Origin: Candidatus Woesearchaeota archaeon | Lineage (GTDB): Archaea; Nanobdellota; Nanobdellia; SCGC-AAA011-G17; JACPIM01 | Length of the DNA: 47,628 nt | Direction: 5' to 3' | Assembly (NCBI GenBank): GCA_016185635.1 | Contig: JACPNF010000010.1 | Span: 1-47,628 of the forward strand | Part shown: one piece after another, positions 1 to 47,628 of the stretch | How the letters are laid out: the number at the start of each line of letters is the position of its first letter | How positions within the stretch are numbered: position 1 is the stretch's first letter | Translations under genes and position numbers: made by a program | The notes under the pieces: model-generated | The model's input: the letters and a program-made list of their open reading frames with translations, nothing else | Databases searched by the model: none | What the model was told of the DNA's origin: nothing

Positions 1-202
1 CAGAAGCCCAGGTAATAGTATTTCCGGCCGCGTCAGTAACAGTAATTATCGTATTATTAAAAGTAGCCTTGATGTAAACCGCCCCCTTTATCAGCTGCTT
101 GCCGGAAGTTTTACCGCCAGTCTTAACCAAAGCGGCCTCTACTTTCGCAGTTTCCTTCAATGCCTCCTCTCCAGTTTGTTTTATGACTTTTTTCTTTCCC
201 AT
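1..202 (-). CDS. rpsK: 30S ribosomal protein uS11, N-terminal part (gene runs off the window start); bacterial-type sequence
   Basis: Own translation from ATG at 202 (minus): [68 protein letters not shown]. The FNNTIxTxTD..GN..xWxS core is the uS11 signature in its bacterial form. ORF not in the supplied track because it is partial. Confidence 0.8.
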
Positions 203-245
203 AATTTTTTAGAAATCCATATAGGACTCACAAGACGTATATATC

Positions 246-518
246 TTATTTTAATTCTGACTTTCTCTTGCCGCTACCGGCCGTCTTACCAACGTTGCCA
301 CGGACAGTACGAGAATTTGTTTTGGTGCGCTGACCACGAACTGGCAAATGCCGCATGTGCCGGACCCCGCGATATGCCTGCAAATCTTTCAATAAAGCAA
401 TATTCTGCTTAATAACCTGGCGAAGCTCGCCTTCAACTTTATAATTTTTTTCAATATATTCCTTATTAGCAAGCCCTTTTTTTCTTCCTATTTCCAGTAA
501 AATTTCTTTTGATATCAT
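246..518 (-). CDS. rpsM: 30S ribosomal protein uS13, short form (90 aa; canonical N-terminal ~30-40 residues missing)
   Basis: YKVEGELRQ...[23 protein letters not shown] matches the C-terminal uS13 core. An in-frame stop lies 3 codons upstream of the ATG (TGA at 528-530, minus). S13-S11 adjacency is the bacterial order. Confidence 0.7.
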
Positions 519-1180
519 TTTACATTGTCAATAATCTTCCATTTTATATCTTTTCTGCCTTTACTTTTCAATAAAGGATCTAAATTAATATACTTATAAT
601 TTATTAGATTTTTTAATTTATTATAAACATCAAATCCATTTTTTTCCATAATATAACCCACTCTTTTTATTATACTGCTTTTTCTTATTTTTTTTAAATA
701 TTTTATCATTTTGTCAGCATTAATCTCTTCAAAAGCCTCTTCAAAAATAGAAACAGGTATAATAGAAAAAGAGTCTATTATGGCTTTTTCAGGTTCTGCT
801 ATCATAATCTTAAAATTTTCATATTCTTCGTTTTTAAAACCAAAAAAATAATTAGTGTGAAAAAAATTAATCTTTCCGATTTTTTGCGGCTTTTTTTGAG
901 TGATACAGAAGACTTCATTTGGAATCTGAGTAATTAACCTGAAATATGAAAGTGCTGAAGCACTTGAGATATAGCTTGGTTTAACTAAAAAGGTACTCAC
1001 CAAGAAGTCATCTTTGTAAAAAGTGTAAAAATTCTTCTTTATTTTTAAGATCTTCTTCTGACTGCACATTCTTTTCAGGAATTTCTTCGCATAGCCCCTG
1101 TTTTCTATAATCTGGTTTAAGTCAGACAATGAAAACACTGGCAGTTTCGAAAGCTTTTCTAAAACTTCTATTTCATGCAT
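515..1180 (-). CDS. AbiEi-like wHTH protein (type IV TA antitoxin family), orphan copy
   Basis: N-terminal pattern [12 protein letters not shown]...[21 protein letters not shown] (wHTH, G/K-x-Y motif). C-terminal [13 protein letters not shown]...[12 protein letters not shown] resembles the AbiEi C-domain. Its stop overlaps the uS13 start (ATGA at 515-518). Confidence 0.5.
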
Positions 1181-1316
1181 AATTATTTTAATAATTTGAT
1201 ATATTTAAACTTTTCTATATAGTAAGTATATAAAAATATATACTTTAAGCATATAAAAGTAAATATGACTAAGACTTACTTAATTTTATAAATGGTAGTT
1301 CTTGAAAGCTTTAGCT

Positions 1317-2075
1317 ATGGAAATAGTAAAAGTTTGCACTTCCCAGGGCAGCTTGGGAAAGAATTCGGGATGCGAGGAAGCTCCAGAAGCTATTTTAAGT
1401 GAATTAAAAAAAATTGAAGTTAATGAAAGCGGAAAAAAGATAGAATTCAAGGTTTCTTCTGCTGAAATTAATGAAAATAACCTTGATGAAACCAACTTAA
1501 ATATCGAAAATACTAAAGGAGATGTATTTTTAGGGGGGGACCACAGCATTACTTACCCTTTATTCAAAAGTTTTGCAAAAGAAAAAAAGAATGCTGGATT
1601 ATTAATATTTGATGCACACCCAGACTGTGCTTTGTATGTAAAAACTGCAAGTCATGAGGATTTTGTAAGAAAACTAGTTGATGATGGGTTTTTAAAAAAA
1701 GAGAACTTAGTTTATGCAGGTTTAAGAAGGTTCAGCAAAGTTGAAAATGATTTTTTAAGAGGAATTAAATGCTTTAATATGAAGGATTTATTTTTGAATA
1801 CTGAAAATGCCTGTGATAATATTATGGAGATTTGCAGGCATTTTGATGAGCTTTATTTAAGCATAGACATAGATGTTCTTGATCCTGGCTTTGCTCCTGG
1901 GACTGGATATCTGGAACCAGGAGGATTAAGTATAAGAGAGCTAATTTATTTCATAAAAAGGTTAAAATTCTTAAAAAACTTAAAAAGAATTGACTTAGTT
2001 GAAGTAAATCCTAAAAAAGATATAAATGAAATGACTGTTAAACTTGCTGCAAAGATTTTAAGTGAATTATTATGA
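1317..2075 (+). CDS. agmatinase/arginase-family ureohydrolase
   Basis: Motifs GGDHSITYP, FDAHPD and SIDIDVLDPGFAPGTG are the Mn-binding ureohydrolase signature. The track ORF starts at TTG 1302; the first ATG is at 1317. Confidence 0.8.
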   Translation: MEIVKVCTSQGSLGKNSGCEEAPEAILSELKKIEVNESGKKIEFKVSSAEINENNLDETNLNIENTKGDVFLGGDHSITYPLFKSFAKEKKNAGLLIFDAHPDCALYVKTASHEDFVRKLVDDGFLKKENLVYAGLRRFSKVENDFLRGIKCFNMKDLFLNTENACDNIMEICRHFDELYLSIDIDVLDPGFAPGTGYLEPGGLSIRELIYFIKRLKFLKNLKRIDLVEVNPKKDINEMTVKLAAKILSELL

Positions 2076-2608
2076 GGCTATTTATTGCTATTGAAATACC
2101 TGGAGAAATTAAGGATTATTTGTTTAGTATCAAGAATAATTTTAAGAATGATATAGCAAAAGTTAACTGGGTTGCAAAAAAAAATATTCATTTGACTTTG
2201 AAGTTTCTAAGTGATGTTGATGAAAAATTAATCAAAGAGATTATTAATAAATTAAATGAAGTTAAATTTAACAAATTTGACCTTGAATTAGACAAGCTGG
2301 GTTTTTTTCCAAATGAGGATTACATAAAAGTTATGTGGGCTGGGGTTAAAGATCCTGTCAAAGTCATGGAACTACAGCAGGATATTGAAGAAAACTTAAG
2401 CAATTATTTTAAAAAAGAAAATGAATTTAGTGCCCATATCACTATTGGTAGGGTTAAATTCATCAAGAAGAAAAAGGAGTTTTTAGAAATTTCTAAAAAA
2501 ATAAAAATTGAAAAGATGAGCTTTAAGGTAACAAATTTTAAACTGATTAAAAGCGAGCTAAGCAAGGACGGGCCAAAATATACCTTAATTGAGGAATTTA
2601 AATCTTAA
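2072..2608 (+). CDS. thpR: RNA 2',3'-cyclic phosphodiesterase (2H phosphoesterase, ThpR/LigT family)
   Basis: Two H-x-T-x motifs: IHLTLKFL and AHITIGRV. Size is about 180 aa. ATGA overlap with the upstream gene. Confidence 0.8.
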   Translation: MRLFIAIEIPGEIKDYLFSIKNNFKNDIAKVNWVAKKNIHLTLKFLSDVDEKLIKEIINKLNEVKFNKFDLELDKLGFFPNEDYIKVMWAGVKDPVKVMELQQDIEENLSNYFKKENEFSAHITIGRVKFIKKKKEFLEISKKIKIEKMSFKVTNFKLIKSELSKDGPKYTLIEEFKS

Positions 2609-2629
2609 GTTAAAAAGATTTAAGTATTT

Positions 2630-3010
2630 TTGGGTATTATTAGGATTATGATAGATGATAAAATCCAGAAATTTTTAGATGATGCATTTAAAGTTCTTCA
2701 AAAAGCAAGAAGCCCAATTGATCAAGGAGACTTATTGAAGGGGATAGTTGGATATCTGGAATCACGGGGTATTTCTAATAGTTATTCAAGGCGTTTAGGA
2801 GTATTTGTATGCAACATGGCTGAAAAGACTAAAAAAGCTAGCCTAATAAGGAGGGTAAATCCAAATAGTTTGGAGGTTATATCTGAGAATTTTATTCCCT
2901 TAAAACTTAATTATTTAACAAGAAAATGTTTAGATGAACTTAGGGATCCTGAAGATTCTGATCATTCTGGTCTTTATGGACAGCTTCGTAATTATATCTT
3001 AACAAGGTAA
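2630..3010 (+). CDS. hypothetical protein
   Basis: ORF only (TTG at 2630, first ATG at 2648). No recognised motif. The 3' end overlaps the convergent nuclease gene by 71 nt. Confidence 0.3.
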   Translation: MGIIRIMIDDKIQKFLDDAFKVLQKARSPIDQGDLLKGIVGYLESRGISNSYSRRLGVFVCNMAEKTKKASLIRRVNPNSLEVISENFIPLKLNYLTRKCLDELRDPEDSDHSGLYGQLRNYILTR

Positions 3011-3638
3011 ATATTTGCGCAGACTTTTTCTTTCCTATATTATCTACTTGCTTTAATTCTTTTTCATCTGAATTAATTATATTTTTTACTGACTGAAATT
3101 TTTTTAAAAGCTCTTTTGATGTTTCAATGCCTACGCCTGGAAGAGTGCTAATTATCAACTCCTGCTGTTCTTTTATTGTCAAGGGCTTGCGTTTTTTTAA
3201 AAGTGAAAAAACTTTCTTTGGTTTTTCCAGTCTTTTTGAAATTATACTAATTAAGGATGCAGTATCCCTAAAATTCATTGTATTTAAAATTGGTATTTTG
3301 TAATCTATTGCTATACTGGCAAGCATTCCCCTTATTGCATTTGGATGAAAATTTCTTATATTATAAAAATTATCAGTTCCTTCTATGATCAGAATAGGAT
3401 GCTCAAAATTTTCCCTTAACAAATTTAACTGTATTATTATTCTCTTGTCTATTATTGATGAAAGAAAATCTTCTTTTGTTTTTCTTTCTATGCCTACTAC
3501 TAATTCTTTTCCCTCGGTTGTTATGCCTTGAATAATAAAGTCAGCTGTACTTAATTGTTTTATTTCTATTTCATTATGCTTTGCAAGCTCTTTTATTATG
3601 TTCTTGCTTTCCCTGTGGTCAACAATTATTTTTGACAT
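2940..3638 (-). CDS. ERCC4/XPF-type structure-specific nuclease with C-terminal HhH2 (Hef nuclease module)
   Basis: VDHRE ... GIERKTKEDFLSSI (the ERK motif of the ERCC4 nuclease) and a C-terminal LPGVGIETSKELLKKF helix-hairpin-helix. Confidence 0.8.
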   Translation of the reverse strand: MSKIIVDHRESKNIIKELAKHNEIEIKQLSTADFIIQGITTEGKELVVGIERKTKEDFLSSIIDKRIIIQLNLLRENFEHPILIIEGTDNFYNIRNFHPNAIRGMLASIAIDYKIPILNTMNFRDTASLISIISKRLEKPKKVFSLLKKRKPLTIKEQQELIISTLPGVGIETSKELLKKFQSVKNIINSDEKELKQVDNIGKKKSAQIFTLLRYNYEAVHKDQNDQNLQDP

Positions 3639-3639
3639 T

Positions 3640-5124
3640 TCACTTTAAAGTCTTCTGAATTTCTTGTTTTGCTTGAATTCCCTTTATTATATTTTTCATT
3701 TTTGTCTCTTTTCTTTTTGATGTCCAGAAATAGGCTATATCCCTGGAATTTTTAGTCAGCAAAAAGATTATTTTTCCTGCATCTAAACGGCCTACACGAC
3801 CTTTTCTTTGGATGTTTCTTATCTCACTTGGAACTGAATCATAGAAAACTGCTAAATTAGCTCCCCCTTTCAAATCTAAGCCCTCTTCTGCAATGGATGT
3901 TGCAACTAAAACATTAAATTCATTATCTTCAAATAATTTTATTGTTTGAATCTGCTGTTTCTGAGTTATACCTTCTTTTTGCCCTAATAAGAAAATTGGT
4001 CTTACACCACTTTCTTTTTTTAGTTCGTTAACAACTTCCATGACACTGTTCCTGAAATTAGCGAAAATAAGTATTTTAGAATTTGGATTTAAGATTAATT
4101 CTTCTTTTATAATTTCTTTTAATTTTATTATTTTTGGGTGCCTAAAATCTTTATTTAAATTATCTATTTCATTAATTACTTTTTTTATCTTTTCATGATT
4201 TAATATTGTCTTTGATGCCTTTGTTGTTTCTGCTTTTAATTTTTCCAGATATTCTTTTAGCTGATTTATACCCTGAGTTTCCAAAAGCCCGAGAAGATGA
4301 TCAATCTTTATTATCTGGGCTACCAAAGAAATTCCATAAAAAGCCATATAATTATTTTTTCTTATTTCGGACTGAAGCCTTTTTTGCAACATTAGAAGAT
4401 CTTTTTTGTTTATCAAGTAAACCGGTTTTGTAAATCCAACTTTTTTCAGGTCTTTTAATTTTTCATCTTTAACTTCTTTGATTAATTTCTGCAGATTCAA
4501 CAGTTCTTCAGGAAGATCAACATTTACATATTTAATGTCTTTTTTCTGAAGATATTCTTTTACATCTTCATCATCATCTGTTCTTATTTCTACTTTTTCT
4601 ATATTAAGATTCTGACATATTTCATTTATCTGCTCCTTTGTGTTTCCTGGCGAGGCTGTCAATGCTAATATTTTTCCTTGGAAATCTTTTGCAAGAATAG
4701 TGCTTGCATACCTCATTTTTGACCTGTGGCATTCATCTACAATAAGAAGCTTTACTTCACTTAAGGTTATCCTGTTATTTTCTAAATCTGACCTTACTGT
4801 CTGAGGAGTTGCAGATATAACTGTTGATGATTCCCAAATTTCTGCTCTTTTTTTTGGACTTACTGATCCTGTCAGCAAAGATATTTTTTCTATGTTTGTT
4901 GATGACGCAAATTCCCTGCTTAGCTGGGATGACAATGGCTTTGTTGGAGATGTTATAAGCACTTTTGAGTTTGGAAACTTATTTAACTCATTAACTGCCA
5001 GCAAAACTGCAATTTTTGTTTTTCCCAAACCTGTTGGAAGTATGACTAAGGTGTTGCTGTTTTTACATGTTTCAGCTATGTTTTCCTGGTATTTTCTAGG
5101 TATAAACCCCTTGATTTCAAACAT
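3640..5124 (-). CDS. Hef/FANCM-like SF2 helicase (DEAH-type) module
   Basis: PRKYQENI...LPTGLGKT (Walker A), DECH (motif II), TASPG, ATSIAEEGLD, RKGRVGR. Lies directly upstream of the ERCC4 nuclease gene. Confidence 0.8.
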   Translation of the reverse strand: MFEIKGFIPRKYQENIAETCKNSNTLVILPTGLGKTKIAVLLAVNELNKFPNSKVLITSPTKPLSSQLSREFASSTNIEKISLLTGSVSPKKRAEIWESSTVISATPQTVRSDLENNRITLSEVKLLIVDECHRSKMRYASTILAKDFQGKILALTASPGNTKEQINEICQNLNIEKVEIRTDDDEDVKEYLQKKDIKYVNVDLPEELLNLQKLIKEVKDEKLKDLKKVGFTKPVYLINKKDLLMLQKRLQSEIRKNNYMAFYGISLVAQIIKIDHLLGLLETQGINQLKEYLEKLKAETTKASKTILNHEKIKKVINEIDNLNKDFRHPKIIKLKEIIKEELILNPNSKILIFANFRNSVMEVVNELKKESGVRPIFLLGQKEGITQKQQIQTIKLFEDNEFNVLVATSIAEEGLDLKGGANLAVFYDSVPSEIRNIQRKGRVGRLDAGKIIFLLTKNSRDIAYFWTSKRKETKMKNIIKGIQAKQEIQKTLK

Positions 5125-5177
5125 TAATCCTAAGGGAAGAGAGAAACTTTATAAATATATTATCTTTTTTTATTGAA

Positions 5178-7982
5178 ATGTATGATATAAACAATACTGA
5201 AAAGGAAATCTTGGAGTTCTGGGACAAAAACAAGATATTTCAAAAACTTAAGAACAAGAATAAAGGAAAGAAAAGATGGTCATTCTTAGACGGCCCTATA
5301 ACTGCAAATAATCCTATGGGAGTTCATCATGCATGGGGAAGAACTTATAAGGATTTATTCCAGAGATTTAAGGCAATGCAGGGCTATGATCTAAGATATC
5401 AAAACGGATTTGACTGCCAGGGATTATGGGTTGAGAGAGAAGAAGAGAAGGAATTAGGGCTAAAAAATAAGGAAGATATTGAAAAATATGGAATATTAAA
5501 TTTTGCAAAAGCCTGCAGAAAAAGAGTTGAGAAATTTTCCAAAATACAGGAACAGCAGTCAAGAAGACTGGGGCAATGGATGGATTGGGGCAACAGTTAT
5601 TATACAATGTCAGACACAAATAACCTTCATAACTGGTTTCTGCTAAAAACTTATTTTGACAAAGGATGGCTTTACAAAGGAAAAGATGCTGTGCCTTGGT
5701 GCTGGAGATGCGGAACAGCAAGTTCAAAGCATGATATAGTTACTGAGGGATACAAGGAAGTTTCCCACAAAGCTTTATTCATGAGATTTCCTGCAAAAGG
5801 AAAAAAGAATGAATACTTCATTATTTTTTCAACTACTCCATGGACGGTAACTGCTGATACAGCAATAGCTGTAAATGAGAATGTAACATATGTCAAGGTA
5901 AGGCAGGAAGATAATTTTTACTGGCTTGCTGAAAAAAGAATTAATGAACTGAAGGGAGAATATGTTGTAATAGAAAAAGTAAAAGGAAAAAAATTAAATG
6001 GTATTGAATATGAAATGCCTTATAAGAAATTAAGCGCACAGAAAAATATAAAGCATAAAGTTGTATTATGGGACATGGCTTCTGAAGAAGAAGGAACTGG
6101 AATTGTTCATATTGCTCCTGGCTGCGGAGCTGAAGATTATGACTTAGGAAAAAAATTCAAATTAGGAATTATTTCTCCATTAGATGACCTTGGTATTTTT
6201 TCTGAAGGATTTGGAAATTTCAGCAGAAAAAAATACTCTGAAGTAAACAAGGAAGTTCTGGAAGATTTGGAAAAGAAGGGATTTGTATACAAAATAGAAA
6301 ACTACAGGCACAGGTATCCTCACTGCTGGAGATGCGGAGAAGAATTAGTTTTCAGGCTTGTTGATGAGTGGTATATAAAATCCTCAGAAATAAGGGACAA
6401 AATGATCAAGGAAAACAAGAAAATAATATGGTATCCTGAATATGGAAAAGTAAGACAGGAAGAATGGTTCAAGAGCATGAGTGACTGGCTTATCTCAAGG
6501 AAAAGATACTGGGGTCTGCCTTTACCAATATGGGAATGCTTATGTGGAAAAGTGCATGTTTTTGGCAGCCTGAAAGAATTAAAAGAAAAAGCAGTTGACA
6601 AGAAAAAAGTAGACAATCTTCCTGAGATTCATAGGCCTTGGATTGATGAAATTGAAATAACCTGTGACAAATGCAAAAAAAATGTCAAAAGGATTCCTGA
6701 TGTTGGGGACGCTTGGCTTGATGCTGGGATTACTCCATTTTCAACAATAGGCCCTTATTTAGACAATAGAAAAGAATGGGAAAAATGGTTTCCTATTGAG
6801 TTAATATCTGAAAATTTGCCAGGCCAGTACAGGGGATGGTTCAATGCCTTGTTTTGGTCTTCTATTACATTGACTGGGAAAGCTCCATTCAAATCTCTTT
6901 TTGGCTATGAAACCTTGAAAGATGAAAAAGGAGAAGAAATGCACAAGAGCAAGGGGAATGCAATATGGTTTAATGATGCTGTTGAAAAGGTTGGTGCTGA
7001 TCCAATGAGGTTACTTTATTCACTGCAAAATCCAAGCCTTGAATTAAAGTTTGGATTTAATGTTCTCAAAGAACTAAGCAGTAACTTGAATATTTTATAT
7101 AACATGAGCAAGTTGATTGATAAATCCAAAGATTCCAAAGATTATGAAATTGAGGACAAATGGATCTTGTCAAGAATTAATTCATTAATCTTATTTGTTA
7201 CAAAAGAATTAGAAGAACTTCACCCACATAATGCTGCGAAAGAAATCCAGAATTTCTGGCTTAATGATCTTAGCAGAGGATATATACAACTAGTAAGAAA
7301 TAGACTTTCTGATGGAGATGAAACTGCAAAAAATGTACTTGTTAGGGTTTATTTAGATTTAATTAAATTAGCGGCACCAATGGTTCCATTTATAACTGAA
7401 AAAATATACCAAGGTTTAAAGAAAATTTTGGGATTAAAAGAAGAAAGCTTATTTTTAAATTCATGGCCAAAAGAAGACAAAAAATTAATAGACAAAAAAT
7501 TAGAAGAAAGCTTTGAAATTCTTAAAGTTGTAATTCAGGAAATATTAGCTAAGAGAGAAGAGGCAAAATTAGGGATAAGATGGCCTTTGGCAAAAGCAGA
7601 AGTTGTTCTTGAAGAAGCTGAAAAATTAAGTAAATTAAGATCACTTCTTGAAAAACAAACAAACATTAAACAAATTGAAATAAAAAAAGGAAAGCTTTTT
7701 GTTAAGTTAGACACAAAAATGACCAAGGAACTTGAGGAAGAAGGCTATTACAGGGAGCTGGTAAGAAGAATCCAGGATTTAAGGAAGAAAAACAAGCTTA
7801 ACAAGGAAGACAAGATAAACCTTGATGTTTCTTTTGATGTTAATCTGGACAAGTTTGAAAAAGACCTTAAAGAAAAGACTGGAGTCAAGAATTTAAGCTT
7901 TGGAAAGAAAAAATATCCTGCTTGCTTAAAGGACAAAATAAAGGAAAAGAGTTTTGAGATAAGCCTTGAAGTAGCAAAATAA
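5178..7982 (+). CDS. ileS: isoleucine--tRNA ligase (class I aaRS, IleRS type-2-like)
   Basis: GPITANNPMGVHHAWGRTYKD (HIGH region variant), PHCWRCGEELVFRLVDEWYIK (typical IleRS), MHKSKGN (KMSKS variant). Confidence 0.8.
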   Translation: MYDINNTEKEILEFWDKNKIFQKLKNKNKGKKRWSFLDGPITANNPMGVHHAWGRTYKDLFQRFKAMQGYDLRYQNGFDCQGLWVEREEEKELGLKNKEDIEKYGILNFAKACRKRVEKFSKIQEQQSRRLGQWMDWGNSYYTMSDTNNLHNWFLLKTYFDKGWLYKGKDAVPWCWRCGTASSKHDIVTEGYKEVSHKALFMRFPAKGKKNEYFIIFSTTPWTVTADTAIAVNENVTYVKVRQEDNFYWLAEKRINELKGEYVVIEKVKGKKLNGIEYEMPYKKLSAQKNIKHKVVLWDMASEEEGTGIVHIAPGCGAEDYDLGKKFKLGIISPLDDLGIFSEGFGNFSRKKYSEVNKEVLEDLEKKGFVYKIENYRHRYPHCWRCGEELVFRLVDEWYIKSSEIRDKMIKENKKIIWYPEYGKVRQEEWFKSMSDWLISRKRYWGLPLPIWECLCGKVHVFGSLKELKEKAVDKKKVDNLPEIHRPWIDEIEITCDKCKKNVKRIPDVGDAWLDAGITPFSTIGPYLDNRKEWEKWFPIELISENLPGQYRGWFNALFWSSITLTGKAPFKSLFGYETLKDEKGEEMHKSKGNAIWFNDAVEKVGADPMRLLYSLQNPSLELKFGFNVLKELSSNLNILYNMSKLIDKSKDSKDYEIEDKWILSRINSLILFVTKELEELHPHNAAKEIQNFWLNDLSRGYIQLVRNRLSDGDETAKNVLVRVYLDLIKLAAPMVPFITEKIYQGLKKILGLKEESLFLNSWPKEDKKLIDKKLEESFEILKVVIQEILAKREEAKLGIRWPLAKAEVVLEEAEKLSKLRSLLEKQTNIKQIEIKKGKLFVKLDTKMTKELEEEGYYRELVRRIQDLRKKNKLNKEDKINLDVSFDVNLDKFEKDLKEKTGVKNLSFGKKKYPACLKDKIKEKSFEISLEVAK

Positions 7983-8038
7983 CCAAGAGAAAGTTTTAAA
8001 TAATATACTAAACATTTTATTAATAAAAAGTGGTAGCA

Positions 8039-8887
8039 ATGAAAAAAGTTTTTTTGTATATTTTAGTATTAACTTTAATTATTAATTCTGCTTATGCATT
8101 TGTTAATATTGTTTCTGATTACCCTTTAGAAGATCCGCAGAGTTCCTTAGTTCTGCTTTCACAAAGAGAAGGATTATCAAATAAAGCACCTGTTACTACA
8201 CTAAATTATCCAGGTGATGGATTTAAACAAGTTGTTAATGGGAATTTAGTAGAATTCAGCTGGAGTTATTCTGACCCTGAAAATGATGAACAGAAAAATT
8301 ACCAGCTTGAAATTGATAGCAATATAAAATTTTTAACACCCTTAACCTATTATGGTTTTATGGAAACAAAAAGAAAAGTATACATTACTGAGGGCAATAA
8401 AGATTATTATTGGAGAGCAAGAAGCAATGATGGCTTTGGTTGGGGAGATTTTTCACAAACAAGCGCGTTTTATGTTGATTTAACAAAAAAAATATGTTCT
8501 GATGGCACGCCTTATTATCAATGTTCAAATACAGACCTTAAATATTGTGACCAGGGAATTTTAATAAATGACTGTACTTTATGCGGCTGTCCAGCAAACA
8601 GTGAATGCACTCCCAGCGGGCTGTGCAGAGAAAATACATGCTCTGATGATACTGCCTTTGGGTCATGCAGTGCAAGAAAACCAAATTTCTGCCAAAATGG
8701 CAATTTAGTTGAAGTATGCAGTTTATGCGGCTGCCCTGCTGATCAAGTCTGCAATAATGATGGACTCTGTGCTGCAAAAGTTTCAGTAGATTTTGTGTCT
8801 GGTGGTAAATTAAACCCTTTAAAATATAGCCCTGCACAAAGATTCTTTAATTTTTTGAAAGCTCTGTTTTTTAAGCAAGCTTTATAA
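8039..8887 (+). CDS. secreted Cys-rich protein with two tandem ~48-aa cysteine modules
   Basis: N-terminal signal/TM segment (MKKVFLYILVLTLIINSAYA), then two modules each ending C-x-LCGCPA-x3-C-x3-GLC. The track ORF starts at GTG 8030. Confidence 0.5.
   Translation: MKKVFLYILVLTLIINSAYAFVNIVSDYPLEDPQSSLVLLSQREGLSNKAPVTTLNYPGDGFKQVVNGNLVEFSWSYSDPENDEQKNYQLEIDSNIKFLTPLTYYGFMETKRKVYITEGNKDYYWRARSNDGFGWGDFSQTSAFYVDLTKKICSDGTPYYQCSNTDLKYCDQGILINDCTLCGCPANSECTPSGLCRENTCSDDTAFGSCSARKPNFCQNGNLVEVCSLCGCPADQVCNNDGLCAAKVSVDFVSGGKLNPLKYSPAQRFFNFLKALFFKQAL
8495..8776 (+). repeat. in-frame tandem duplication (2 x 144 nt) encoding the Cys-rich modules
   Basis: CSDGTPYYQCSNTDLKYCDQGILINDCTLCGCPANSECTPSGLC versus CSDDTAFGSCSARKPNFCQNGNLVEVCSLCGCPADQVCNNDGLC. 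Confidence 0.8.
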
Positions 8888-8919
8888 ATTTTTGTGTTCT
8901 TATTTATAAAGGAGCTAAC

Positions 8920-9471
8920 ATGACTGACAAAAAGGAAATAAAAATCCAAAACATAGTAATTTCTGCATCTTTGGGACATGATATTCCTTTAATAAAATTA
9001 GCTGAAGCCTTGCCTAATACAGAATATAATCCTGAACAGTTTCCTGGTTTAGTTATGAGAATTAAGGAGCCGAAAACATCTGCTTTAATCTTCAGCTCTG
9101 GAAAAATTGTATGTACAGGTGCAAAATCCATGGCAAAAGTAAAGCTTGCTGTAAAGGCAATAATAAAAAATATTGAAAAAATTAAGATTAAAATTAAGAT
9201 TTTTCCACAAATAAAGGTCCAGAATATGGTTGCTTCAGGGAATATTCACATGGACTTAAATTTAAACTCACTTGCTCTTGATTTAGAAAATACTGAATAT
9301 GAACCTGAACAGTTTCCTGGTTTAGTTTACAAACTAGACGGGACAAGGGCAACTTTCTTGTTATTCAGCAATGGAAAAATAGTCTGCACAGGCACAAGAA
9401 GCGAGGGAAAACTAAGGGAAGCAGTAGACTTGCTAGTTAAAAACCTAAGCAAAATAGTGAAGAAAAAATAA
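8920..9471 (+). CDS. tbp: TATA-box binding protein
   Basis: Two internal repeats, each with EYNPEQFPGLV / EYEPEQFPGLV and SGKIVCTGA / NGKIVCTGT. 183 aa. Confidence 0.95.
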   Translation: MTDKKEIKIQNIVISASLGHDIPLIKLAEALPNTEYNPEQFPGLVMRIKEPKTSALIFSSGKIVCTGAKSMAKVKLAVKAIIKNIEKIKIKIKIFPQIKVQNMVASGNIHMDLNLNSLALDLENTEYEPEQFPGLVYKLDGTRATFLLFSNGKIVCTGTRSEGKLREAVDLLVKNLSKIVKKK

Positions 9472-9579
9472 TTGTTCTTTAGTATATTTTCGGAAATTCC
9501 GAAAAGATTTAGAGAAAATATATGACCTCCTCCACTAATAAAAAGTGGTTTCCAACAGAAGCAGCTAAATTAAGTACTG

Positions 9580-9617
9580 CTTCTGAATATAGTTCCTGCT
9601 TCATTGACACGAGCCTT
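9580..9617. repeat. left copy of a 38-nt direct repeat flanking the peptidase gene
   Basis: cttctgaatatagttcctgcttcattgacacGagcctt. 37/38 identical to 11074..11111, with a 31-nt exact core. Confidence 0.9.
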
Positions 9618-9795
9618 AATAGTTTTTGGTGAAACTTTCTCAATATTTCTGTTTTCTTTTCCGAGGTTTTCTCTTCGTTTTCCATGAAGGCTTTGGTTCC
9701 GCTTTGCTGAACTTATGTTAAATTAATAGACTTATAACCTTTTCTCAAAAGGCCTCCAAGAAAAGCTTTTATAGCATCTTATTTTCAAAATAAAT

Positions 9796-11052
9796 ATGGG
9801 TTTTACAAAAAAAAGAAAGATATTTTTTATTTTAATAATTTTAGTATTTCTAATTTTAATTTCTGGGTGTGCTAAAAAACCAACATGTGGTAAATGCCAA
9901 TTTATAGAAAACAATAAATGTATTAATTATAGATGTTGTAATGATACTGAATGTAATGATAATAATGATCAGACAAAAGATGTTTGTATTAATTTCTCAA
10001 CAGTTAATGCTAATTGTCAAAATAGATTACCAGCTCAATGTACTGCTATTAAATATGAAGGAGATCCTTCAAAAAAAGTTGATGTTGTTTTTATTCCAGT
10101 TAATTTTGATTCAAACCAACTTGGAGTATTTAATAATATTATTGATGAATCTATTACAAAACTATTTAGTATATATCCTTATTCAAAATATAAATCAAAA
10201 TTTAATTTCTATAGGATAGATTCTATTTTCAATATGGGGTGTGAGAATTATACATTAGGGTTTCGAGAGCAATGGGAATGTGATGAAGAAAAATTAAAAC
10301 AAGTAGCCAATAATTGTGGGGCTTATGACCATATTGTTATCGTAGTAAATTCTGAATTCAGGGGGGGTTCTGGAAATAAAAAAATAATTTATTTTAATTC
10401 AGGCAATTCAGGTCCAAGTGTGTTTGTACATGAATTTGGGGGACATGCATTAGCCCATCTTCAAGATCAATATGTTGGTGACTATAATTATAATGGGGTG
10501 CCTAATAATCAATGTAATAATCTTGATCATGTTTGCTTAAAAGAATTAAATGTTATAATATCTAGGGCACCAAATATAGATTCCATAGGATGTCCTAAAT
10601 GGTGTGCAAATTATAAAAATTATGAAAATGAATGTTCAAGAATCATAAACGAAAATGAATGTAGGTGCTATAATAGATTTAAAGAAGGAGATAAATGTTC
10701 AATTATTTTATCTGATCCAGGTTGTGTGTGGTTTGATAAACCTCACCCAGATTTTAAAACTAATTGTATACCTTTAAGAGATTATTATAATATAGGTATA
10801 GACTGTTTGGAAGGAACAGGATGTTATTTTGGTTCACTTTTAGGTCAGTTTGCTTGGCGACCAAACAAAAACAGAGAAGATTCATTAATGGATTTTCAAG
10901 ATGCAGGCAAATTTGACCCAGTTTCAGAAAGACAAATTGAAAAAGTAATAAATTGTTGTTATCCAGATAATTGCAATAATTTTCCATCATTGGACTGCCA
11001 AAAATTAGCTCAAGATGATTATTTCTTAGGGTGTAGTACCTGTAAAATTTAA
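9796..11052 (+). CDS. secreted Cys-rich lipoprotein, putative zinc metallopeptidase (M64-like motif)
   Basis: Signal peptide plus lipobox-like LISGC. VHEFGGHALAHLQDQY resembles the M64 HExxH..L.DEY region with a one-residue insertion. About 30 Cys. Confidence 0.45.
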   Translation: MGFTKKRKIFFILIILVFLILISGCAKKPTCGKCQFIENNKCINYRCCNDTECNDNNDQTKDVCINFSTVNANCQNRLPAQCTAIKYEGDPSKKVDVVFIPVNFDSNQLGVFNNIIDESITKLFSIYPYSKYKSKFNFYRIDSIFNMGCENYTLGFREQWECDEEKLKQVANNCGAYDHIVIVVNSEFRGGSGNKKIIYFNSGNSGPSVFVHEFGGHALAHLQDQYVGDYNYNGVPNNQCNNLDHVCLKELNVIISRAPNIDSIGCPKWCANYKNYENECSRIINENECRCYNRFKEGDKCSIILSDPGCVWFDKPHPDFKTNCIPLRDYYNIGIDCLEGTGCYFGSLLGQFAWRPNKNREDSLMDFQDAGKFDPVSERQIEKVINCCYPDNCNNFPSLDCQKLAQDDYFLGCSTCKI

Positions 11053-11073
11053 GCTATCTTTTCTCAAAAGTTT

Positions 11074-11111
11074 CTTCTGAATATAGTTCCTGCTTCATTG
11101 ACACAAGCCTT
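11074..11111. repeat. right copy of the 38-nt direct repeat flanking the peptidase gene
   Basis: cttctgaatatagttcctgcttcattgacacAagcctt. Pairs with 9580..9617. Confidence 0.9.
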
Positions 11112-11399
11112 TGAAAAAGGTCTTACAGTATCTCCAACAGGCGTAGAGATTCGGGCAAGTCCTGCCCTACCATATACTCTAAATTGTTTTTCAGTTATTT
11201 AAGCTTTATTCTGATTCAGTGCTATCCAAGAAAGATTTTTGGAAGATTTCCGGTTTTACCGAAAGATTTCCGGTTTGGCTGAAATATTTTAGTAATATCA
11301 TCTACCCAGTTTACCCATATTCCAAATAGCATATTTTTCTTTGACAAAATATATATAAAGAAGCTTGTCTTTTAGTATATTTCTAAAGGGGGGATAAAT

Positions 11400-14300
11400 A
11401 TAATTGATGTACATGAGCAGGTAGAAAAATTCAAGGATTTTTTAGACCAGAATTACAGGGAAAAAATAAATGAAATACTGTTAAAAGGAAAAAACTTTAT
11501 TTTGATTGATTTTTCTGACTTGCTAAAATTTGACCCTGAACTAGCTGACCAGATGCTTGATGATCCTGAGGAAAGCATCAAGGCTTTTGAATTATCCCTA
11601 GGAAATTTCGGAGTTGAAGGAATTTTAAGAGCAAGGTTCTTTAACCTGCCAGAAAGCCAGAAAATAAAAATAAAAGACATAAGGAGCGAGCATCTTGGGA
11701 AATTTTTGTATTTAGAGGGAATTGTCAGGCAGTCATCTGATGTAAGGCCTCAAGTTGTCAAAGCAAGGTTTGAATGCCCTTCATGCGGCAATGTTATTTC
11801 TATCCTGCAGGTTGATATTAAATTTAAAGAGCCGAGCAGATGCACATGCGGAAAAAGAGGAAAATTTAGATTGCTTGACAAAGAATTAGTTGATGCCCAG
11901 AGAATAATTATCGAAGAAAGCCCTGATAGTTTGGAGGGAGGAGAACAGCCAAAGAGATTGAGCATTTTTCTTAAAGAGGATTTAGTTGAACCTATTATGG
12001 AGAAAAAAACAACTCCTGGAAGCAAAGTAAGAGTAATAGGTGCTATAAAAGAAGTTCCTATTCCCTTGAAGAGCGGAGCACCAAGCACAAAATATGACTT
12101 AATGATGGAATCTAATTTTATTGAACCTTTAGAAGAAACTTTTGAAGAACTAGAAGTAAATAAAGAAGAAGAAAAAAAGATAATTGAATTAAGCAAAAAT
12201 CCTAAGGTTTATGAGAAATTTATTAACAGCATAGCCCCATCTATTTACGGACATTCTGATATTAAAGAAGCATTAGTTTTGCAATTAATGGGGGGAGTTA
12301 GAAAGGAAAGGAAGGATGGAACTTGGAACAGGGGGGATATCCATATTTTACTTGTAGGCGATCCTGGTTCAAGCAAATCAACATTATTATCATTTATTTC
12401 TAAAGTGGCTCCAAAAGCCAGATATGTTTCTGGCAAATCAGCTTCAGCAGCTGGTTTGACCGGAACAATTGTCAAAGATGAATTCTTGAAGGGGTGGGCT
12501 TTAGAAGGGGGAGCTTTAGCTCTTGCCAATGGGGGATTTGTGTGCTTACATCCAGATACAAGAGTAATTATTAACAATTCAATTAAGCCTATTAAAGACG
12601 TTTTTTGTGAGGATATTAAGAAAATAGGATATTTAAACGCAGAAAAAATAGAATCAAATCAAATTGAAAATTCTATAGAGAGTTTTAATGTAGATAAATT
12701 ACAAATTTCCAGGCAAACTACAAACTCCATTAGCAGGAAATTATACAAAGGAAAGCTTGTGCATTTAAAATTTAAATCTGGATTTGAAATAAAATTAACA
12801 CCCAATCATAAAATTATAGATGGCAATAATTTTGAATGGAAAGAAAGCCAATATTTCTCAAAAAATGATTTTGTTTTAGCACCGCTAAAGTTGTCTTCAC
12901 ATAACTCACAAGCATACTTCTTAGACATAATGCCTGAAAATTGGAAGATAGGGCTTGAAAAAGAAGATAAAGAATTTTTGAAAGAAGAATTAATCTTGAG
13001 ATTGGGTTCTCTTAAGGAGATTTACAAAAAGTTCAATATTGATAGGGATTATTTATCTGGCGGCAAACAGTTACAAATAAAAACTTTTAAGGAAATTTTA
13101 AATTTTTTAGGCATTTATGATGAATGGAAACATAAAACTTTTAGGTTTATAAGAAACAAAAATGGGGAAAAACTAAAAATAAATTCTTTTACTCCGGAGC
13201 TTTGTTATATACTAGGTTTTATTAGTGGTGATGGATATGTTAAATCAGCAGCCAGAAGAACAGTAGTTAATATAATTCAATCTATCAAGCATGAAGCATA
13301 TATAAACAAATTAGAAGAATGTTGGAATACTGTTTTTCAAAATAATGTACATAAATCCAAGCCCTTCCATTATACAAGTTCAATTAACGGCAAAATAGTT
13401 GAAAGTGATGCTATAACCTTAAGTCACTCAAGCAATCTTTTAGGCCAGTTATACTTTTACTTAAGGTATAATAATTTTGGAAATTTATTAACCTTATCAG
13501 ATGCATCCTTAAAAGCTTTTTTTGCAGGAGTAATTGATAGTGATGGCTGTATTTCTGATAAACATTCTGTTAAAAAAGGAAGAAATTATGTTGTAAAGCA
13601 TATTGATATTTTTTTGAGTAATAACACAATGGATAATCAAAATATTAGTTTAGCTTTGAGAAGATTTGATTGTTATTCCAAATTGATAAACCTAAAAAAT
13701 ATACAGTCTGTACAATTGACAGGAAGGGAAGATGTAAATACCTTTATTTTTAGTATTATGAAATATTCTGTAAAAGCACAAAATTCCATTTTAGTGCCTA
13801 TTAAAACAAGAATTTCGAGTATAAGCAACAAATTACCAAAGGGAATAGTTGCTAAATTATGTGAAAATATCTCTAGCATAAATAAATCAATTTTAGTTAA
13901 GAAAGGAATTTGGAGTACAATATACAATGCTAAAAAAATAAATCAACAACCATCCAGAACAAATTTGCTTTCAATAAAAGAAAAATTATCTGATTTTTTG
14001 TCCTTAGATAATCTAAATTTAATAAACAAGTTGCTTCAAAGGGATTTCTTTTTAGATCAAATAATTGAGATTAAAGAAGAAGATTATGAAGGTTATGTCT
14101 ATGATTTATATGTTCCCAAGTTACATAATTTTTTGGCTGGGGGAATTATTGTTCATAATTGTCTAGATGAACTCGACAAAATGGATGAAAATGATACAAG
14201 TGCATTGCATGAAGGACTTGAACAGCAGCAAATCAGTTTTAGCAAGGCAAACATTCAAGCAACATTATTAACAAGAGTAAGCGCTTTGGCAGCAGCAAAT

Positions 14301-15029
14301 CCAAAGTTAGGGAGGTTTGATCCTTACCAGCCAATTGCAGCACAAATCAATTTGCCGCCTGCGCTGATTAATAGGTTTGATTTAATATTTCCTATGAGGG
14401 ACATACCTAGCGAGGAATTAGACACAAAAATTGCATCTCATATCCTTGAAATGCATGGGAATAAAGATGAAATAGAACCAGAAATTAATGCCAAGCTTAT
14501 GAGAAAGTACATTTCTTATACTAAGAAAAAGATTTTTCCACAATTAACTGAAGGAGCAAAGGATGAAATAAGAAATTTCTATGTCAGCTTAAGAAACACT
14601 GGCGGGAGCAAGGATGATGTGAAACCAATTCCTATAAGCGCAAGGCAGCTTGAGGCATTGATAAGACTGAGCGAGGCATCTGCCAAGATAAGATTGAGCG
14701 AGAAAATTACAAAAGAAGATTCAAGAAGGGCCATAAGAGTATTGACAAAATGCTTACATGATGTAGGACTTGATCCTGAAACTGGAAAGATTGACATAGA
14801 CAGGATAGCAACAGGAATAAGCACTGCACAGAGAAGCAAAATAATTACTGTCAGGGAACTTATAAATGATTTTGACAAGAATGGAGTCAAGACAATTCCT
14901 ATAAATGATCTTATAAAAGCATGTGTTGAAAATGGACTTGAAGAATCAAAGGCTGAAGAAATTTTAGAAAAAATGACACGAGAAGGTGAAGTATTCCAGC
15001 CAAAAGTAGGATTTATCAGCAAGATTTAA
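11400..15029 (+). CDS. mcm: MCM replicative helicase, interrupted by one intein; start codon uncertain
   Basis: Zn finger CPSCG...CTCG, Walker A GDPGSSKS, Walker B CLDELDKM, arginine-finger region SRFDLIF-like (NRFDLIFPM), C-terminal wHTH. The track start (TTG 11502) truncates a conserved N-terminal helix that reads in frame from about 11400. Confidence 0.9.
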   Translation: MIDVHEQVEKFKDFLDQNYREKINEILLKGKNFILIDFSDLLKFDPELADQMLDDPEESIKAFELSLGNFGVEGILRARFFNLPESQKIKIKDIRSEHLGKFLYLEGIVRQSSDVRPQVVKARFECPSCGNVISILQVDIKFKEPSRCTCGKRGKFRLLDKELVDAQRIIIEESPDSLEGGEQPKRLSIFLKEDLVEPIMEKKTTPGSKVRVIGAIKEVPIPLKSGAPSTKYDLMMESNFIEPLEETFEELEVNKEEEKKIIELSKNPKVYEKFINSIAPSIYGHSDIKEALVLQLMGGVRKERKDGTWNRGDIHILLVGDPGSSKSTLLSFISKVAPKARYVSGKSASAAGLTGTIVKDEFLKGWALEGGALALANGGFVCLHPDTRVIINNSIKPIKDVFCEDIKKIGYLNAEKIESNQIENSIESFNVDKLQISRQTTNSISRKLYKGKLVHLKFKSGFEIKLTPNHKIIDGNNFEWKESQYFSKNDFVLAPLKLSSHNSQAYFLDIMPENWKIGLEKEDKEFLKEELILRLGSLKEIYKKFNIDRDYLSGGKQLQIKTFKEILNFLGIYDEWKHKTFRFIRNKNGEKLKINSFTPELCYILGFISGDGYVKSAARRTVVNIIQSIKHEAYINKLEECWNTVFQNNVHKSKPFHYTSSINGKIVESDAITLSHSSNLLGQLYFYLRYNNFGNLLTLSDASLKAFFAGVIDSDGCISDKHSVKKGRNYVVKHIDIFLSNNTMDNQNISLALRRFDCYSKLINLKNIQSVQLTGREDVNTFIFSIMKYSVKAQNSILVPIKTRISSISNKLPKGIVAKLCENISSINKSILVKKGIWSTIYNAKKINQQPSRTNLLSIKEKLSDFLSLDNLNLINKLLQRDFFLDQIIEIKEEDYEGYVYDLYVPKLHNFLAGGIIVHNCLDELDKMDENDTSALHEGLEQQQISFSKANIQATLLTRVSALAAANPKLGRFDPYQPIAAQINLPPALINRFDLIFPMRDIPSEELDTKIASHILEMHGNKDEIEPEINAKLMRKYISYTKKKIFPQLTEGAKDEIRNFYVSLRNTGGSKDDVKPIPISARQLEALIRLSEASAKIRLSEKITKEDSRRAIRVLTKCLHDVGLDPETGKIDIDRIATGISTAQRSKIITVRELINDFDKNGVKTIPINDLIKACVENGLEESKAEEILEKMTREGEVFQPKVGFISKI
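12543..14159 (+). mobile_element. MCM intein (539 aa) with LAGLIDADG homing endonuclease domain
   Basis: Starts CLHPDTRVI (block A). TPNH (block B). LAGLIDADG motifs LGFISGDGYV and FAGVIDSDGCI. Ends GGIIVHN, followed by +1 Cys. Removing it restores GGFV|CLDELDKM. Confidence 0.9.
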
Positions 15030-15054
15030 AAAGCTTTTTTCTTAATTTAGTTTC

Positions 15055-15465
15055 ATGGATTACCAAGAATTACTTAAGAAAGCAAGGAAAGAACTTCCCA
15101 AGGGAGTTGTTATTAGCGGAGAAAGGTTTGAAGTTCCTACTGCAAAAGGCCATGTTGAGGGAAACAAGACCATAATATCAAATTTTCTTCAGATTTGCAG
15201 TACTTTAGGAAGGGATCCCAGCCAATTAATAAAATACCTTCAAAGAGAACTCGCAACTCCAGCCCAGATAGACGGACAAAGGCTTATTTTTGGGAGAAAA
15301 TTAAATTCAGATTTCATTAACAAGAAAATCAAGCAGTTTGCAAATGATTTTGTATTGTGCAAGGAATGCGGAAAACCAGATACCAAGCTGATAAAAGAGG
15401 ACAGATACTTATTTTTAAAATGCACTGCATGTGGAGCAAGGCACTCTGTCACTGCCAAAACTTAA
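15055..15465 (+). CDS. translation initiation factor aIF2 beta subunit
   Basis: C-terminal zinc ribbon CKECGKPDT...CTACG and typical aIF2-beta length (136 aa). Confidence 0.9.
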   Translation: MDYQELLKKARKELPKGVVISGERFEVPTAKGHVEGNKTIISNFLQICSTLGRDPSQLIKYLQRELATPAQIDGQRLIFGRKLNSDFINKKIKQFANDFVLCKECGKPDTKLIKEDRYLFLKCTACGARHSVTAKT

Positions 15466-15466
15466 C

Positions 15467-15757
15467 ATGTATGTAAAGATTCATAATTCTCAAGGAAGGG
15501 AAGTTGTTGCTATCTGTGATGAAGGTATTTTAGGAAAGAAATTTGAGGAAGGAGACTTATTTTTAGATGTAAGTGAAAGTTTTTACAAGGGAGAAAAGAA
15601 AAATGAAAAAGAGGTTGAGAAAATCTTAAATGAAGCTGAAAACATTAATCTGGCTGGAGAAAAGACAATCTCTATTGCCTTAAGGTTAAAAGTAATAGAC
15701 AAAGAAAATATAATATGGATCAAGGGAGTACCTCATGCACAGCTCATCTTATTATGA
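15467..15757 (+). CDS. DUF424-family protein
   Basis: MYVKIH...VVAICDEGILGKKFEEG...FYKGE...GVPHAQ pattern. The conserved position after aIF2-beta is recalled from memory. The track ORF starts earlier (15431), inside the aIF2-beta gene. Confidence 0.55.
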   Translation: MYVKIHNSQGREVVAICDEGILGKKFEEGDLFLDVSESFYKGEKKNEKEVEKILNEAENINLAGEKTISIALRLKVIDKENIIWIKGVPHAQLILL

Positions 15758-16043
15758 AGCTATTCTGCAATTAAGGCCTGATAATGATAAAGTAAGACAA
15801 TTTGTTGTAGACAGGCTTAAAGAAAGAAAGAATATATTTGTATCCAAGACAGTAGAATTAAAAACTGGGGTTGATTTATACTTAAGCGACCAGAGGTTTG
15901 CAAGAGCCTTAGGAAAAAAACTTAAAAGATCATTTAAGGGAAAATTAATTATGAGCAGGTCTTTGTATGGAAGGAACAAGCAAACAAGCAAGGATATTTA
16001 CAGGGTAACTGTATGCTTCAGACTAGAAAGAAATGAAGATTAA
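15735..16043 (+). CDS. NMD3-like protein, short form lacking the Cys-cluster N-domain
   Basis: YEAILQLR ... GVDLYLSD ... YRVTVCFRL resembles the COG1499/NMD3 core. Only 102 aa and has no CxxC pairs. Confidence 0.5.
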   Translation: MHSSSYYEAILQLRPDNDKVRQFVVDRLKERKNIFVSKTVELKTGVDLYLSDQRFARALGKKLKRSFKGKLIMSRSLYGRNKQTSKDIYRVTVCFRLERNED

Positions 16044-16522
16044 TTAAATTTTTCAATTGAATCTAATACCCTTCTATAAAGATCTATGGATATGTAATAT
16101 GAATTGATAATTAATAGGTCTAAATATTTTTTAGCTTCTTCTTTAGAAATTATTTTCATTTCAAGATTTTTTATTATTATCCCTAAAGACCCCACAGGCA
16201 ATAACGATAAGAGTTCAGCAGTTTTTCTGGCTTGTTTATCATCTGACAAAAATATTTTTATTTTCTTTTCAACACAAAGAGAAATAGCACTACTTTCTCC
16301 AATTCCTTTGTTCAAAATTATTTTTTCAGGAGATTCTATCTGGATTCTTTTTTCAATAAATTCTTGTAAATCCTTTTTTTCCATATCAGAAATATTTTTA
16401 CCTTCAGTCACTTCTTCAATTACTTTTGGGGTAGTAAATATTTTATAAACATTTAACAGCCATAGTTTCCTAATTTTAGCGAGAAAAATAAGGATTGTTG
16501 AATTTGTTATCGCTTCTTCCAT
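16040..16522 (-). CDS. DUF3368-type PIN-like protein (putative toxin)
   Basis: GIGESSAISLC...LSDDKQARKTAELLSLLPVGSLGIIIKN matches the DUF3368 pattern (GEaeAI.L...l.DD..AR..A...gl...GtlGil). Confidence 0.6.
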   Translation of the reverse strand: MEEAITNSTILIFLAKIRKLWLLNVYKIFTTPKVIEEVTEGKNISDMEKKDLQEFIEKRIQIESPEKIILNKGIGESSAISLCVEKKIKIFLSDDKQARKTAELLSLLPVGSLGIIIKNLEMKIISKEEAKKYLDLLIINSYYISIDLYRRVLDSIEKFN

Positions 16523-16818
16523 TTTATGTTCTTTAGATCTTTTTCAAATTCTTCTGTATCATAATTTATAGGTATTTTTCTTTCTTTTAATAAATCAAAG
16601 AACTCCCACATACTCAAATTAGCAAATTTAGCTGCTTGTTCTCCAGAAAATTTTCCATCTTTATATAGTCTTATTGATTGTTCTTTTTTCCATTCATTTA
16701 GTGCTGTAAATAAGAATTTTCTAATTATAGTAGATTTATCTAAATATTCTGTTTTTGCTACATTTGTTAAATCTTTATCTAAACTTTTTGGTATCCTAGC
16801 AGTTATAACATTTTCCAT
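16507..16818 (-). CDS. UPF0175-family protein (putative antitoxin)
   Basis: RLYKDGKFSGEQAAKFANLSMWEFFDLLKERKIPINYDTEEFEKDL matches the UPF0175 pattern. Overlaps the downstream PIN-like gene by 16 nt. Confidence 0.6.
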   Translation of the reverse strand: MENVITARIPKSLDKDLTNVAKTEYLDKSTIIRKFLFTALNEWKKEQSIRLYKDGKFSGEQAAKFANLSMWEFFDLLKERKIPINYDTEEFEKDLKNIKWKKR

Positions 16819-16889
16819 ACTACATTGTATTACTTTGTAATATATAAAATTATCGTTTAGTTTATAAACAATATCTTTTACTCTTTAAT

Positions 16890-17729
16890 GTGGATAATAA
16901 ATCTCAAAAATTAATTGAAAGAATTAAAGGAAAAAAGAATAAGGGAGTTAATAATAAATATGTTTTAAGATTAACAGAAGAATATTTTGACAATGATTAT
17001 TTTAAAGACTTGTTCAAAAAAGACATAAAACTAATCCTAAAAAATAAAAAATTTAATGAAACTGTAAAAAAGATTAGGAAAGAGTTGTATAAAGTTTATG
17101 GTGTTTTTCAGGTAAAAAGGCAAAATAAAAAGAACATATTGCTGGACAAATTAAAAAATACAAAAAACTTAAATGAAGTTAAAGAAATCTCAAAAGAAAT
17201 ATTAAAATTACACAGTTCCACAAGAGAAAGACTAAATGAATATGAAAAGATTTACTCCTCTATTTTTAAGATAACAGGAAAACCTAAAAGCATAATTGAC
17301 TTAGGGTGCGGATTAAATCCTGTTTTTTCCATTTTAATGGACTTTAAAGGAAATTATTTTGGTTATGACATAAGCAGCAATGATGCAGATTTTCTTAATG
17401 ATTATTTTAAAAGTGTTAAAGGATATGGGATTAATGGAAAAGCTTTTGCGACGGATATCAAAAAAATAAATAAATATCCAAAAAGTGATGTCTATTTTTT
17501 ACTGAAAACTATTGACTTATTTGGAAGGAACAAGAAGAAAATCTTCAATGATATTATTAATAAAGCAAATGCAAAATTTATTGTAGTTAGTTTCTCAAAA
17601 AAGACTATTTCCATGAAAGATATGAAAAACTTTAGAAGAAAATGGTTTGATGATATCCTAAACAAGTTAAAATTAGAATATGAGCTTTTGGATTTTGAAA
17701 ATGAATATTTTTATGTCATTAAATTTTAA
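16890..17729 (+). CDS. ArmA/Rmt (FmrO) family 16S rRNA (guanine-N7) methyltransferase homolog
   Basis: ILKLHSSTRERLNEYEKIYSSIFKITGKPKSIIDLGCGLNPV parallels ArmA LLKIHSSTNERV...FYTYVFGNI...SILDFGCGFNPL (recalled). Also VYFLLKT and FIVVSF segments. GTG start. Confidence 0.75.
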   Translation: MDNKSQKLIERIKGKKNKGVNNKYVLRLTEEYFDNDYFKDLFKKDIKLILKNKKFNETVKKIRKELYKVYGVFQVKRQNKKNILLDKLKNTKNLNEVKEISKEILKLHSSTRERLNEYEKIYSSIFKITGKPKSIIDLGCGLNPVFSILMDFKGNYFGYDISSNDADFLNDYFKSVKGYGINGKAFATDIKKINKYPKSDVYFLLKTIDLFGRNKKKIFNDIINKANAKFIVVSFSKKTISMKDMKNFRRKWFDDILNKLKLEYELLDFENEYFYVIKF

Positions 17730-17829
17730 TATTTGTGAATAATAACTGCTTAATATCTACTTAGGATTTTTTCTATTATTATTATTTTTTGTGGGATAGT
17801 TTTAAATATTTATTGAATATTCTTTATTC

Positions 17830-18807
17830 GTGAGAAAAGAGTTTTTAGTTTTAGTGCTCATAATAAGCCTTAGTATTGCCTCTGCTGCAGAGCTGCCTAA
17901 TTGGCAAGACAAGTATGTAAATGACTTTGCAGGGATTTTTAATGCTTCACAAGTTAGTGAAGTTCGCGGGTTATTGGCTGCTGTTGATGGTTCTACAACT
18001 GCAGAAATTGTAGTTGTTACAGCTCCAGAATGCACACCTTTTGGAGGGGCTGAGCAGTATGCTTATAATATAGCTATAAAATGGGGTATTGGAAAGAAAG
18101 AGAAGGATAATGGTTTTCTGATATTATATTGCAGGGCTGAAAATAGAATTCGCGGAGAGGTTGGCAGGGGCTTGGAGGGCATACTACCTGATTCAAAAGT
18201 CGGAAGATTACTTGATGAGGAGTATGTTCCTTTAAAAAATAGAGGAGATGCTGCCGGAGGGATTATTTCTTTTACAAAAGCAGTAGCTTCTGTGGTTGAG
18301 GAGAATAAAGAAGAGGTTATTGCTGGGAAAACTGGACCTACCAGATTTAGTTATTTATTATTTTTCATTATAGCCTTCTTTTTTATTATTTTACTTTTTA
18401 GCATAGGCTCACGAAGTGTTGATGATAAGAGTATTCACGGGATAAAAAATAGCCGTGCCTATAATTTTGTTACTGGATTTATTTCAATAGTATTTGCAGG
18501 AATTTTATTCTTTACTGTTAATCCTGTTTTTGGAGTTGCTGCTTATTTTATTTTGAATGCAATTTTTAAGGCTATTAAGGGAATTAAATGCGAGAAAGAT
18601 GGACTTAGGATGGAAAAGATAGGCAGGAAAGGAAATCGCAATTTCTATAAATGCCCTAATGAACATGTTGGCTGGATTCTTGCTGCAGCTACAGCTGGTT
18701 ATTGGATTGGTCATGGACTTAGCGGTGGAGGATTTAGCGGTGGAGGATTTAGCGGCGGAGGAGGGTTTGGAGGTGGAGGATTTAGCGGCGGAGGAGCAAG
18801 CAGATAA
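17830..18807 (+). CDS. TPM-domain membrane protein with Gly-rich tail
   Basis: Signal peptide, then VNDFAGIFNASQ...TTAEIVVVT (TPM domain), two TM segments, a CxxxC..C.NEH Zn-ribbon-like stretch, and a (GGGFS)n tail. GTG start. Confidence 0.7.
   Translation: MRKEFLVLVLIISLSIASAAELPNWQDKYVNDFAGIFNASQVSEVRGLLAAVDGSTTAEIVVVTAPECTPFGGAEQYAYNIAIKWGIGKKEKDNGFLILYCRAENRIRGEVGRGLEGILPDSKVGRLLDEEYVPLKNRGDAAGGIISFTKAVASVVEENKEEVIAGKTGPTRFSYLLFFIIAFFFIILLFSIGSRSVDDKSIHGIKNSRAYNFVTGFISIVFAGILFFTVNPVFGVAAYFILNAIFKAIKGIKCEKDGLRMEKIGRKGNRNFYKCPNEHVGWILAAATAGYWIGHGLSGGGFSGGGFSGGGGFGGGGFSGGGASR
18721..18798 (+). repeat. coding tandem repeat (about 15-nt unit agcggtggaggattt, about 5 copies)
   Basis: Read directly. 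Encodes SGGGFSGGGFSGGGGFGGGGFSGGGA. Confidence 0.85.
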
Positions 18808-18846
18808 GAAATAGATTTATAAACATAAATTTGTTATAGGGAACTA

Positions 18847-19437
18847 ATGGATAATAAAATTAAAGGATTATCAAAGAAATGGTGGATTGTTATAGGAGTT
18901 ATTGCTATAATATTAATTTATTTGATAGCAGTATATAATAATTTTGTTACTCTCAATCAAAATATAAATGGAAAGTGGAGCGAGGTTGAAAACCAGTATC
19001 AGAGACAAGCAGACTTGATTCCAAATTTGGTTTCTATTGTTTCCAGTTCTCTTGGCGCAGAGACAAAGTTTGTCAAGGATGTTGTTGATGCAAGAACTGC
19101 CTGGCAAAATGCACAGAGCCAATTTGACAAGGATAAAGCTGGATTTCAAATGAACGGCGGGATAGCTGCTTTAGTCAACGCTGTTGCTGAAAATTATCCA
19201 ACTCTTCAGGCAAACAAGCAATATGTTGCCTTAACTGATGAAGTATCTGGAACACAAAACAGGATCACAGTTGCCAGAGGAAATTATATTTCTGCCATCC
19301 AATTATATAACACAGCTATATTAAGATTCCCAGCAAGATTAGCTGCTGGAATGTTTGGTTTTAGCGGTAAGGATTATTATAAGGCAGAACAGGGAGCATT
19401 AACAACACCAAAACTTGGAACTGGTTTGCTGCCTTAA
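18847..19437 (+). CDS. lemA: LemA-family protein
   Basis: N-terminal TM, then YNNFVTLNQNINGKWSEVENQYQRQADLIPNLV and YNTAILRFPA. LemA/TPM pairing is common. Confidence 0.85.
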   Translation: MDNKIKGLSKKWWIVIGVIAIILIYLIAVYNNFVTLNQNINGKWSEVENQYQRQADLIPNLVSIVSSSLGAETKFVKDVVDARTAWQNAQSQFDKDKAGFQMNGGIAALVNAVAENYPTLQANKQYVALTDEVSGTQNRITVARGNYISAIQLYNTAILRFPARLAAGMFGFSGKDYYKAEQGALTTPKLGTGLLP

Positions 19438-19456
19438 GGCATCTTAAATTATTAAA

Positions 19457-19987
19457 CTAAATTAATTCTTTCATCTTATTTTTATATTTTTTTTCTTCCA
19501 ATAGAGACAAACCAAATAGGCCATACATAGCTGAGATGAATAAAAAAGATATATAAGCTAGTTTATTAGATTCTGATATTTTTTGTTCTTTCCATTCCAA
19601 ATATTTACTAACTTCGGGAAGATTCTTTTGTTCTTCAAGATAGTTTTTCACTTCTTTTAAAGTTACGTTTGTTTCCTCTTCTTTTTTTTCATCAATACTT
19701 TCTTTAGCTTTTCTTTTTTGCCTTTCTAATATAAGAACTTTTCTTTCCATTTTAGAATAATTTATTGTTTCTGTGCTAGTTAAATAAGGGTTTTTTTCAA
19801 AGAAAGGATCCACTTTTTTGCTTGACATACCAATAAAAAAGATACCTGCCAACATTGAAAAATAAACCCCAAGATTAATTAGGTTGCTTTTAATTTCATA
19901 ATCCACATCTAACAATACTTTTTCAATCAGGTCTTCAATTTTCATCCTTTTCACAGGTTTTATTGATTTTTTAAATGTTTTTATCAA
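19457..19987 (-). CDS. hypothetical membrane protein (2 TM segments, Lys/Glu-rich coiled-coil middle)
   Basis: ORF and hydrophobic segments only. Confidence 0.35.
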   Translation of the reverse strand: MIKTFKKSIKPVKRMKIEDLIEKVLLDVDYEIKSNLINLGVYFSMLAGIFFIGMSSKKVDPFFEKNPYLTSTETINYSKMERKVLILERQKRKAKESIDEKKEEETNVTLKEVKNYLEEQKNLPEVSKYLEWKEQKISESNKLAYISFLFISAMYGLFGLSLLEEKKYKNKMKELI

Positions 19988-20023
19988 TAAATTTTATATA
20001 TTTAGTTATTTCTTTATTAGTAA

Positions 20024-22603
20024 ATGGATTTTGGAAGTGCTGAAAAAAAAGAGGTATTTAATTTACTTAAAAGCTCTGAGAATGGCTTAACTGAAAATGA
20101 AGCCAGGAGCAGATTAAATAAGTATGGCTTAAATGAAATAAAAGAAAAAAAAGAAAATTTAACTTTTAAAATCTTAATAGATCAAATTAACAATGTAGTT
20201 GTCTATATACTAATTGCAGCTATTGTTATTTCTCTGATAGTTGGAGAATATATTGATGCATCAGCAATACTTGCAATTTTGATATTTAATATAATACTGG
20301 GTTTTGTTCAGGATTATAGGGCAGAAAAATCCATTGAAAGTTTAAAAAAAATTGCATTGACAAATGCAAAGGTATTAAGAAACAAAGAAAAGAAAATAAT
20401 TGACTCAAAATACCTAACCAAGGGAGATGTAATATTTTTAGAAAGCGGAGACAAGATACCTTCTGACTGCTATATCTTAGAGGCTAATGAGTTAAAAGTT
20501 GATGAATCATTATTGACTGGGGAGAGTGTTCCAGTATACAAGGATGCCAGCAAAAAGGATAAAAAGAATTTAGTTTTTTCTGGAACAAGCGTAGTTTTTG
20601 GAAACTGCAAGGCTATTGTTTTTAGTATAGGCATGGAAACTGAGATAGGGAAAATTGCTGATCTGATACAGAAGCAGGAAGTTAAACAAACTCCTTTGCA
20701 AAACAAATTAGAAAAATTAGGCTGGAATCTTGGAATAATCACTTTTGTAATATCCCTGATAATTTTTTTGGTGGGCTTATTAAGAGGACAGGGGATAATA
20801 GAAATTTTATTGGTGTCTGTCAGCCTTGCTGTAGCCGCAATTCCTGAGGGTTTGCCAGCGATAGTTACTATTTCTTTAGCTTTGGGAGTGCAAAGGATGG
20901 TGAAAAATAATGTTCTGGTAAGAAAGTTAAATAGTGCTGAGACTCTGGGAGCTGTTACAATAATTGCAAGCGATAAAACAGGCACAATCACATGCAACCA
21001 AATGACTGTGAAAAAAATTTATGATGGAAAAAACACAATAAACATAACTGGAGAGGGCTATGGTCTTAAAGGCAATTTTTTATTGAACAATAAAAATTTT
21101 AATTCCAATAAGTTATCAAAATTAATACAGTGCAGTGTGCTATGCAATAATGCTGATTTAAAAGACAGCAAGCATTTCGGAGATCCCACTGAATTAGCTT
21201 TGCTTGTTATCGGAAAGAAAGCCAAACTTAATTTTGACAATAAAAGAGTAAAGGAAATTCCATTTAGTTCTGAAAGAAAATTTATGGGCACAGTTAACAT
21301 AATTAACAGAAAAAAGGTCTTATTTTTGAAAGGGGCTACTGAGGTTATCTTAAAAAAATCCAAAAAGATTTTAATTAACGGCAAGGCTGTCAAGTTAACT
21401 AACCAGAAAATCAAGGAGATTCTTTCTACTAATGAAAAATTTGCAAATGAAGCATTAAGAGTTCTTGGATTTTGCTACAGCGAGAAAAATAATGAGAAAG
21501 ACTGCATATTTTTAGGGTTAATGGGGATGATTGATCCTCCAAGAAAAGAAGTCAAGCAGTCTTTGGCACTGTGCAAAAAATCAGGCATAAGGGTAATCAT
21601 GATAACTGGAGATCATAAACTCACTGCACAGGCTATTGCAAAACAAATAGGCCTTGGAGGAAATGCCCTGACTGGAGAGGAACTAGATAAAATGAGTGAC
21701 AAAGAACTTAGGAAAGCTGCAAAAAACACTGATATTTATGCAAGAGTAAACCCTATCCATAAAGTCAAAATATTAAATGCCTTAAGGGATCATAACATTA
21801 TTTCCATGACTGGAGATGGTGTTAATGATGCTCCTGCATTAAAAAGTGCTGATATAGGTGTTAGCGTCGGAGACAGCACAGATGTAGCAAAAGAGGCCAG
21901 CAACTTAGTCTTATTAGACAATAGTTTTAGTTCAATTGTAAAAGCTGTAAAAGAAGGCAGGGGAATTTATAACAATATAAAGAAGTTTATTAATTACCTG
22001 CTGTCAAGCAATTTAGGAGAGGTATTTTTCCTGTTTTTCGCAATGATGGCTGGATTAAATGACAGCTTGGGAAATTTTGTTATTCCTTTATTGCCTTTGC
22101 AGTTATTATGGATAAATTTAGTTACAGATGGCTTTCCTGCATTAGCTTTAGGCATTGACCCAATAACTGACAAGGTCATGCATAAAAAACCGAGGGATCC
22201 AAATGAAAATATAATATCAAAAAATATGGCTTTAAATATTTTTTTTACTGGAACAATTTTTGCTTTAGGAACATTACTGCTATTTTATTTAAATATAAAC
22301 AATGCTGCAAAAGCGCAGACAATGGCTTTTACAACCTTAGTTATTTTACAATTGTTCAGGGTTAATGTAATCAGAAGCCAGTATGGTACAAAGCTATTTT
22401 CAAATAAATATCTTATGTTAGCAATTTTAACATCTTTATTGTTTCAACTAATCGCAATTTATACTCCCTTGAACAAGATATTTGAGACTGTTTTTTTAGG
22501 GATTTATGACTGGTTTTTGATATTAATTACCTGCATAATAATCTCTGGAGTTTCCTTATTATTTTATTATTTAACTGTGAGGATAACAAAGCAGACTGAT
22601 TAA
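20024..22603 (+). CDS. P-type cation-transporting ATPase (P2/Ca2+-ATPase-like)
   Basis: TGES, DKTGTITCN, MITGDH and GDGVNDAPALK motifs; about 10 TM segments. Confidence 0.9.
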   Translation: MDFGSAEKKEVFNLLKSSENGLTENEARSRLNKYGLNEIKEKKENLTFKILIDQINNVVVYILIAAIVISLIVGEYIDASAILAILIFNIILGFVQDYRAEKSIESLKKIALTNAKVLRNKEKKIIDSKYLTKGDVIFLESGDKIPSDCYILEANELKVDESLLTGESVPVYKDASKKDKKNLVFSGTSVVFGNCKAIVFSIGMETEIGKIADLIQKQEVKQTPLQNKLEKLGWNLGIITFVISLIIFLVGLLRGQGIIEILLVSVSLAVAAIPEGLPAIVTISLALGVQRMVKNNVLVRKLNSAETLGAVTIIASDKTGTITCNQMTVKKIYDGKNTINITGEGYGLKGNFLLNNKNFNSNKLSKLIQCSVLCNNADLKDSKHFGDPTELALLVIGKKAKLNFDNKRVKEIPFSSERKFMGTVNIINRKKVLFLKGATEVILKKSKKILINGKAVKLTNQKIKEILSTNEKFANEALRVLGFCYSEKNNEKDCIFLGLMGMIDPPRKEVKQSLALCKKSGIRVIMITGDHKLTAQAIAKQIGLGGNALTGEELDKMSDKELRKAAKNTDIYARVNPIHKVKILNALRDHNIISMTGDGVNDAPALKSADIGVSVGDSTDVAKEASNLVLLDNSFSSIVKAVKEGRGIYNNIKKFINYLLSSNLGEVFFLFFAMMAGLNDSLGNFVIPLLPLQLLWINLVTDGFPALALGIDPITDKVMHKKPRDPNENIISKNMALNIFFTGTIFALGTLLLFYLNINNAAKAQTMAFTTLVILQLFRVNVIRSQYGTKLFSNKYLMLAILTSLLFQLIAIYTPLNKIFETVFLGIYDWFLILITCIIISGVSLLFYYLTVRITKQTD

Positions 22604-22651
22604 AACTTATAAAAAGGTATATTTATAAATTAAATTTTTTATTTATTCATC

Positions 22652-22996
22652 ATGGGCAAGAAACGAGAAGAGCAGGAAAGACAGGAACAGATAGACTTTG
22701 AAATAAGCAGAGTTAAATTACCTAGGGGAAAACAGTGTATTGGTTTTCTTGACCAAAGGTTAGGAGCAAGCAGGATGAGGGTCAAATGTCTTGATGGCAA
22801 AACAAGAATATGCAGGATTCCAGGAAGATTAAAACGAAAATTATGGCTTAGGGAAGGAGATGTTATTTTAGTTGAACCGTGGGTTTTAGGCGGGGATGAG
22901 AAAGGAGACATAATCTTTAAATATAGGACATCCCAGGTAGATTGGTTAAGAAAAAAGGGTTATATAAAAGAAGTTAGCAGTGCAGAAGAGTTTTGA
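22652..22996 (+). CDS. translation initiation factor aIF1A
   Basis: S1-like OB core: RVKCLDGKTRICRIPGRLKRKLWLREGDVILVEPW...KGDIIFKY. Confidence 0.9.
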   Translation: MGKKREEQERQEQIDFEISRVKLPRGKQCIGFLDQRLGASRMRVKCLDGKTRICRIPGRLKRKLWLREGDVILVEPWVLGGDEKGDIIFKYRTSQVDWLRKKGYIKEVSSAEEF

Positions 22997-23004
22997 ATTT
23001 TAAG

Positions 23005-23514
23005 ATGAACTCAATAAAAATACCCTCTGAGAGAACAGGAGTTTTAATAGGAAAGAATGGGCAAACAAAAAAATTAGTAGAAAGAAAAACAAATACTAAA
23101 TTAATTGTTGACAAGGAAGGTGATGTTGTTATTAATGGAGAGGGAGTAGATGTTTATAATGCTCATATAGTTATCAAAGCTATAGGCAGAGGATTTAATC
23201 CTTCTATTGCATTGAGCTTATTAAAAGATGAAAACTGCATAGAGATTATTAACATTAAAGATTTTTCAGGCAGCTCCAAAAAAAAGTTCTTCAGGATTAA
23301 GTCAAGGGTAATTGGCAGCGAAGGAAAATTCAGAAAAACCTTGGAATATCTTACAAATACCAACATGGTCGTATTTGGAAAAACTGTTTCAATTATAGGA
23401 GAGGTAAATGATGTAAATGTTGCAAGAAGAGGAACTGAGATATTGCTGAGGGGGGCGCCACATTCAAATGCCTACAAGTATATAGAAAGGGAAATAAGCA
23501 AAGCAAGGGAATAA
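23005..23514 (+). CDS. KH-domain RNA-binding protein (Dim2/Pno1-like)
   Basis: Two KH-like GxxG regions (VLIGKNGQTKK, VIGSEGKFRK). Position after aIF1A. The track start TTG 22993 overlaps the aIF1A stop. Confidence 0.7.
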   Translation: MNSIKIPSERTGVLIGKNGQTKKLVERKTNTKLIVDKEGDVVINGEGVDVYNAHIVIKAIGRGFNPSIALSLLKDENCIEIINIKDFSGSSKKKFFRIKSRVIGSEGKFRKTLEYLTNTNMVVFGKTVSIIGEVNDVNVARRGTEILLRGAPHSNAYKYIEREISKARE

Positions 23515-23559
23515 TTTATATATTATAATTTTTTTCTTAATCTAATTGGGTGAAAAAAA

Positions 23560-25275
23560 GTGGTTGATGCAATAGACTTAGCAAAAAAACAAAGAGAAAT
23601 TTCTGTTTCTGAATTTTTTGCAAAAAATCGGCACCTTTTAGGATTTGACAGCCCTGCAAAAGCAATATTAATGGCTGTAAAAGAGTGTGCAGATAATTCT
23701 CTTGATGCATCAGAGGAAATAAGGGTTTTACCAGAAATTTATGTAGAAGTCAAGCAACTTTCTGAGAACAGGTTTAAAGTTATAGTTGAGGATAATGGTC
23801 CTGGAATTGTAAAAGAACAGATTCCAAAAGTTTTTGCAAAATTATTATACGGAAGCAAGTTTCATTCCTTGAAAATGTCACGCGGACAGCAAGGTATCGG
23901 CGTTAGTGCGGTTGTATTATATTCACAATTAACTACTGGAAAACCTGCAGTGATTACTTCTAAAACAGGACCAAAACAAAAAGCGCATCTTTATTGGTTG
24001 CACATCAACACCACAAAAAATGAACCTGAAATTGTAAAAGAGGATAGCATAGACTGGAATAAAGACCATGGCACTAGGGTTGAAGTAGAACTTGAAGGAA
24101 AATACCAGAAAGGAAAACAAAGTATTGATGAATATTTAAAACAATGCGCAATTGTAAACCCCCATGCTAAGATTATTTATATTAATCCCCTGAATGAAAA
24201 AGTAGAATATCCAAGAGCAACTACTGAGTTACCTAAAGAAGCTGTAGAGATCAAGCCACACCCATATGGTATTGAACTAGGAATTTTAATTAAAATGCTA
24301 AAAAGCACTGAGTCAAGGAACCTTAGCTCTTTTTTGCAAAATGATTTCTCAAGAATAAGCTCTGTTACTGCAAAAGAAATCTGCGATAAGGCTAATTTAG
24401 ACGGTAAATTAAAACCAGAAGAAATAGACCTGGCTAAATCAGAAAATCTGTTTAAGGCAATGCAAAACACAAAAATTATTGCACCTCAGACTAACTGCAT
24501 CAGCCCAATTGGGGAAGAGTTATTAATTAAAGGATTAAAAAAAGAGATAAATGCTGATTTTTATACTGCTGTATCCAGAAGCCCTGTAGTTTACAGAGGC
24601 AGGCCTTTTAGCATAGAAATTAGCTGCGCTTATGGTGGAGATATTGAAAAAGAAGGACAGGTAAGGCTTATGAGATTTGCAAACAGAGTTCCTTTATTGT
24701 ATCAGCAAGGAGCCTGCGCAATTACGAGCAGTGTCCAGGAAACTAATTGGAGACCTTATGGGCTGCAGCAAAGCACGGGGTCTATGCCTTATGGACCAAT
24801 TATACTTATTGTTCATATGGCCTCTGTATGGGTGCCTTTTACTTCTGAGAGCAAGGATGCAATAGCTCACTATGATGAAATAATAAAAGAAATAAAATTA
24901 GGGCTGCAGGAATGCGGAAGAAGGCTTGGAATTTTTATAAGAAAGAATGTAAAAGCAAAGGAACAAAAAGAAAAAATTGACTTGTTTGAGAAATATATCC
25001 CTGAACTGGCTTCTTCATTAAATAAATTAACTGGAGAAAAAGCAAATATTTTAGAAACTGAGCTTAAAAAAATCCTGCAAAAAAACATGAAAGATTTGTT
25101 AAGCACTATTGAAAACAAAGAAATAAAAGAAGAAATAAGGCAGGATATCCAAGACCAAGTAAATAACAAAAGGCCAGAGAAAAAAACTACAGTTAAAATT
25201 GAAAAACAAACAACTTTATTACAAGATAAATCAAAAAATAAAAAGTCCAGCAAAAATAAAATTCACAAAAAATGA
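23560..25275 (+). CDS. top6B: DNA topoisomerase VI subunit B
   Basis: GHKL/Bergerat fold motifs: ECADNSLDA, EDNGPGI, GSKFH..SRGQQGIG. Transducer domain. GTG start. Lys-rich tail. Confidence 0.9.
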   Translation: MVDAIDLAKKQREISVSEFFAKNRHLLGFDSPAKAILMAVKECADNSLDASEEIRVLPEIYVEVKQLSENRFKVIVEDNGPGIVKEQIPKVFAKLLYGSKFHSLKMSRGQQGIGVSAVVLYSQLTTGKPAVITSKTGPKQKAHLYWLHINTTKNEPEIVKEDSIDWNKDHGTRVEVELEGKYQKGKQSIDEYLKQCAIVNPHAKIIYINPLNEKVEYPRATTELPKEAVEIKPHPYGIELGILIKMLKSTESRNLSSFLQNDFSRISSVTAKEICDKANLDGKLKPEEIDLAKSENLFKAMQNTKIIAPQTNCISPIGEELLIKGLKKEINADFYTAVSRSPVVYRGRPFSIEISCAYGGDIEKEGQVRLMRFANRVPLLYQQGACAITSSVQETNWRPYGLQQSTGSMPYGPIILIVHMASVWVPFTSESKDAIAHYDEIIKEIKLGLQECGRRLGIFIRKNVKAKEQKEKIDLFEKYIPELASSLNKLTGEKANILETELKKILQKNMKDLLSTIENKEIKEEIRQDIQDQVNNKRPEKKTTVKIEKQTTLLQDKSKNKKSSKNKIHKK

Positions 25276-26357
25276 GCAAGGAAAAATCAAAAAAAATACT
25301 GGAAGAATTTGGAGATAATTTAGTCAAGCAGATAAAAAAAGGAAAAAATCCTGAGATAGAGATGACTTTAAGAAATTTAAGCAATATTATCTTTGACACT
25401 AAACAAAGAATACTGAAACTAGGGGATAAGACCCAAAATAGAAGCTTCTTTAATGTGGCGCATGCCAAGAAGTTTTTACAGACAATTGATGTTGCAAGCG
25501 TAATTAAAAAAGAACTGCTTGGCTCTGGAAAACATTCAAGCTTAAGAGATGTTTTTTACATGGTCAAAAGGACTATTCCAGGAACAAATGTTAATTTAGT
25601 TGACGACCAAATGGAATCTGACAAGGCCATCGAGGACTTAGAAGTAATTACAAGTTTATCAAGGGAACAGCTGCATGTTGCTGCAAACAAGAACGGAAGC
25701 GTTGCTGGGAAAGTAGTTATTGAAGACAAGGGGGATACTATAGACTGGGCACGCATGGGAAGCGGAGGGTGGAGCATTCCTTCAATAACTGAAGAAATTA
25801 TTTTTAAAAAAGTTAATGCAAAATATGTACTTTACATGGAGAAAGCAGCTGTATTTGAAAGGCTTAATGAAGACAAATTCTGGGAAAAGAACAACTGCAT
25901 AATAATTTCATCTCAGGGACAAGCAACAAGAGGAATAAGAAGATTGCTGCAGAGATTATATGAAGAGCATAATTTGCCAATTTATGTTTTATGCGACGGA
26001 GACATCTATGGAGCTTATATTTATTCTGTAATAAAATATGGCTCGATTGCGCTCGCCCATGCTTCTGGCAGATTAACTATCCCTGGAGTAAAGTATGTTG
26101 GCATTACCATGGATGACGTAATAAAATATGATTTAAAAAAACATTTTATCAAGTTAAATGACAATGATTATGCAAGAATAAAGCAGGTCTCTGAATATGA
26201 CTGGTTTAAGGACAACAAAGAATGGCTTAGGCAGTTCAAGATGATGAAGGACTTTAATGCCAAAGTTGAAATACAATCGCTTACTTCAAAAGGAATAAGC
26301 TTTATTTCTGAAAAATACCTGCCCGAGAAAATAAAGAACAAAGAATTCTTGGACTAG
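25272..26357 (+). CDS. top6A: DNA topoisomerase VI subunit A (Spo11 family)
   Basis: Catalytic Tyr region (SLRDVFYM), Toprim (MEKAAVFERL, CDGDIYG). ATGA overlap with top6B. Confidence 0.9.
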   Translation: MSKEKSKKILEEFGDNLVKQIKKGKNPEIEMTLRNLSNIIFDTKQRILKLGDKTQNRSFFNVAHAKKFLQTIDVASVIKKELLGSGKHSSLRDVFYMVKRTIPGTNVNLVDDQMESDKAIEDLEVITSLSREQLHVAANKNGSVAGKVVIEDKGDTIDWARMGSGGWSIPSITEEIIFKKVNAKYVLYMEKAAVFERLNEDKFWEKNNCIIISSQGQATRGIRRLLQRLYEEHNLPIYVLCDGDIYGAYIYSVIKYGSIALAHASGRLTIPGVKYVGITMDDVIKYDLKKHFIKLNDNDYARIKQVSEYDWFKDNKEWLRQFKMMKDFNAKVEIQSLTSKGISFISEKYLPEKIKNKEFLD

Positions 26358-26472
26358 GCTTTAGCAGGAATATTACCTTGCTTTTGGCATTTTAAAAACC
26401 AAACTTGTAATTCTCTTTACATGGCTTTTAACATTAGTTATGCAAGCCCATATATACCAGAAACTTAGCATT

Positions 26473-26510
26473 AAAGTAATATTTATATAATAGTAATACT
26501 TTATTACTTT
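26473..26510. promoter_or_regulatory. candidate promoter/operator of the vapBC pair (TATA-like tttatata flanked by AGTAAT inverted/direct repeats)
   Basis: aaagtaat (26473-80) / attacttt (26503-10) inverted; agtaata at 26475-81 and 26492-98; tttatata at 26482-89, about 25 nt before the ATG at 26511. Confidence 0.3.
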
Positions 26511-26756
26511 ATGGCAGATTTAAAGACAATTAAGGATATTGACAGGGCTACATGGAATGAGTTTAAGAGCCTGGCTGCAAAGGACAATTTAAAACTAGGA
26601 GTTTTTTTCAAGGTCTTATTAAAAGAGTATGGGAAATCAAAATCTTCTTTTTGGAAAAATATTCTTGAATTTGATAGGATTATTACTGACAAAGAAGCAG
26701 AAGAAATAGAGAAATCTATTATTAAAGTTAGGAAGGAATATGGTTTTAGAAAATGA
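26511..26756 (+). CDS. putative VapB-type antitoxin (assigned by position)
   Basis: 81-aa ORF with ATGA overlap onto the PIN gene. No family motif recognised. Confidence 0.45.
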   Translation: MADLKTIKDIDRATWNEFKSLAAKDNLKLGVFFKVLLKEYGKSKSSFWKNILEFDRIITDKEAEEIEKSIIKVRKEYGFRK

Positions 26757-27145
26757 CTCTTGTTTTAGATACATCTATTTTAATTGATTTGGAAAGAAAG
26801 AATTCTGAAACAATTAATAAATTAAAAAATTTTATAGAAATCCATCAAAGCCCTGCAAAAATTACTTTTATTAATGAATTTGAATTTTTATTTGGGGTAA
26901 AAGAAAAAAATATAAAAAATAAGGAAAAATCGATTTCTTTTTTATATAATTTTGATATATTACCCACAACAGGAAAAACAGCTACCATATTATCAAATTT
27001 AAAATATAAATATGATAAAAATGGCATAGCTATATCTTTAGCTGATTTATTAATAGCTTCTATGGTTATTGAAAATAATTTTGTTTTTTTAACAAAAGAT
27101 AAAGACTTTGAAAAAATAACTGAATTAAACAAGATAATCTTATAG
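26753..27145 (+). CDS. vapC: PIN-domain toxin (VapC family)
   Basis: LVLDTSILIDLER (first acidic residue), later E/D positions (EFEFL, LADLLIAS, TKDKDF). 130 aa. Confidence 0.75.
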   Translation: MTLVLDTSILIDLERKNSETINKLKNFIEIHQSPAKITFINEFEFLFGVKEKNIKNKEKSISFLYNFDILPTTGKTATILSNLKYKYDKNGIAISLADLLIASMVIENNFVFLTKDKDFEKITELNKIIL

Positions 27146-27215
27146 TTTAGTAAGCAAAAAACTTAGGATACTTTAAACCATTTTAATAAAAACATTTATA
27201 TATTAGAGGATATGT

Positions 27216-27830
27216 TTGTATCCTATGTTACAGGCTTTAATTCAGAAAATAGCTGGTATGGAGGATGTTGTAGTTCCTACTTTATTTAAACCTGGGCAGT
27301 TTAATATTATAAAAAAGCTCAGTTTAGGAAAAAAATTAAATGAAAATGAAAAAAGATATCTCCGGGGGAAGATGAAGAATAAACTCATGATATTGACTAA
27401 ATTTATGACTGACATGCTTGAAGAAGAGCAAGACTATAAGTTCTTCTTAGCTCATTTAGGATCTTATTATATAACAGGATTTGAGGCTTTAAAATATAAT
27501 GGTTTTGGATGGTATTTTAAAACTAAAATAATAGAAATTATAAATACTAAATTGGAAGGCAAGGTTATAATATCAGGAAAAACCTTAAAGATTATTAGAG
27601 CCAAATCAATAAGGAATAGCAAATTTTCAATTGACAAAAAAACAGGACTAAAATATGCTACAAATGAGCAAATTCTAAAGGATATAAAAATAACAAAAAA
27701 CAAGTATGCTGAAATAGTATGTAGGCAAATGCTATCAAGGTACGAGAAACTTTTCATTAAAAATTATAATAAATTTCAGATATTTAAGCAGAAGCCAAGA
27801 ATTGTTGACTATGTAAAATATGGGGTTTAA
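27216..27830 (+). CDS. putative AbiEi-like antitoxin partner of the downstream nucleotidyltransferase
   Basis: Sits 2 nt upstream of the AbiEii-like gene. SYYITGFEALKYNGFG resembles the AbiEi C-domain and the protein at 515..1180. TTG start; first ATG at 27225. Confidence 0.4.
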   Translation: MYPMLQALIQKIAGMEDVVVPTLFKPGQFNIIKKLSLGKKLNENEKRYLRGKMKNKLMILTKFMTDMLEEEQDYKFFLAHLGSYYITGFEALKYNGFGWYFKTKIIEIINTKLEGKVIISGKTLKIIRAKSIRNSKFSIDKKTGLKYATNEQILKDIKITKNKYAEIVCRQMLSRYEKLFIKNYNKFQIFKQKPRIVDYVKYGV

Positions 27831-27832
27831 CT

Positions 27833-28522
27833 ATGGCAATACTATCTATTCTTGAGGAATTTCTCAAGGAAATTGAAAAGCATAATCCCTATAAACTTAT
27901 TATTAAAGGTGGAACAGCTTTATCTTTGTTTTACTTTAATCATCACAGAGAATCAGAAGACTTGGATTTTGACGCAGATATAAAATATCTGAAAGAACAT
28001 GCTAAGATAGAATCTTATTTTATTGATATCCTTGAAAAATTAAAAGAAAAAGGAATTATTAGAAAATTCTCAAAGGGTAAAAGTGGATTGGCAGCTACTA
28101 ATAGATATCATATGAAGATTCAATTGGAAACACATAAAATATTCTATACTAAAATAGATGTTGACTTTATCAAAATAAATGGAGAACTCAGAAACAAAGG
28201 TGAACTATTTTTATATCTACCTGAAAGATTATTTATTACAAAGATGATAACGTTCACAGACAGGAAGGAATTCAAGGATTTATATGATATATCCCATTTA
28301 ATTTCACGTATTTCTATTGATACATTTAAGAATAATCTTGAGGTTATTAGTTTGATAGATCAAGCAATAAATACAATCTTAAATGAAGATTTAAAAAAAT
28401 TGTTCAAGCAAGCTTTTAAAAATGTAGACTTAGGATTTAAAAATTTGAATGAAAGCCAAATAGATATGTTTAATTTAAAAATATTAAGAAATTTAAGAGT
28501 TTTAAAAAATAAATTAAGATAA
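27833..28522 (+). CDS. AbiEii/AbiGii-family nucleotidyltransferase toxin
   Basis: IIKGGTALSLFY...RESEDLDFD is the family's GGTAL...R.S.DLDF signature. C-terminal KDLYD. Confidence 0.7.
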   Translation: MAILSILEEFLKEIEKHNPYKLIIKGGTALSLFYFNHHRESEDLDFDADIKYLKEHAKIESYFIDILEKLKEKGIIRKFSKGKSGLAATNRYHMKIQLETHKIFYTKIDVDFIKINGELRNKGELFLYLPERLFITKMITFTDRKEFKDLYDISHLISRISIDTFKNNLEVISLIDQAINTILNEDLKKLFKQAFKNVDLGFKNLNESQIDMFNLKILRNLRVLKNKLR

Positions 28523-28530
28523 TTTTATAA
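28523..28530 (+). promoter_or_regulatory. candidate TATA element for the tRNA gene
   Basis: ttttataa about 28-35 nt upstream of tRNA position 1. The AT-rich background makes this weak. Confidence 0.25.
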
Positions 28531-28557
28531 ACTAATTTAAGACTTTATTTCTAATAT

Positions 28558-28683
28558 GGGCTCGTAGCTTAGCCTGGTTGGAGCACAAAAGTCAAAAGTT
28601 TGCTCTTTCGACTGATAACTAAGTTAGATATCGAGATGGATTAATCACGATAAAGGTCGTCAGTTCAAATCTGATCGGGCCCA
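28558..28683 (+). tRNA. tRNA-Ile (anticodon GAT at 28614-28616), intron-containing; best model has three introns
   Basis: Acceptor GGGCTCG/CGGGCCC+A. D arm GCTT-AGCCTGGTTG-GAGC. Anticodon arm TTCGA-CTGATAA-TCGAG. Variable loop AGGTC. T arm GTCAG-TTCAAAT-CTGAT. Exons sum to 75 nt and 51 extra nt lie in three blocks. No encoded CCA. Confidence 0.7.
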
Positions 28684-28688
28684 TTTTT
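28684..28688 (+). terminator. oligo-T tract after the tRNA
   Basis: ttttt immediately after the discriminator base. Archaeal termination commonly uses oligo-T. Confidence 0.4.
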
Positions 28689-28749
28689 ACTACTAAATAA
28701 GCAAAAAAGGAAAAGATTTAAATAGTGACTAAATAAAACCACATTTTTT

Positions 28750-30930
28750 ATGACAGAATTAATTATTTGCGAAAAACCTTCTGCTGCATTGAAAATAGCT
28801 ACAGCTTTAACTAATACTAAAATAGAAGAAAAGCAAAATGGCAGGATAGTTTATTATAAAATAAAAATAGACAATAAAGATGTTTTAGTTGTACCTGCTG
28901 TTGGACATTTATATGCCTTAAAAGAAAAAAAAATAAAAGGCCTTTTATATCCGGCTTTTGATGTTGAATGGAAAGAAGCTCATTTAGTTTCTAAAAAGGC
29001 CAGGTTTACAAAAGATTATTTGGATACAATCAAGAGATTATGCAAAGATTGTAAAGACTTTATTATAGCAACAGATAAAGATTTAGAAGGGGAATTAATT
29101 GGATATAATATTATACGTTTTGCATGCAAGCAAAAAGATGCAAAAAGAATGGAATTTTCTACTTTAACAAAAGAAGATTTAATAAATAGCTATGAAAAAG
29201 CCAAAGAACATGTTGATTTTCTTTTGGCTTACTCTGGAGAGACTAGACATATTATGGATTGGATATGGGGGATTAATACTTCAAGGGCTTTAACATTAGC
29301 GATGAAAAAAGCAGGCAACTTTAAATTAATGTCTACAGGAAGAGTTCAAGGTCCTGCTTTAAACTTAATTGTAAAAAAAGAAAAAGAAATTCAGTTATTT
29401 AAGCCAACTCCATTTTGGAATGTAGATTTAATTTCAGATAAGTTTATAGCACAGCATGAAAAAGGGAATATATTTTATAAAAATGAAGCTGAAAATATTT
29501 TAAAGAATACAAAAGGAAAAAAAGCATTTGTTAAAAAAATTACCAAGAAAGAGTTTAGTGTTAGCCCCCCATTTCCATTTGACTTAACTTCTTTACAAGT
29601 TGAAGCATATAAAACACTAAGAATAAACCCAAAAGAAACTTTAAGCATTGCACAAGATTTGTATATAAATGGTTATATCAGTTATCCAAGAACCAGTTCG
29701 CAAAAACTTCCTCCGGCTTTAAATTATAAAAAGATAATTGAAAAATTAAAATCAAATAAAAATTATAAAAATATTTGTTCTGAACTATTAGGAAAAAAAG
29801 AACTTAAACCTTCAGAGGGTAAAAAATCAGATCCTGCCCACCCAGCATGCCACCCAACAGGAGAATATAATGAGGATTTAGAAGGAAAACAATTAAGAGT
29901 TTATGATTTAATTGTTAGGAGATTCTTAAGTGCATTTGGTGATTATGCAAAAAAACAAACAAATAGTATTGAGATAGATATTAATAAAGAGATTTTTTCA
30001 GTTTCAGGTACAATAACTTTGGAAAAAGGTTGGATAGATTATTATGGAAAATATGCAAAATCAAAAGATGTTGAACTTCCTAAATACAAAGAAGGAGATG
30101 AAATAAAGATTAAGGAAATTAAGATTGAAGACAAAGAAACACAGCCATCTAAGAGATATACACAAGCTTCAATAATAAAAGAACTTGATAAAAAATTCTT
30201 GGGAACTAAAGGGACCAGGGCACAAATTATAGATACTTTATACAAAAGAAGTTACATAAAAGATAATTCTATTCAAGCTACTGACTTAGGGATTAAGTTA
30301 ATTGATACTTTAGAAAAATATTCTGAACAAATTATTGATGAGAAGCTTACAAGACATTTTGAAAAAGAAATGGAACAAATTAGAGAAGGAAAAAAAGAAG
30401 AAAAAGATGTTTTAGATGAAGCTAAACAGAAATTAGTTAAAATCTTTAAAAAAATTGAGGATAATGAGGAAAAAATAGGAAAAAACCTTCTTGAGTCTTA
30501 CAGGATTACTCAGGAGGAAATGAATACTATTGGGGAATGCCCTAAGTGCAAGACTGGAAATTTAAAAATATTATTTTCAAGAAAAACAAAGAGCAAATTT
30601 GTAGGATGTTCATCTTATCCTAACTGCAAAAACATTTACAGCCTTCCAAGAAACGGGTTGATAAAAAAAATTGAAGAAAGATGCAAAGAATGCAATTTTT
30701 ACCAGGTTCTGGTCATCAGGGCTGGAAAAAGGCCGTGGAAATTATGTTTAACACCGAACTGCAAATCAAAAGAAGCGTGGGCGAAGCCTTTTTCAGAAAA
30801 AGCTTTACCAAAAAACGATGACAAAAGCCTTCAAGGAGAAGCTTTTGAAAAAAGCTTCAGCAAAAACGAAAAAGAAGAAAAAAGTAACGACTCTGATACT
30901 ACAAAGCATGCCCAAGATAAAGAAAAATAA
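28750..30930 (+). CDS. topA: type IA DNA topoisomerase (archaeal TopA/Topo III-like) with C-terminal zinc ribbons and a low-complexity tail
   Basis: Toprim: LIICEKPSAA and TDKDLEGE. Catalytic region ISYPRTSS. Zn ribbons CPKCKTG...CSSYPNC and CKECN...CLTPNC. Confidence 0.85.
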   Translation: MTELIICEKPSAALKIATALTNTKIEEKQNGRIVYYKIKIDNKDVLVVPAVGHLYALKEKKIKGLLYPAFDVEWKEAHLVSKKARFTKDYLDTIKRLCKDCKDFIIATDKDLEGELIGYNIIRFACKQKDAKRMEFSTLTKEDLINSYEKAKEHVDFLLAYSGETRHIMDWIWGINTSRALTLAMKKAGNFKLMSTGRVQGPALNLIVKKEKEIQLFKPTPFWNVDLISDKFIAQHEKGNIFYKNEAENILKNTKGKKAFVKKITKKEFSVSPPFPFDLTSLQVEAYKTLRINPKETLSIAQDLYINGYISYPRTSSQKLPPALNYKKIIEKLKSNKNYKNICSELLGKKELKPSEGKKSDPAHPACHPTGEYNEDLEGKQLRVYDLIVRRFLSAFGDYAKKQTNSIEIDINKEIFSVSGTITLEKGWIDYYGKYAKSKDVELPKYKEGDEIKIKEIKIEDKETQPSKRYTQASIIKELDKKFLGTKGTRAQIIDTLYKRSYIKDNSIQATDLGIKLIDTLEKYSEQIIDEKLTRHFEKEMEQIREGKKEEKDVLDEAKQKLVKIFKKIEDNEEKIGKNLLESYRITQEEMNTIGECPKCKTGNLKILFSRKTKSKFVGCSSYPNCKNIYSLPRNGLIKKIEERCKECNFYQVLVIRAGKRPWKLCLTPNCKSKEAWAKPFSEKALPKNDDKSLQGEAFEKSFSKNEKEEKSNDSDTTKHAQDKEK

Positions 30931-31438
30931 ATATTCCAACTGCATTTGCGAAATAAGATATTAATTTCACCTTAAAATTTTTAATCTTTGCCAAATACAA
31001 AAAGAATATTCCTATTTCGTCAGGCAAGGGCGAAGATACAAAGATAATTCCAAGCAGAATATAAACAAACTTTTTTAATTTTCTCGGGATTTCTTGGATA
31101 AACTTCTTTAATATAAAACTTTGGGATATTTCTTTTATTTCTGTATTTAATTCATTTTTTATGATATCATAAATAAACAAATCGCTTAATAATGCCCCAA
31201 AAGAGGCGATTATTGTTCCGAGGTAAATATTCTGAAAATTTCCCAATATCAACAAGATTGCAGCAGCAGGTGGTGATGTAAAACTATATGTGTAAAAAGC
31301 ACCAGCAATAAATGTTCCGACATAACCCATTTTTAAAAGCATGGGTGAAACAAGCTCATAATTTCCATTTTTCAGGATAAAATAAGCTATAATCGCAGCT
31401 AAAATAAAAAATGTTGTCCTAGGATGCTTGTTTATCAT
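30899..31438 (-). CDS. integral membrane protein (about 5 TM), family not recognised
   Basis: ORF and hydrophobicity pattern only. The 3' end overlaps the topA tail by 32 nt. Confidence 0.4.
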   Translation of the reverse strand: MINKHPRTTFFILAAIIAYFILKNGNYELVSPMLLKMGYVGTFIAGAFYTYSFTSPPAAAILLILGNFQNIYLGTIIASFGALLSDLFIYDIIKNELNTEIKEISQSFILKKFIQEIPRKLKKFVYILLGIIFVSSPLPDEIGIFFLYLAKIKNFKVKLISYFANAVGIFIFLYLGHAL

Positions 31439-31441
31439 TTT

Positions 31442-32110
31442 TTATTTTTCCTCAATAATAATCCCAGTATTTTCTACCTTAAATAACATTTCTTTTTTTT
31501 CAGGCCTGATTTGGATTAATTTTCTCGGCTTTATTTCTAACTCAATTATTTTCTTGCAAAATTTTTTCACCATTTCACCGCCAACTGGGATTACTATATT
31601 TTCTTTTATGCTGCTATAAACCTGGTTTGTCAAGATTATAGAGGTGTTGTTTTTTGTCAGCTCTCTCAAGGAATGCAGCTGCAAAATAAGCTTATTGTTT
31701 ATTTCTTTTGGGTTTTCCCTTACTTTTTCCCTGTAATAATTTCCCAAAGAATCTATGATTACAAGCTTAATATTCTTTAATTTTCTTATTGCCTCTAATT
31801 TTTTACACTGGTCATCAAAGTTTTTGACCTTTATAAGAATCAAATTATCTAATAATTCTTTGTAGTTGTTATTTGTTAGCTGCTTAAACCTATCTAAAGA
31901 GAATCCATTTTCAGTATCTATAAAAATAACTTTCTTTTTCTGGCTTAACTGCTCTATCAAAGCTAATTTGCATAATGTTGTCTTTCCAGAACTAGGAGGA
32001 CCATAAATATAATTTATCTTTTCATCATATCCTCCTATTAATTTGTCTAATTCTTCAGAACCTGTTTTTATCATACCTTTATTGATAATTTCTGGTTTAA
32101 TTCTAATCAA
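31442..32110 (-). CDS. radB: RadB-like RecA-superfamily ATPase
   Basis: TGSEELDKLIGGY...IYGPPSSGKTTLC (Walker A), VIIDS (Walker B-like). About 220 aa, without a RadA N-terminal HhH domain. Confidence 0.7.
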   Translation of the reverse strand: MIRIKPEIINKGMIKTGSEELDKLIGGYDEKINYIYGPPSSGKTTLCKLALIEQLSQKKKVIFIDTENGFSLDRFKQLTNNNYKELLDNLILIKVKNFDDQCKKLEAIRKLKNIKLVIIDSLGNYYREKVRENPKEINNKLILQLHSLRELTKNNTSIILTNQVYSSIKENIVIPVGGEMVKKFCKKIIELEIKPRKLIQIRPEKKEMLFKVENTGIIIEEK

Positions 32111-32170
32111 TTTTTCGTGGTTTGCGGTGGTTGAGTGTTTACTAAGAAAAGAATCATCTTCTCTTTATAA

Positions 32171-32198
32171 AACCCACTGGACAAAACCCACTGGACAA
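32171..32198. repeat. perfect tandem duplication aacccactggacaa x2
   Basis: Read directly: 32171-32184 and 32185-32198, about 50 nt upstream of tnpB. Confidence 0.9.
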
Positions 32199-32248
32199 GA
32201 GGTATGTCTGCCTAAACTTTATAAATAAAATTATCTTTTATAGTCTTC

Positions 32249-33430
32249 ATGACAAAAAAAGAGAATAAACTCCAAAAAACCTACAAATTCAGATTATATC
32301 CAAATAAAAGCCAGGGATTTAAATTATTAGAAACTTTAGAACTTTGCAGACAAACTTACAATATCCTGCTAAGTGAATTAAATAACCAAAAAGTAATAGA
32401 CAAGTCAATAATTCAGGGAACAATTCCAGATATTAAAATATGCGAACCTAAATTCAAGAGATTATATTCAAAAACAATGCAGTATGAAAGTTACAGATTG
32501 TTTAGTAATTTACACACTTTAGTACAATTAAAGAAAAAAGGAAAAAAAGTAGGTTCATTAAGGTTTAAATCAAAAAAGTCATTTAAGTCAATAACTTACA
32601 ACCAGTCTGGCTTCAATTTAATAAAAACAGGAAAAAGGTATCAGACTTTGCATTTATCTAAGATAGGAGAAATTCCGGTAAGAGCTTATAGAGATATAGA
32701 AGGAAAAATAAAACAAATAGCAATCAAGATAACTAATTCAGGAAAATGGTTTGCCAACATAACAGCTGAATCTGGAAAACAAAATAAAAAGTTAGTCAAT
32801 AGCAAGCAGGTAGGAATAGATCTGGGCTTGACAAATTATGTCTATGACAGTGATAATAATCACTTTGACAATCCTAAATATCTAAACAATTCATTAAATA
32901 AACTAAAAAAACTGCAGAGAAAATTATCAAGAAAGCAGAAAGGAAGTAATAACAGGAACAAGCAAAGATTAAAAGTGACTAAACTGCATGAAACAATAGA
33001 AAACCAAAGAAATGATTTTCTCCATAAATTAAGCAGGTACTACATTAACAATTATAATTTGATAGCAGTAGAAAACCTGCAAATACAAAACATGATCAAA
33101 AATAGATTTTTATCAAGGTCAATTTCAGATTCATCATGGGCTAAATTTATTAAAATGCTTGAATACAAGGCTGAAAGCGCTGGTATCCAAGTAATAAAAG
33201 TAAATCCAAGAGGAACAACACAAAAATGCAGCAATTGTAATACAATAGTTAAAAAAAGTTTGAAAGACAGGGAGCATATATGCCCTTGTGGTTTGCATAT
33301 TCATAGAGACTACAATTCAGCTTTAAAAGTATTAAAAGATGCTACCGTAGGAAGTACGGGAAGTAACGTCTGGGGAAATGTTTCAGCAGAAACGTCAATG
33401 AACCAGAAATTCCAAGGCATTAATACTTAG
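32249..33430 (+). CDS. tnpB: TnpB (OrfB) RNA-guided endonuclease-type transposon protein
   Basis: KTYKFRLYPNKSQ N-terminus. RuvC residues in VGIDLGL, IAVENLQ and HRDYNSALKV. Zn finger CSNCN...CPCG. Confidence 0.85.
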   Translation: MTKKENKLQKTYKFRLYPNKSQGFKLLETLELCRQTYNILLSELNNQKVIDKSIIQGTIPDIKICEPKFKRLYSKTMQYESYRLFSNLHTLVQLKKKGKKVGSLRFKSKKSFKSITYNQSGFNLIKTGKRYQTLHLSKIGEIPVRAYRDIEGKIKQIAIKITNSGKWFANITAESGKQNKKLVNSKQVGIDLGLTNYVYDSDNNHFDNPKYLNNSLNKLKKLQRKLSRKQKGSNNRNKQRLKVTKLHETIENQRNDFLHKLSRYYINNYNLIAVENLQIQNMIKNRFLSRSISDSSWAKFIKMLEYKAESAGIQVIKVNPRGTTQKCSNCNTIVKKSLKDREHICPCGLHIHRDYNSALKVLKDATVGSTGSNVWGNVSAETSMNQKFQGINT

Positions 33431-33436
33431 ATGCCT

Positions 33437-33450
33437 CACAGCTTGCTGTG
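33437..33450. repeat. palindrome CACAGC-tt-GCTGTG 7 nt after the tnpB stop (candidate right-end/omega-RNA hairpin)
   Basis: Read directly. IS200/IS605 ends carry subterminal hairpins (established). Confidence 0.5.
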
Positions 33451-33488
33451 GTTGGGAGCTTCACATTAATTACTAAAAACCACAATAT

Positions 33489-33671
33489 TTACCTCTTATA
33501 TAATTTTGTTCCCAAGTAGATAAAGGTAGTTCCTATGAAACCTATTATAAATAATATCCATAAAGAAGTAAAATTATAAGGAAAGATGGCAATGTCTTGC
33601 CAAAAATAGATTATATTAAATATTCCTACTCCAGAACCTATCAGACTTAAGTAAATTTTTCTTAGTTCCAT
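33489..33671 (-). CDS. small hypothetical membrane protein (2 TM, 60 aa)
   Basis: ORF and hydrophobic segments only. 2-nt gap to the upstream 92-aa ORF. Confidence 0.3.
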   Translation of the reverse strand: MELRKIYLSLIGSGVGIFNIIYFWQDIAIFPYNFTSLWILFIIGFIGTTFIYLGTKLYKR

Positions 33672-33673
33672 GT

Positions 33674-33952
33674 TTAGTTTACCCTGAATGGAACTGTTGG
33701 AGAGTCTTCTAACTTTTCAAAAAATTTATCTATCCCATTTGTAACCAAATCATAACTTAAGTCAAAAATTAGTTTTTCTATGAACCCCATGTTTTCATAG
33801 TTAAGTTCCAGTTCAATTTGCTGCTTTTTCCATCTTTTACAATCCTCTTCATAAGTATCTTTATCTAGAAAATCAAGCTCAAACAAGGTTATATTTTCCC
33901 CTATGGTAGCATATATTTTACCTTTTTCATAAGCTGCCTTAATTCTCTTCAT
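33674..33952 (-). CDS. hypothetical acidic protein (92 aa)
   Basis: ORF only; no motif recognised. Confidence 0.3.
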   Translation of the reverse strand: MKRIKAAYEKGKIYATIGENITLFELDFLDKDTYEEDCKRWKKQQIELELNYENMGFIEKLIFDLSYDLVTNGIDKFFEKLEDSPTVPFRVN

Positions 33953-34032
33953 ATCTCTTATATATTATATGGCTCTTTTATATTTTTTCTTTTAATCGAA
34001 ATCTTTATATACACTTTAGGTATATACAAAAA

Positions 34033-34410
34033 ATGAATATGAAAGATATTTACGATACTACAATTTTATGCGAAGGATGCAATAAAAAAACCACTAAAGG
34101 ATTTATAATTAAAAATGGTTCTAAAATAAGATTATGGGAGTGCAAGGACTGCAGTAACAGATGGTTTCATCCATTAGACATTCAGGAATATAATAATTTT
34201 CAGAAAATCAAGAATAAACAATTTAGGGTAAAGCTAAGATTTGTAGGGAATAGCTATGCAGTTTCCATTCCAAGGGAGATAATTGATTTTCAAGAAGAAT
34301 TAAGAGAAGAAATTGACAAAATGCTTTCTATGAGCTTGGAAGAGCCTGAAAAATTAAGCATATTTTTTTCAAAGAGAATAAAAAAGATTTTAAATACTGA
34401 TAATATCTAA
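34033..34410 (+). CDS. zinc-ribbon plus AbrB/SpoVT-like DNA-binding protein
   Basis: CEGCNKK...CKDCSNRW ribbon, then VGNSYAVSIPREII (SpoVT/AbrB looped-hinge pattern). Confidence 0.45.
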   Translation: MNMKDIYDTTILCEGCNKKTTKGFIIKNGSKIRLWECKDCSNRWFHPLDIQEYNNFQKIKNKQFRVKLRFVGNSYAVSIPREIIDFQEELREEIDKMLSMSLEEPEKLSIFFSKRIKKILNTDNI

Positions 34411-34429
34411 AAGGAGAAAAATGGAAGCC

Positions 34430-34510
34430 AAAGAAGCCTTTTTAAAAAAAGCCTTCAGGGAAAAACTTTGAAAGAAGCATTTTTAAAAAAGCCTTCAGCA
34501 CAAACTTTTG
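34430..34510. repeat. tandem duplication (41 + 40 nt, about 85% identical) in the CDC48 leader
   Basis: aaagaagcctttttaaaaaaagccttcagggaaaaactttg / aaagaagcatttttaaaaaagccttcagcacaaacttttg. Confidence 0.85.
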
Positions 34511-34551
34511 AGAAAAGTTTGAACAAAAACGAAGAAATAAAAAACTGAAAA

Positions 34552-37500
34552 ATGGAAGCCAAATTAAAAGTCATGGAAGCCTTGCAGGAAGAGGCTTACA
34601 AAGGAATAGTTAGAGTAGACAGCCAGACAATGAGGCAAATTGATGTAAAGCCTGGCAGTGTTGTAGAAATTGAAGGTGGGAGAATTACTGTTGGTATTGT
34701 TGACAGAGCATATCCTACTGATATTGGTCAGGGAATTATCAGAATGGATGGTTTAGTAAGAAGAAATGCAAAGACTGGAATTGGAGAAGTTGTAAAGGTA
34801 AGAAAATCTGACATAAAAGAAGCAAAAACAATTTCAATTGCTCCTGCACAAAAAGGGGTCATGATACAAGCTGATCCTGATGTTTTCAGAAAAGGGTTAT
34901 TGGGAAGAGCTGTTGTAAAAGGAGATATTGTTGCATTAGGCGGAACAAGAACAAGAAGAAGGACAATGGCAGGAAGCCCATTTGAGGATATTTTTGATGT
35001 TTTTGAACAAGGTTTTATGGGAAACTTTGGTTTTGGAGGGTTAAGATTTATTGTTGTTGATGCAAATCCTAAACAGCCTGTTATAATTACTGAGACAACA
35101 GAAATAAAAGTTAATCCAAAAGCTGTTGAAGTTTCTGAAGAGTTGGCTCCTGATGTAACTTATGAGGATATAGGTGGGCTAAGCGATGAGATTAAAAAAA
35201 TAAGAGAAATGGTAGAATTGCCTTTGAAGCATCCTGAGATTTTTGAAAGGCTTGGAATTGAGGCCCCTAAAGGGGTATTGCTTCATGGAGTTCCTGGAAC
35301 TGGAAAAACTTTGCTTGCGAAGGCTGTAGCAAATGAAACTGAAGCTAACTTTTTACTTATTAATGGGCCAGAGGTAACTTGTTTAACTGGAGATACTGAA
35401 GTTTTAACAAACCCTAATGGAAGAGTAAAGGTACAAGAATTATTTAATGAAACAGAAAAAAACGGGGACATAGTAAGAAAAGATGACTTCAAAGAAATTG
35501 TAATTCCTAAACAAAAAATAAAACTGTTTTCTTTAAATGAAGATTTAAAGATTGTTCCAGATGAGATTGAAGCAATTACAAAATCTTATGCTCCTGAAAT
35601 TTATGAAATAAAAACAAAGAAAAAAGGATTACATAAAACTTCAAGAAATCATCCCTTTGCAACATTAAGCGAAGAAGGAAAAATTATTTGGAAAACTGCA
35701 AAAGAACTAAAAAGAAGGGATAAAATAGTTGTAGCTCCGAAATTAAATTTAATTAATAAGGATTCTTATTCAGAAAAGGATTTAGCTCAGATAGAACTTG
35801 AAGAAGATGAAATAGAAAAAATTGAAAAAAAAGAAGGACAAACAGTTTATGATATCTCTATGAAAACTTATCATAACTTTTTTGCAGGTTCTCCTTTAAC
35901 CTTATTGAGCAATTCTAAATTTTACGGTGAATGTGTTACAGAGGATACTGAAGTATTTACAAATCCAAAAGGCCCAAAAAAAATTAAAGAAATAAATGAA
36001 GGAGATAAAGTTTTTGTTTTGGATGAAAAAACAAAGCATTTTACAAAGTCCATAGTTAAATCCAAAATATTTAGTGGTGATAAAAAAGTCTATAAACTAG
36101 AAGCTGGAGGGAAAGAAATTGAAGCTTCGGATAATCACCCATTTTTAAAGTTGAAAGAAGATAACTCAACTGGCTGGCTGCCTTTGGGGGAATTAAAGAT
36201 TGGGGATTCTGTTTGTGTTGCTCAAGACGTCCCAATAAATAATATAAATAATAAAGTACCTAAATTAAATTTTGCCAGAATAAACAAAATAGAATTTACA
36301 GGAATTAAACCAACTTATGATATTGAAATAGAAGATCATCATAATTTTATTGCTAATGGGTTTATAGTTCATAATTCTGAAAAAAGAATCAGGGAGATTT
36401 TTGAAGAAGCTGAGAAGAATGCGCCAAGCATTATTTTTATAGATGAGATAGATGCTATTGCCCCTAAGAGAGAAGAAACATATGGTGAAGTTGAGAGAAG
36501 AATGGTCGCGCAGTTGTTATGTTTAGATAAAGATACTAAGGTTTATTTGCCAGACAAGTTTGTAAAAATTAAGGATTTATTTGATAATACTAACGGAGAA
36601 GAATTTAAGGATGAATTTGGGGTTCTACATAAAATCCCAGAAAAAGACATTTTAGTTCAGGGTCTTGACAAAGATGGGAAATTAACAAATTCAAGAATTA
36701 TTTCTTTAACTAAAACCAATATTCCAGAAGCTTATAAAATAAAATTAGATAATGGGGGATTTTTAAAAACTTCAAAAATAACAAAATTTTTAGTAGTTAA
36801 TAATGATGGAATAAACTGGATTACTGCAAATGAATTAAAAGAAGGGCAATATGTTCTTGTACCAAAGAAGATAGATTTTGACAGCAAAATACATAAAATA
36901 GATTTATTTAGGTTAAATAATAAGAATAAATGGGTATTGAAATTACCTAAAGATGGCCTTTTGAATAAGTTATTTAACAGAAATTATGCTTTTTTGAACG
37001 AGGTATATGATTTACTAAAAAATAAAAAGATTGAAAATAAAAATAATACTTTAAGAATTTCTATATTAAATCTACTATTAGAAAAAAAAGAATGTACAAA
37101 AAAAGAATTGCAGGATTTACTTGGTATAAGCAGAAAAAGTTTGAATAATGCTTTAAGAGTTATTGAAAAAGATTTAATTTCAGTTTTTGAAGATTACTCA
37201 AAAGTAAAATTAAATATTAATATTAATAATTCTTTAATTAAAGAGGTAAATCAAATAGCTTTTAAGAGTGATTCAATAATTTACCCAATAAAAGAAAAAT
37301 ATTTTACTTACATACCTAAAGTATTAGATGAAAAATTTGCCAAATTTTTAGGTTTATTAATAACTGACGGGCATATACATTATGATTATGTAAATGTAAG
37401 CGGAGAAACAGCCTTTATTGCTCAAAATAACCTTAATGATGTAATTAATATAAAAAGTAGAACAAGTAAATTAAGAGGCCTTGATAGACTGGACATTTAT

Positions 37501-40500
37501 TCTACAGCTTTAGCGCAATTTATTAGTGATTATTTTAAGATACCTCAAGGAAAGAAAAGCAAAATAGTAAGGATTCCTGAAGAGATATTTAGCTCAGCTT
37601 TACCTGTTAGGGCAGCTTTTGTAGCCGGTCTTATGGAAGGCGATGGGGGAGCTAGCGAGAAAATATCTATTGGTAGTACAAGCAAGGCTTTGATCGAGGA
37701 CACAGTAAAATTATTATTATCATTAGGTATCTTATCATATCATAAAAAATATGATAATACAAATCATGTAATTGTACATGGTGGTTATGATTCTGCTTAC
37801 AGATTTTTTTCACTTATCTATCCATATATGGAACTTGAAAGAAAAAAAGAAGATATTCAGAATTTAACAAACAAAATAAGAAGAGTATCTACAATTTCTT
37901 ATCCGATAAAAGAAAGGCTTTATGGTATAAGAAAAGAAAACAATATAAGATTAAATGATAATATGTACAGGTATTTATCTCCAAATACTAATTACTGCGT
38001 TAATTCTAAGGTGTTAGGATATTTTATTCAACAGATAGGTAGCATAGAAAATGAATTTGTACAGGAAATACAGAGATTATATAATTCTGATTTAATTCCC
38101 TGTAGGATTAAAAGTATAGAAAAAGTAGAAAATAAAGAACCGATGTATGACTTAACAACAACTAATTCAAACTTCCTTGCAGGAGAGATTCCTGTTTTGG
38201 TTCACAATACCACAATGGATGGATTAAAATCAAGAGGAAAAGTAGTAGTAATCGGGGCAAGTGTTACTGGTGATACTCCAATTATGATAAAAGATGAAAA
38301 TGGAATTAAAATCTTGCCAATAGGGAAATTTATAGATAAATATTATAAAGAAGGTGAAGAAAATGTTGAAAAAAATGTCGATAATATTTACGCTTTGGGA
38401 TTTGATAAAAAAGAAATAAATAACACATTTAATCAGACTTATTTTAATAACAGTGCTTTCAAAAAAATTAGAAGTGTATTTAGACATAAAGTAAATGAAA
38501 TTTATGAAGTAGAATATGTTGGTGGAAAAATAAGAACAACAGGTAATCATTCTGTTTTTGTTAGGACTAAACAAGGGCTCAAATATAAGCCAGTTACATT
38601 ATTAAAACCAGGAGAAATTTTAGTTGACTTACCTTATAAAGTAAATTCTCATATTCAAAAAATACATGAATTCCCTATGAGTTTAAGTTTAGAATTGCCA
38701 GTTCATAATATTCCATTAATAGAAAAATGTTATGACCAAGCTCTTCATGGAGTAAGTACAAATTTAATCTCAATTGAATCTAACAAACATAGCTCAACTA
38801 TTAATAGATGGAAAAGGGAGGAATATATTCCAGAAGAATTATCAAATAATTATTGGCATCTCCTTCCAAGCACAATAAAAGCTGCACCAGAACTAATGAG
38901 ATTATTAGGTTATTATACTGCAGAAGGTTATGCAAGAGACGAAGTAGACTTTTGTTTTGGAACACATGAAAAGGAATTAATTAAAGATTTAATAAAAATT
39001 ATGAAAAAAATATTTAATGTAGAACCTTCAAATGTAAAAATTACTGGCTCAAGGACTAATATTATATATAATATTAAACCATTAGCGAATTTCTTTAGCA
39101 GACATTGTGGAAAAGGAGCTTATAATAAACATCTTCCTTCGTTTATTTTTGAAGCTCCAAGAGAATATTTCTTGGAATTTGTAAATGGTTATTTTGCCGG
39201 TGATGGTTATAAATTTAATGATGGAAAATTACAAGTTACTTCAGTAAGCGAACAAATTATAATCGAATTAAATTGGCTTTTGAGGATGCATGGTATAAAA
39301 AGTCATCTTTCCAAAACAATAGCTAAAGCAGGAAGAAAAATAGGAAACAATACTATATGTAAAGATTCGATTGGATATAGGGTTAATATACCAAAAACAG
39401 CAAACCCTTTTGTTCAAAATAAAGTATTAAATGCAAAGAGAGCGAGAATAAAGTCAATTACAAAATTGCCTTTCAATGATTACGTATATGATTTATGCGG
39501 TTGCGACAATGAAGCTTTTTTCGGAGGTAAAACACCTATTTTGTTACATAATACAAATCGTGTTAATTCTTTAGACCCTGCATTAAGGAGACCTGGAAGA
39601 TTTGACAGGGAAATTGAAATTAGAGTTCCGGACAAACATGGAAGATTAAACATTTTAAAAATACATACAAGAAGCATGCCTCTAACAAAAGATGTTGACT
39701 TAGAAAAACTTGCTGCAATAACTCATGGTTTTGTCGGCGCCGACTTAGCAGCATTATGCAAAGAGGCAGCCATGAATATTATAAGAAAAATACTGCCTGA
39801 ATTAAACATAAAAGAAAATGAGCCATTGCCAAAAGAAATTTTAGATAAACTAAGAATAACAGGAAATGATTTCAAGGAAGCATTAAAGGTTGTAAGACCA
39901 AGTGCAATGAGAGAAGTGCTAGTTGAAGCTCCCAATGTCAAATGGAAAGATATAGGCGGATTAGAAGATTTAAAACAAGATTTAAAAGAAGCTGTTGAAT
40001 GGCCTTTAAAATATCCAACTGCTTTTACAAAATTAGGAATAAAGCCTCCAAAAGGAATTTTAATGTACGGTCCGCCTGGTTCTGGAAAGACATTGCTTGC
40101 AAAGGCTGTTGCAAATGAAAGTGAAGCAAATTTTATCTCAATAAAAGGGCCTGAACTTATAAGCCATTGGATGGGAGATTCTTTGCCTTATGATGAAAAA
40201 ATAATAGTTAAAAAAAACGGCAAAGTTAAATTTATGAAGATAGGGGATATAGTTGAAAACAAAGAAAATGTCCAGGTACTATCATTTGATAAAGAAAAAA
40301 GAGTAAGGTTTACCAACTTAAGGGACCATATAAAACATCCCTTAAGAGGCAAACTACTTGAAGTGACTACAAGAACTGGAAGAAAAATCAAGGTTACAGA
40401 TTATCATTCTTTATTTTCTTTTTTAAATGGCAAGTTTACAGATGTTCCTGTGAGCCATTTGATCCCTAATGAGAGTTATATAGCCATACCTAGAAATCTG

Positions 40501-42270
40501 AACTTACCTAGAGAAACTTTAGATTCAATAAATCTTTACGATTATTTCAAAGAAGATCAGGATGTTTTTGTTAGCAATGTTAAAGATTACTTAACAAGAG
40601 CAAAACTAATCTTAAGTTTAAACAAAACAGCAAATATTTTAGGAATTTCAAAAAAATATTTGGCAGATATTATAGGCAAAGATTTACCAGTTTCTATAAC
40701 CAAATTTGACAAATTAATAAAAGAAGCTAAATTAGCATTGAAATTTGAAGAAATAAAAATTAAATTAAAAGGAAGCATACATGAATATAACTCCATATTT
40801 GCGGTAAACAAAGACTTTTGGAGATTAGTCGGATTATGGGTGGCTGAAGGAGATTTAAATGGTTATACAGTAAGGTTACATAATCAAAATAAAGAAATCA
40901 GAGAAGACATGCATAAGATTTGCCAAGATTTGGGATTTAAAATTTCTTCTAGTGAAAACTCATTTGCAATTTGTTCTTTATTTTTGCAGAAAATATTCAA
41001 GAAGGTTCTTAATTTAGAAACAGGAGCTGAAAACAAAAAAATACCAGAAATACTATTTACTTTAGATAAAGAAAGCAAAGCTAATTTTTTGAAAGGATAT
41101 TTTAGCGGTGATGGAAGCAACTACCCTGCCGCAAGGGGCAAATTTCAAATAGAGGCCAGCACTATAAGCGACGAATTAGCAAATGGTTTGCTGTATTTAC
41201 TGTTAGATTTTGGCATAGTAGCAACAAGATATGATAAAAAAGAAAGAACTGGAAGTATATCAAAAAGAATAAGCATTCTTGGAGTAAAGAATTTTGAAAA
41301 ATTCAAGGATGCAGGGTTTATAGATAAAAAAAGAAATGATAGAATAGGGCAGTATATTAAATCAAGAAAATGGTTCAGGTCTGATTTAATACCTCTTACT
41401 GGCGAACTTTATAATTTAGTTACAGAAAATAATTCATCCTATGATGAGAGTATAAATACAGTCTGCAAAGAGAAACTAAAACAAATTTTAATTTATGTTG
41501 ATAAAGACAAAAGCTTGTATAAGGACTATTGGGATTTAGTTGACGGAGATATTTTCTTTGATAGAGTCAAAGAAATTAAGGAGTTGCCTAGCGAAGATTA
41601 TGTTTATGACATTTCAGTTCCAGGAGAAGAAAATTTTGTTGCAGGCTTTGGCGGTGTTTTAGCCCATAACAGCGAAAAGGGAATTCGCAAGGTTTTTGAG
41701 AGAGCAAGACAAGCTGCACCTTCAATAATCTTTTTTGACGAGATAGATGCAATTGCAAGCGCAAGAGGGATGGACATAGGAAACAAAGTTACGGAGAGAA
41801 TGGTTAACCAATTATTAACTGAAATGGACGGACTTGAAGAATTAACAGATGTGGTAGTTATAGGAAGTACGAATCGTCCTGATCTTCTTGACCCTGCCTT
41901 GCTAAGACCTGGAAGATTTGACAGGATTATATCAACTAACATACCTGAAATGCAGTCAAGAGAAAAAATATTTGAAATTCATACAAAAGAAATGCCTTTA
42001 GCAAAAGATGTTGACATTAAAAAACTTGTAGACCAGACAGTTGGATTTGTGGGCGCTGACATTGAGGGCTTGTGCAGGGAAGCAGGATTATTGGCATTAA
42101 GAGAAGACATAAAAACAACTGAAGTAAAGATGAAGCATTTTGAGCAGGCTCTTGAAAAGATCAAGCCATCTATCACCCCAGAGCAGTCAAAGAAGTATAA
42201 AGAAATAGAAGAGACTTACTTAAGAAGAGCAAAGGCTGGAATAGAAAGATCACCGAGCTATTTGGGTTAA
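34552..42270 (+). CDS. cdc48: CDC48/VCP-type double-ring AAA+ ATPase interrupted by five inteins
   Basis: N-domain. D1: [29 protein letters not shown]2: [28 protein letters not shown]. Joined exteins total 755 aa and read as a contiguous CDC48. Confidence 0.95.
35380..35913 (+). mobile_element. CDC48 intein 1: mini-intein (178 aa), Cys1, ends ...LLSN, +1 Ser
   Basis: CLTGDTEVL (block A), TSRNHPF (block B), [15 protein letters not shown] (block F/G-like). Flanks GPEVT | SKFYGE. Confidence 0.8.
35932..36375 (+). mobile_element. CDC48 intein 2: mini-intein (148 aa), Cys1, ends IVHN, +1 Ser
   Basis: [37 protein letters not shown]. Flanks SKFYGE | SEKRIREIF. Confidence 0.9.
36520..38208 (+). mobile_element. 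CDC48 intein 3: large intein (563 aa) with LAGLIDADG endonuclease and an HTH-like insert
   Basis: [19 protein letters not shown] and [33 protein letters not shown], +1 Thr. Flanks AQLL | TTMDGL. Confidence 0.85.
38260..39552 (+). mobile_element. CDC48 intein 4: large intein (431 aa), Ser1, LAGLIDADG endonuclease
   Basis: [28 protein letters not shown] and [34 protein letters not shown], +1 Thr. Flanks VVIGA | [18 protein letters not shown]. Confidence 0.85.
40180..41670 (+). mobile_element. CDC48 intein 5 (D2 domain): large intein (497 aa), Ser1, LAGLIDADG endonuclease
   Basis: [29 protein letters not shown] and [33 protein letters not shown], +1 Ser. Flanks SHWMGD | SEKGIRKVF. Confidence 0.85.
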
Positions 42271-42271
42271 T

Positions 42272-42712
42272 ATGAAAGGAATTGATTATAGGCCAAGATT
42301 TACCCTCATTTCTGTTGAAGAGGCAGTGAAATTTATTAACCCTGATTATATTCCTCCATATGTTAAAATAAGTAAAGATAAACATCTGCATGAAGTAAAG
42401 GTAGCAGTACCTCATCTTGATGGAGCCTATACGTTGGATGATTTAGCTGAAGAGCATATTTCTGGATTATTAAAAGAAAACTCTTGTTATAAAAATTTTA
42501 ATGTCCAAATAGAAATAATGGGAGGCAGACATTTCGGAAGATTAAGAAGTAATCGAGTGATAACGTTAAAACAGTTTCTAGATGGTATAAAATCTATAAT
42601 AAATTTTATGAGAATTGGGAGAAACCCTGAATCTGATAATTGCTTTAAATATTTTGGTTATAAAGACGGGTTGTGTAAATATGCAGATATAATTGATAGG
42701 TGTTTAGAATAG
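42272..42712 (+). CDS. hypothetical protein (146 aa) starting 1 nt after the CDC48 stop
   Basis: ORF only; no motif recognised. Confidence 0.4.
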   Translation: MKGIDYRPRFTLISVEEAVKFINPDYIPPYVKISKDKHLHEVKVAVPHLDGAYTLDDLAEEHISGLLKENSCYKNFNVQIEIMGGRHFGRLRSNRVITLKQFLDGIKSIINFMRIGRNPESDNCFKYFGYKDGLCKYADIIDRCLE

Positions 42713-42715
42713 ACC

Positions 42716-43591
42716 TTAGGTAACAACTCCATGTTCAATCAAGATTGTATGCTCTGTCTGGACTGCAAGTGCTTTTGACTTTTCAGGGAGAATTCCATAC
42801 TGCTTTACTATGTTTTCATTTTCCAAAATCTTCAATAAGATTCTTGCCTTTAACCCAAATTCTTTTATTATCCAACGCTCTGCAAAAGGAAGTGTCTTGT
42901 AATTTTCATTAATGAACTTAATCAGTTTTCTTGCCTCAAAGTTTCTAGTATTTTTTACATTTATTATTGCATAAATTGTCGAGCCTTTTCCTTCAATTAC
43001 CAAGCCTTCACCTGGTGTTGCAAAAGGCTCTATTGCTATAATCTGGTCTTTCTTTAACTGTGTTTTGTTTTGGTTATTATAATTTGGAATTGTAGGAGGA
43101 GTATGAACTAAATATTGACCTGTGCCATGTCCGCTTAAATTTCTTATTGGAGAAAAACCTAATTTAGTTATTTCTTCATGTATTACCTGGCCTATCTGCC
43201 ATATTTCTGTTCCATCTTTTGCTAATTTTACTGCAGCTTTCAGTGCATTTTCTGATGCATCAATTAATTTTTGGTTTTTATTTGTTGTTATTTCTACAGT
43301 TTTTGCTGTGTCTGCAACATATCCATCTACATGAGCTCCCAAGTCTATTTTTAATAGATCCCCTTTTTTCAATATCCTTTCATCATTATATACAGGAGTA
43401 TCGTGGGCAGCTATGTTATTTACAGAAACTCCACATGGAAAAGCTGGCTTTGCACCTAATTCTATTATCTTGTTTTCAACAGCTTCTGCAACTTCGATGT
43501 ATTTTACGCCTTCTTTAGCTACCTTTATACCTTCTTCTCTTGCTTTTCTTGCAATTTCTCCTGCCTTTATTATATTGTCCTTGAAATCCAT
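42716..43591 (-). CDS. map: methionine aminopeptidase, type 2 (archaeal)
   Basis: Pita-bread fold metal ligands: AAHDTP, DLGAHVDGY, LSGHG, AIEPF, QTEHTILI. Confidence 0.85.
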   Translation of the reverse strand: MDFKDNIIKAGEIARKAREEGIKVAKEGVKYIEVAEAVENKIIELGAKPAFPCGVSVNNIAAHDTPVYNDERILKKGDLLKIDLGAHVDGYVADTAKTVEITTNKNQKLIDASENALKAAVKLAKDGTEIWQIGQVIHEEITKLGFSPIRNLSGHGTGQYLVHTPPTIPNYNNQNKTQLKKDQIIAIEPFATPGEGLVIEGKGSTIYAIINVKNTRNFEARKLIKFINENYKTLPFAERWIIKEFGLKARILLKILENENIVKQYGILPEKSKALAVQTEHTILIEHGVVT

Positions 43592-43642
43592 CAGATTATC
43601 ATAAAAGTGAAACTTTAAAAGTTTAATTGTTATCTAAATTAT

Positions 43643-43975
43643 ATGTATTTCGAAGATAATAAAAAATTAAGAAGTTTTATAAAAAATAGTTTTTATGCTT
43701 ATATTATACTTCTTTTTTTAATAATCATAGTCTTCTTTTTGGAATTACTTTTTTTATGGGCAGACTATTTATTTGTATCTTTTATGGAGATTATCCTTAT
43801 TATCTTTCCTTTATTAATATTATTTAATTTTATTAATTGTTTAATATTTTTAAAGAAATATAAAAAGGATACCTTTGTTGTTATATCCTTATTAATATCT
43901 TTTGTATTTTTACTTATAATAGTATATGTTGGATATCTTTCCTTATTTGTATTTCAGCCAATTAAAGCATTTTAA
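43643..43975 (+). CDS. hypothetical small membrane protein (3 TM)
   Basis: ORF and hydrophobicity only. Confidence 0.3.
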   Translation: MYFEDNKKLRSFIKNSFYAYIILLFLIIIVFFLELLFLWADYLFVSFMEIILIIFPLLILFNFINCLIFLKKYKKDTFVVISLLISFVFLLIIVYVGYLSLFVFQPIKAF

Positions 43976-44015
43976 ATTAAAAAGGTTTAAAATATAAAGC
44001 ATTATTTGAAATATC

Positions 44016-46322
44016 ATGAAAGGATTTATTTTATACTCAACTCACAAGGAAATTGACGGAAAACCTTGTATTTTTCTTTATGGAAAACTTGAAAATAACG
44101 AGACTTTTGTTACCATGAACAGCTATAAGCCTTATTTTTACATTAAAAAAACTGACTTAAAAAAGGCCTTAACTATTGATAAATTTGAACATGAAGAATC
44201 AAGCTTCAGGAACTTTGACCATGAAGATGTTGTGAAAATAATTGTCAATTTTCCCAGCGAAGTAACAAACTTAAGAGAGAAATTCAAGAAACATGGAATT
44301 GATTATTATGAAGCAGATTTAAAGTTTGTACAAAGATTTCTGATTGACAAAGGAATCAACAGTTCATTGGAAATAAAAGGAGAATATGAAAGGCATGAGA
44401 GAGCTGACAGGGTTTACAAGGAGCCTGAATTAAAAGGAGCAGATTTTTTTCCTGAGCTTAAACTGCTTTCTGTTGACATTGAAACAAGCACTGATGGAAA
44501 AATTTTATACTGTGTTGGGATGCACGGGAAAAATTACAGCAAAGTTTTCTTGAACTCAAAGCATAAAGTTTCAGATGCGATTAACTGCAAGAATGAAATA
44601 GAAGTTTTATTAAAATTCAAGGAAGAATTCATGAAGTATGATGCAGATGTAATAACTGGGTGGAATTTTATTGATTTTGATCTTAAATTTTTGGAGAAAA
44701 AGTTTGATGAATTTGGAATTGAATTTGACTTGGGAAGAAGCAGGGACAAAGTAATAATAAGAAAAAGCAAAAAGTTCTTTTCAAGCAGCTCAGCAGACAT
44801 GCCTGGAAGACAAGTTTTGGACGGAATAAATCTTATGACTACTTCTTTTATAAAATTGGACGGGTATAAGCTTGATGCTGCTGCAAATCAGATTTTAGGC
44901 AAGAGAAAAACAATAGGCGAGTTCAACAAATACAAGGAAATAGAAAGAATGTATAGGGATGACCCCAAGAAATTTGTTGAATACAATTTAAATGACTGCA
45001 AATTAGTTTATGAAATCATACAAAAAACCAATGTCTTGAATTTAAGCATACAAAGATCTTTATTGACTGGGATGACCTTGGACAAGGTTCATTCTTCTAT
45101 TGCCTCATTAGATTCTTTGTATATAAAAGAAGCAATAAAAAGAAAATTAGTCTGCCCGACAGGAAAATATGAAGAATCTGAAGAAAGAATAACTGGGGGG
45201 TATGTAATGGAAAGCAAGCCTGGAATTTATGATTATGTTCTTGTTTTGGACTTCAAGAGCTTGTATCCATCTGTTATAAAAACTTTCAATATAGATCCTT
45301 ATTCCTTTACAAAAATCAAGGCTAATAATGTTGTTATAGCTCCCAACAATGCAATGTTCAGGAATGAAGATGGAATTCTTCCTATGATAATACAAAGACT
45401 GCATGAAGAAAGAGAAAAAGCCAAGAGCGAAAAGAATGACTCAGCTAGCTATGCTATAAAAATTTTACAGAATTCATTTTTTGGAGTTCTTGCTTCTCCT
45501 AACTGCAGGTTTTATAATTTAGATATTGCAAATGCAATTACTCACTTTGCTAGGTACTTAATTCAGCTTACTGCAAAAAAAATAAATGAAATGAAGTATG
45601 AAGTCATATATTCTGACACTGACAGTTGTTTTTTAATTTCTAATGCAAAAAGTCATGAAGAAGCAAAAAAAATTGGTGAGAAGATTGAAAAGGAAATAAA
45701 TGGTTTTTATGATGAATTTATAAAAAAAGAGTTTAAAAGAAAAAGCTTTTTGGAGCTTGAATTTGACAAATGCTTCATAAGATTCTTAATGCCTAAGCTA
45801 AGACACGAAGAAAAAGGGGCTAAGAAAAGATATGCTGGATTAATAATAAATGAGGATGGGAAAGAAGAAATTAGCTTTACTGGATTGGAAGCAATCCGCA
45901 GTGACTGGACAGATGCTGCAAAAAAATTCCAATATGAACTATTTGACAAGATTTTTCACAAGCAGGAAGTTTCCAGTTTTATAAAAAAGTTTGTTGAGGA
46001 CTTAAAGAATGGAAAGTATGATGATTTATTGGTTTATAAAAAGACTTTGAGGAAGGGATTAAAAAATTATACCAAAATTTCGCCCCAACACGTTCAGGCG
46101 GCCAGAAAATTGGATAAATTAGAAAGCAACGTTATAGAGTATTATATTACAACTGAAGGACCTGAACCAAAGCAAAAATTAAAGCATAAGATAGATTATG
46201 ACCACTATGTGAAAAAACAAATAAAACCGATTGCAGACTCTATTTTAACTTTTTTCGACAAGGATTTTGATGACATGATAAAGGGAAACAAGCAGACAAG
46301 CCTGTTTAAATTTTCAAAATGA
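44016..46322 (+). CDS. polB: family B DNA polymerase
   Basis: Exo I DIETS, Exo II YNLNDC, motif A DFKSLYPSVI, motif B KILQNSFFG, motif C YSDTDS. No intein. Confidence 0.9.
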   Translation: MKGFILYSTHKEIDGKPCIFLYGKLENNETFVTMNSYKPYFYIKKTDLKKALTIDKFEHEESSFRNFDHEDVVKIIVNFPSEVTNLREKFKKHGIDYYEADLKFVQRFLIDKGINSSLEIKGEYERHERADRVYKEPELKGADFFPELKLLSVDIETSTDGKILYCVGMHGKNYSKVFLNSKHKVSDAINCKNEIEVLLKFKEEFMKYDADVITGWNFIDFDLKFLEKKFDEFGIEFDLGRSRDKVIIRKSKKFFSSSSADMPGRQVLDGINLMTTSFIKLDGYKLDAAANQILGKRKTIGEFNKYKEIERMYRDDPKKFVEYNLNDCKLVYEIIQKTNVLNLSIQRSLLTGMTLDKVHSSIASLDSLYIKEAIKRKLVCPTGKYEESEERITGGYVMESKPGIYDYVLVLDFKSLYPSVIKTFNIDPYSFTKIKANNVVIAPNNAMFRNEDGILPMIIQRLHEEREKAKSEKNDSASYAIKILQNSFFGVLASPNCRFYNLDIANAITHFARYLIQLTAKKINEMKYEVIYSDTDSCFLISNAKSHEEAKKIGEKIEKEINGFYDEFIKKEFKRKSFLELEFDKCFIRFLMPKLRHEEKGAKKRYAGLIINEDGKEEISFTGLEAIRSDWTDAAKKFQYELFDKIFHKQEVSSFIKKFVEDLKNGKYDDLLVYKKTLRKGLKNYTKISPQHVQAARKLDKLESNVIEYYITTEGPEPKQKLKHKIDYDHYVKKQIKPIADSILTFFDKDFDDMIKGNKQTSLFKFSK

Positions 46323-46888
46323 AACAAGTTATTATAATTCATGGATGCCCTTCAAATGAAGAAAAGGCCAAAAATCCAGAACAAAGAACTTATAATAAAC
46401 ACTGGACACCATGGATTAAAAAAGAATTAATTTTTCGGAATATAAAAACAGAAACTCCACTTATGCCAGATCCCTGGGAACCAGACTATAATAAATTTAA
46501 AAAAGAATTTGAAAAATTAGAAGTTACAGAGGGCACTATCTTAATTGGACACAGCTGCGGCTGCGCTTTTCTTGTCAGATGGCTGGGAGAAACAAAACAA
46601 AAAATAAATAAATTAATTCTTGTAGCCCCCTGGAAAATCCCGGATAAAAAAGATAAGTTCAGAATTGCCTTTTATGATTATACAATAGATGGAACAATTA
46701 AATCAAGAGCAAAAGAAATTATAATGTTTACAGCAGATGATGAAGAGAAAGATGGCAAGAAAAGCCTAGAAATTTTTCATAAAGCACTAGGCGGAAAAGT
46801 AATTGAGCTTAAAGGAAGAGGACATTATACTTTTTCAGACATGAAAACAGAAGAATTTCCTGAATTATTAGAGGAAGTGATGAATTAA
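46319..46888 (+). CDS. alpha/beta serine hydrolase (YdeN/RBBP9-like)
   Basis: IIIHG...HW..W...LIGHSCG (GHSxG nucleophile elbow). About 190 aa. ATGA overlap with polB. Confidence 0.6.
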   Translation: MKQVIIIHGCPSNEEKAKNPEQRTYNKHWTPWIKKELIFRNIKTETPLMPDPWEPDYNKFKKEFEKLEVTEGTILIGHSCGCAFLVRWLGETKQKINKLILVAPWKIPDKKDKFRIAFYDYTIDGTIKSRAKEIIMFTADDEEKDGKKSLEIFHKALGGKVIELKGRGHYTFSDMKTEEFPELLEEVMN

Positions 46889-46889
46889 A

Positions 46890-47519
46890 ATGAAACTTTA
46901 CTTAGTAAGGCATGGACAGTCTGAAGGTAATGAAGGGGGAATAGGAGACAAGCTGACAGAAATAGGAATAGAACAAGCCAAAAGGCTTGGCTTATTTTTA
47001 AAAGACAAGCATATTGACTATATTTACTGCAGCAAGCTTGGCAGGGCTAAAGAAACTTTGGATTACGTAAATAAATTTTTTCAAGTGCCAGTAGAATATT
47101 CAACAGAACTAAATGAAATGTATAAGGGAATTTATGAGGGAAAATTACAAAGAGAACATGAAGACTTTATCAGGGAGCAATTATCCCTGGGAAAAGATAT
47201 AAAAGAAATCAAACCAGAAGGAGGAGAAAGTTGGTTGGATGTTGAAAAGAGGGCACAAAAACTTATTGTCAAGTTAAAAAGCAAACATAGTATTAATAAC
47301 CATGTTTTAATAGTTTCTCATTCAGGATTCTTAAGAATGTTTATTATCAGGCTAATGAAATTAAATATACATGAAGCAAGATATTTTAGGATTCATAATG
47401 CCTCTTTGTCTACTTTTGAATTAGATAAAAACTTCAATGTTTTGGATTATGAAATTGATGACTTTAAGCATCTGCTAAAATATTCTTCTTATAAAAGAGA
47501 AAGTGTGGAAAGGGTTTAA
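46890..47519 (+). CDS. histidine phosphatase family protein (phosphoglycerate mutase-like)
   Basis: LVRHGQSEGN catalytic RHG motif; later SHSGF (second His). Confidence 0.8.
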   Translation: MKLYLVRHGQSEGNEGGIGDKLTEIGIEQAKRLGLFLKDKHIDYIYCSKLGRAKETLDYVNKFFQVPVEYSTELNEMYKGIYEGKLQREHEDFIREQLSLGKDIKEIKPEGGESWLDVEKRAQKLIVKLKSKHSINNHVLIVSHSGFLRMFIIRLMKLNIHEARYFRIHNASLSTFELDKNFNVLDYEIDDFKHLLKYSSYKRESVERV

Positions 47520-47553
47520 TTAAATTTATATAATTTAAAATTTCTTTAGGTTT

Positions 47554-47628
47554 ATGAAAATGACAAAAAAGCAAAAGAAATTATTTATAGAAGGTTGTAA
47601 GGAAATGGCAGAAGAAAGTCTTAGAATA
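47554..47628 (+). CDS. 5' fragment of an unidentified ORF running off the window end
   Basis: Own translation: MKMTKKQKKLFIEGCKEMAEESLRI. Open to the window end, but too short to judge. Confidence 0.15.
   Translation, partial: MKMTKKQKKLFIEGCKEMAEESLRI

Follow-up and report, generated by a model that had tools for sequence, protein, structure and literature searches.

A tRNA-Ile(GAU) gene of a Woesearchaeota archaeon interrupted by three short introns of the bulge-helix-bulge type

Can a 126-nt stretch in which standard tools see no tRNA be a working tRNA-Ile gene, and where exactly would such a gene be interrupted? The question is raised by positions 28558-28683 (+ strand) of a 47,628-nt contig sequence from a Candidatus Woesearchaeota archaeon (assembly GCA_016185635.1, contig JACPNF010000010.1), the whole of which is referred to here as the window. 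An earlier note, made from the sequence alone, had proposed that a tRNA-Ile(GAU) gene is interrupted here by three short introns. This proposal is borne out by bulge-helix-bulge (BHB) motifs, by the tRNA that ARAGORN recognizes in the spliced product, by an anticodon arm and a variable loop in this product that are identical to those of intronless orthologues and by the presence of EndA and RtcB genes. We consider it highly probable that 28558-28683 is a functional, and apparently the only, tRNA-Ile(GAU) gene of this DPANN archaeon and that it is spliced by EndA and RtcB.

The sequence reads, as first described, as 126 nt from G1 at 28558 to the discriminator A at 28683, and the anticodon loop CTGATAA, the variable loop AGGTC and the T-loop TTCAAAT are all present. 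The two ends of the gene pair over 7 bp as the acceptor stem (GGGCTCG/CGGGCCC, including one U.G pair), whose 5' strand is followed by an intact D-arm and whose 3' strand is preceded by an intact T-arm (GTCAG-TTCAAAT-CTGAT). From 5' to 3' on the + strand, the pieces of the gene are GGGCTCGTAGCTTAGCCTGGTTGGAGCAC aaaagtcaaaagtttgctctt TCGACTGATA actaagttagat ATCGAG atggattaatcacgataa AGGTCGTCAGTTCAAATCTGATCGGGCCCA, and the features of the locus are as follows.

28524-28531, + strand: TATA-box-like TTTATAAA, 27-34 nt upstream of G1, a putative archaeal promoter
28558-28586, + strand: exon 1, 29 nt; GGGCTCG, U8 and A9, D-arm GCTT/AGCCTGGTTG/GAGC, A26 and C27
28587-28607, + strand: intron A, 21 nt, position 27/28, full hBHBh' motif
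28608-28617, + strand: exon 2, 10 nt; anticodon stem U28-A31, then C32 U33 G34 A35 U36 A37
28618-28629, + strand: intron B, 12 nt, canonical position 37/38, effectively a bulge-helix-loop
28630-28635, + strand: exon 3, a 6-nt micro-exon; A38 and U39-G43, the anticodon-stem 3' strand
28636-28653, + strand: intron C, 18 nt, position 43/44, HBh' motif
28654-28683, + strand: exon 4, 30 nt; variable loop AGGTC, T-arm GTCAG/TTCAAAT/CTGAT, CGGGCCC and A73
28684-28688, + strand: TTTTT run directly after the discriminator, a probable archaeal oligo-T terminator

Exon 4 is identical or near-identical in relatives and does not end in an encoded CCA. A TTTATAAAT box is found at a similar upstream distance in the orthologues of two related genomes (G040 and G058). 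Since all four exons are collinear within the 126 nt, a split or permuted tRNA gene is ruled out. Group I introns are self-splicing elements of some hundreds of nucleotides with a catalytic core; they too are ruled out, the inserts being 12-21 nt long and the window containing no Rfam intron match. As to the neighbours, the gene directly upstream (window 27833-28522) encodes an AbiEii-type nucleotidyltransferase toxin (PF08843, 2.7e-20), and topA lies directly downstream (window 28750-30930), its closest relatives being from Candidatus Woesearchaeota MAGs.

ARAGORN reported no tRNA in the window by default and none on the contig of the gene when introns were allowed, and Rfam at its gathering threshold gave no match in a search of the whole window. 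When the local stretch alone was searched, the Rfam tRNA model matched exactly 28558-28683 and scored 35.8 bits, the gathering score being 29. Because of this match, the misses by ARAGORN and by the whole-window Rfam search are false negatives and not evidence of absence. The Rfam alignment places the anticodon arm on an internal CAAAAGUCAAAAGUUUG hairpin, with a 52-nt insert remaining; this placement was dropped for the BHB solution described below.

BHB motifs were enumerated as all places where two 3-nt bulges surround a 4-bp helix, and this bulge(3)-helix(4)-bulge(3) arrangement was found at each of the three junctions, where the earlier note had advised that it be modelled. The three motifs are distinguished by their flanking helices. 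Intron A has a central helix (H) of four Watson-Crick pairs (28581-84 GAGC with 28602-05 GCTC), bulges ACA (28585-87) and TTT (28606-08), a 6-bp outer helix (h; 28575-80 with 28609-14) and a 3-bp inner helix (h'; 28588-90 AAA with 28599-601 TTT); the GAGC(A)/(T)GCTC helix in it is the pairing between exon and insert that had been noticed from the sequence. For intron B, H consists of three Watson-Crick pairs and a G.U pair (28612-15 CTGA with 28624-27 TTAG) between bulges TAA (28616-18) and ATA (28628-30), h is the anticodon stem (6 bp) and h' is a single pair, C28619-G28623. Intron C has an H of four Watson-Crick pairs (28630-33 ATCG with 28648-51 CGAT), bulges AGA (28634-36) and AAA (28652-54) and an h' of 3 bp (28637-39 TGG with 28645-47 TCA), its h comprising at most 1 bp. 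Introns B and C thus have relaxed motifs, the former nearly devoid of h' and the latter nearly devoid of h.

Iterative removal of the BHB inserts leaves a 75-mer that ARAGORN calls tRNA-Ile(gat) and that contains ...GAGCACUCGACUGAUAAUCGAGAGGUCG... as the predicted spliced product. A strict search through all non-overlapping chains of BHB motifs, with a full cloverleaf required of the product, has exactly one solution, this same molecule. A motif-free spliced alignment by dynamic programming to the intronless orthologue L009 returned the identical three inserts, base for base. The intron boundaries are therefore confirmed by three independent approaches (BHB search, chain and cloverleaf enumeration, and motif-free alignment) that give one answer. 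The block sizes of 21, 12 and 18 nt in the original description were recovered by the BHB search and the alignment, which also agree with its placement of intron B (28618-28629, 37/38) and intron C (28636-28653, 43/44). Its 21-nt block near the junction of D-arm and anticodon stem was correct in kind but one base off, being 28587-28607 (27/28) and not 28586-28606 (26/27); accordingly, its assembly of a 75-nt cloverleaf from four exons holds for the size and for the Ile(gat) identity of the product, but not for the boundary of exons 1 and 2. The anticodon stem is not TTCGA/TCGAG, as had been read, but CTCGA/TCGAG, with a Watson-Crick C27-G43 pair, exon 1 ending at C28586 and exon 2 beginning at T28608, and it is this register that the perfect BHB and the intronless orthologues fit.

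At a fixed pair of boundaries, a 4-bp central helix with at least three Watson-Crick pairs can be formed at about 1.7% of positions taken at random from the genome; the chance of finding all three central helices together is therefore about 5e-6. A relaxed chain and cloverleaf census of the 1.02-Mb genome gave 21 matches, against one on the reversed genome, and the tRNA-Ile(GAU) gene scored 20.8 in it, compared with a maximum of 15.0 in the reversed control. With BHB introns at 27/28, 37/38 and 43/44, the gene belongs to the multiple-intron tRNA genes, which are defined by at least two BHB introns and at least one non-canonical position. Three marks of BHB tRNA introns were found in the sequences, namely the motifs at the junctions, a restored canonical cloverleaf whose anticodon arm and variable loop equal those of uninterrupted homologues, and genes for EndA and RtcB. 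A genome search for paralogues of introns A, B and C found none elsewhere in the genome.

To compare the gene with its relatives, its 3' exon was searched for in 200 genomes of the order and the interrupted genes were then solved. The intronless tRNA-Ile(GAU) genes of the order (e.g., L009, L020 and L025) read ...AGCACTCGACTGATAATCGAGAGGTCGT..., and the spliced product matches this sequence without a difference, starting where the D-stem ends and continuing over the anticodon arm and the variable loop. Four other genomes of the family have a tRNA-Ile(GAU) gene with one or two introns immediately upstream of topA, the arrangement also seen here, and for this reason these genes are regarded as orthologues. 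The central helices in G025, G106 and G040 contain one mismatch; these genes were left unsolved by the strict BHB criteria and were resolved by motif-free alignment. The intron positions are as follows.

This genome: introns at 27/28, 37/38 and 43/44
G040, same family: intron at 27/28
G106, same family: introns at 27/28 and in the variable loop
G058, same family: introns in the D-loop and the variable loop (45/46)
G014, same family: intron in the D-loop
G025, another family: introns at 27/28, 37/38 and 43/44 (19, 15 and 19 nt)
Other genomes of the order: introns at 30/31 and 37/38, at about 29/30 only, or at 37/38 only

Position 37/38 is occupied in G025, G078, G126/G162 and G185 as well. At 27/28, the genes of G106, G040 and G025 hold unrelated sequences in which the h' hairpin is kept, the pairings across genomes being AAA/TTT, GG/CC, TAGAC/GTCTA and TGGG/CCCA. 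Likewise, the intron sequences of G025 are unrelated to those of the gene studied here, and the central helices are shared while h' differs yet remains paired; its 19-nt intron at 43/44, for instance, has the same H but an h' of GTAAT/ATTAC in place of the TGG/TCA of intron C. Conserved exons, free intron sequence and kept pairing form the pattern that spliced BHB introns should leave, and one not to be expected of a pseudogene or of an expanded tRNA. Judged from these sequences, intron positions turn over rapidly among close relatives.

The genome as a whole (1.02 Mb, 30.9% G+C, 98.8% complete) yields only 12 Rfam tRNA matches. The census recovered 21 tRNA genes, which is about half of the expected set, so that its intron statistics are lower bounds: three genes are uninterrupted, 10 have one intron, five have two and three have three. 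Among the two-intron calls, one has a score of 14.2, which is lower than the 15.0 reached in the reversed control, and a stricter census with narrower anchors returned 15 genes. Because 18 of the 21 recovered genes are interrupted, the tRNA-Ile(GAU) gene is typical of a heavily interrupted genome and family and not a one-off. The shortage is seen across family f1, to which this genome belongs: the genomes at least 92% complete (G000, G014, G040, G058, G071 and G083) have 11-17 Rfam tRNA matches, compared with 22-41 in genomes at least 90% complete of most other families of the order; a few family f22 genomes are also low, with 10-18.

Several other tRNA loci of this genome (G000) are worth recording. 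The census lists a further three-intron candidate for Ser(GCU) (C29:7961-8139) and another at C56:11999-12143, the latter with anticodon TTT, a 17-nt variable region and a doubtful identity. A tRNA gene with a GGC anticodon (C1:9080-9176) is interrupted by a 22-nt intron in the T-arm, immediately ahead of the T-loop. A locus that ARAGORN calls 'Ile gat' on contig 17 (10940-11060) appears, when read by eye (ACGGC-CTTTCGC-GCCGT), to be a Glu(UUC) gene with a D-loop intron, and was rejected. On the same contig, a tRNA-Ile(UAU) gene with two introns (C17:13638-13803, minus strand) has its 3' exon in common with the GAU gene. A perfect 96-bp direct repeat, made up of the final 29 nt of this tRNA-Ile(UAU) gene and the 67 nt downstream of it, recurs about 880 bp away (C17:12756-12785), and the two copies bracket a 136-aa PIN-like open reading frame and an 87-aa open reading frame; the region C17:12690-13803 resembles a small toxin-antitoxin cassette that has inserted at a tRNA 3' end. 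A dispersed repeat with the palindromic core CTTTT(1-9 nt)AAAAG has 206 copies in the genome, eight of which fall within 3.4 kb of tRNA gene intervals, approximately 12-fold above expectation. The copies in tRNA genes form intron hairpins (e.g., C17:11016-11030, C56:12078-12092 and C86:8985-8999). This core is absent from the three Ile(GAU) introns; the orthologues of G058 and G014 have similar palindromes in their D-loop introns.

Other readings of the locus were weighed against this background. The same three-intron gene might have intron A in another register, either 28586-28606, which creates a U27.G43 wobble, or 28588-28606, a 19-nt intron that leaves a 77-nt product. The latter also has a 4-bp helix (AGCA/TGCT, with an h of 7 and an h' of 2), and its 77-mer is still Ile(gat) according to ARAGORN, but this molecule carries two extra nucleotides between the D-stem and the anticodon stem, while the register 28586-28606, with one mismatch in its poor central helix (GGAG opposite TGCT), is absent from the BHB enumeration. 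All intronless orthologues read GCACTCGA, which is reproduced by 28587-28607 only; because of this orthologue sequence, the other registers are excluded as extremely improbable, the register 28587-28607 predicting GAGCACUCGACU in the mature tRNA. It is also very unlikely that the locus is a decaying pseudogene, in which insertions have built up in a former tRNA-Ile gene and both expression and splicing have ceased, even though such a remnant would agree with the failure of ARAGORN, with or without introns, and of the whole-window Rfam search at the gathering threshold. By a count from the alignment, the exons differ from those of the G040 orthologue at 3 of 75 positions, whereas the inserts are unrelated, and each insert sits in a BHB. 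The adjacency to topA is conserved, a promoter-like box and a T-run are present, and most other tRNA genes of the genome look alike. In addition, no second gene with a GAU anticodon was found in the 98.8%-complete genome, for which the census covers about half of the expected tRNA set.

Least credible of all is a tRNA-Leu(CAA)-like or dual-anticodon gene whose alternative splicing gives Leu(CAA) or Ile(GAU). Here, the anticodon arm would be the hairpin CAAAA-GUCAAAA-GUUUG (28586-28602) and the remainder a giant insert in the variable region. The Rfam tRNA model does align its anticodon arm to this hairpin, and BHB-like motifs at 28604-28639 and 28605-28656 would lead to products that ARAGORN calls Leu(caa). 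These motifs are weak, however (h+h'=3), the hairpin contains G32 and an A.G mismatch, and the product would be a 74-nt class I molecule lacking the long variable arm of Leu tRNAs. Moreover, no CAA arm is present in the 27/28 introns of G025, G106 and G040, whose loops are quite unlike this one, and the 28586-28602 hairpin is fully explained as h' and loop of intron A.

We thus return to the tRNA-Ile(GAU) gene with introns at 27/28, 37/38 and 43/44, the splicing of which we infer from the BHB motifs, from a product that shares its anticodon arm and variable loop with intronless orthologues and from the presence of EndA and RtcB genes. A precursor of 126 nt plus would be transcribed, and EndA would excise the introns of 21, 12 and 18 nt at these three positions, cutting each bulge between its second and third nucleotides. 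This is the canonical geometry at 37/38, and applying the rule to the gene reproduces the orthologue sequence. RtcB would then join the exons of 29, 10, 6 and 30 nt to a 75-nt class I tRNA, to which CCA would be added after joining. As to the order of events, the outer helix of intron A (28609-14) overlaps nucleotides of the anticodon stem and central helix of B, and the central helix of intron C (28630-33) overlaps the anticodon-stem 3' strand (28631-35), which is the outer helix of B; therefore, the three motifs cannot coexist, while those of A and C are mutually compatible. In the minimum-energy fold predicted for the primary transcript, the helices of A and C are both formed, and in the fold predicted after removal of these two introns, the anticodon stem is extended by the helix of B with a 3' bulge. 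These thermodynamic predictions suggest that introns A and C may be removed first and B last. A point against the reading is that the unmodified 75-mer is not predicted to adopt the cloverleaf as its minimum-free-energy fold.

Genes for both enzymes were found elsewhere in the genome.

L036:1210-1788 (G000 C66): EndA, with a lysine-rich N-terminal extension
G000 C19:2541-6728 (L037, L038): RtcB, its Pfam match spread over a 946-aa open frame

EndA is encoded by one gene (192 aa; PF01974 and PF02778, with 100.8 bits for PF01974; contig 66) and matches the Nanoarchaeum equitans alpha subunit (2.7e-37) and Methanocaldococcus jannaschii EndA (3.7e-32). Among PDB entries, the protein is matched best by the N. 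equitans alpha subunit, which is part of an (alpha-beta)2 enzyme. A paralogue was found in the genome neither by Pfam search nor by unfiltered phmmer (--max), and no clear insertion is seen in the region that aligns with the M. jannaschii enzyme. Homotetrameric (alpha4-type) EndAs are built from one kind of alpha subunit, about 170-190 aa long, and lack both a beta paralogue and a tandem repeat; the short alpha-type class is classically described as strict in its substrate, which, given the relaxed motifs of introns B and C, counts against the main reading. The gene divergently adjoins one for an RNase Z-like metallo-beta-lactamase (L036:269-1159). For RtcB (PF01139, contig 19), the Pfam match comes in pieces (profile positions 1-29, 28-210 and 183-426) separated by gaps of about 1.3-1.5 kb, which is the size of inteins.

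Among known systems, the multiple-intron tRNAs of the Thermoproteales (Pyrobaculum, Thermofilum and Caldivirga) come closest: in the work of Sugahara et al. (2007/2008), as given in PMC4033280 and PMC4090602, the maximum reported is three introns, collinear genes contain several short BHB introns, non-canonical positions are used beside 37/38, motifs are relaxed (hBH and HBh') and many genes are affected. These hosts, however, are hyperthermophilic crenarchaea with an (alpha-beta)2 EndA that has the crenarchaeal loop, whereas here the genome is that of an AT-rich DPANN archaeon of about 1 Mb in which a single short alpha-type subunit was found; furthermore, their introns often recur between genes, in contrast to the three introns without genome paralogues studied here. 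The three-intron tRNA-Ile(GAU) gene is thus an extreme but known kind of gene, three being the published maximum for the Thermoproteales. The first description had placed three introns at the upper end, which agrees with the maximum in the older literature (PMC4033280) but less well with a genome that has two more three-intron candidates.

Within the DPANN superphylum, ARMAN-1 and ARMAN-2 have non-canonical introns and an epsilon2 EndA (PMC3239211). The study of Hirata et al. 2018 (PMC5829648) covers a DPANN set including a Woesearchaeota genome, associates alpha4-type EndAs with more tRNA disruption and describes incomplete DPANN tRNA sets that point to undiscovered disrupted genes. Non-canonical and multiple introns and tRNA sets that standard tools cannot complete are common to these reports and to the genome studied here. 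The tRNA-Ile(GAU) gene and its family, on the other hand, are not described in the accessible text of PMC5829648, and relative to the DPANN reports, an exact exon and intron map, an orthologue series with 0-3 introns and a family-wide tRNA shortage are laid out here. In some Asgard families, a 2026 preprint (10.64898/2026.10.13.758758) reports 2.2 inserts per tRNA gene on average, and the picture is similar in that most tRNA genes are interrupted, BHB sites are used, annotators miss many genes and gains are repeated; the lineage is a different one, and the terms 'DPANN' and 'Woesearchae' are absent from the preprint text. The tRNA-Ile(UAU) of Cyanidioschyzon merolae (PMC9602550, PMC3728597) also has three short ectopic introns that are removed by a protein endonuclease, but it is a eukaryotic nuclear gene served by a different enzyme complex.

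The points of more interest are the family-wide intron load, the single short EndA and the rapid turnover of intron positions. It is conceivable, although we regard it as rather doubtful when its three parts are taken together, that one Woesearchaeales family is in a state in which nearly all tRNA genes have one to three or more BHB introns, a single short alpha-type EndA without a partner cuts all of them, including the bulge-helix-loop and HBh' motifs that enzymes of its class are said to leave uncut, and some introns are seeded by a mobile palindrome-cored repeat. One short alpha-type EndA together with many relaxed, non-canonical introns would make a good test of how subunit architecture relates to substrate range, and mutually exclusive BHBs around a 6-nt middle exon would offer a simple model for ordered splicing. 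Across the order, orthologues have 0-3 introns at few sites, and those of the family that are syntenic and adjacent to topA have 1-3, which makes the orthologue series a compact natural set for studying the gain, loss and sliding of BHB introns. For the organism itself, this gene is the only one found for a tRNA that serves AUU/AUC codons in a very AT-rich genome, and it is missed by ARAGORN and by the default Rfam pipeline; statements on MAG completeness and codon capacity would thus be wrong unless multi-intron tRNAs are searched for.

Follow-up and report, generated by a model that had tools for sequence, protein, structure and literature searches.

A CDC48/VAT-type gene with five predicted inteins in a Woesearchaeota archaeon

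The gene, its product and its five inserts

The window analyzed here is a stretch of 47,628 nucleotides from a Candidatus Woesearchaeota archaeon. A single long open reading frame of 2,572 codons, intact at about 30% G+C and therefore not a chance frame, occupies positions 34552–42270 (Table 1); tRNA and Rfam scans of the whole window returned nothing relevant. A sequence-only reading of this DNA had described the frame as a CDC48 gene interrupted by five inteins that make up about 71% of it. Remapping of the junctions gives 70.6% (1,817 amino acids of intein for 755 of extein), and reproduces exactly the five junctions and the five insert lengths that had been proposed.

With the inserts removed, the predicted mature CDC48 has 755 amino acids (about 84 kDa), and its top PDB match is VAT (5g4f), to which it aligns continuously over residues 5–738, with an E-value of 3.5e-240. 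Gaps or duplications were looked for at each junction in this alignment, as the sequence-only reading had proposed, and none was found at any of the five; its description of the remainder as an uninterrupted CDC48 is thus borne out, and the Walker A and B motifs of both D1 and D2 were located. Pfam profiles identify CDC48_N (88 bits), CDC48_2 (39 bits), two copies of AAA (324 bits) and two copies of AAA_lid_3 (116 bits) in the spliced extein. The architecture is that of the CDC48/VAT/p97 type II AAA+ proteins, with N domains, two AAA modules, Walker A and B motifs, sensor 1, arginine fingers and lids, and an aromatic pore loop 1 is present in both D1 and D2. Compared with the VAT pore-loop residues (PMC5423775), SKFYGE in D1 aligns with K263-Y264-Y265-G266, and HWMGD in D2 with W541-V542. 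The six-residue extein island that separates int1 from int2 is the D1 pore loop.

Table 1. Coordinates of the precursor gene, its extein segments, inteins and motifs (all on the + strand; / marks the splice junction).
Feature	Position in window (nt)	Precursor residues	Size	Description
CDC48/VAT precursor ORF	34552–42270		2,572 aa, about 292 kDa	
Extein E1	34552–35379		extein aa 1–276	CDC48 N domains, start of D1
D1 Walker A	35287–35310			GVPGTGKT, in E1
int1	35380–35913	277–454	178 aa	mini-intein, GPEVT/S, extein site 276
Extein E2	35914–35931		six codons	SKFYGE, D1 pore loop 1
int2	35932–36375	461–608	148 aa	mini-intein, YGE/SEK, site 282
Extein E3	36376–36519		48 aa	holds D1 Walker B
D1 Walker B	36430–36453			IIFIDEID, in E3
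int3	36520–38208	657–1219	563 aa	AQLL/T, site 330
int3 block B	36769–36789			TSKITKF
int3 LAGLIDADG motifs	37345–37371, 37621–37647			FLGLLITDG, VAGLMEGDG
Extein E4	38209–38259		17 aa	between int3 and int4
int4	38260–39552	1237–1667	431 aa	VIGA/TNR, site 347
int4 LAGLIDADG motifs	38902–38928, 39181–39207			LLGYYTAEG, VNGYFAGDG
Extein E5	39553–40179		209 aa	D1 sensor 1, Arg fingers, D1 lid, D1-D2 linker, D2 Walker A, D2 pore loop
D2 Walker A	40069–40092			in E5
D2 pore loop	40162–40179			SHWMGD, in E5
int5	40180–41670	1877–2373	497 aa	WMGD/SEK, site 556
int5 LAGLIDADG motifs	40825–40851, 41089–41115			LVGLWVAEG, LKGYFSGDG
Extein E6	41671–42270		199 aa + stop	D2 Walker B, sensor 1, Arg fingers, lid, C-terminal tail
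D2 Walker B	41725–41748			in E6

Profile scans for Hint and LAGLIDADG domains, also proposed by the sequence-only reading, support its assignment of the inserts. All five exceed the cut-off of 35.8 bits for PF14890 (Intein_splicing), with 55.2, 66.1, 63.7, 43.9 and 86.9 bits for int1 to int5, and all five match solved inteins, among them 6rpp, 5o9j and 2lcj for int1, the DnaB and RecA mini-inteins for int2, and PI-PkoII for both int4 and int5 (E-value of 5e-32 for the latter). The cut-off of 22.5 bits for PF14528 (LAGLIDADG_3) is exceeded by int3 (42.2 bits), int4 (45.5 bits) and int5 (68.3 bits), the same three for which paired LAGLIDADG motifs had been reported. Both motifs are found in each of them, ending in an acidic residue followed by a glycine; these motifs are absent from int1 and int2. 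Each insert starts with a nucleophile, Cys in int1, int2 and int3 and Ser in int4 and int5, possesses an Asp at block F:4, and ends in Asn followed by Ser (int1, int2, int5) or Thr (int3, int4). The Thr/Ser-x-x-His signature of block B is present in int1 (SRNH), int2 (SDNH), int4 (TGNH) and int5 (TDYH), and the penultimate His (G:6) in int2 (IVHN/S), int3 (LVHN/T), int4 (LLHN/T) and int5 (LAHN/S).

Two inserts depart from this pattern. Aligned with its family and with the Pho RadA and VMA inteins, block B of int3 reads S-K-I-T, with Ser at B:7 and Thr instead of His at B:10, and int1 ends in LLSN/S, with Ser in place of the penultimate His, so that canonical chemistry is not guaranteed for either. 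The block B His is described as the best conserved of all residues in inteins, but functional inteins exist without it, as they do with other residues at G:6 (PMC4031507). The SN ending of int1, as LLSN or LVSN, is common to its counterparts in L001, L007, L087, P0003 and L089. The int3 family as a whole is devoid of the block B His, with T or Q at B:10 in all 11 inteins identified at site 330. A natural intein lacking the B:10 His, CDC21-1 of Thermococcus kodakarensis, is described as splicing with the help of a compensating Lys (Tori et al., 2012, via PMC4031507). The int3 family resembles it in this absence, but belongs to another intein family and another host, and comprises at least 11 diverged members, for which splicing is predicted, rather than a single case.

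Distribution among relatives and comparison with other multi-intein genes

Relatives were mapped by spliced alignment allowing free long insertions; chaining of phmmer or BLAST matches missed the exteins of 6, 17 and 48 amino acids, and confused D1 with D2. At the syntenic locus of L001, the gene is uninterrupted across the sites of int2, int3 and int4, and retains int1 and int5, which indicates that the three insertions are precise. Occupancy varies among relatives whose exteins are at least 83% identical: sites 276 and 556 are filled in L001, sites 276, 347 and 556 in L007, sites 282, 556 and 622 in L006, and only site 276 in L089. Within this closest clade, site 330 is filled in the window alone. 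Most Woesearchaeal CDC48 orthologues, including most close relatives, are intein-free. For each of the five sites, public data contain filled examples among other DPANN CDC48 genes, and such inteins are common in DPANN metagenome data; tandem pairs at sites 276 and 282 recur in many independent assemblies.

Other DPANN alleles share the host protein, the sites 276, 282, 330, 347 and 556, and homologous inteins (87–93% identity for int1, int4 and int5), but none possesses all five: P0006 has four, L006 and L007/P0002 three each, and L001/P0001 two. Among the CDC48 genes found in public data, none other than that of the window has more than four inteins. The exact 2,572-residue protein has no record in the protein collection, and scans of GTDB genomes and JGI/ENA contigs with the N-terminal 276 amino acids gave best matches of 89–90% identity, none above 90%, with no independent assembly of the allele; the five-intein combination thus rests on one assembly.

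The dN/dS ratios are 0.04–0.11 for the exteins and 0.09–0.17 for int1, int2, int4 and int5 when set against the most similar copies at the same sites (int3 lacks a close relative to compare), values that indicate purifying selection on both. The dS of the inteins lies below that of the flanking exteins, for example 0.60 against 1.36–2.18 for int5, which suggests recent exchange. The 178-residue int1 shares 93% identity with its copy in L001, and its N-terminal 123 amino acids are 82% identical to the 503-residue intein of P0003; these similarities mark it as an endonuclease-less version of the full-length inteins that occupy site 276 in relatives.

The sequence-only reading mentioned genes with three or four inteins but none with five, a statement that is out of date. 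Prp8 of Anaeramoeba ignava has five, where the earlier published maximum was four (PMC10710043; Gallot-Lavallee et al., 2023), and the public protein collections contain two further examples: a T4-like phage portal protein with six inteins, which make up 75% of it (P0135), and a DnaE from a bacterium with five, two of them six residues apart (P0150). The same collections hold a Patescibacteria giant protein with five intein-like units (P0102). These three equal or exceed the CDC48 described here in inteins per polypeptide, but come from phage or bacteria and other host proteins, and their endonucleases include HNH-type ones. Like the CDC48 gene, Prp8 carries five inteins in a single essential and highly conserved protein, but it is a eukaryotic spliceosome factor, not an archaeal AAA+ unfoldase with two intein pairs 6 and 17 residues apart. 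Anaeramoeba also possesses a CDC48 intein, weakly similar to inteins at the orthologous prokaryotic sites (PMC10710043).

Four-intein genes have been described for Trichodesmium ribonucleotide reductase (Liu et al., 2003) and archaeal MCM/CDC21 (sites a–d; PMC10643990). In both, as in CDC48, independent and strain-polymorphic inteins are packed in a conserved ATPase or catalytic core, at closely neighboring target sites; CDC48 differs in having one more, in its host protein and in its DPANN lineage. The latter survey (PMC10643990) covered two DPANN genomes, and reported no multi-intein gene from them. The CDC48 gene of the window is real and rare, and takes a known phenomenon to an extreme without setting a record.

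Origin and expected behavior of the five-intein gene

The gene very probably encodes a Woesearchaeota (DPANN) CDC48/VAT-type double-ring AAA+ unfoldase colonized by five independent inteins. The whole gene would be translated as a single precursor of about 292 kDa, in which each intein would act as a single-turnover enzyme of the HINT fold and excise itself through class 1 splicing: Cys1 or Ser1 undergoes an acyl shift, transesterification to the Ser or Thr at +1 follows, the C-terminal Asn cyclizes, and a last acyl shift completes the reaction. Five such excisions would join the six extein pieces into the 84-kDa CDC48. From the sequence, I infer splicing of all five inteins, cleavage by the endonucleases, and activity of the mature protein. 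The predicted excision and ligation are indirectly supported by the purifying selection on exteins and inteins. Because every intein interrupts a core AAA+ element, CDC48 function can reasonably be expected to depend on the splicing of all five.

The inteins flank the D1 pore loop on both sides, interrupt the interval from D1 Walker B to sensor 1, immediately precede the D1 sensor-1 Asn (int4), and directly follow the D2 pore loop; all five positions belong to the ATPase regions of highest conservation, the kind of site that homing endonucleases usually target. The LAGLIDADG endonucleases of int3, int4 and int5 retain their acidic residues, and would introduce a double-strand break whose repair copies the intein into empty alleles, while int1 and int2 would have lost theirs and persist as mini-inteins. 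Site polymorphism among close relatives and low intein dS indirectly support homing by these predicted endonucleases.

It could be that the five-intein allele is an assembly chimera, in which co-occurring strains with different intein subsets were joined through shared extein sequence. Close CDC48 alleles with different subsets do occur together in one metagenome series (L001 and L087 in Ga0209541, L004 and L086 in Ga0209542), the window's similarity to L001 relative to that to L004 shifts along the gene, and no second assembly of the allele was found in the protein collection, GTDB or metagenome scans. However, only 18 nt separate int1 from int2, and only 51 nt int3 from int4, distances that a single read or k-mer would bridge; every known relative differs from the window by at least 10% in nucleotides, making long shared exact k-mers unlikely; the gene is free of long internal repeats able to mislead an assembler; the four-intein P0006 and many tandem pairs exist independently; and the reading frame is unbroken throughout. 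I therefore regard a chimera as very improbable. It is extremely unlikely that at least one intein, with int3 and int1 as the most plausible candidates, has ceased to splice, leaving a decaying or non-functional CDC48 while another paralogue is active. The missing His residues of int3 and int1 would fit this, and a second CDC48 may lie outside the 47 kb of visible genome, but the substitutions are family traits and not private lesions (11 of 11 site-330 inteins, and the five relatives with a penultimate Ser), and each deviation is known in functional inteins (PMC4031507). The 7.7 kb frame is also intact despite its low G+C, the extein dN/dS is low, and the locus is syntenic and apparently orthologous to the CDC48 of relatives.

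A regulatory role, where some inteins are kept as conditional-splicing switches (responding to redox, metal or temperature) that control assembly of the pore loop and ATPase sites, thereby regulating the unfoldase post-translationally, is unlikely. The placement of inteins in the pore loop, at sensor 1 and near other catalytic elements would suit such a role, as would the persistence under purifying selection of two mini-inteins devoid of endonuclease, and other inteins are documented to splice conditionally (e.g. PMC7360933). Against this, selfish inteins generally sit in conserved motifs, most Woesearchaeal CDC48 genes are intein-free, and filled sites vary among close relatives, a patchiness that fits parasitic gain and loss and not a fixed regulator.

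Colonization by five independent inteins, the preferred reading, shows how far this process can go in one essential protein of DPANN archaea, which published intein surveys have hardly covered: parasitic DNA makes up more than 70% of the coding sequence, and the pore loop that grips the substrate is encoded by a six-residue island between two inteins. It leaves the principles of intein biology unchanged. The gene offers a natural test system for multi-intein folding, splicing order and interference between adjacent inteins, as well as parts for protein engineering, namely the compact mini-inteins of 148 and 178 amino acids and a possible His-independent family. I consider only tentatively a broader reading, in which this is the most intein-laden archaeal gene seen, the D1 pore loop needs two adjacent splicing events, int3 represents a previously undescribed natural family that splices without the block B His through a compensating mechanism, and the recurrence in D1 and D2 reflects repeated ectopic intein movement within one gene. 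Such ectopic movement is regarded as very rare.

Related inteins in D1 and D2

The best relatives of int3 are just 47% identical, and a metagenome scan with int3 found no close relative. Paralogous sites of D1 and D2 hold related intein lineages. Site 556, occupied by int5, is the D2 paralogue of site 282, occupied by int2. The closest relatives of int2 (68–71% amino acid identity) occupy D1 site 282 in L006 and the D2 paralogue of this site, 556, in L007/P0002. int4 is 87% identical to the L007/P0002 copy, and 50–57% identical to those inserted in D2 at site 622, the paralogue of its own site, while int5 is 87% identical to the L001 copy, and 36–40% identical to SLPY-type inteins at D1 site 282.

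Several explanations specific to int2 and its site were rejected. Its derivation by deletion from the 492-residue site-282 inteins of the 'CV..IVHN' type was discarded, with just weak C-terminal similarity between them. Ectopic homing through DNA similarity of sites 282 and 556 was set aside, as only 19 of 42 bases agree in this gene when the 21 nt on either side of the two sites are compared. Co-conversion of D2-like flanks beside int2 was likewise rejected, the flank being orthologous to D1 of L001; the extension of a BLAST match from the int2 flank into D2 of L004 reflects just the paralogy of D1 and D2.

Five inteins in one CDC48 reading frame

One long ORF in the window encodes a CDC48 protein in which five inteins (int1–int5) total 1,817 aa, against 755 aa of extein. 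On locating the ten junction strings, I obtained positions and lengths identical to those claimed by the sequence-only reading. Searched singly, all five inserts pass the Pfam gathering score for Intein_splicing, and int3, int4 and int5 that for LAGLIDADG_3, in line with the Hint and LAGLIDADG domains it had proposed. Every insert also has PDB matches to inteins of known structure, among them Pho CDC21-1, Mja TFIIB, Pab PolII, Ssp/Npu DnaB, Mtu RecA, PI-PkoII and VMA. The joined extein possesses CDC48_N, CDC48_2, two AAA and two lid domains (Pfam), and residues 5–738 align without a break to VAT, the Thermoplasma homologue (PDB 5g4f; E 3.5e-240), with no gap or duplication at any of the five junctions. 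The junctions, the Pfam and PDB matches and the VAT alignment thus bear out both the five-intein observation and its core interpretation. Each large intein (int3, int4, int5) retains two LAGLIDADG motifs with their acidic residue, and these three are likely active homing endonucleases. The MCM gene of the window contains one intein within Walker B (junctions GGFV/CLHPDT...IIVHN/CLDELDKM), which brings the window to six inteins in two genes.

Features of the window, with intein sites in extein coordinates
Feature	Position (nt)	Strand	Residues in ORF	Length	Site
MCM gene	11502-15029	+
MCM intein	12543-14159			539 aa
Topoisomerase VI B gene	23560-25275			571 aa
TnpB/IS605 OrfB-like ORF	32249-33430	+
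Region upstream of CDC48	34421-34500
CDC48 ORF	34552-42270	+		2,572 codons
int1	35380-35913	+	277-454	178 aa	276
SKFYGE extein	35914-35931			6 aa
int2	35932-36375	+	461-608	148 aa	282
int3	36520-38208	+	657-1219	563 aa	330
int3 block B	36769-36789
int4	38260-39552	+	1237-1667	431 aa	347
int5	40180-41670	+	1877-2373	497 aa	556

The exact CDC48 precursor is absent from the protein collection searched, and the five-intein allele is therefore known from a single assembly only. That it is a chimeric join between co-occurring strains is very improbable. Such strains are present in related samples, and the third or fifth extein segment (E3, 36376-36519, 144 nt; E5, 39553-40179, 627 nt) could in principle host a join, but their nucleotide divergence from the window is 10% or more. 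A gap of 18 nt separates int1 from int2, and one of 51 nt int3 from int4; each pair is therefore linked inside single reads. The CDC48 gene also lacks long internal repeats, its sole substantial repeat being the paralogy of the two AAA modules, D1 and D2 (71% identical over 161 nt).

Predicted splicing chemistry and placement in the ATPase core

Every intein begins with Cys1 or Ser1 and ends in Asn, is followed by Ser or Thr at +1 and has Asp at block F:4, residues consistent with the class 1 four-step pathway (PMC4031507). Int1 terminates in Ser-Asn rather than His-Asn, as do its close relatives; inteins that function without the penultimate His are on record (PMC4031507). In int3, block B reads S-K-I-T in place of T-x-x-H, and when it is aligned with the Pho RadA and VMA inteins, Thr again falls at B:10. 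The block-B His, ranked as the most highly conserved residue of inteins, is near-universal, and the sole functional intein without it named in a 2014 review is Tko CDC21-1 (PMC4031507). All 11 inteins at site 330 (int3 and those of the public proteins P0006, P0012, P0018-P0021, P0026, P0028, P0057 and P0069) have Ser at B:7 and Thr or Gln at B:10, followed by a conserved Lys or Arg. Both deviations are conserved across their respective families, and the gene is otherwise constrained; I infer from this that int1 and int3 both splice.

In VAT, pore loop 1 comprises Tyr264/Tyr265 in NBD1 and Trp541/Val542 in NBD2 (PMC5423775). Alignment to VAT identifies SKFYGE, the six-residue extein between int1 and int2, as the D1 pore loop, while the D2 pore loop (HWMGD) is directly followed by int5. 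Int3 is placed between Walker B and sensor 1, and int4 just ahead of the sensor-1 Asn. Because the pore loops, the sensor-1 and the Walker B/sensor-1 elements would be unable to form before splicing, it is reasonable to expect that CDC48 function would require all five excisions. A second CDC48 copy may be present elsewhere in the genome.

Site occupancy and probable intein movement among relatives

Around CDC48 lie archaeal genes, such as those for MCM, topoisomerase VI B and family B DNA polymerase, and GTDB species representatives scanned with the N-terminal 276 aa gave matches nearly all from Woesearchaeota/Nanoarchaeota (DPANN) MAGs, with a top identity of 89% (90% in JGI/ENA metagenome contigs). 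One metagenome locus, L001 (JGI Ga0209541_10005460), is syntenic with the window, the common order being Topo VI B/A, TopA, a RadA-like gene, CDC48, M24 peptidase, PolB and Ser hydrolase. Its CDC48 has int1 and int5 and no others, and in BLASTN its DNA is continuous where the window has int2, int3 and int4, three empty sites in an orthologous gene.

Inteins were mapped with a purpose-written spliced alignment, leaving long insertions free, over 75 long homologues, 80 GTDB loci and 80 metagenome loci. At least 10 sites are used across the CDC48 family: the two Walker A motifs (249, 526), three paralogous D1/D2 position pairs (276/550, 282/556, 347/622), and sites 330 and 573. Each of the five sites of the window is occupied in other CDC48 genes, and differing subsets are filled in relatives whose exteins share 83% identity or more. 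The filled sites are 276 and 556 in L001, 276, 347 and 556 in L007/P0002, 282, 556 and 622 in L006, 276 (full length) and 556 in P0003, and 276 only in L089. The majority of Woesearchaeal orthologues are ∼755 aa long and have no intein; the top count among the other CDC48 genes found is four (P0006). This heavy DPANN CDC48 intein load is largely unpublished.

The topoisomerase VI B gene of L002 (1-811; 1,087-aa product) has an intein and the window orthologue none, a further intein polymorphism in the lineage. Many Woesearchaeal CDC48 genes (L010, L026, L044, L048, L057 and others) possess variable non-intein insertions, one set in the D1 lid after 'MPL' (66–237 aa, extein ∼391–399) and one in the D2 lid (∼50 aa, extein ∼666–678); the window CDC48 has neither.

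In a codon-level comparison, dN/dS is 0.04–0.11 for the extein and 0.09–0.17 for int1, int2, int4 and int5, each set against the nearest copy at its own site (int3 lacks a close relative). Purifying selection thus acts on the host extein and on these four inteins. Where an intein is shared, its synonymous divergence is below that of the flanking exteins, with dS near saturation and the effect size uncertain: 0.44 against 0.86 for int1 and 0.60 against 1.36–2.18 for int5 (both versus L001), and 0.43 against 1.04–1.57 for int4 (versus L007). This suggests recent lateral intein exchange between Woesearchaeal lineages, after the host genes diverged.

For its N-terminal 123 aa, int1 shares 82% identity with the intein that fills site 276 in P0003 (503 aa long) and is thus an endonuclease-less derivative. 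The int2 lineage (147–148 aa) occupies D1 site 282 in the window and L006, and D2 site 556 in L007/P0002, with 68–71% identity in every comparison; int4 is 50–57% identical to site-622 inteins, and int5 36–40% to site-282 inteins. Related inteins are thus found at paralogous positions of both ATPase rings. Non-allelic intein movement is held to be very rare (PMC1635734). The DNA flanks of the paralogous D1/D2 sites in the window CDC48 show no notable likeness. Two FtsH-type AAA proteases (P0071, P0083; Peptidase_M41/FtsH domain) have inteins at the equivalents of CDC48 D2 sites 558, 573 and 622. At the 622 equivalent, P0071 has an intein with 49.5% identity to int4, whose family therefore crosses AAA+ subfamilies.

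Intein counts and the region upstream of CDC48

The sequence-only reading knew of no gene with five inteins, but published and database cases reach or pass this count. Anaeramoeba Prp8 has five, the previous maximum having been four, for Trichodesmium RNR and archaeal MCMs (Gallot-Lavallee et al. 2023). A profile was built from the N-terminal splicing regions of the five inteins, and of its matches among 1.84 billion representative proteins I inspected the best 150. P0135 (also P0242, P0243), a T4-like phage portal protein of 2,599 aa found in three independent assemblies, is 75% intein and has six (residues 77-234, 295-640, 730-1164, 1190-1427, 1480-1850 and 1914-2325), some with HNH and others with LAGLIDADG endonucleases, a count above any published case found. 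P0150, a bacterial DnaE of 2,788 aa, has five, two of them six residues apart, and P0102 (NCBI MFZ5366523.1), a Patescibacteria giant repeat protein of 5,631 aa, has five intein-like units ending HN/T. Five inteins per protein is thus rare, not unique, but it is the top count among the archaeal proteins and CDC48 genes examined (best 150 profile matches). As intein colonisation, the window CDC48 is extreme in degree but ordinary in kind. What would most interest specialists is secondary to the intein count: the pore-loop island between int1 and int2, the sharing of D1/D2 sites, the site-330 family without block-B His and the DPANN CDC48 intein load.

The TnpB/IS605 OrfB-like ORF ∼1.1 kb upstream of CDC48 has OrfB_IS605 and Cas12f1-like TNB domains. 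It looks like a lineage-specific insertion, because in the syntenic L001 its place is taken by a PDDEXK gene and small ORFs. The opening 12 nt of the CDC48 ORF (ATGGAAGCCAAA) are repeated 131 nt upstream, at 34421, where they start a 16-codon mini-ORF. The interval from this duplicate to the start of CDC48 holds a ∼22-nt motif with TATA-like cores in two copies (GCMTTTTTAAAAAA(A)GCCTTCAG), and the region may represent a promoter or leader duplication.

Follow-up and report, generated by a model that had tools for sequence, protein, structure and literature searches.

The region at positions 35380-36375 of the window, which is the whole 47,628-nucleotide stretch of Candidatus Woesearchaeota archaeon DNA analyzed here, comprises two complete class 1 mini-inteins. 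They occupy two recurrently used sites of a DPANN-type CDC48/VAT gene, and they are probably independent elements that arrived there separately and would splice autonomously by the canonical pathway. The first element (intein 1, at site a) ends at position 35913 and the second (intein 2, at site b) starts at 35932, exactly as in the first-pass annotation, which had described two mini-inteins separated by six extein residues. This description was borne out by all the lines of evidence presented below.

The host gene is one unbroken open reading frame of 2572 codons on the plus strand (34552..42270), encoding the precursor of a CDC48/VAT-type double-ring AAA+ unfoldase with five inteins. Pfam matches along this frame include CDC48_N, CDC48_2, two AAA domains, AAA_lid_3, five Intein_splicing stretches and three LAGLIDADG_3 domains. 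Without its five inteins, the protein has 755 amino acids, and its residues 5-738 align to Thermoplasma VAT (5g4f, E 3.5e-240), with not a single indel across both junctions in the 22-residue segment that surrounds them. Its architecture is that of CDC48/VAT/p97 type II AAA+ proteins: an N domain (double-psi barrel and beta-clam) precedes two AAA+ modules, whose pore loops are F-Y-G in D1 and W-M-G in D2. Homologues bear the names Woesearchaeota, Pacearchaeota and Nanoarchaeia.

The N-extein (34552..35379, plus strand) covers the N domain and ATPase domain 1 up to and including Walker A and strand beta2 (...GVPGTGKT...LLINGPEVT), and ends with Thr276, the -1 residue of intein 1. Downstream of intein 2 lies a 48-codon extein (36376..36519, plus strand), which holds Walker B and opens with Ser609 (TCT, 36376-78), the first residue of SEKRIR and the +1 nucleophile of intein 2. 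Three LAGLIDADG inteins follow on the same strand. Intein 3 at site c (36520..38208) has 563 amino acids, with Cys1, a terminal His-Asn and Thr+1. Intein 4 at site d (38260..39552; 431 amino acids, Ser1, His-Asn, Thr+1) shares 87% identity with its site-d counterpart in the homologue P0018. Intein 5 (40180..41670; 497 amino acids, Ser1, His-Asn, Ser+1) occupies site b' of domain 2, directly after the domain-2 pore loop (HWMGD), where its position is paralogous to the intein 2 site. Thus, of the four further inteins counted earlier, three are located in the host frame, while the fourth resides in an MCM gene (12543-14159).

Between inteins 1 and 2, the sole host sequence is the hexapeptide SKFYGE (35914..35931, plus strand; TCT AAA TTT TAC GGT GAA; residues 455-460 of the frame). 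It aligns to S262-K-Y264-Y265-G-Q267 of VAT, i.e., to pore loop 1 of NBD1 with its aromatic Phe-Tyr-Gly, so that, in ATPase domain 1, site a immediately precedes pore loop 1 and site b immediately follows it. The earlier placement of this 18-nucleotide extein in the segment just after the Walker A helix was therefore imprecise. Both Tyr264 and Tyr265 of VAT are essential pore-loop-1 residues of NBD1 (PMC5423775). In the protein under study, Ser455, the first residue of the loop, is the +1 nucleophile of intein 1, and Glu460, the last one, is the -1 residue of intein 2.

Intein 1 (35380..35913, plus strand) consists of 178 amino acids (residues 277-454 of the frame), running from CLTGDTEV to LTLLSN with Ser following. 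It matches the Pfam Intein_splicing profile (PF14890) over positions 4-148 of 155 with 55.2 bits (E 9.6e-15), the curated cutoff being 35.8 bits. Its key residues are Cys1 (35380-82), Ser88 and His91 of block B (35641-43 and 35650-52, within S88-R-N-H91), Asp158 of block F (35851-53) and the C-terminal pair Ser177-Asn178 (35908-13); Asp158 and Asn178 are invariant in the alignment of the site-a family. The AlphaFold (AF2) model (pLDDT 95.3) displays a full HINT fold with only a short linker between blocks B and F, and it resembles the TvoVMA, PabCDC21-1, Mvu TFIIB and Pho RadA mini-inteins with TM scores of 0.81-0.84. The three closest relatives are the site-a inteins of P0017 (93% identity), P0019 (79%) and P0018 (77%). 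The P0019 intein is 503 amino acids long and carries a LAGLIDADG_3 domain, which lies where intein 1 has its residues ~123-135. By parsimony, intein 1 would be a member of the site-a family that has been inherited in its clade, as an endonuclease-deleted form of this longer relative.

Intein 2 (35932..36375, plus strand) is a mini-intein of 148 amino acids (residues 461-608 of the frame), which runs from CVTEDTEV to GFIVHN and is also followed by Ser. Its Intein_splicing match reaches 66.1 bits (E 4.1e-18; profile positions 10-155 of 155). Cys1 is encoded at 35932-34, Ser66 and His69 of block B at 36127-29 and 36136-38 (S66-D-N-H69), Asp130 of block F, within a YDIEIE motif, at 36319-21, and the terminal His147-Asn148 at 36370-75. 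The AF2 model (pLDDT 96.2) again presents a full HINT fold with just a short linker between blocks B and F, and it superimposes on the NpuDnaB mini-intein with TM scores of 0.86/0.90 and an rmsd of 1.7 A. Sequence affinities lead away from the other inteins of CDC48 site b, to which identity is at most 34%, and toward SufB inteins (48-54%). The nearest relative is a mini-intein of the same length at site b' of domain 2 in P0018, from a sister lineage (70% at the amino acid level and 76.6% at the nucleotide level). When metagenomes were scanned with intein 2 aligned to this relative, the scan recovered only domain-2 copies (L005 and L006) and SufB inteins, and no second genome with an intein of this type at site b of domain 1.

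Both elements can be assigned to class 1, since each of them extends a HINT fold over its whole length and combines Cys1, Ser+1, an S-x-x-H block B, a block F Asp and a terminal Asn. The catalytic positions are conserved in the family alignments of both. Each interrupts a conserved host motif in frame and is missing, with exact boundaries, from orthologues, and at 178 and 148 amino acids each qualifies as a mini-intein. As the first-pass annotation had stated, neither of them contains an endonuclease: there is no LAGLIDADG or HNH Pfam match in either and no such domain between blocks B and F. Its reading of the block motifs requires partial correction. Each intein indeed has its own Cys1 and terminal Asn, but both have Ser in place of Thr at B:7, so that block B reads SRNH and SDNH instead of T-x-x-H; moreover, intein 1 ends with Ser-Asn, not with His-Asn. 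Autocatalytic excision and extein ligation draw indirect support from the intact frame, the conserved catalytic residues and the dN/dS ratios given below.

The short spacing is all that speaks for the opposite picture, already named in the first-pass annotation, of one large intein with an internal insertion, where SKFYGE would be a chance look-alike of host sequence. This composite element is refuted by the evidence for two complete Hint domains. Pfam gives two separate, near full-length matches; the HINT fold is complete twice over, and so is the set of splice-junction residues; orthologues carry one half or the other by itself, with the boundaries unchanged; and SKFYGE is exactly the host pore loop that the alignment with VAT demands. 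The two separate inteins are not products of a duplication either, as they are only ~31% identical to each other. By its sequence relationships, intein 2 appears to represent a lineage different from that of intein 1. It probably came separately and later, an order that rests on parsimony applied to four taxa and a neighbor-joining (NJ) tree.

The C-terminus of intein 1 deserves separate attention. A penultimate His (G:6) normally helps Asn cyclization and is common among inteins, although it is not obligatory. Intein 1 has Ser at this position, as do the inteins of P0017, P0018 and P0019, whereas the other 46 of the 50 site-a inteins end with His-Asn. Its C-terminal step could consequently be slow or context-dependent. 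The Ser at G:6 also prompted consideration of a class 2 (KlbA-type) assignment, which was ruled out by Cys1 and Ser+1; class 2 inteins have Ala at position 1, and their Cys+1 attacks directly (PMC4031507).

The missing His, together with the heavy load of five inteins in one protein, might also be taken to mean that one or both mini-inteins are splicing-dead relics and that the gene is a decaying copy rather than a working CDC48, especially if a second, intein-free CDC48 elsewhere in the genome relaxed the selection. Such decay is quite improbable. The frame of 2572 codons is intact, and the nucleophiles and the residues of blocks B, F and G are all present. The dN/dS ratio equals 0.09-0.15 for intein 1 and 0.17-0.18 for intein 2 (0.09-0.18 for the pair), which points to purifying selection on both, and 0.04-0.07 for the host extein. 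Furthermore, in the syntenic relative L002, the CDC48 gene of its contig occupies this very locus.

Homologues demonstrate that the two sites are used independently and repeatedly. P0007, P0017, P0018 and P0019 contain only an intein of the intein 1 type, after which SKFYGE runs directly into the following host residues, with no intein at site b. For example, P0007 reads ...LLSN-SKFYGE-SEKRIREIF, and the C-terminal side of the loop is likewise unbroken in P0017. Conversely, P0021, P0033, P0036, P0061 and others have an intein at site b alone. In VAT and many homologues there is neither, and a continuous stretch of 11 residues is followed by (E/Q)-SE. While alleles with single occupancy are common, both sites are filled in 12 other DPANN protein clusters (P0022, P0031, P0053, P0055, P0057, P0059, P0060, P0064, P0065, P0066, P0069 and P0071). 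These doubles appear at no fewer than five separate places on the extein NJ tree, with single-occupancy sisters. In P0053, P0060 and P0071, LAGLIDADG domains are present in both neighboring inteins, and P0023 has the same six-residue sandwich around the domain-2 pore loop. The combination of two mini-inteins with a SufB-like intein with Cys1 at site b was found only in the contig under study. A scan of GTDB species representatives with the 332-amino-acid region returned only two distant, irrelevant loci.

Occupancy counts for sites a and b (13 proteins with both, 32 with a only, 16 with b only and 12 with neither; odds ratio 0.30, p 0.026) come from a phylogenetically non-independent sample that was chosen for long, multi-intein proteins. 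This statistic was rejected as a sign of interference between the sites because of that bias and non-independence.

The distribution of single and double alleles also bears on the order of splicing. In the primary precursor, the near extein of each intein consists of six residues and then the other intein, and splice-site reactions are known to respond to flanking extein residues (PMC4031507). It is conceivable that one intein has to leave first to give the other its native extein context, or that the pair folds as a unit; for instance, intein 2 might have to be excised first and so present a folded C-extein to intein 1, whose penultimate residue is Ser instead of a helpful His. Ordered or cooperative splicing of this kind is rather unlikely, though it deserves more weight than the other alternatives weighed in this work. 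The Ser-Asn end is not an adaptation to the neighbor, because P0017, P0018 and P0019 share it and have no site-b intein. Both intein families stand alone in many orthologues, where they presumably function, and the sandwich arose repeatedly from unrelated intein pairs, which argues against a specially co-adapted pair.

Under the preferred model of autonomous splicing, each HINT domain would fold by itself after translation and pass through four canonical steps, namely, an N-S acyl shift at Cys1, transesterification onto the hydroxyl of Ser+1, cyclization of the terminal Asn and an O-N shift. Excision of intein 1 would join Thr276 to Ser455, and that of intein 2 would join Glu460 to Ser609, with no obligatory order. 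Both excisions, together with removal of the three other inteins, would restore the 22-residue segment and the unfoldase of 755 amino acids. The precursor would be inactive, because domain 1 would be unable to form its beta2/pore-loop/alpha2 core before both inteins leave.

The proposed history relies on sites a and b being separate homing targets in very conserved DNA, which would make two invasions 18 bp apart possible. With one site filled, 18 bp of the flank of the other would still be intact. LAGLIDADG enzymes recognize ~14-40 bp (PMC8966425), and since the spacing falls within this range, the recognition sites of the site-a and site-b families probably overlap. Doubly occupied alleles derive chiefly from invasion of singly occupied ones (PMC10643990). 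The lineage of intein 2 would otherwise reside in SufB genes and, as the same 148-amino-acid mini-intein, at the paralogous domain-2 site of the sister lineage.

This kinship with a domain-2 copy, along with the immediate flanks common to the domain-1 and domain-2 sites (GGN GAA before and TCT GAA AAA after the insertion point), could also result from a chimera of metagenome assembly, in which similar flanks led to the wrong joining of a domain-2 mini-intein to domain 1. Such an artifact is very improbable. Both flanks of intein 2 are of the domain-1 type, with SKFYGE upstream and the 18 residues downstream; the domain-2 site of the same frame is filled by a different intein with domain-2 flanks; at the DNA level, intein 2 is 23% different from the domain-2 copies known, which rules out its co-assembly from them; and the a+b architecture recurs in 12 independent clusters from several sources.

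Signs of movement between the two pore loops are subtler. The +1 Ser codon beside the mini-intein of the intein 2 type is TCT at both paralogous sites, and AGC or AGT at four empty or differently occupied sites. The SKFYGE codons differ from those of P0017 and P0018 at 4-5 of 18 nucleotides, while P0017 and P0018 differ from each other at 1 of 18. In 8-codon sliding windows, flank divergence reaches only the 83rd-88th percentile, and segment-wise identities are not outliers; the flank signals of co-conversion are not statistically significant and hence suggestive only. A tentative reading, to which we would give somewhat less than an even chance, is that the six-residue sandwich is a recurrent state of both DPANN CDC48 pore loops, with overlapping homing targets on either side, and that a site-b mini-intein of SufB ancestry moved between the D1 site (here) and the D2 site (P0018/L005). 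As it lacks its own nuclease, its route would have been gene conversion or mobilization in trans, with the break supplied by a neighboring LAGLIDADG intein such as that at site c, 144 bp away. If true, nature would offer an example of a mini-intein that hitch-hikes on its neighbor, which is listed as an open question by Turgeman-Grott et al. (PMC10643990).

The closest kin of intein 2 outside its mini-intein pair are LAGLIDADG inteins of SufB/SufD from Nanoarchaeota and relatives, for which the identity of 48-54% refers to the N-terminal splicing region. They share with intein 2 the ending ...HNFIANG(L/F)IVHN followed by S, but they reside in an unrelated host gene, keep LAGLIDADG and have ~390-400 amino acids, unlike the 148-amino-acid mini-intein of CDC48. 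Nothing is new about inteins or mini-inteins as such, about proteins with several of them, or about ATPase motifs as hot spots of insertion. In engineered SICLOPPS and twin-intein vectors (IC-peptide-IN), C- and N-terminal splice junctions only ~5-8 residues apart both react, which indicates that such short spacing is chemically feasible. However, these constructs are artificial, consisting of the halves of one split intein or of two unrelated engineered inteins, and they yield cyclic or cleaved peptides; no loop is stitched into a host protein, in contrast to what is proposed for the CDC48 pair.

Several natural systems resemble parts of this arrangement. CDC21 (MCM) of Pyrococcus abyssi, likewise an archaeal AAA+ protein, also has two endonuclease-less mini-inteins within its ATPase core, and few structures match intein 1 better than PabCDC21-1 (TM 0.77-0.81). 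The CDC21 inteins are 48 host residues apart (PMC8966425), whereas only six separate the CDC48 pair, and these form one functional loop. In Haloferax mediterranei, the inteins MCM-a and MCM-d likewise home independently and sit at conserved sites close to each other in an AAA+ motor, with one of these sites lining the substrate channel, and experiments revealed that these neighbors interfere during co-homing (Turgeman-Grott et al. 2023, PMC10643990). Single- and double-occupancy alleles coexist among relatives in Haloferax MCM, as in CDC48. Nevertheless, both Haloferax inteins have active endonucleases, while both members of the present pair are mini-inteins, and the host is CDC48/VAT rather than MCM. 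For DnaB, a hexameric ATPase, the distinct insertion sites a and c lie just two residues apart within a conserved motif (Novikova et al. 2016, PMC4760082), yet this spacing is measured across different DnaB genes, and no mention of a protein with both of them filled was found, whereas the CDC48 sites are filled at once, repeatedly. In the literature search, the nearest published neighboring inteins were 48 and 85 residues apart (PMC8966425), CDC48 inteins received a passing mention only, and no tandem inteins were found, which is not proof that the arrangement is undescribed.

The unusual point is the geometry, in which facing splice junctions are split by one six-residue functional loop. Protein engineers may care about two orthogonal natural mini-inteins that flank a six-residue cassette. 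Beyond that, the recurrence of this arrangement in at least 12 DPANN CDC48 clusters, some of them with two intact LAGLIDADG domains, makes these genes a natural test bed for the questions of how much native extein an intein needs, whether neighbors help or hinder one another in splicing and homing, and by which route inteins devoid of an endonuclease reach new sites.

The two inteins lie within a single open reading frame of 2572 codons (34552-42270, forward strand), which encodes a double AAA+ ATPase of the CDC48/VAT type and in which Pfam detects five Intein_splicing stretches along with three LAGLIDADG domains. Translation places intein 1 (178 aa, CLTGDTEV...LTLLSN) at 35380-35913, the extein SKFYGE at 35914-35931, and intein 2 (148 aa, CVTEDTEV...GFIVHN, followed by SEKRIREIF) at 35932-36375, exactly as in the first-pass annotation. 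Intein 3 (36520-38208, 563 aa), intein 4 (38260-39552, 431 aa) and intein 5 (40180-41670, 497 aa) follow on the same strand. Without its five inteins, the host protein has 755 aa, and this spliced sequence aligns over residues 5-738 with VAT of Thermoplasma acidophilum (5g4f; E 3.5e-240); the 22 residues compared at the spliced region contain no indel. Counted along this alignment, SKFYGE corresponds to VAT S262-Q267, which contains Tyr264 and Tyr265, the essential, conserved pore-loop-1 residues of NBD1 (PMC5423775). This correspondence identifies the six-residue extein as the substrate-gripping pore loop of domain 1, a more specific location than the imprecise "just after the Walker A helix" proposed earlier. 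Intein 5 occupies the paralogous position, directly after the domain-2 pore loop (HWMGD/S..., the slash marking the splice junction).

When scanned alone, each intein gave a nearly full-length match to Pfam Intein_splicing (55.2 bits, E 9.6e-15 for intein 1; 66.1 bits, E 4.1e-18 for intein 2; cutoff 35.8 bits), and neither gave a Pfam match to an endonuclease domain in these separate scans. AlphaFold2 models, built from alignments of natural homologues, were confident (pLDDT 95.3 and 96.2, respectively). Foldseek matched the intein 1 model to TvoVMA, PabCDC21-1, Mvu TFIIB and Pho RadA at TM 0.81-0.84, and the intein 2 model to NpuDnaB at TM 0.86/0.90 (rmsd 1.7 A); by predicted fold, both fall among the solved mini-inteins. 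Inteins 1 and 2 share Cys1 and a Ser at C-extein position +1, and carry, respectively, S88-x-x-H91 and S66-x-x-H69 in block B, Asp158 and Asp130 in block F, and Ser177-Asn178 and His147-Asn148 at the C-terminus. The sole deviation at a catalytic position is the Ser-Asn end of intein 1, common to this intein and its three closest relatives and absent from 46 of the 50 inteins at the same site. Assignment of intein 1 to the KlbA-type class 2 was rejected because its position 1 is Cys (class features per PMC4031507). Taken individually, both are ordinary class 1 mini-inteins. Pairwise comparison, suggested in the first-pass annotation, gave about 31% identity between the two and no more than 36% for any two of the window's six inteins (splicing domain), values which rule out a recent duplication. 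The sixth intein (12543-14159, 539 aa) is located in an MCM helicase ORF (11502-15029, forward strand), at the Walker B region (...LANGGFV/CLHPDTRV...GGIIVHN/CLDELDKM) with Cys at +1, and is presumably one of the "other four" mentioned in that annotation.

With the complete precursor as query, about 75 CDC48 homologues bearing inteins were retrieved, with Woesearchaeota, Pacearchaeota, Aenigmatarchaeota, Diapherotrites or Nanoarchaeia as named sources. Insertions were placed on the spliced reference by an alignment scoring long insertions cheaply, which revealed ten recurrent sites: the P-loop, a (before the pore loop, intein 1), b (after it, intein 2), c and d in domain 1, and a', b', P', the Walker B site and d' in domain 2. 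Site a alone is filled in the homologues P0007, P0017, P0018, P0019 and about 30 others, P0007 reading ...LLSN/SKFYGE/SEKRIREIF..., while site b alone is filled in P0021, P0033, P0034, P0036, P0061 and others. Both are occupied in P0022, P0031, P0053, P0055, P0057, P0059, P0060, P0064, P0065, P0066, P0069 and P0071, every time six residues apart, with SKFYGE, SKFYGQ, SKYYGQ, SKWYGQ, SKWYGE or SRWYGG in between; in P0053, P0060 and P0071, the two inteins each include a LAGLIDADG domain. P0023 has a six-residue sandwich at the domain-2 pore loop (...PLLLHN/SMWVGK/SLPYTE...), flanked by inteins of 465 and 495 aa. In a neighbour-joining tree of spliced exteins, double alleles appear in at least five separate places with single-occupancy sisters adjacent; therefore, double occupancy is a recurrent outcome and no one-off. 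The existence of a-only and b-only homologues also refutes a single intein containing an insertion. Together with the separate Pfam matches, the HINT models and the complete catalytic residues, this confirms the original observation of two complete, endonuclease-less inteins around SKFYGE and supports its interpretation, with corrections. Another protein with closely spaced inteins may be P0163 (692 aa), with Intein_splicing at 137-288 and another Hint match at 343-449 (Pfam).

Intein 1 shares 93%, 77% and 79% identity with its counterparts at site a in P0017, P0018 and P0019, the three closest hosts, and the P0017 contig (L002) is syntenic with the window. In the 503-aa intein of P0019, a LAGLIDADG domain sits where intein 1 shows an alignment gap of roughly 12 residues. 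These relationships indicate that intein 1 is a vertically inherited derivative which has probably lost its endonuclease. Its dS (0.44 against P0017, 0.90 against P0018) is lower than that of the adjoining N-extein (0.86 and 1.57), a hint that the intein was exchanged more recently than the host gene or that saturation or codon bias produces an artefact. Most members of the intein 1 family (site-a/a' inteins of P0022-P0088) have Gln for the block B His (S-x-N-Q-P), with a rough regex count of at least 32/50 at site a and 12/13 at site a'; the His is present in the clade of intein 1. His B:10 ranks as the best conserved of all intein residues in a 2014 review, which knew just two inteins without it (PMC4031507).

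Site b, that of intein 2, is unoccupied in P0017, P0018 and P0019. Intein 2 is matched best by a mini-intein of 148 aa at site b' of P0018 (70% aa, 76.6% nt); the two are colinear from end to end, and the same copy is present on a second contig, L005. The next relatives are SufB/SufD LAGLIDADG inteins (48-54% identity), a kinship also recovered by exhaustive HMMER searching of 1.84 billion representatives. Identity to other CDC48 site-b inteins, mostly with Ser at position 1 and some lacking the block B His, does not exceed 34%, and of the inteins mapped to site b (33) and to site b' (28), only intein 2 and the P0018 copy are minis. Their synonymous divergence (dS about 1.06) does not exceed that between the host genes (about 1.6), by a noisy estimate. 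Both are flanked by GGN GAA / TCT GAA AAA, and the same Ser codon is AGC or AGT at empty or differently occupied sites, which is compatible with a short co-conversion tract carried by the intein; the co-conversion signal at these flanks was not significant in sliding-window and segment tests. A second site-b lineage with Cys1 (P0033, P0034, P0061, P0141) has T-P-T-S in block B, lacks His B:10 and has an identity to intein 2 of only about 34%. Thus, site b is used by at least three unrelated lineages: Ser1 LAGLIDADG, Cys1 T-P-T-S and SufB-like mini.

Two invasions 18 bp apart can be envisaged if a and b act as distinct targets for two different intein families; the equivalents of both are in use in domain 2 as well. 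Since the recognition length of LAGLIDADG enzymes is 14-40 bp (PMC8966425), insertion at either site would keep 18 bp of the other's flank and probably remove the distal part, a loss that the endonucleases would have to tolerate. As neither intein of the pair has a nuclease, the arrival of intein 2 would require an ancestor that still had an endonuclease, simple recombination or help from the nuclease of a neighbouring intein. The co-existence of singly and doubly occupied alleles matches Haloferax MCM, where double alleles arose mainly by invasion of singly occupied ones (PMC10643990). At site c (36517-36522 and 38209-38211, compared with L001 and L002), the +1 residue of intein 3 is Thr (ACC) in the window and Ala (GCT/GCA) in the intein-free P0007, P0017 and P0018; because Ala cannot serve as the splice nucleophile, invading such alleles would need codon co-conversion, in parallel with Pro/Ser at MCM-d (PMC10643990). 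The site-b' flanks (40156-40179, 41671-41694) differ from those of P0018 (contig L001) by 12 nt per eight-codon side, several amino-acid changes included, both values being in the 99th percentile of the gene. The occupants are a Ser1 LAGLIDADG intein in the window and a mini-intein in P0018, and the divergence points to extended co-conversion tracts or to co-adaptation of intein and extein. Additionally, a TnpB/IS605 OrfB-type ORF (32249-33430, forward strand; OrfB_IS605, Cas12f1-like TNB, HTH) lies between a RadB-like gene and CDC48; L002 has different small ORFs there, so this is probably a lineage-specific insertion.

The dN/dS values of intein 1 (0.09-0.15) and intein 2 (0.17-0.18), with 0.04-0.07 for the N-extein, point to maintenance of both splicing domains, which would be expected of a host protein dependent on their excision. 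The anatomy and conservation of both inteins are directly visible, and the class 1 pathway (PMC4031507) provides the probable chemistry. Each HINT domain would fold by itself; splicing would start with an N-S shift at Cys1 and proceed through transesterification to Ser+1 and cyclisation of Asn to an O-N shift. In this way, intein 1 would join Thr276 to Ser455, and intein 2 Glu460 to Ser609; whichever left first, the remaining one would gain native exteins on either side. Autonomous splicing, in either order, is most likely because each family works alone in many orthologues, the sandwich arose repeatedly from unrelated pairs, and the Ser-Asn end of intein 1 is older than the arrival of intein 2. 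Splicing in a set order, or with cooperation between the two, is a less likely but live alternative.

The splicing chemistry of this pair is nothing new. Its spacing of six residues compares with 48 between the two mini-inteins of Pyrococcus abyssi CDC21 and 85 between the two inteins of Thermococcus kodakarensis polymerase (PMC8966425), and the haloarchaeal MCM-a/MCM-d pair is among the closest cases described (PMC10643990). For DnaB, a spacing of two residues is stated between sites a and c (PMC4760082), which concerns the sites and not their co-occupancy. Within the literature searched, of incomplete coverage, no description was found of CDC48 pore-loop inteins, apart from a brief reference to an Anaeramoeba CDC48 intein, or of co-occupied sites as close as six residues. 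With the CDC48 pair, nature offers an extreme and recurrent example of neighbouring inteins, in which questions of extein context, neighbour interference and mini-intein mobility can be tested directly.
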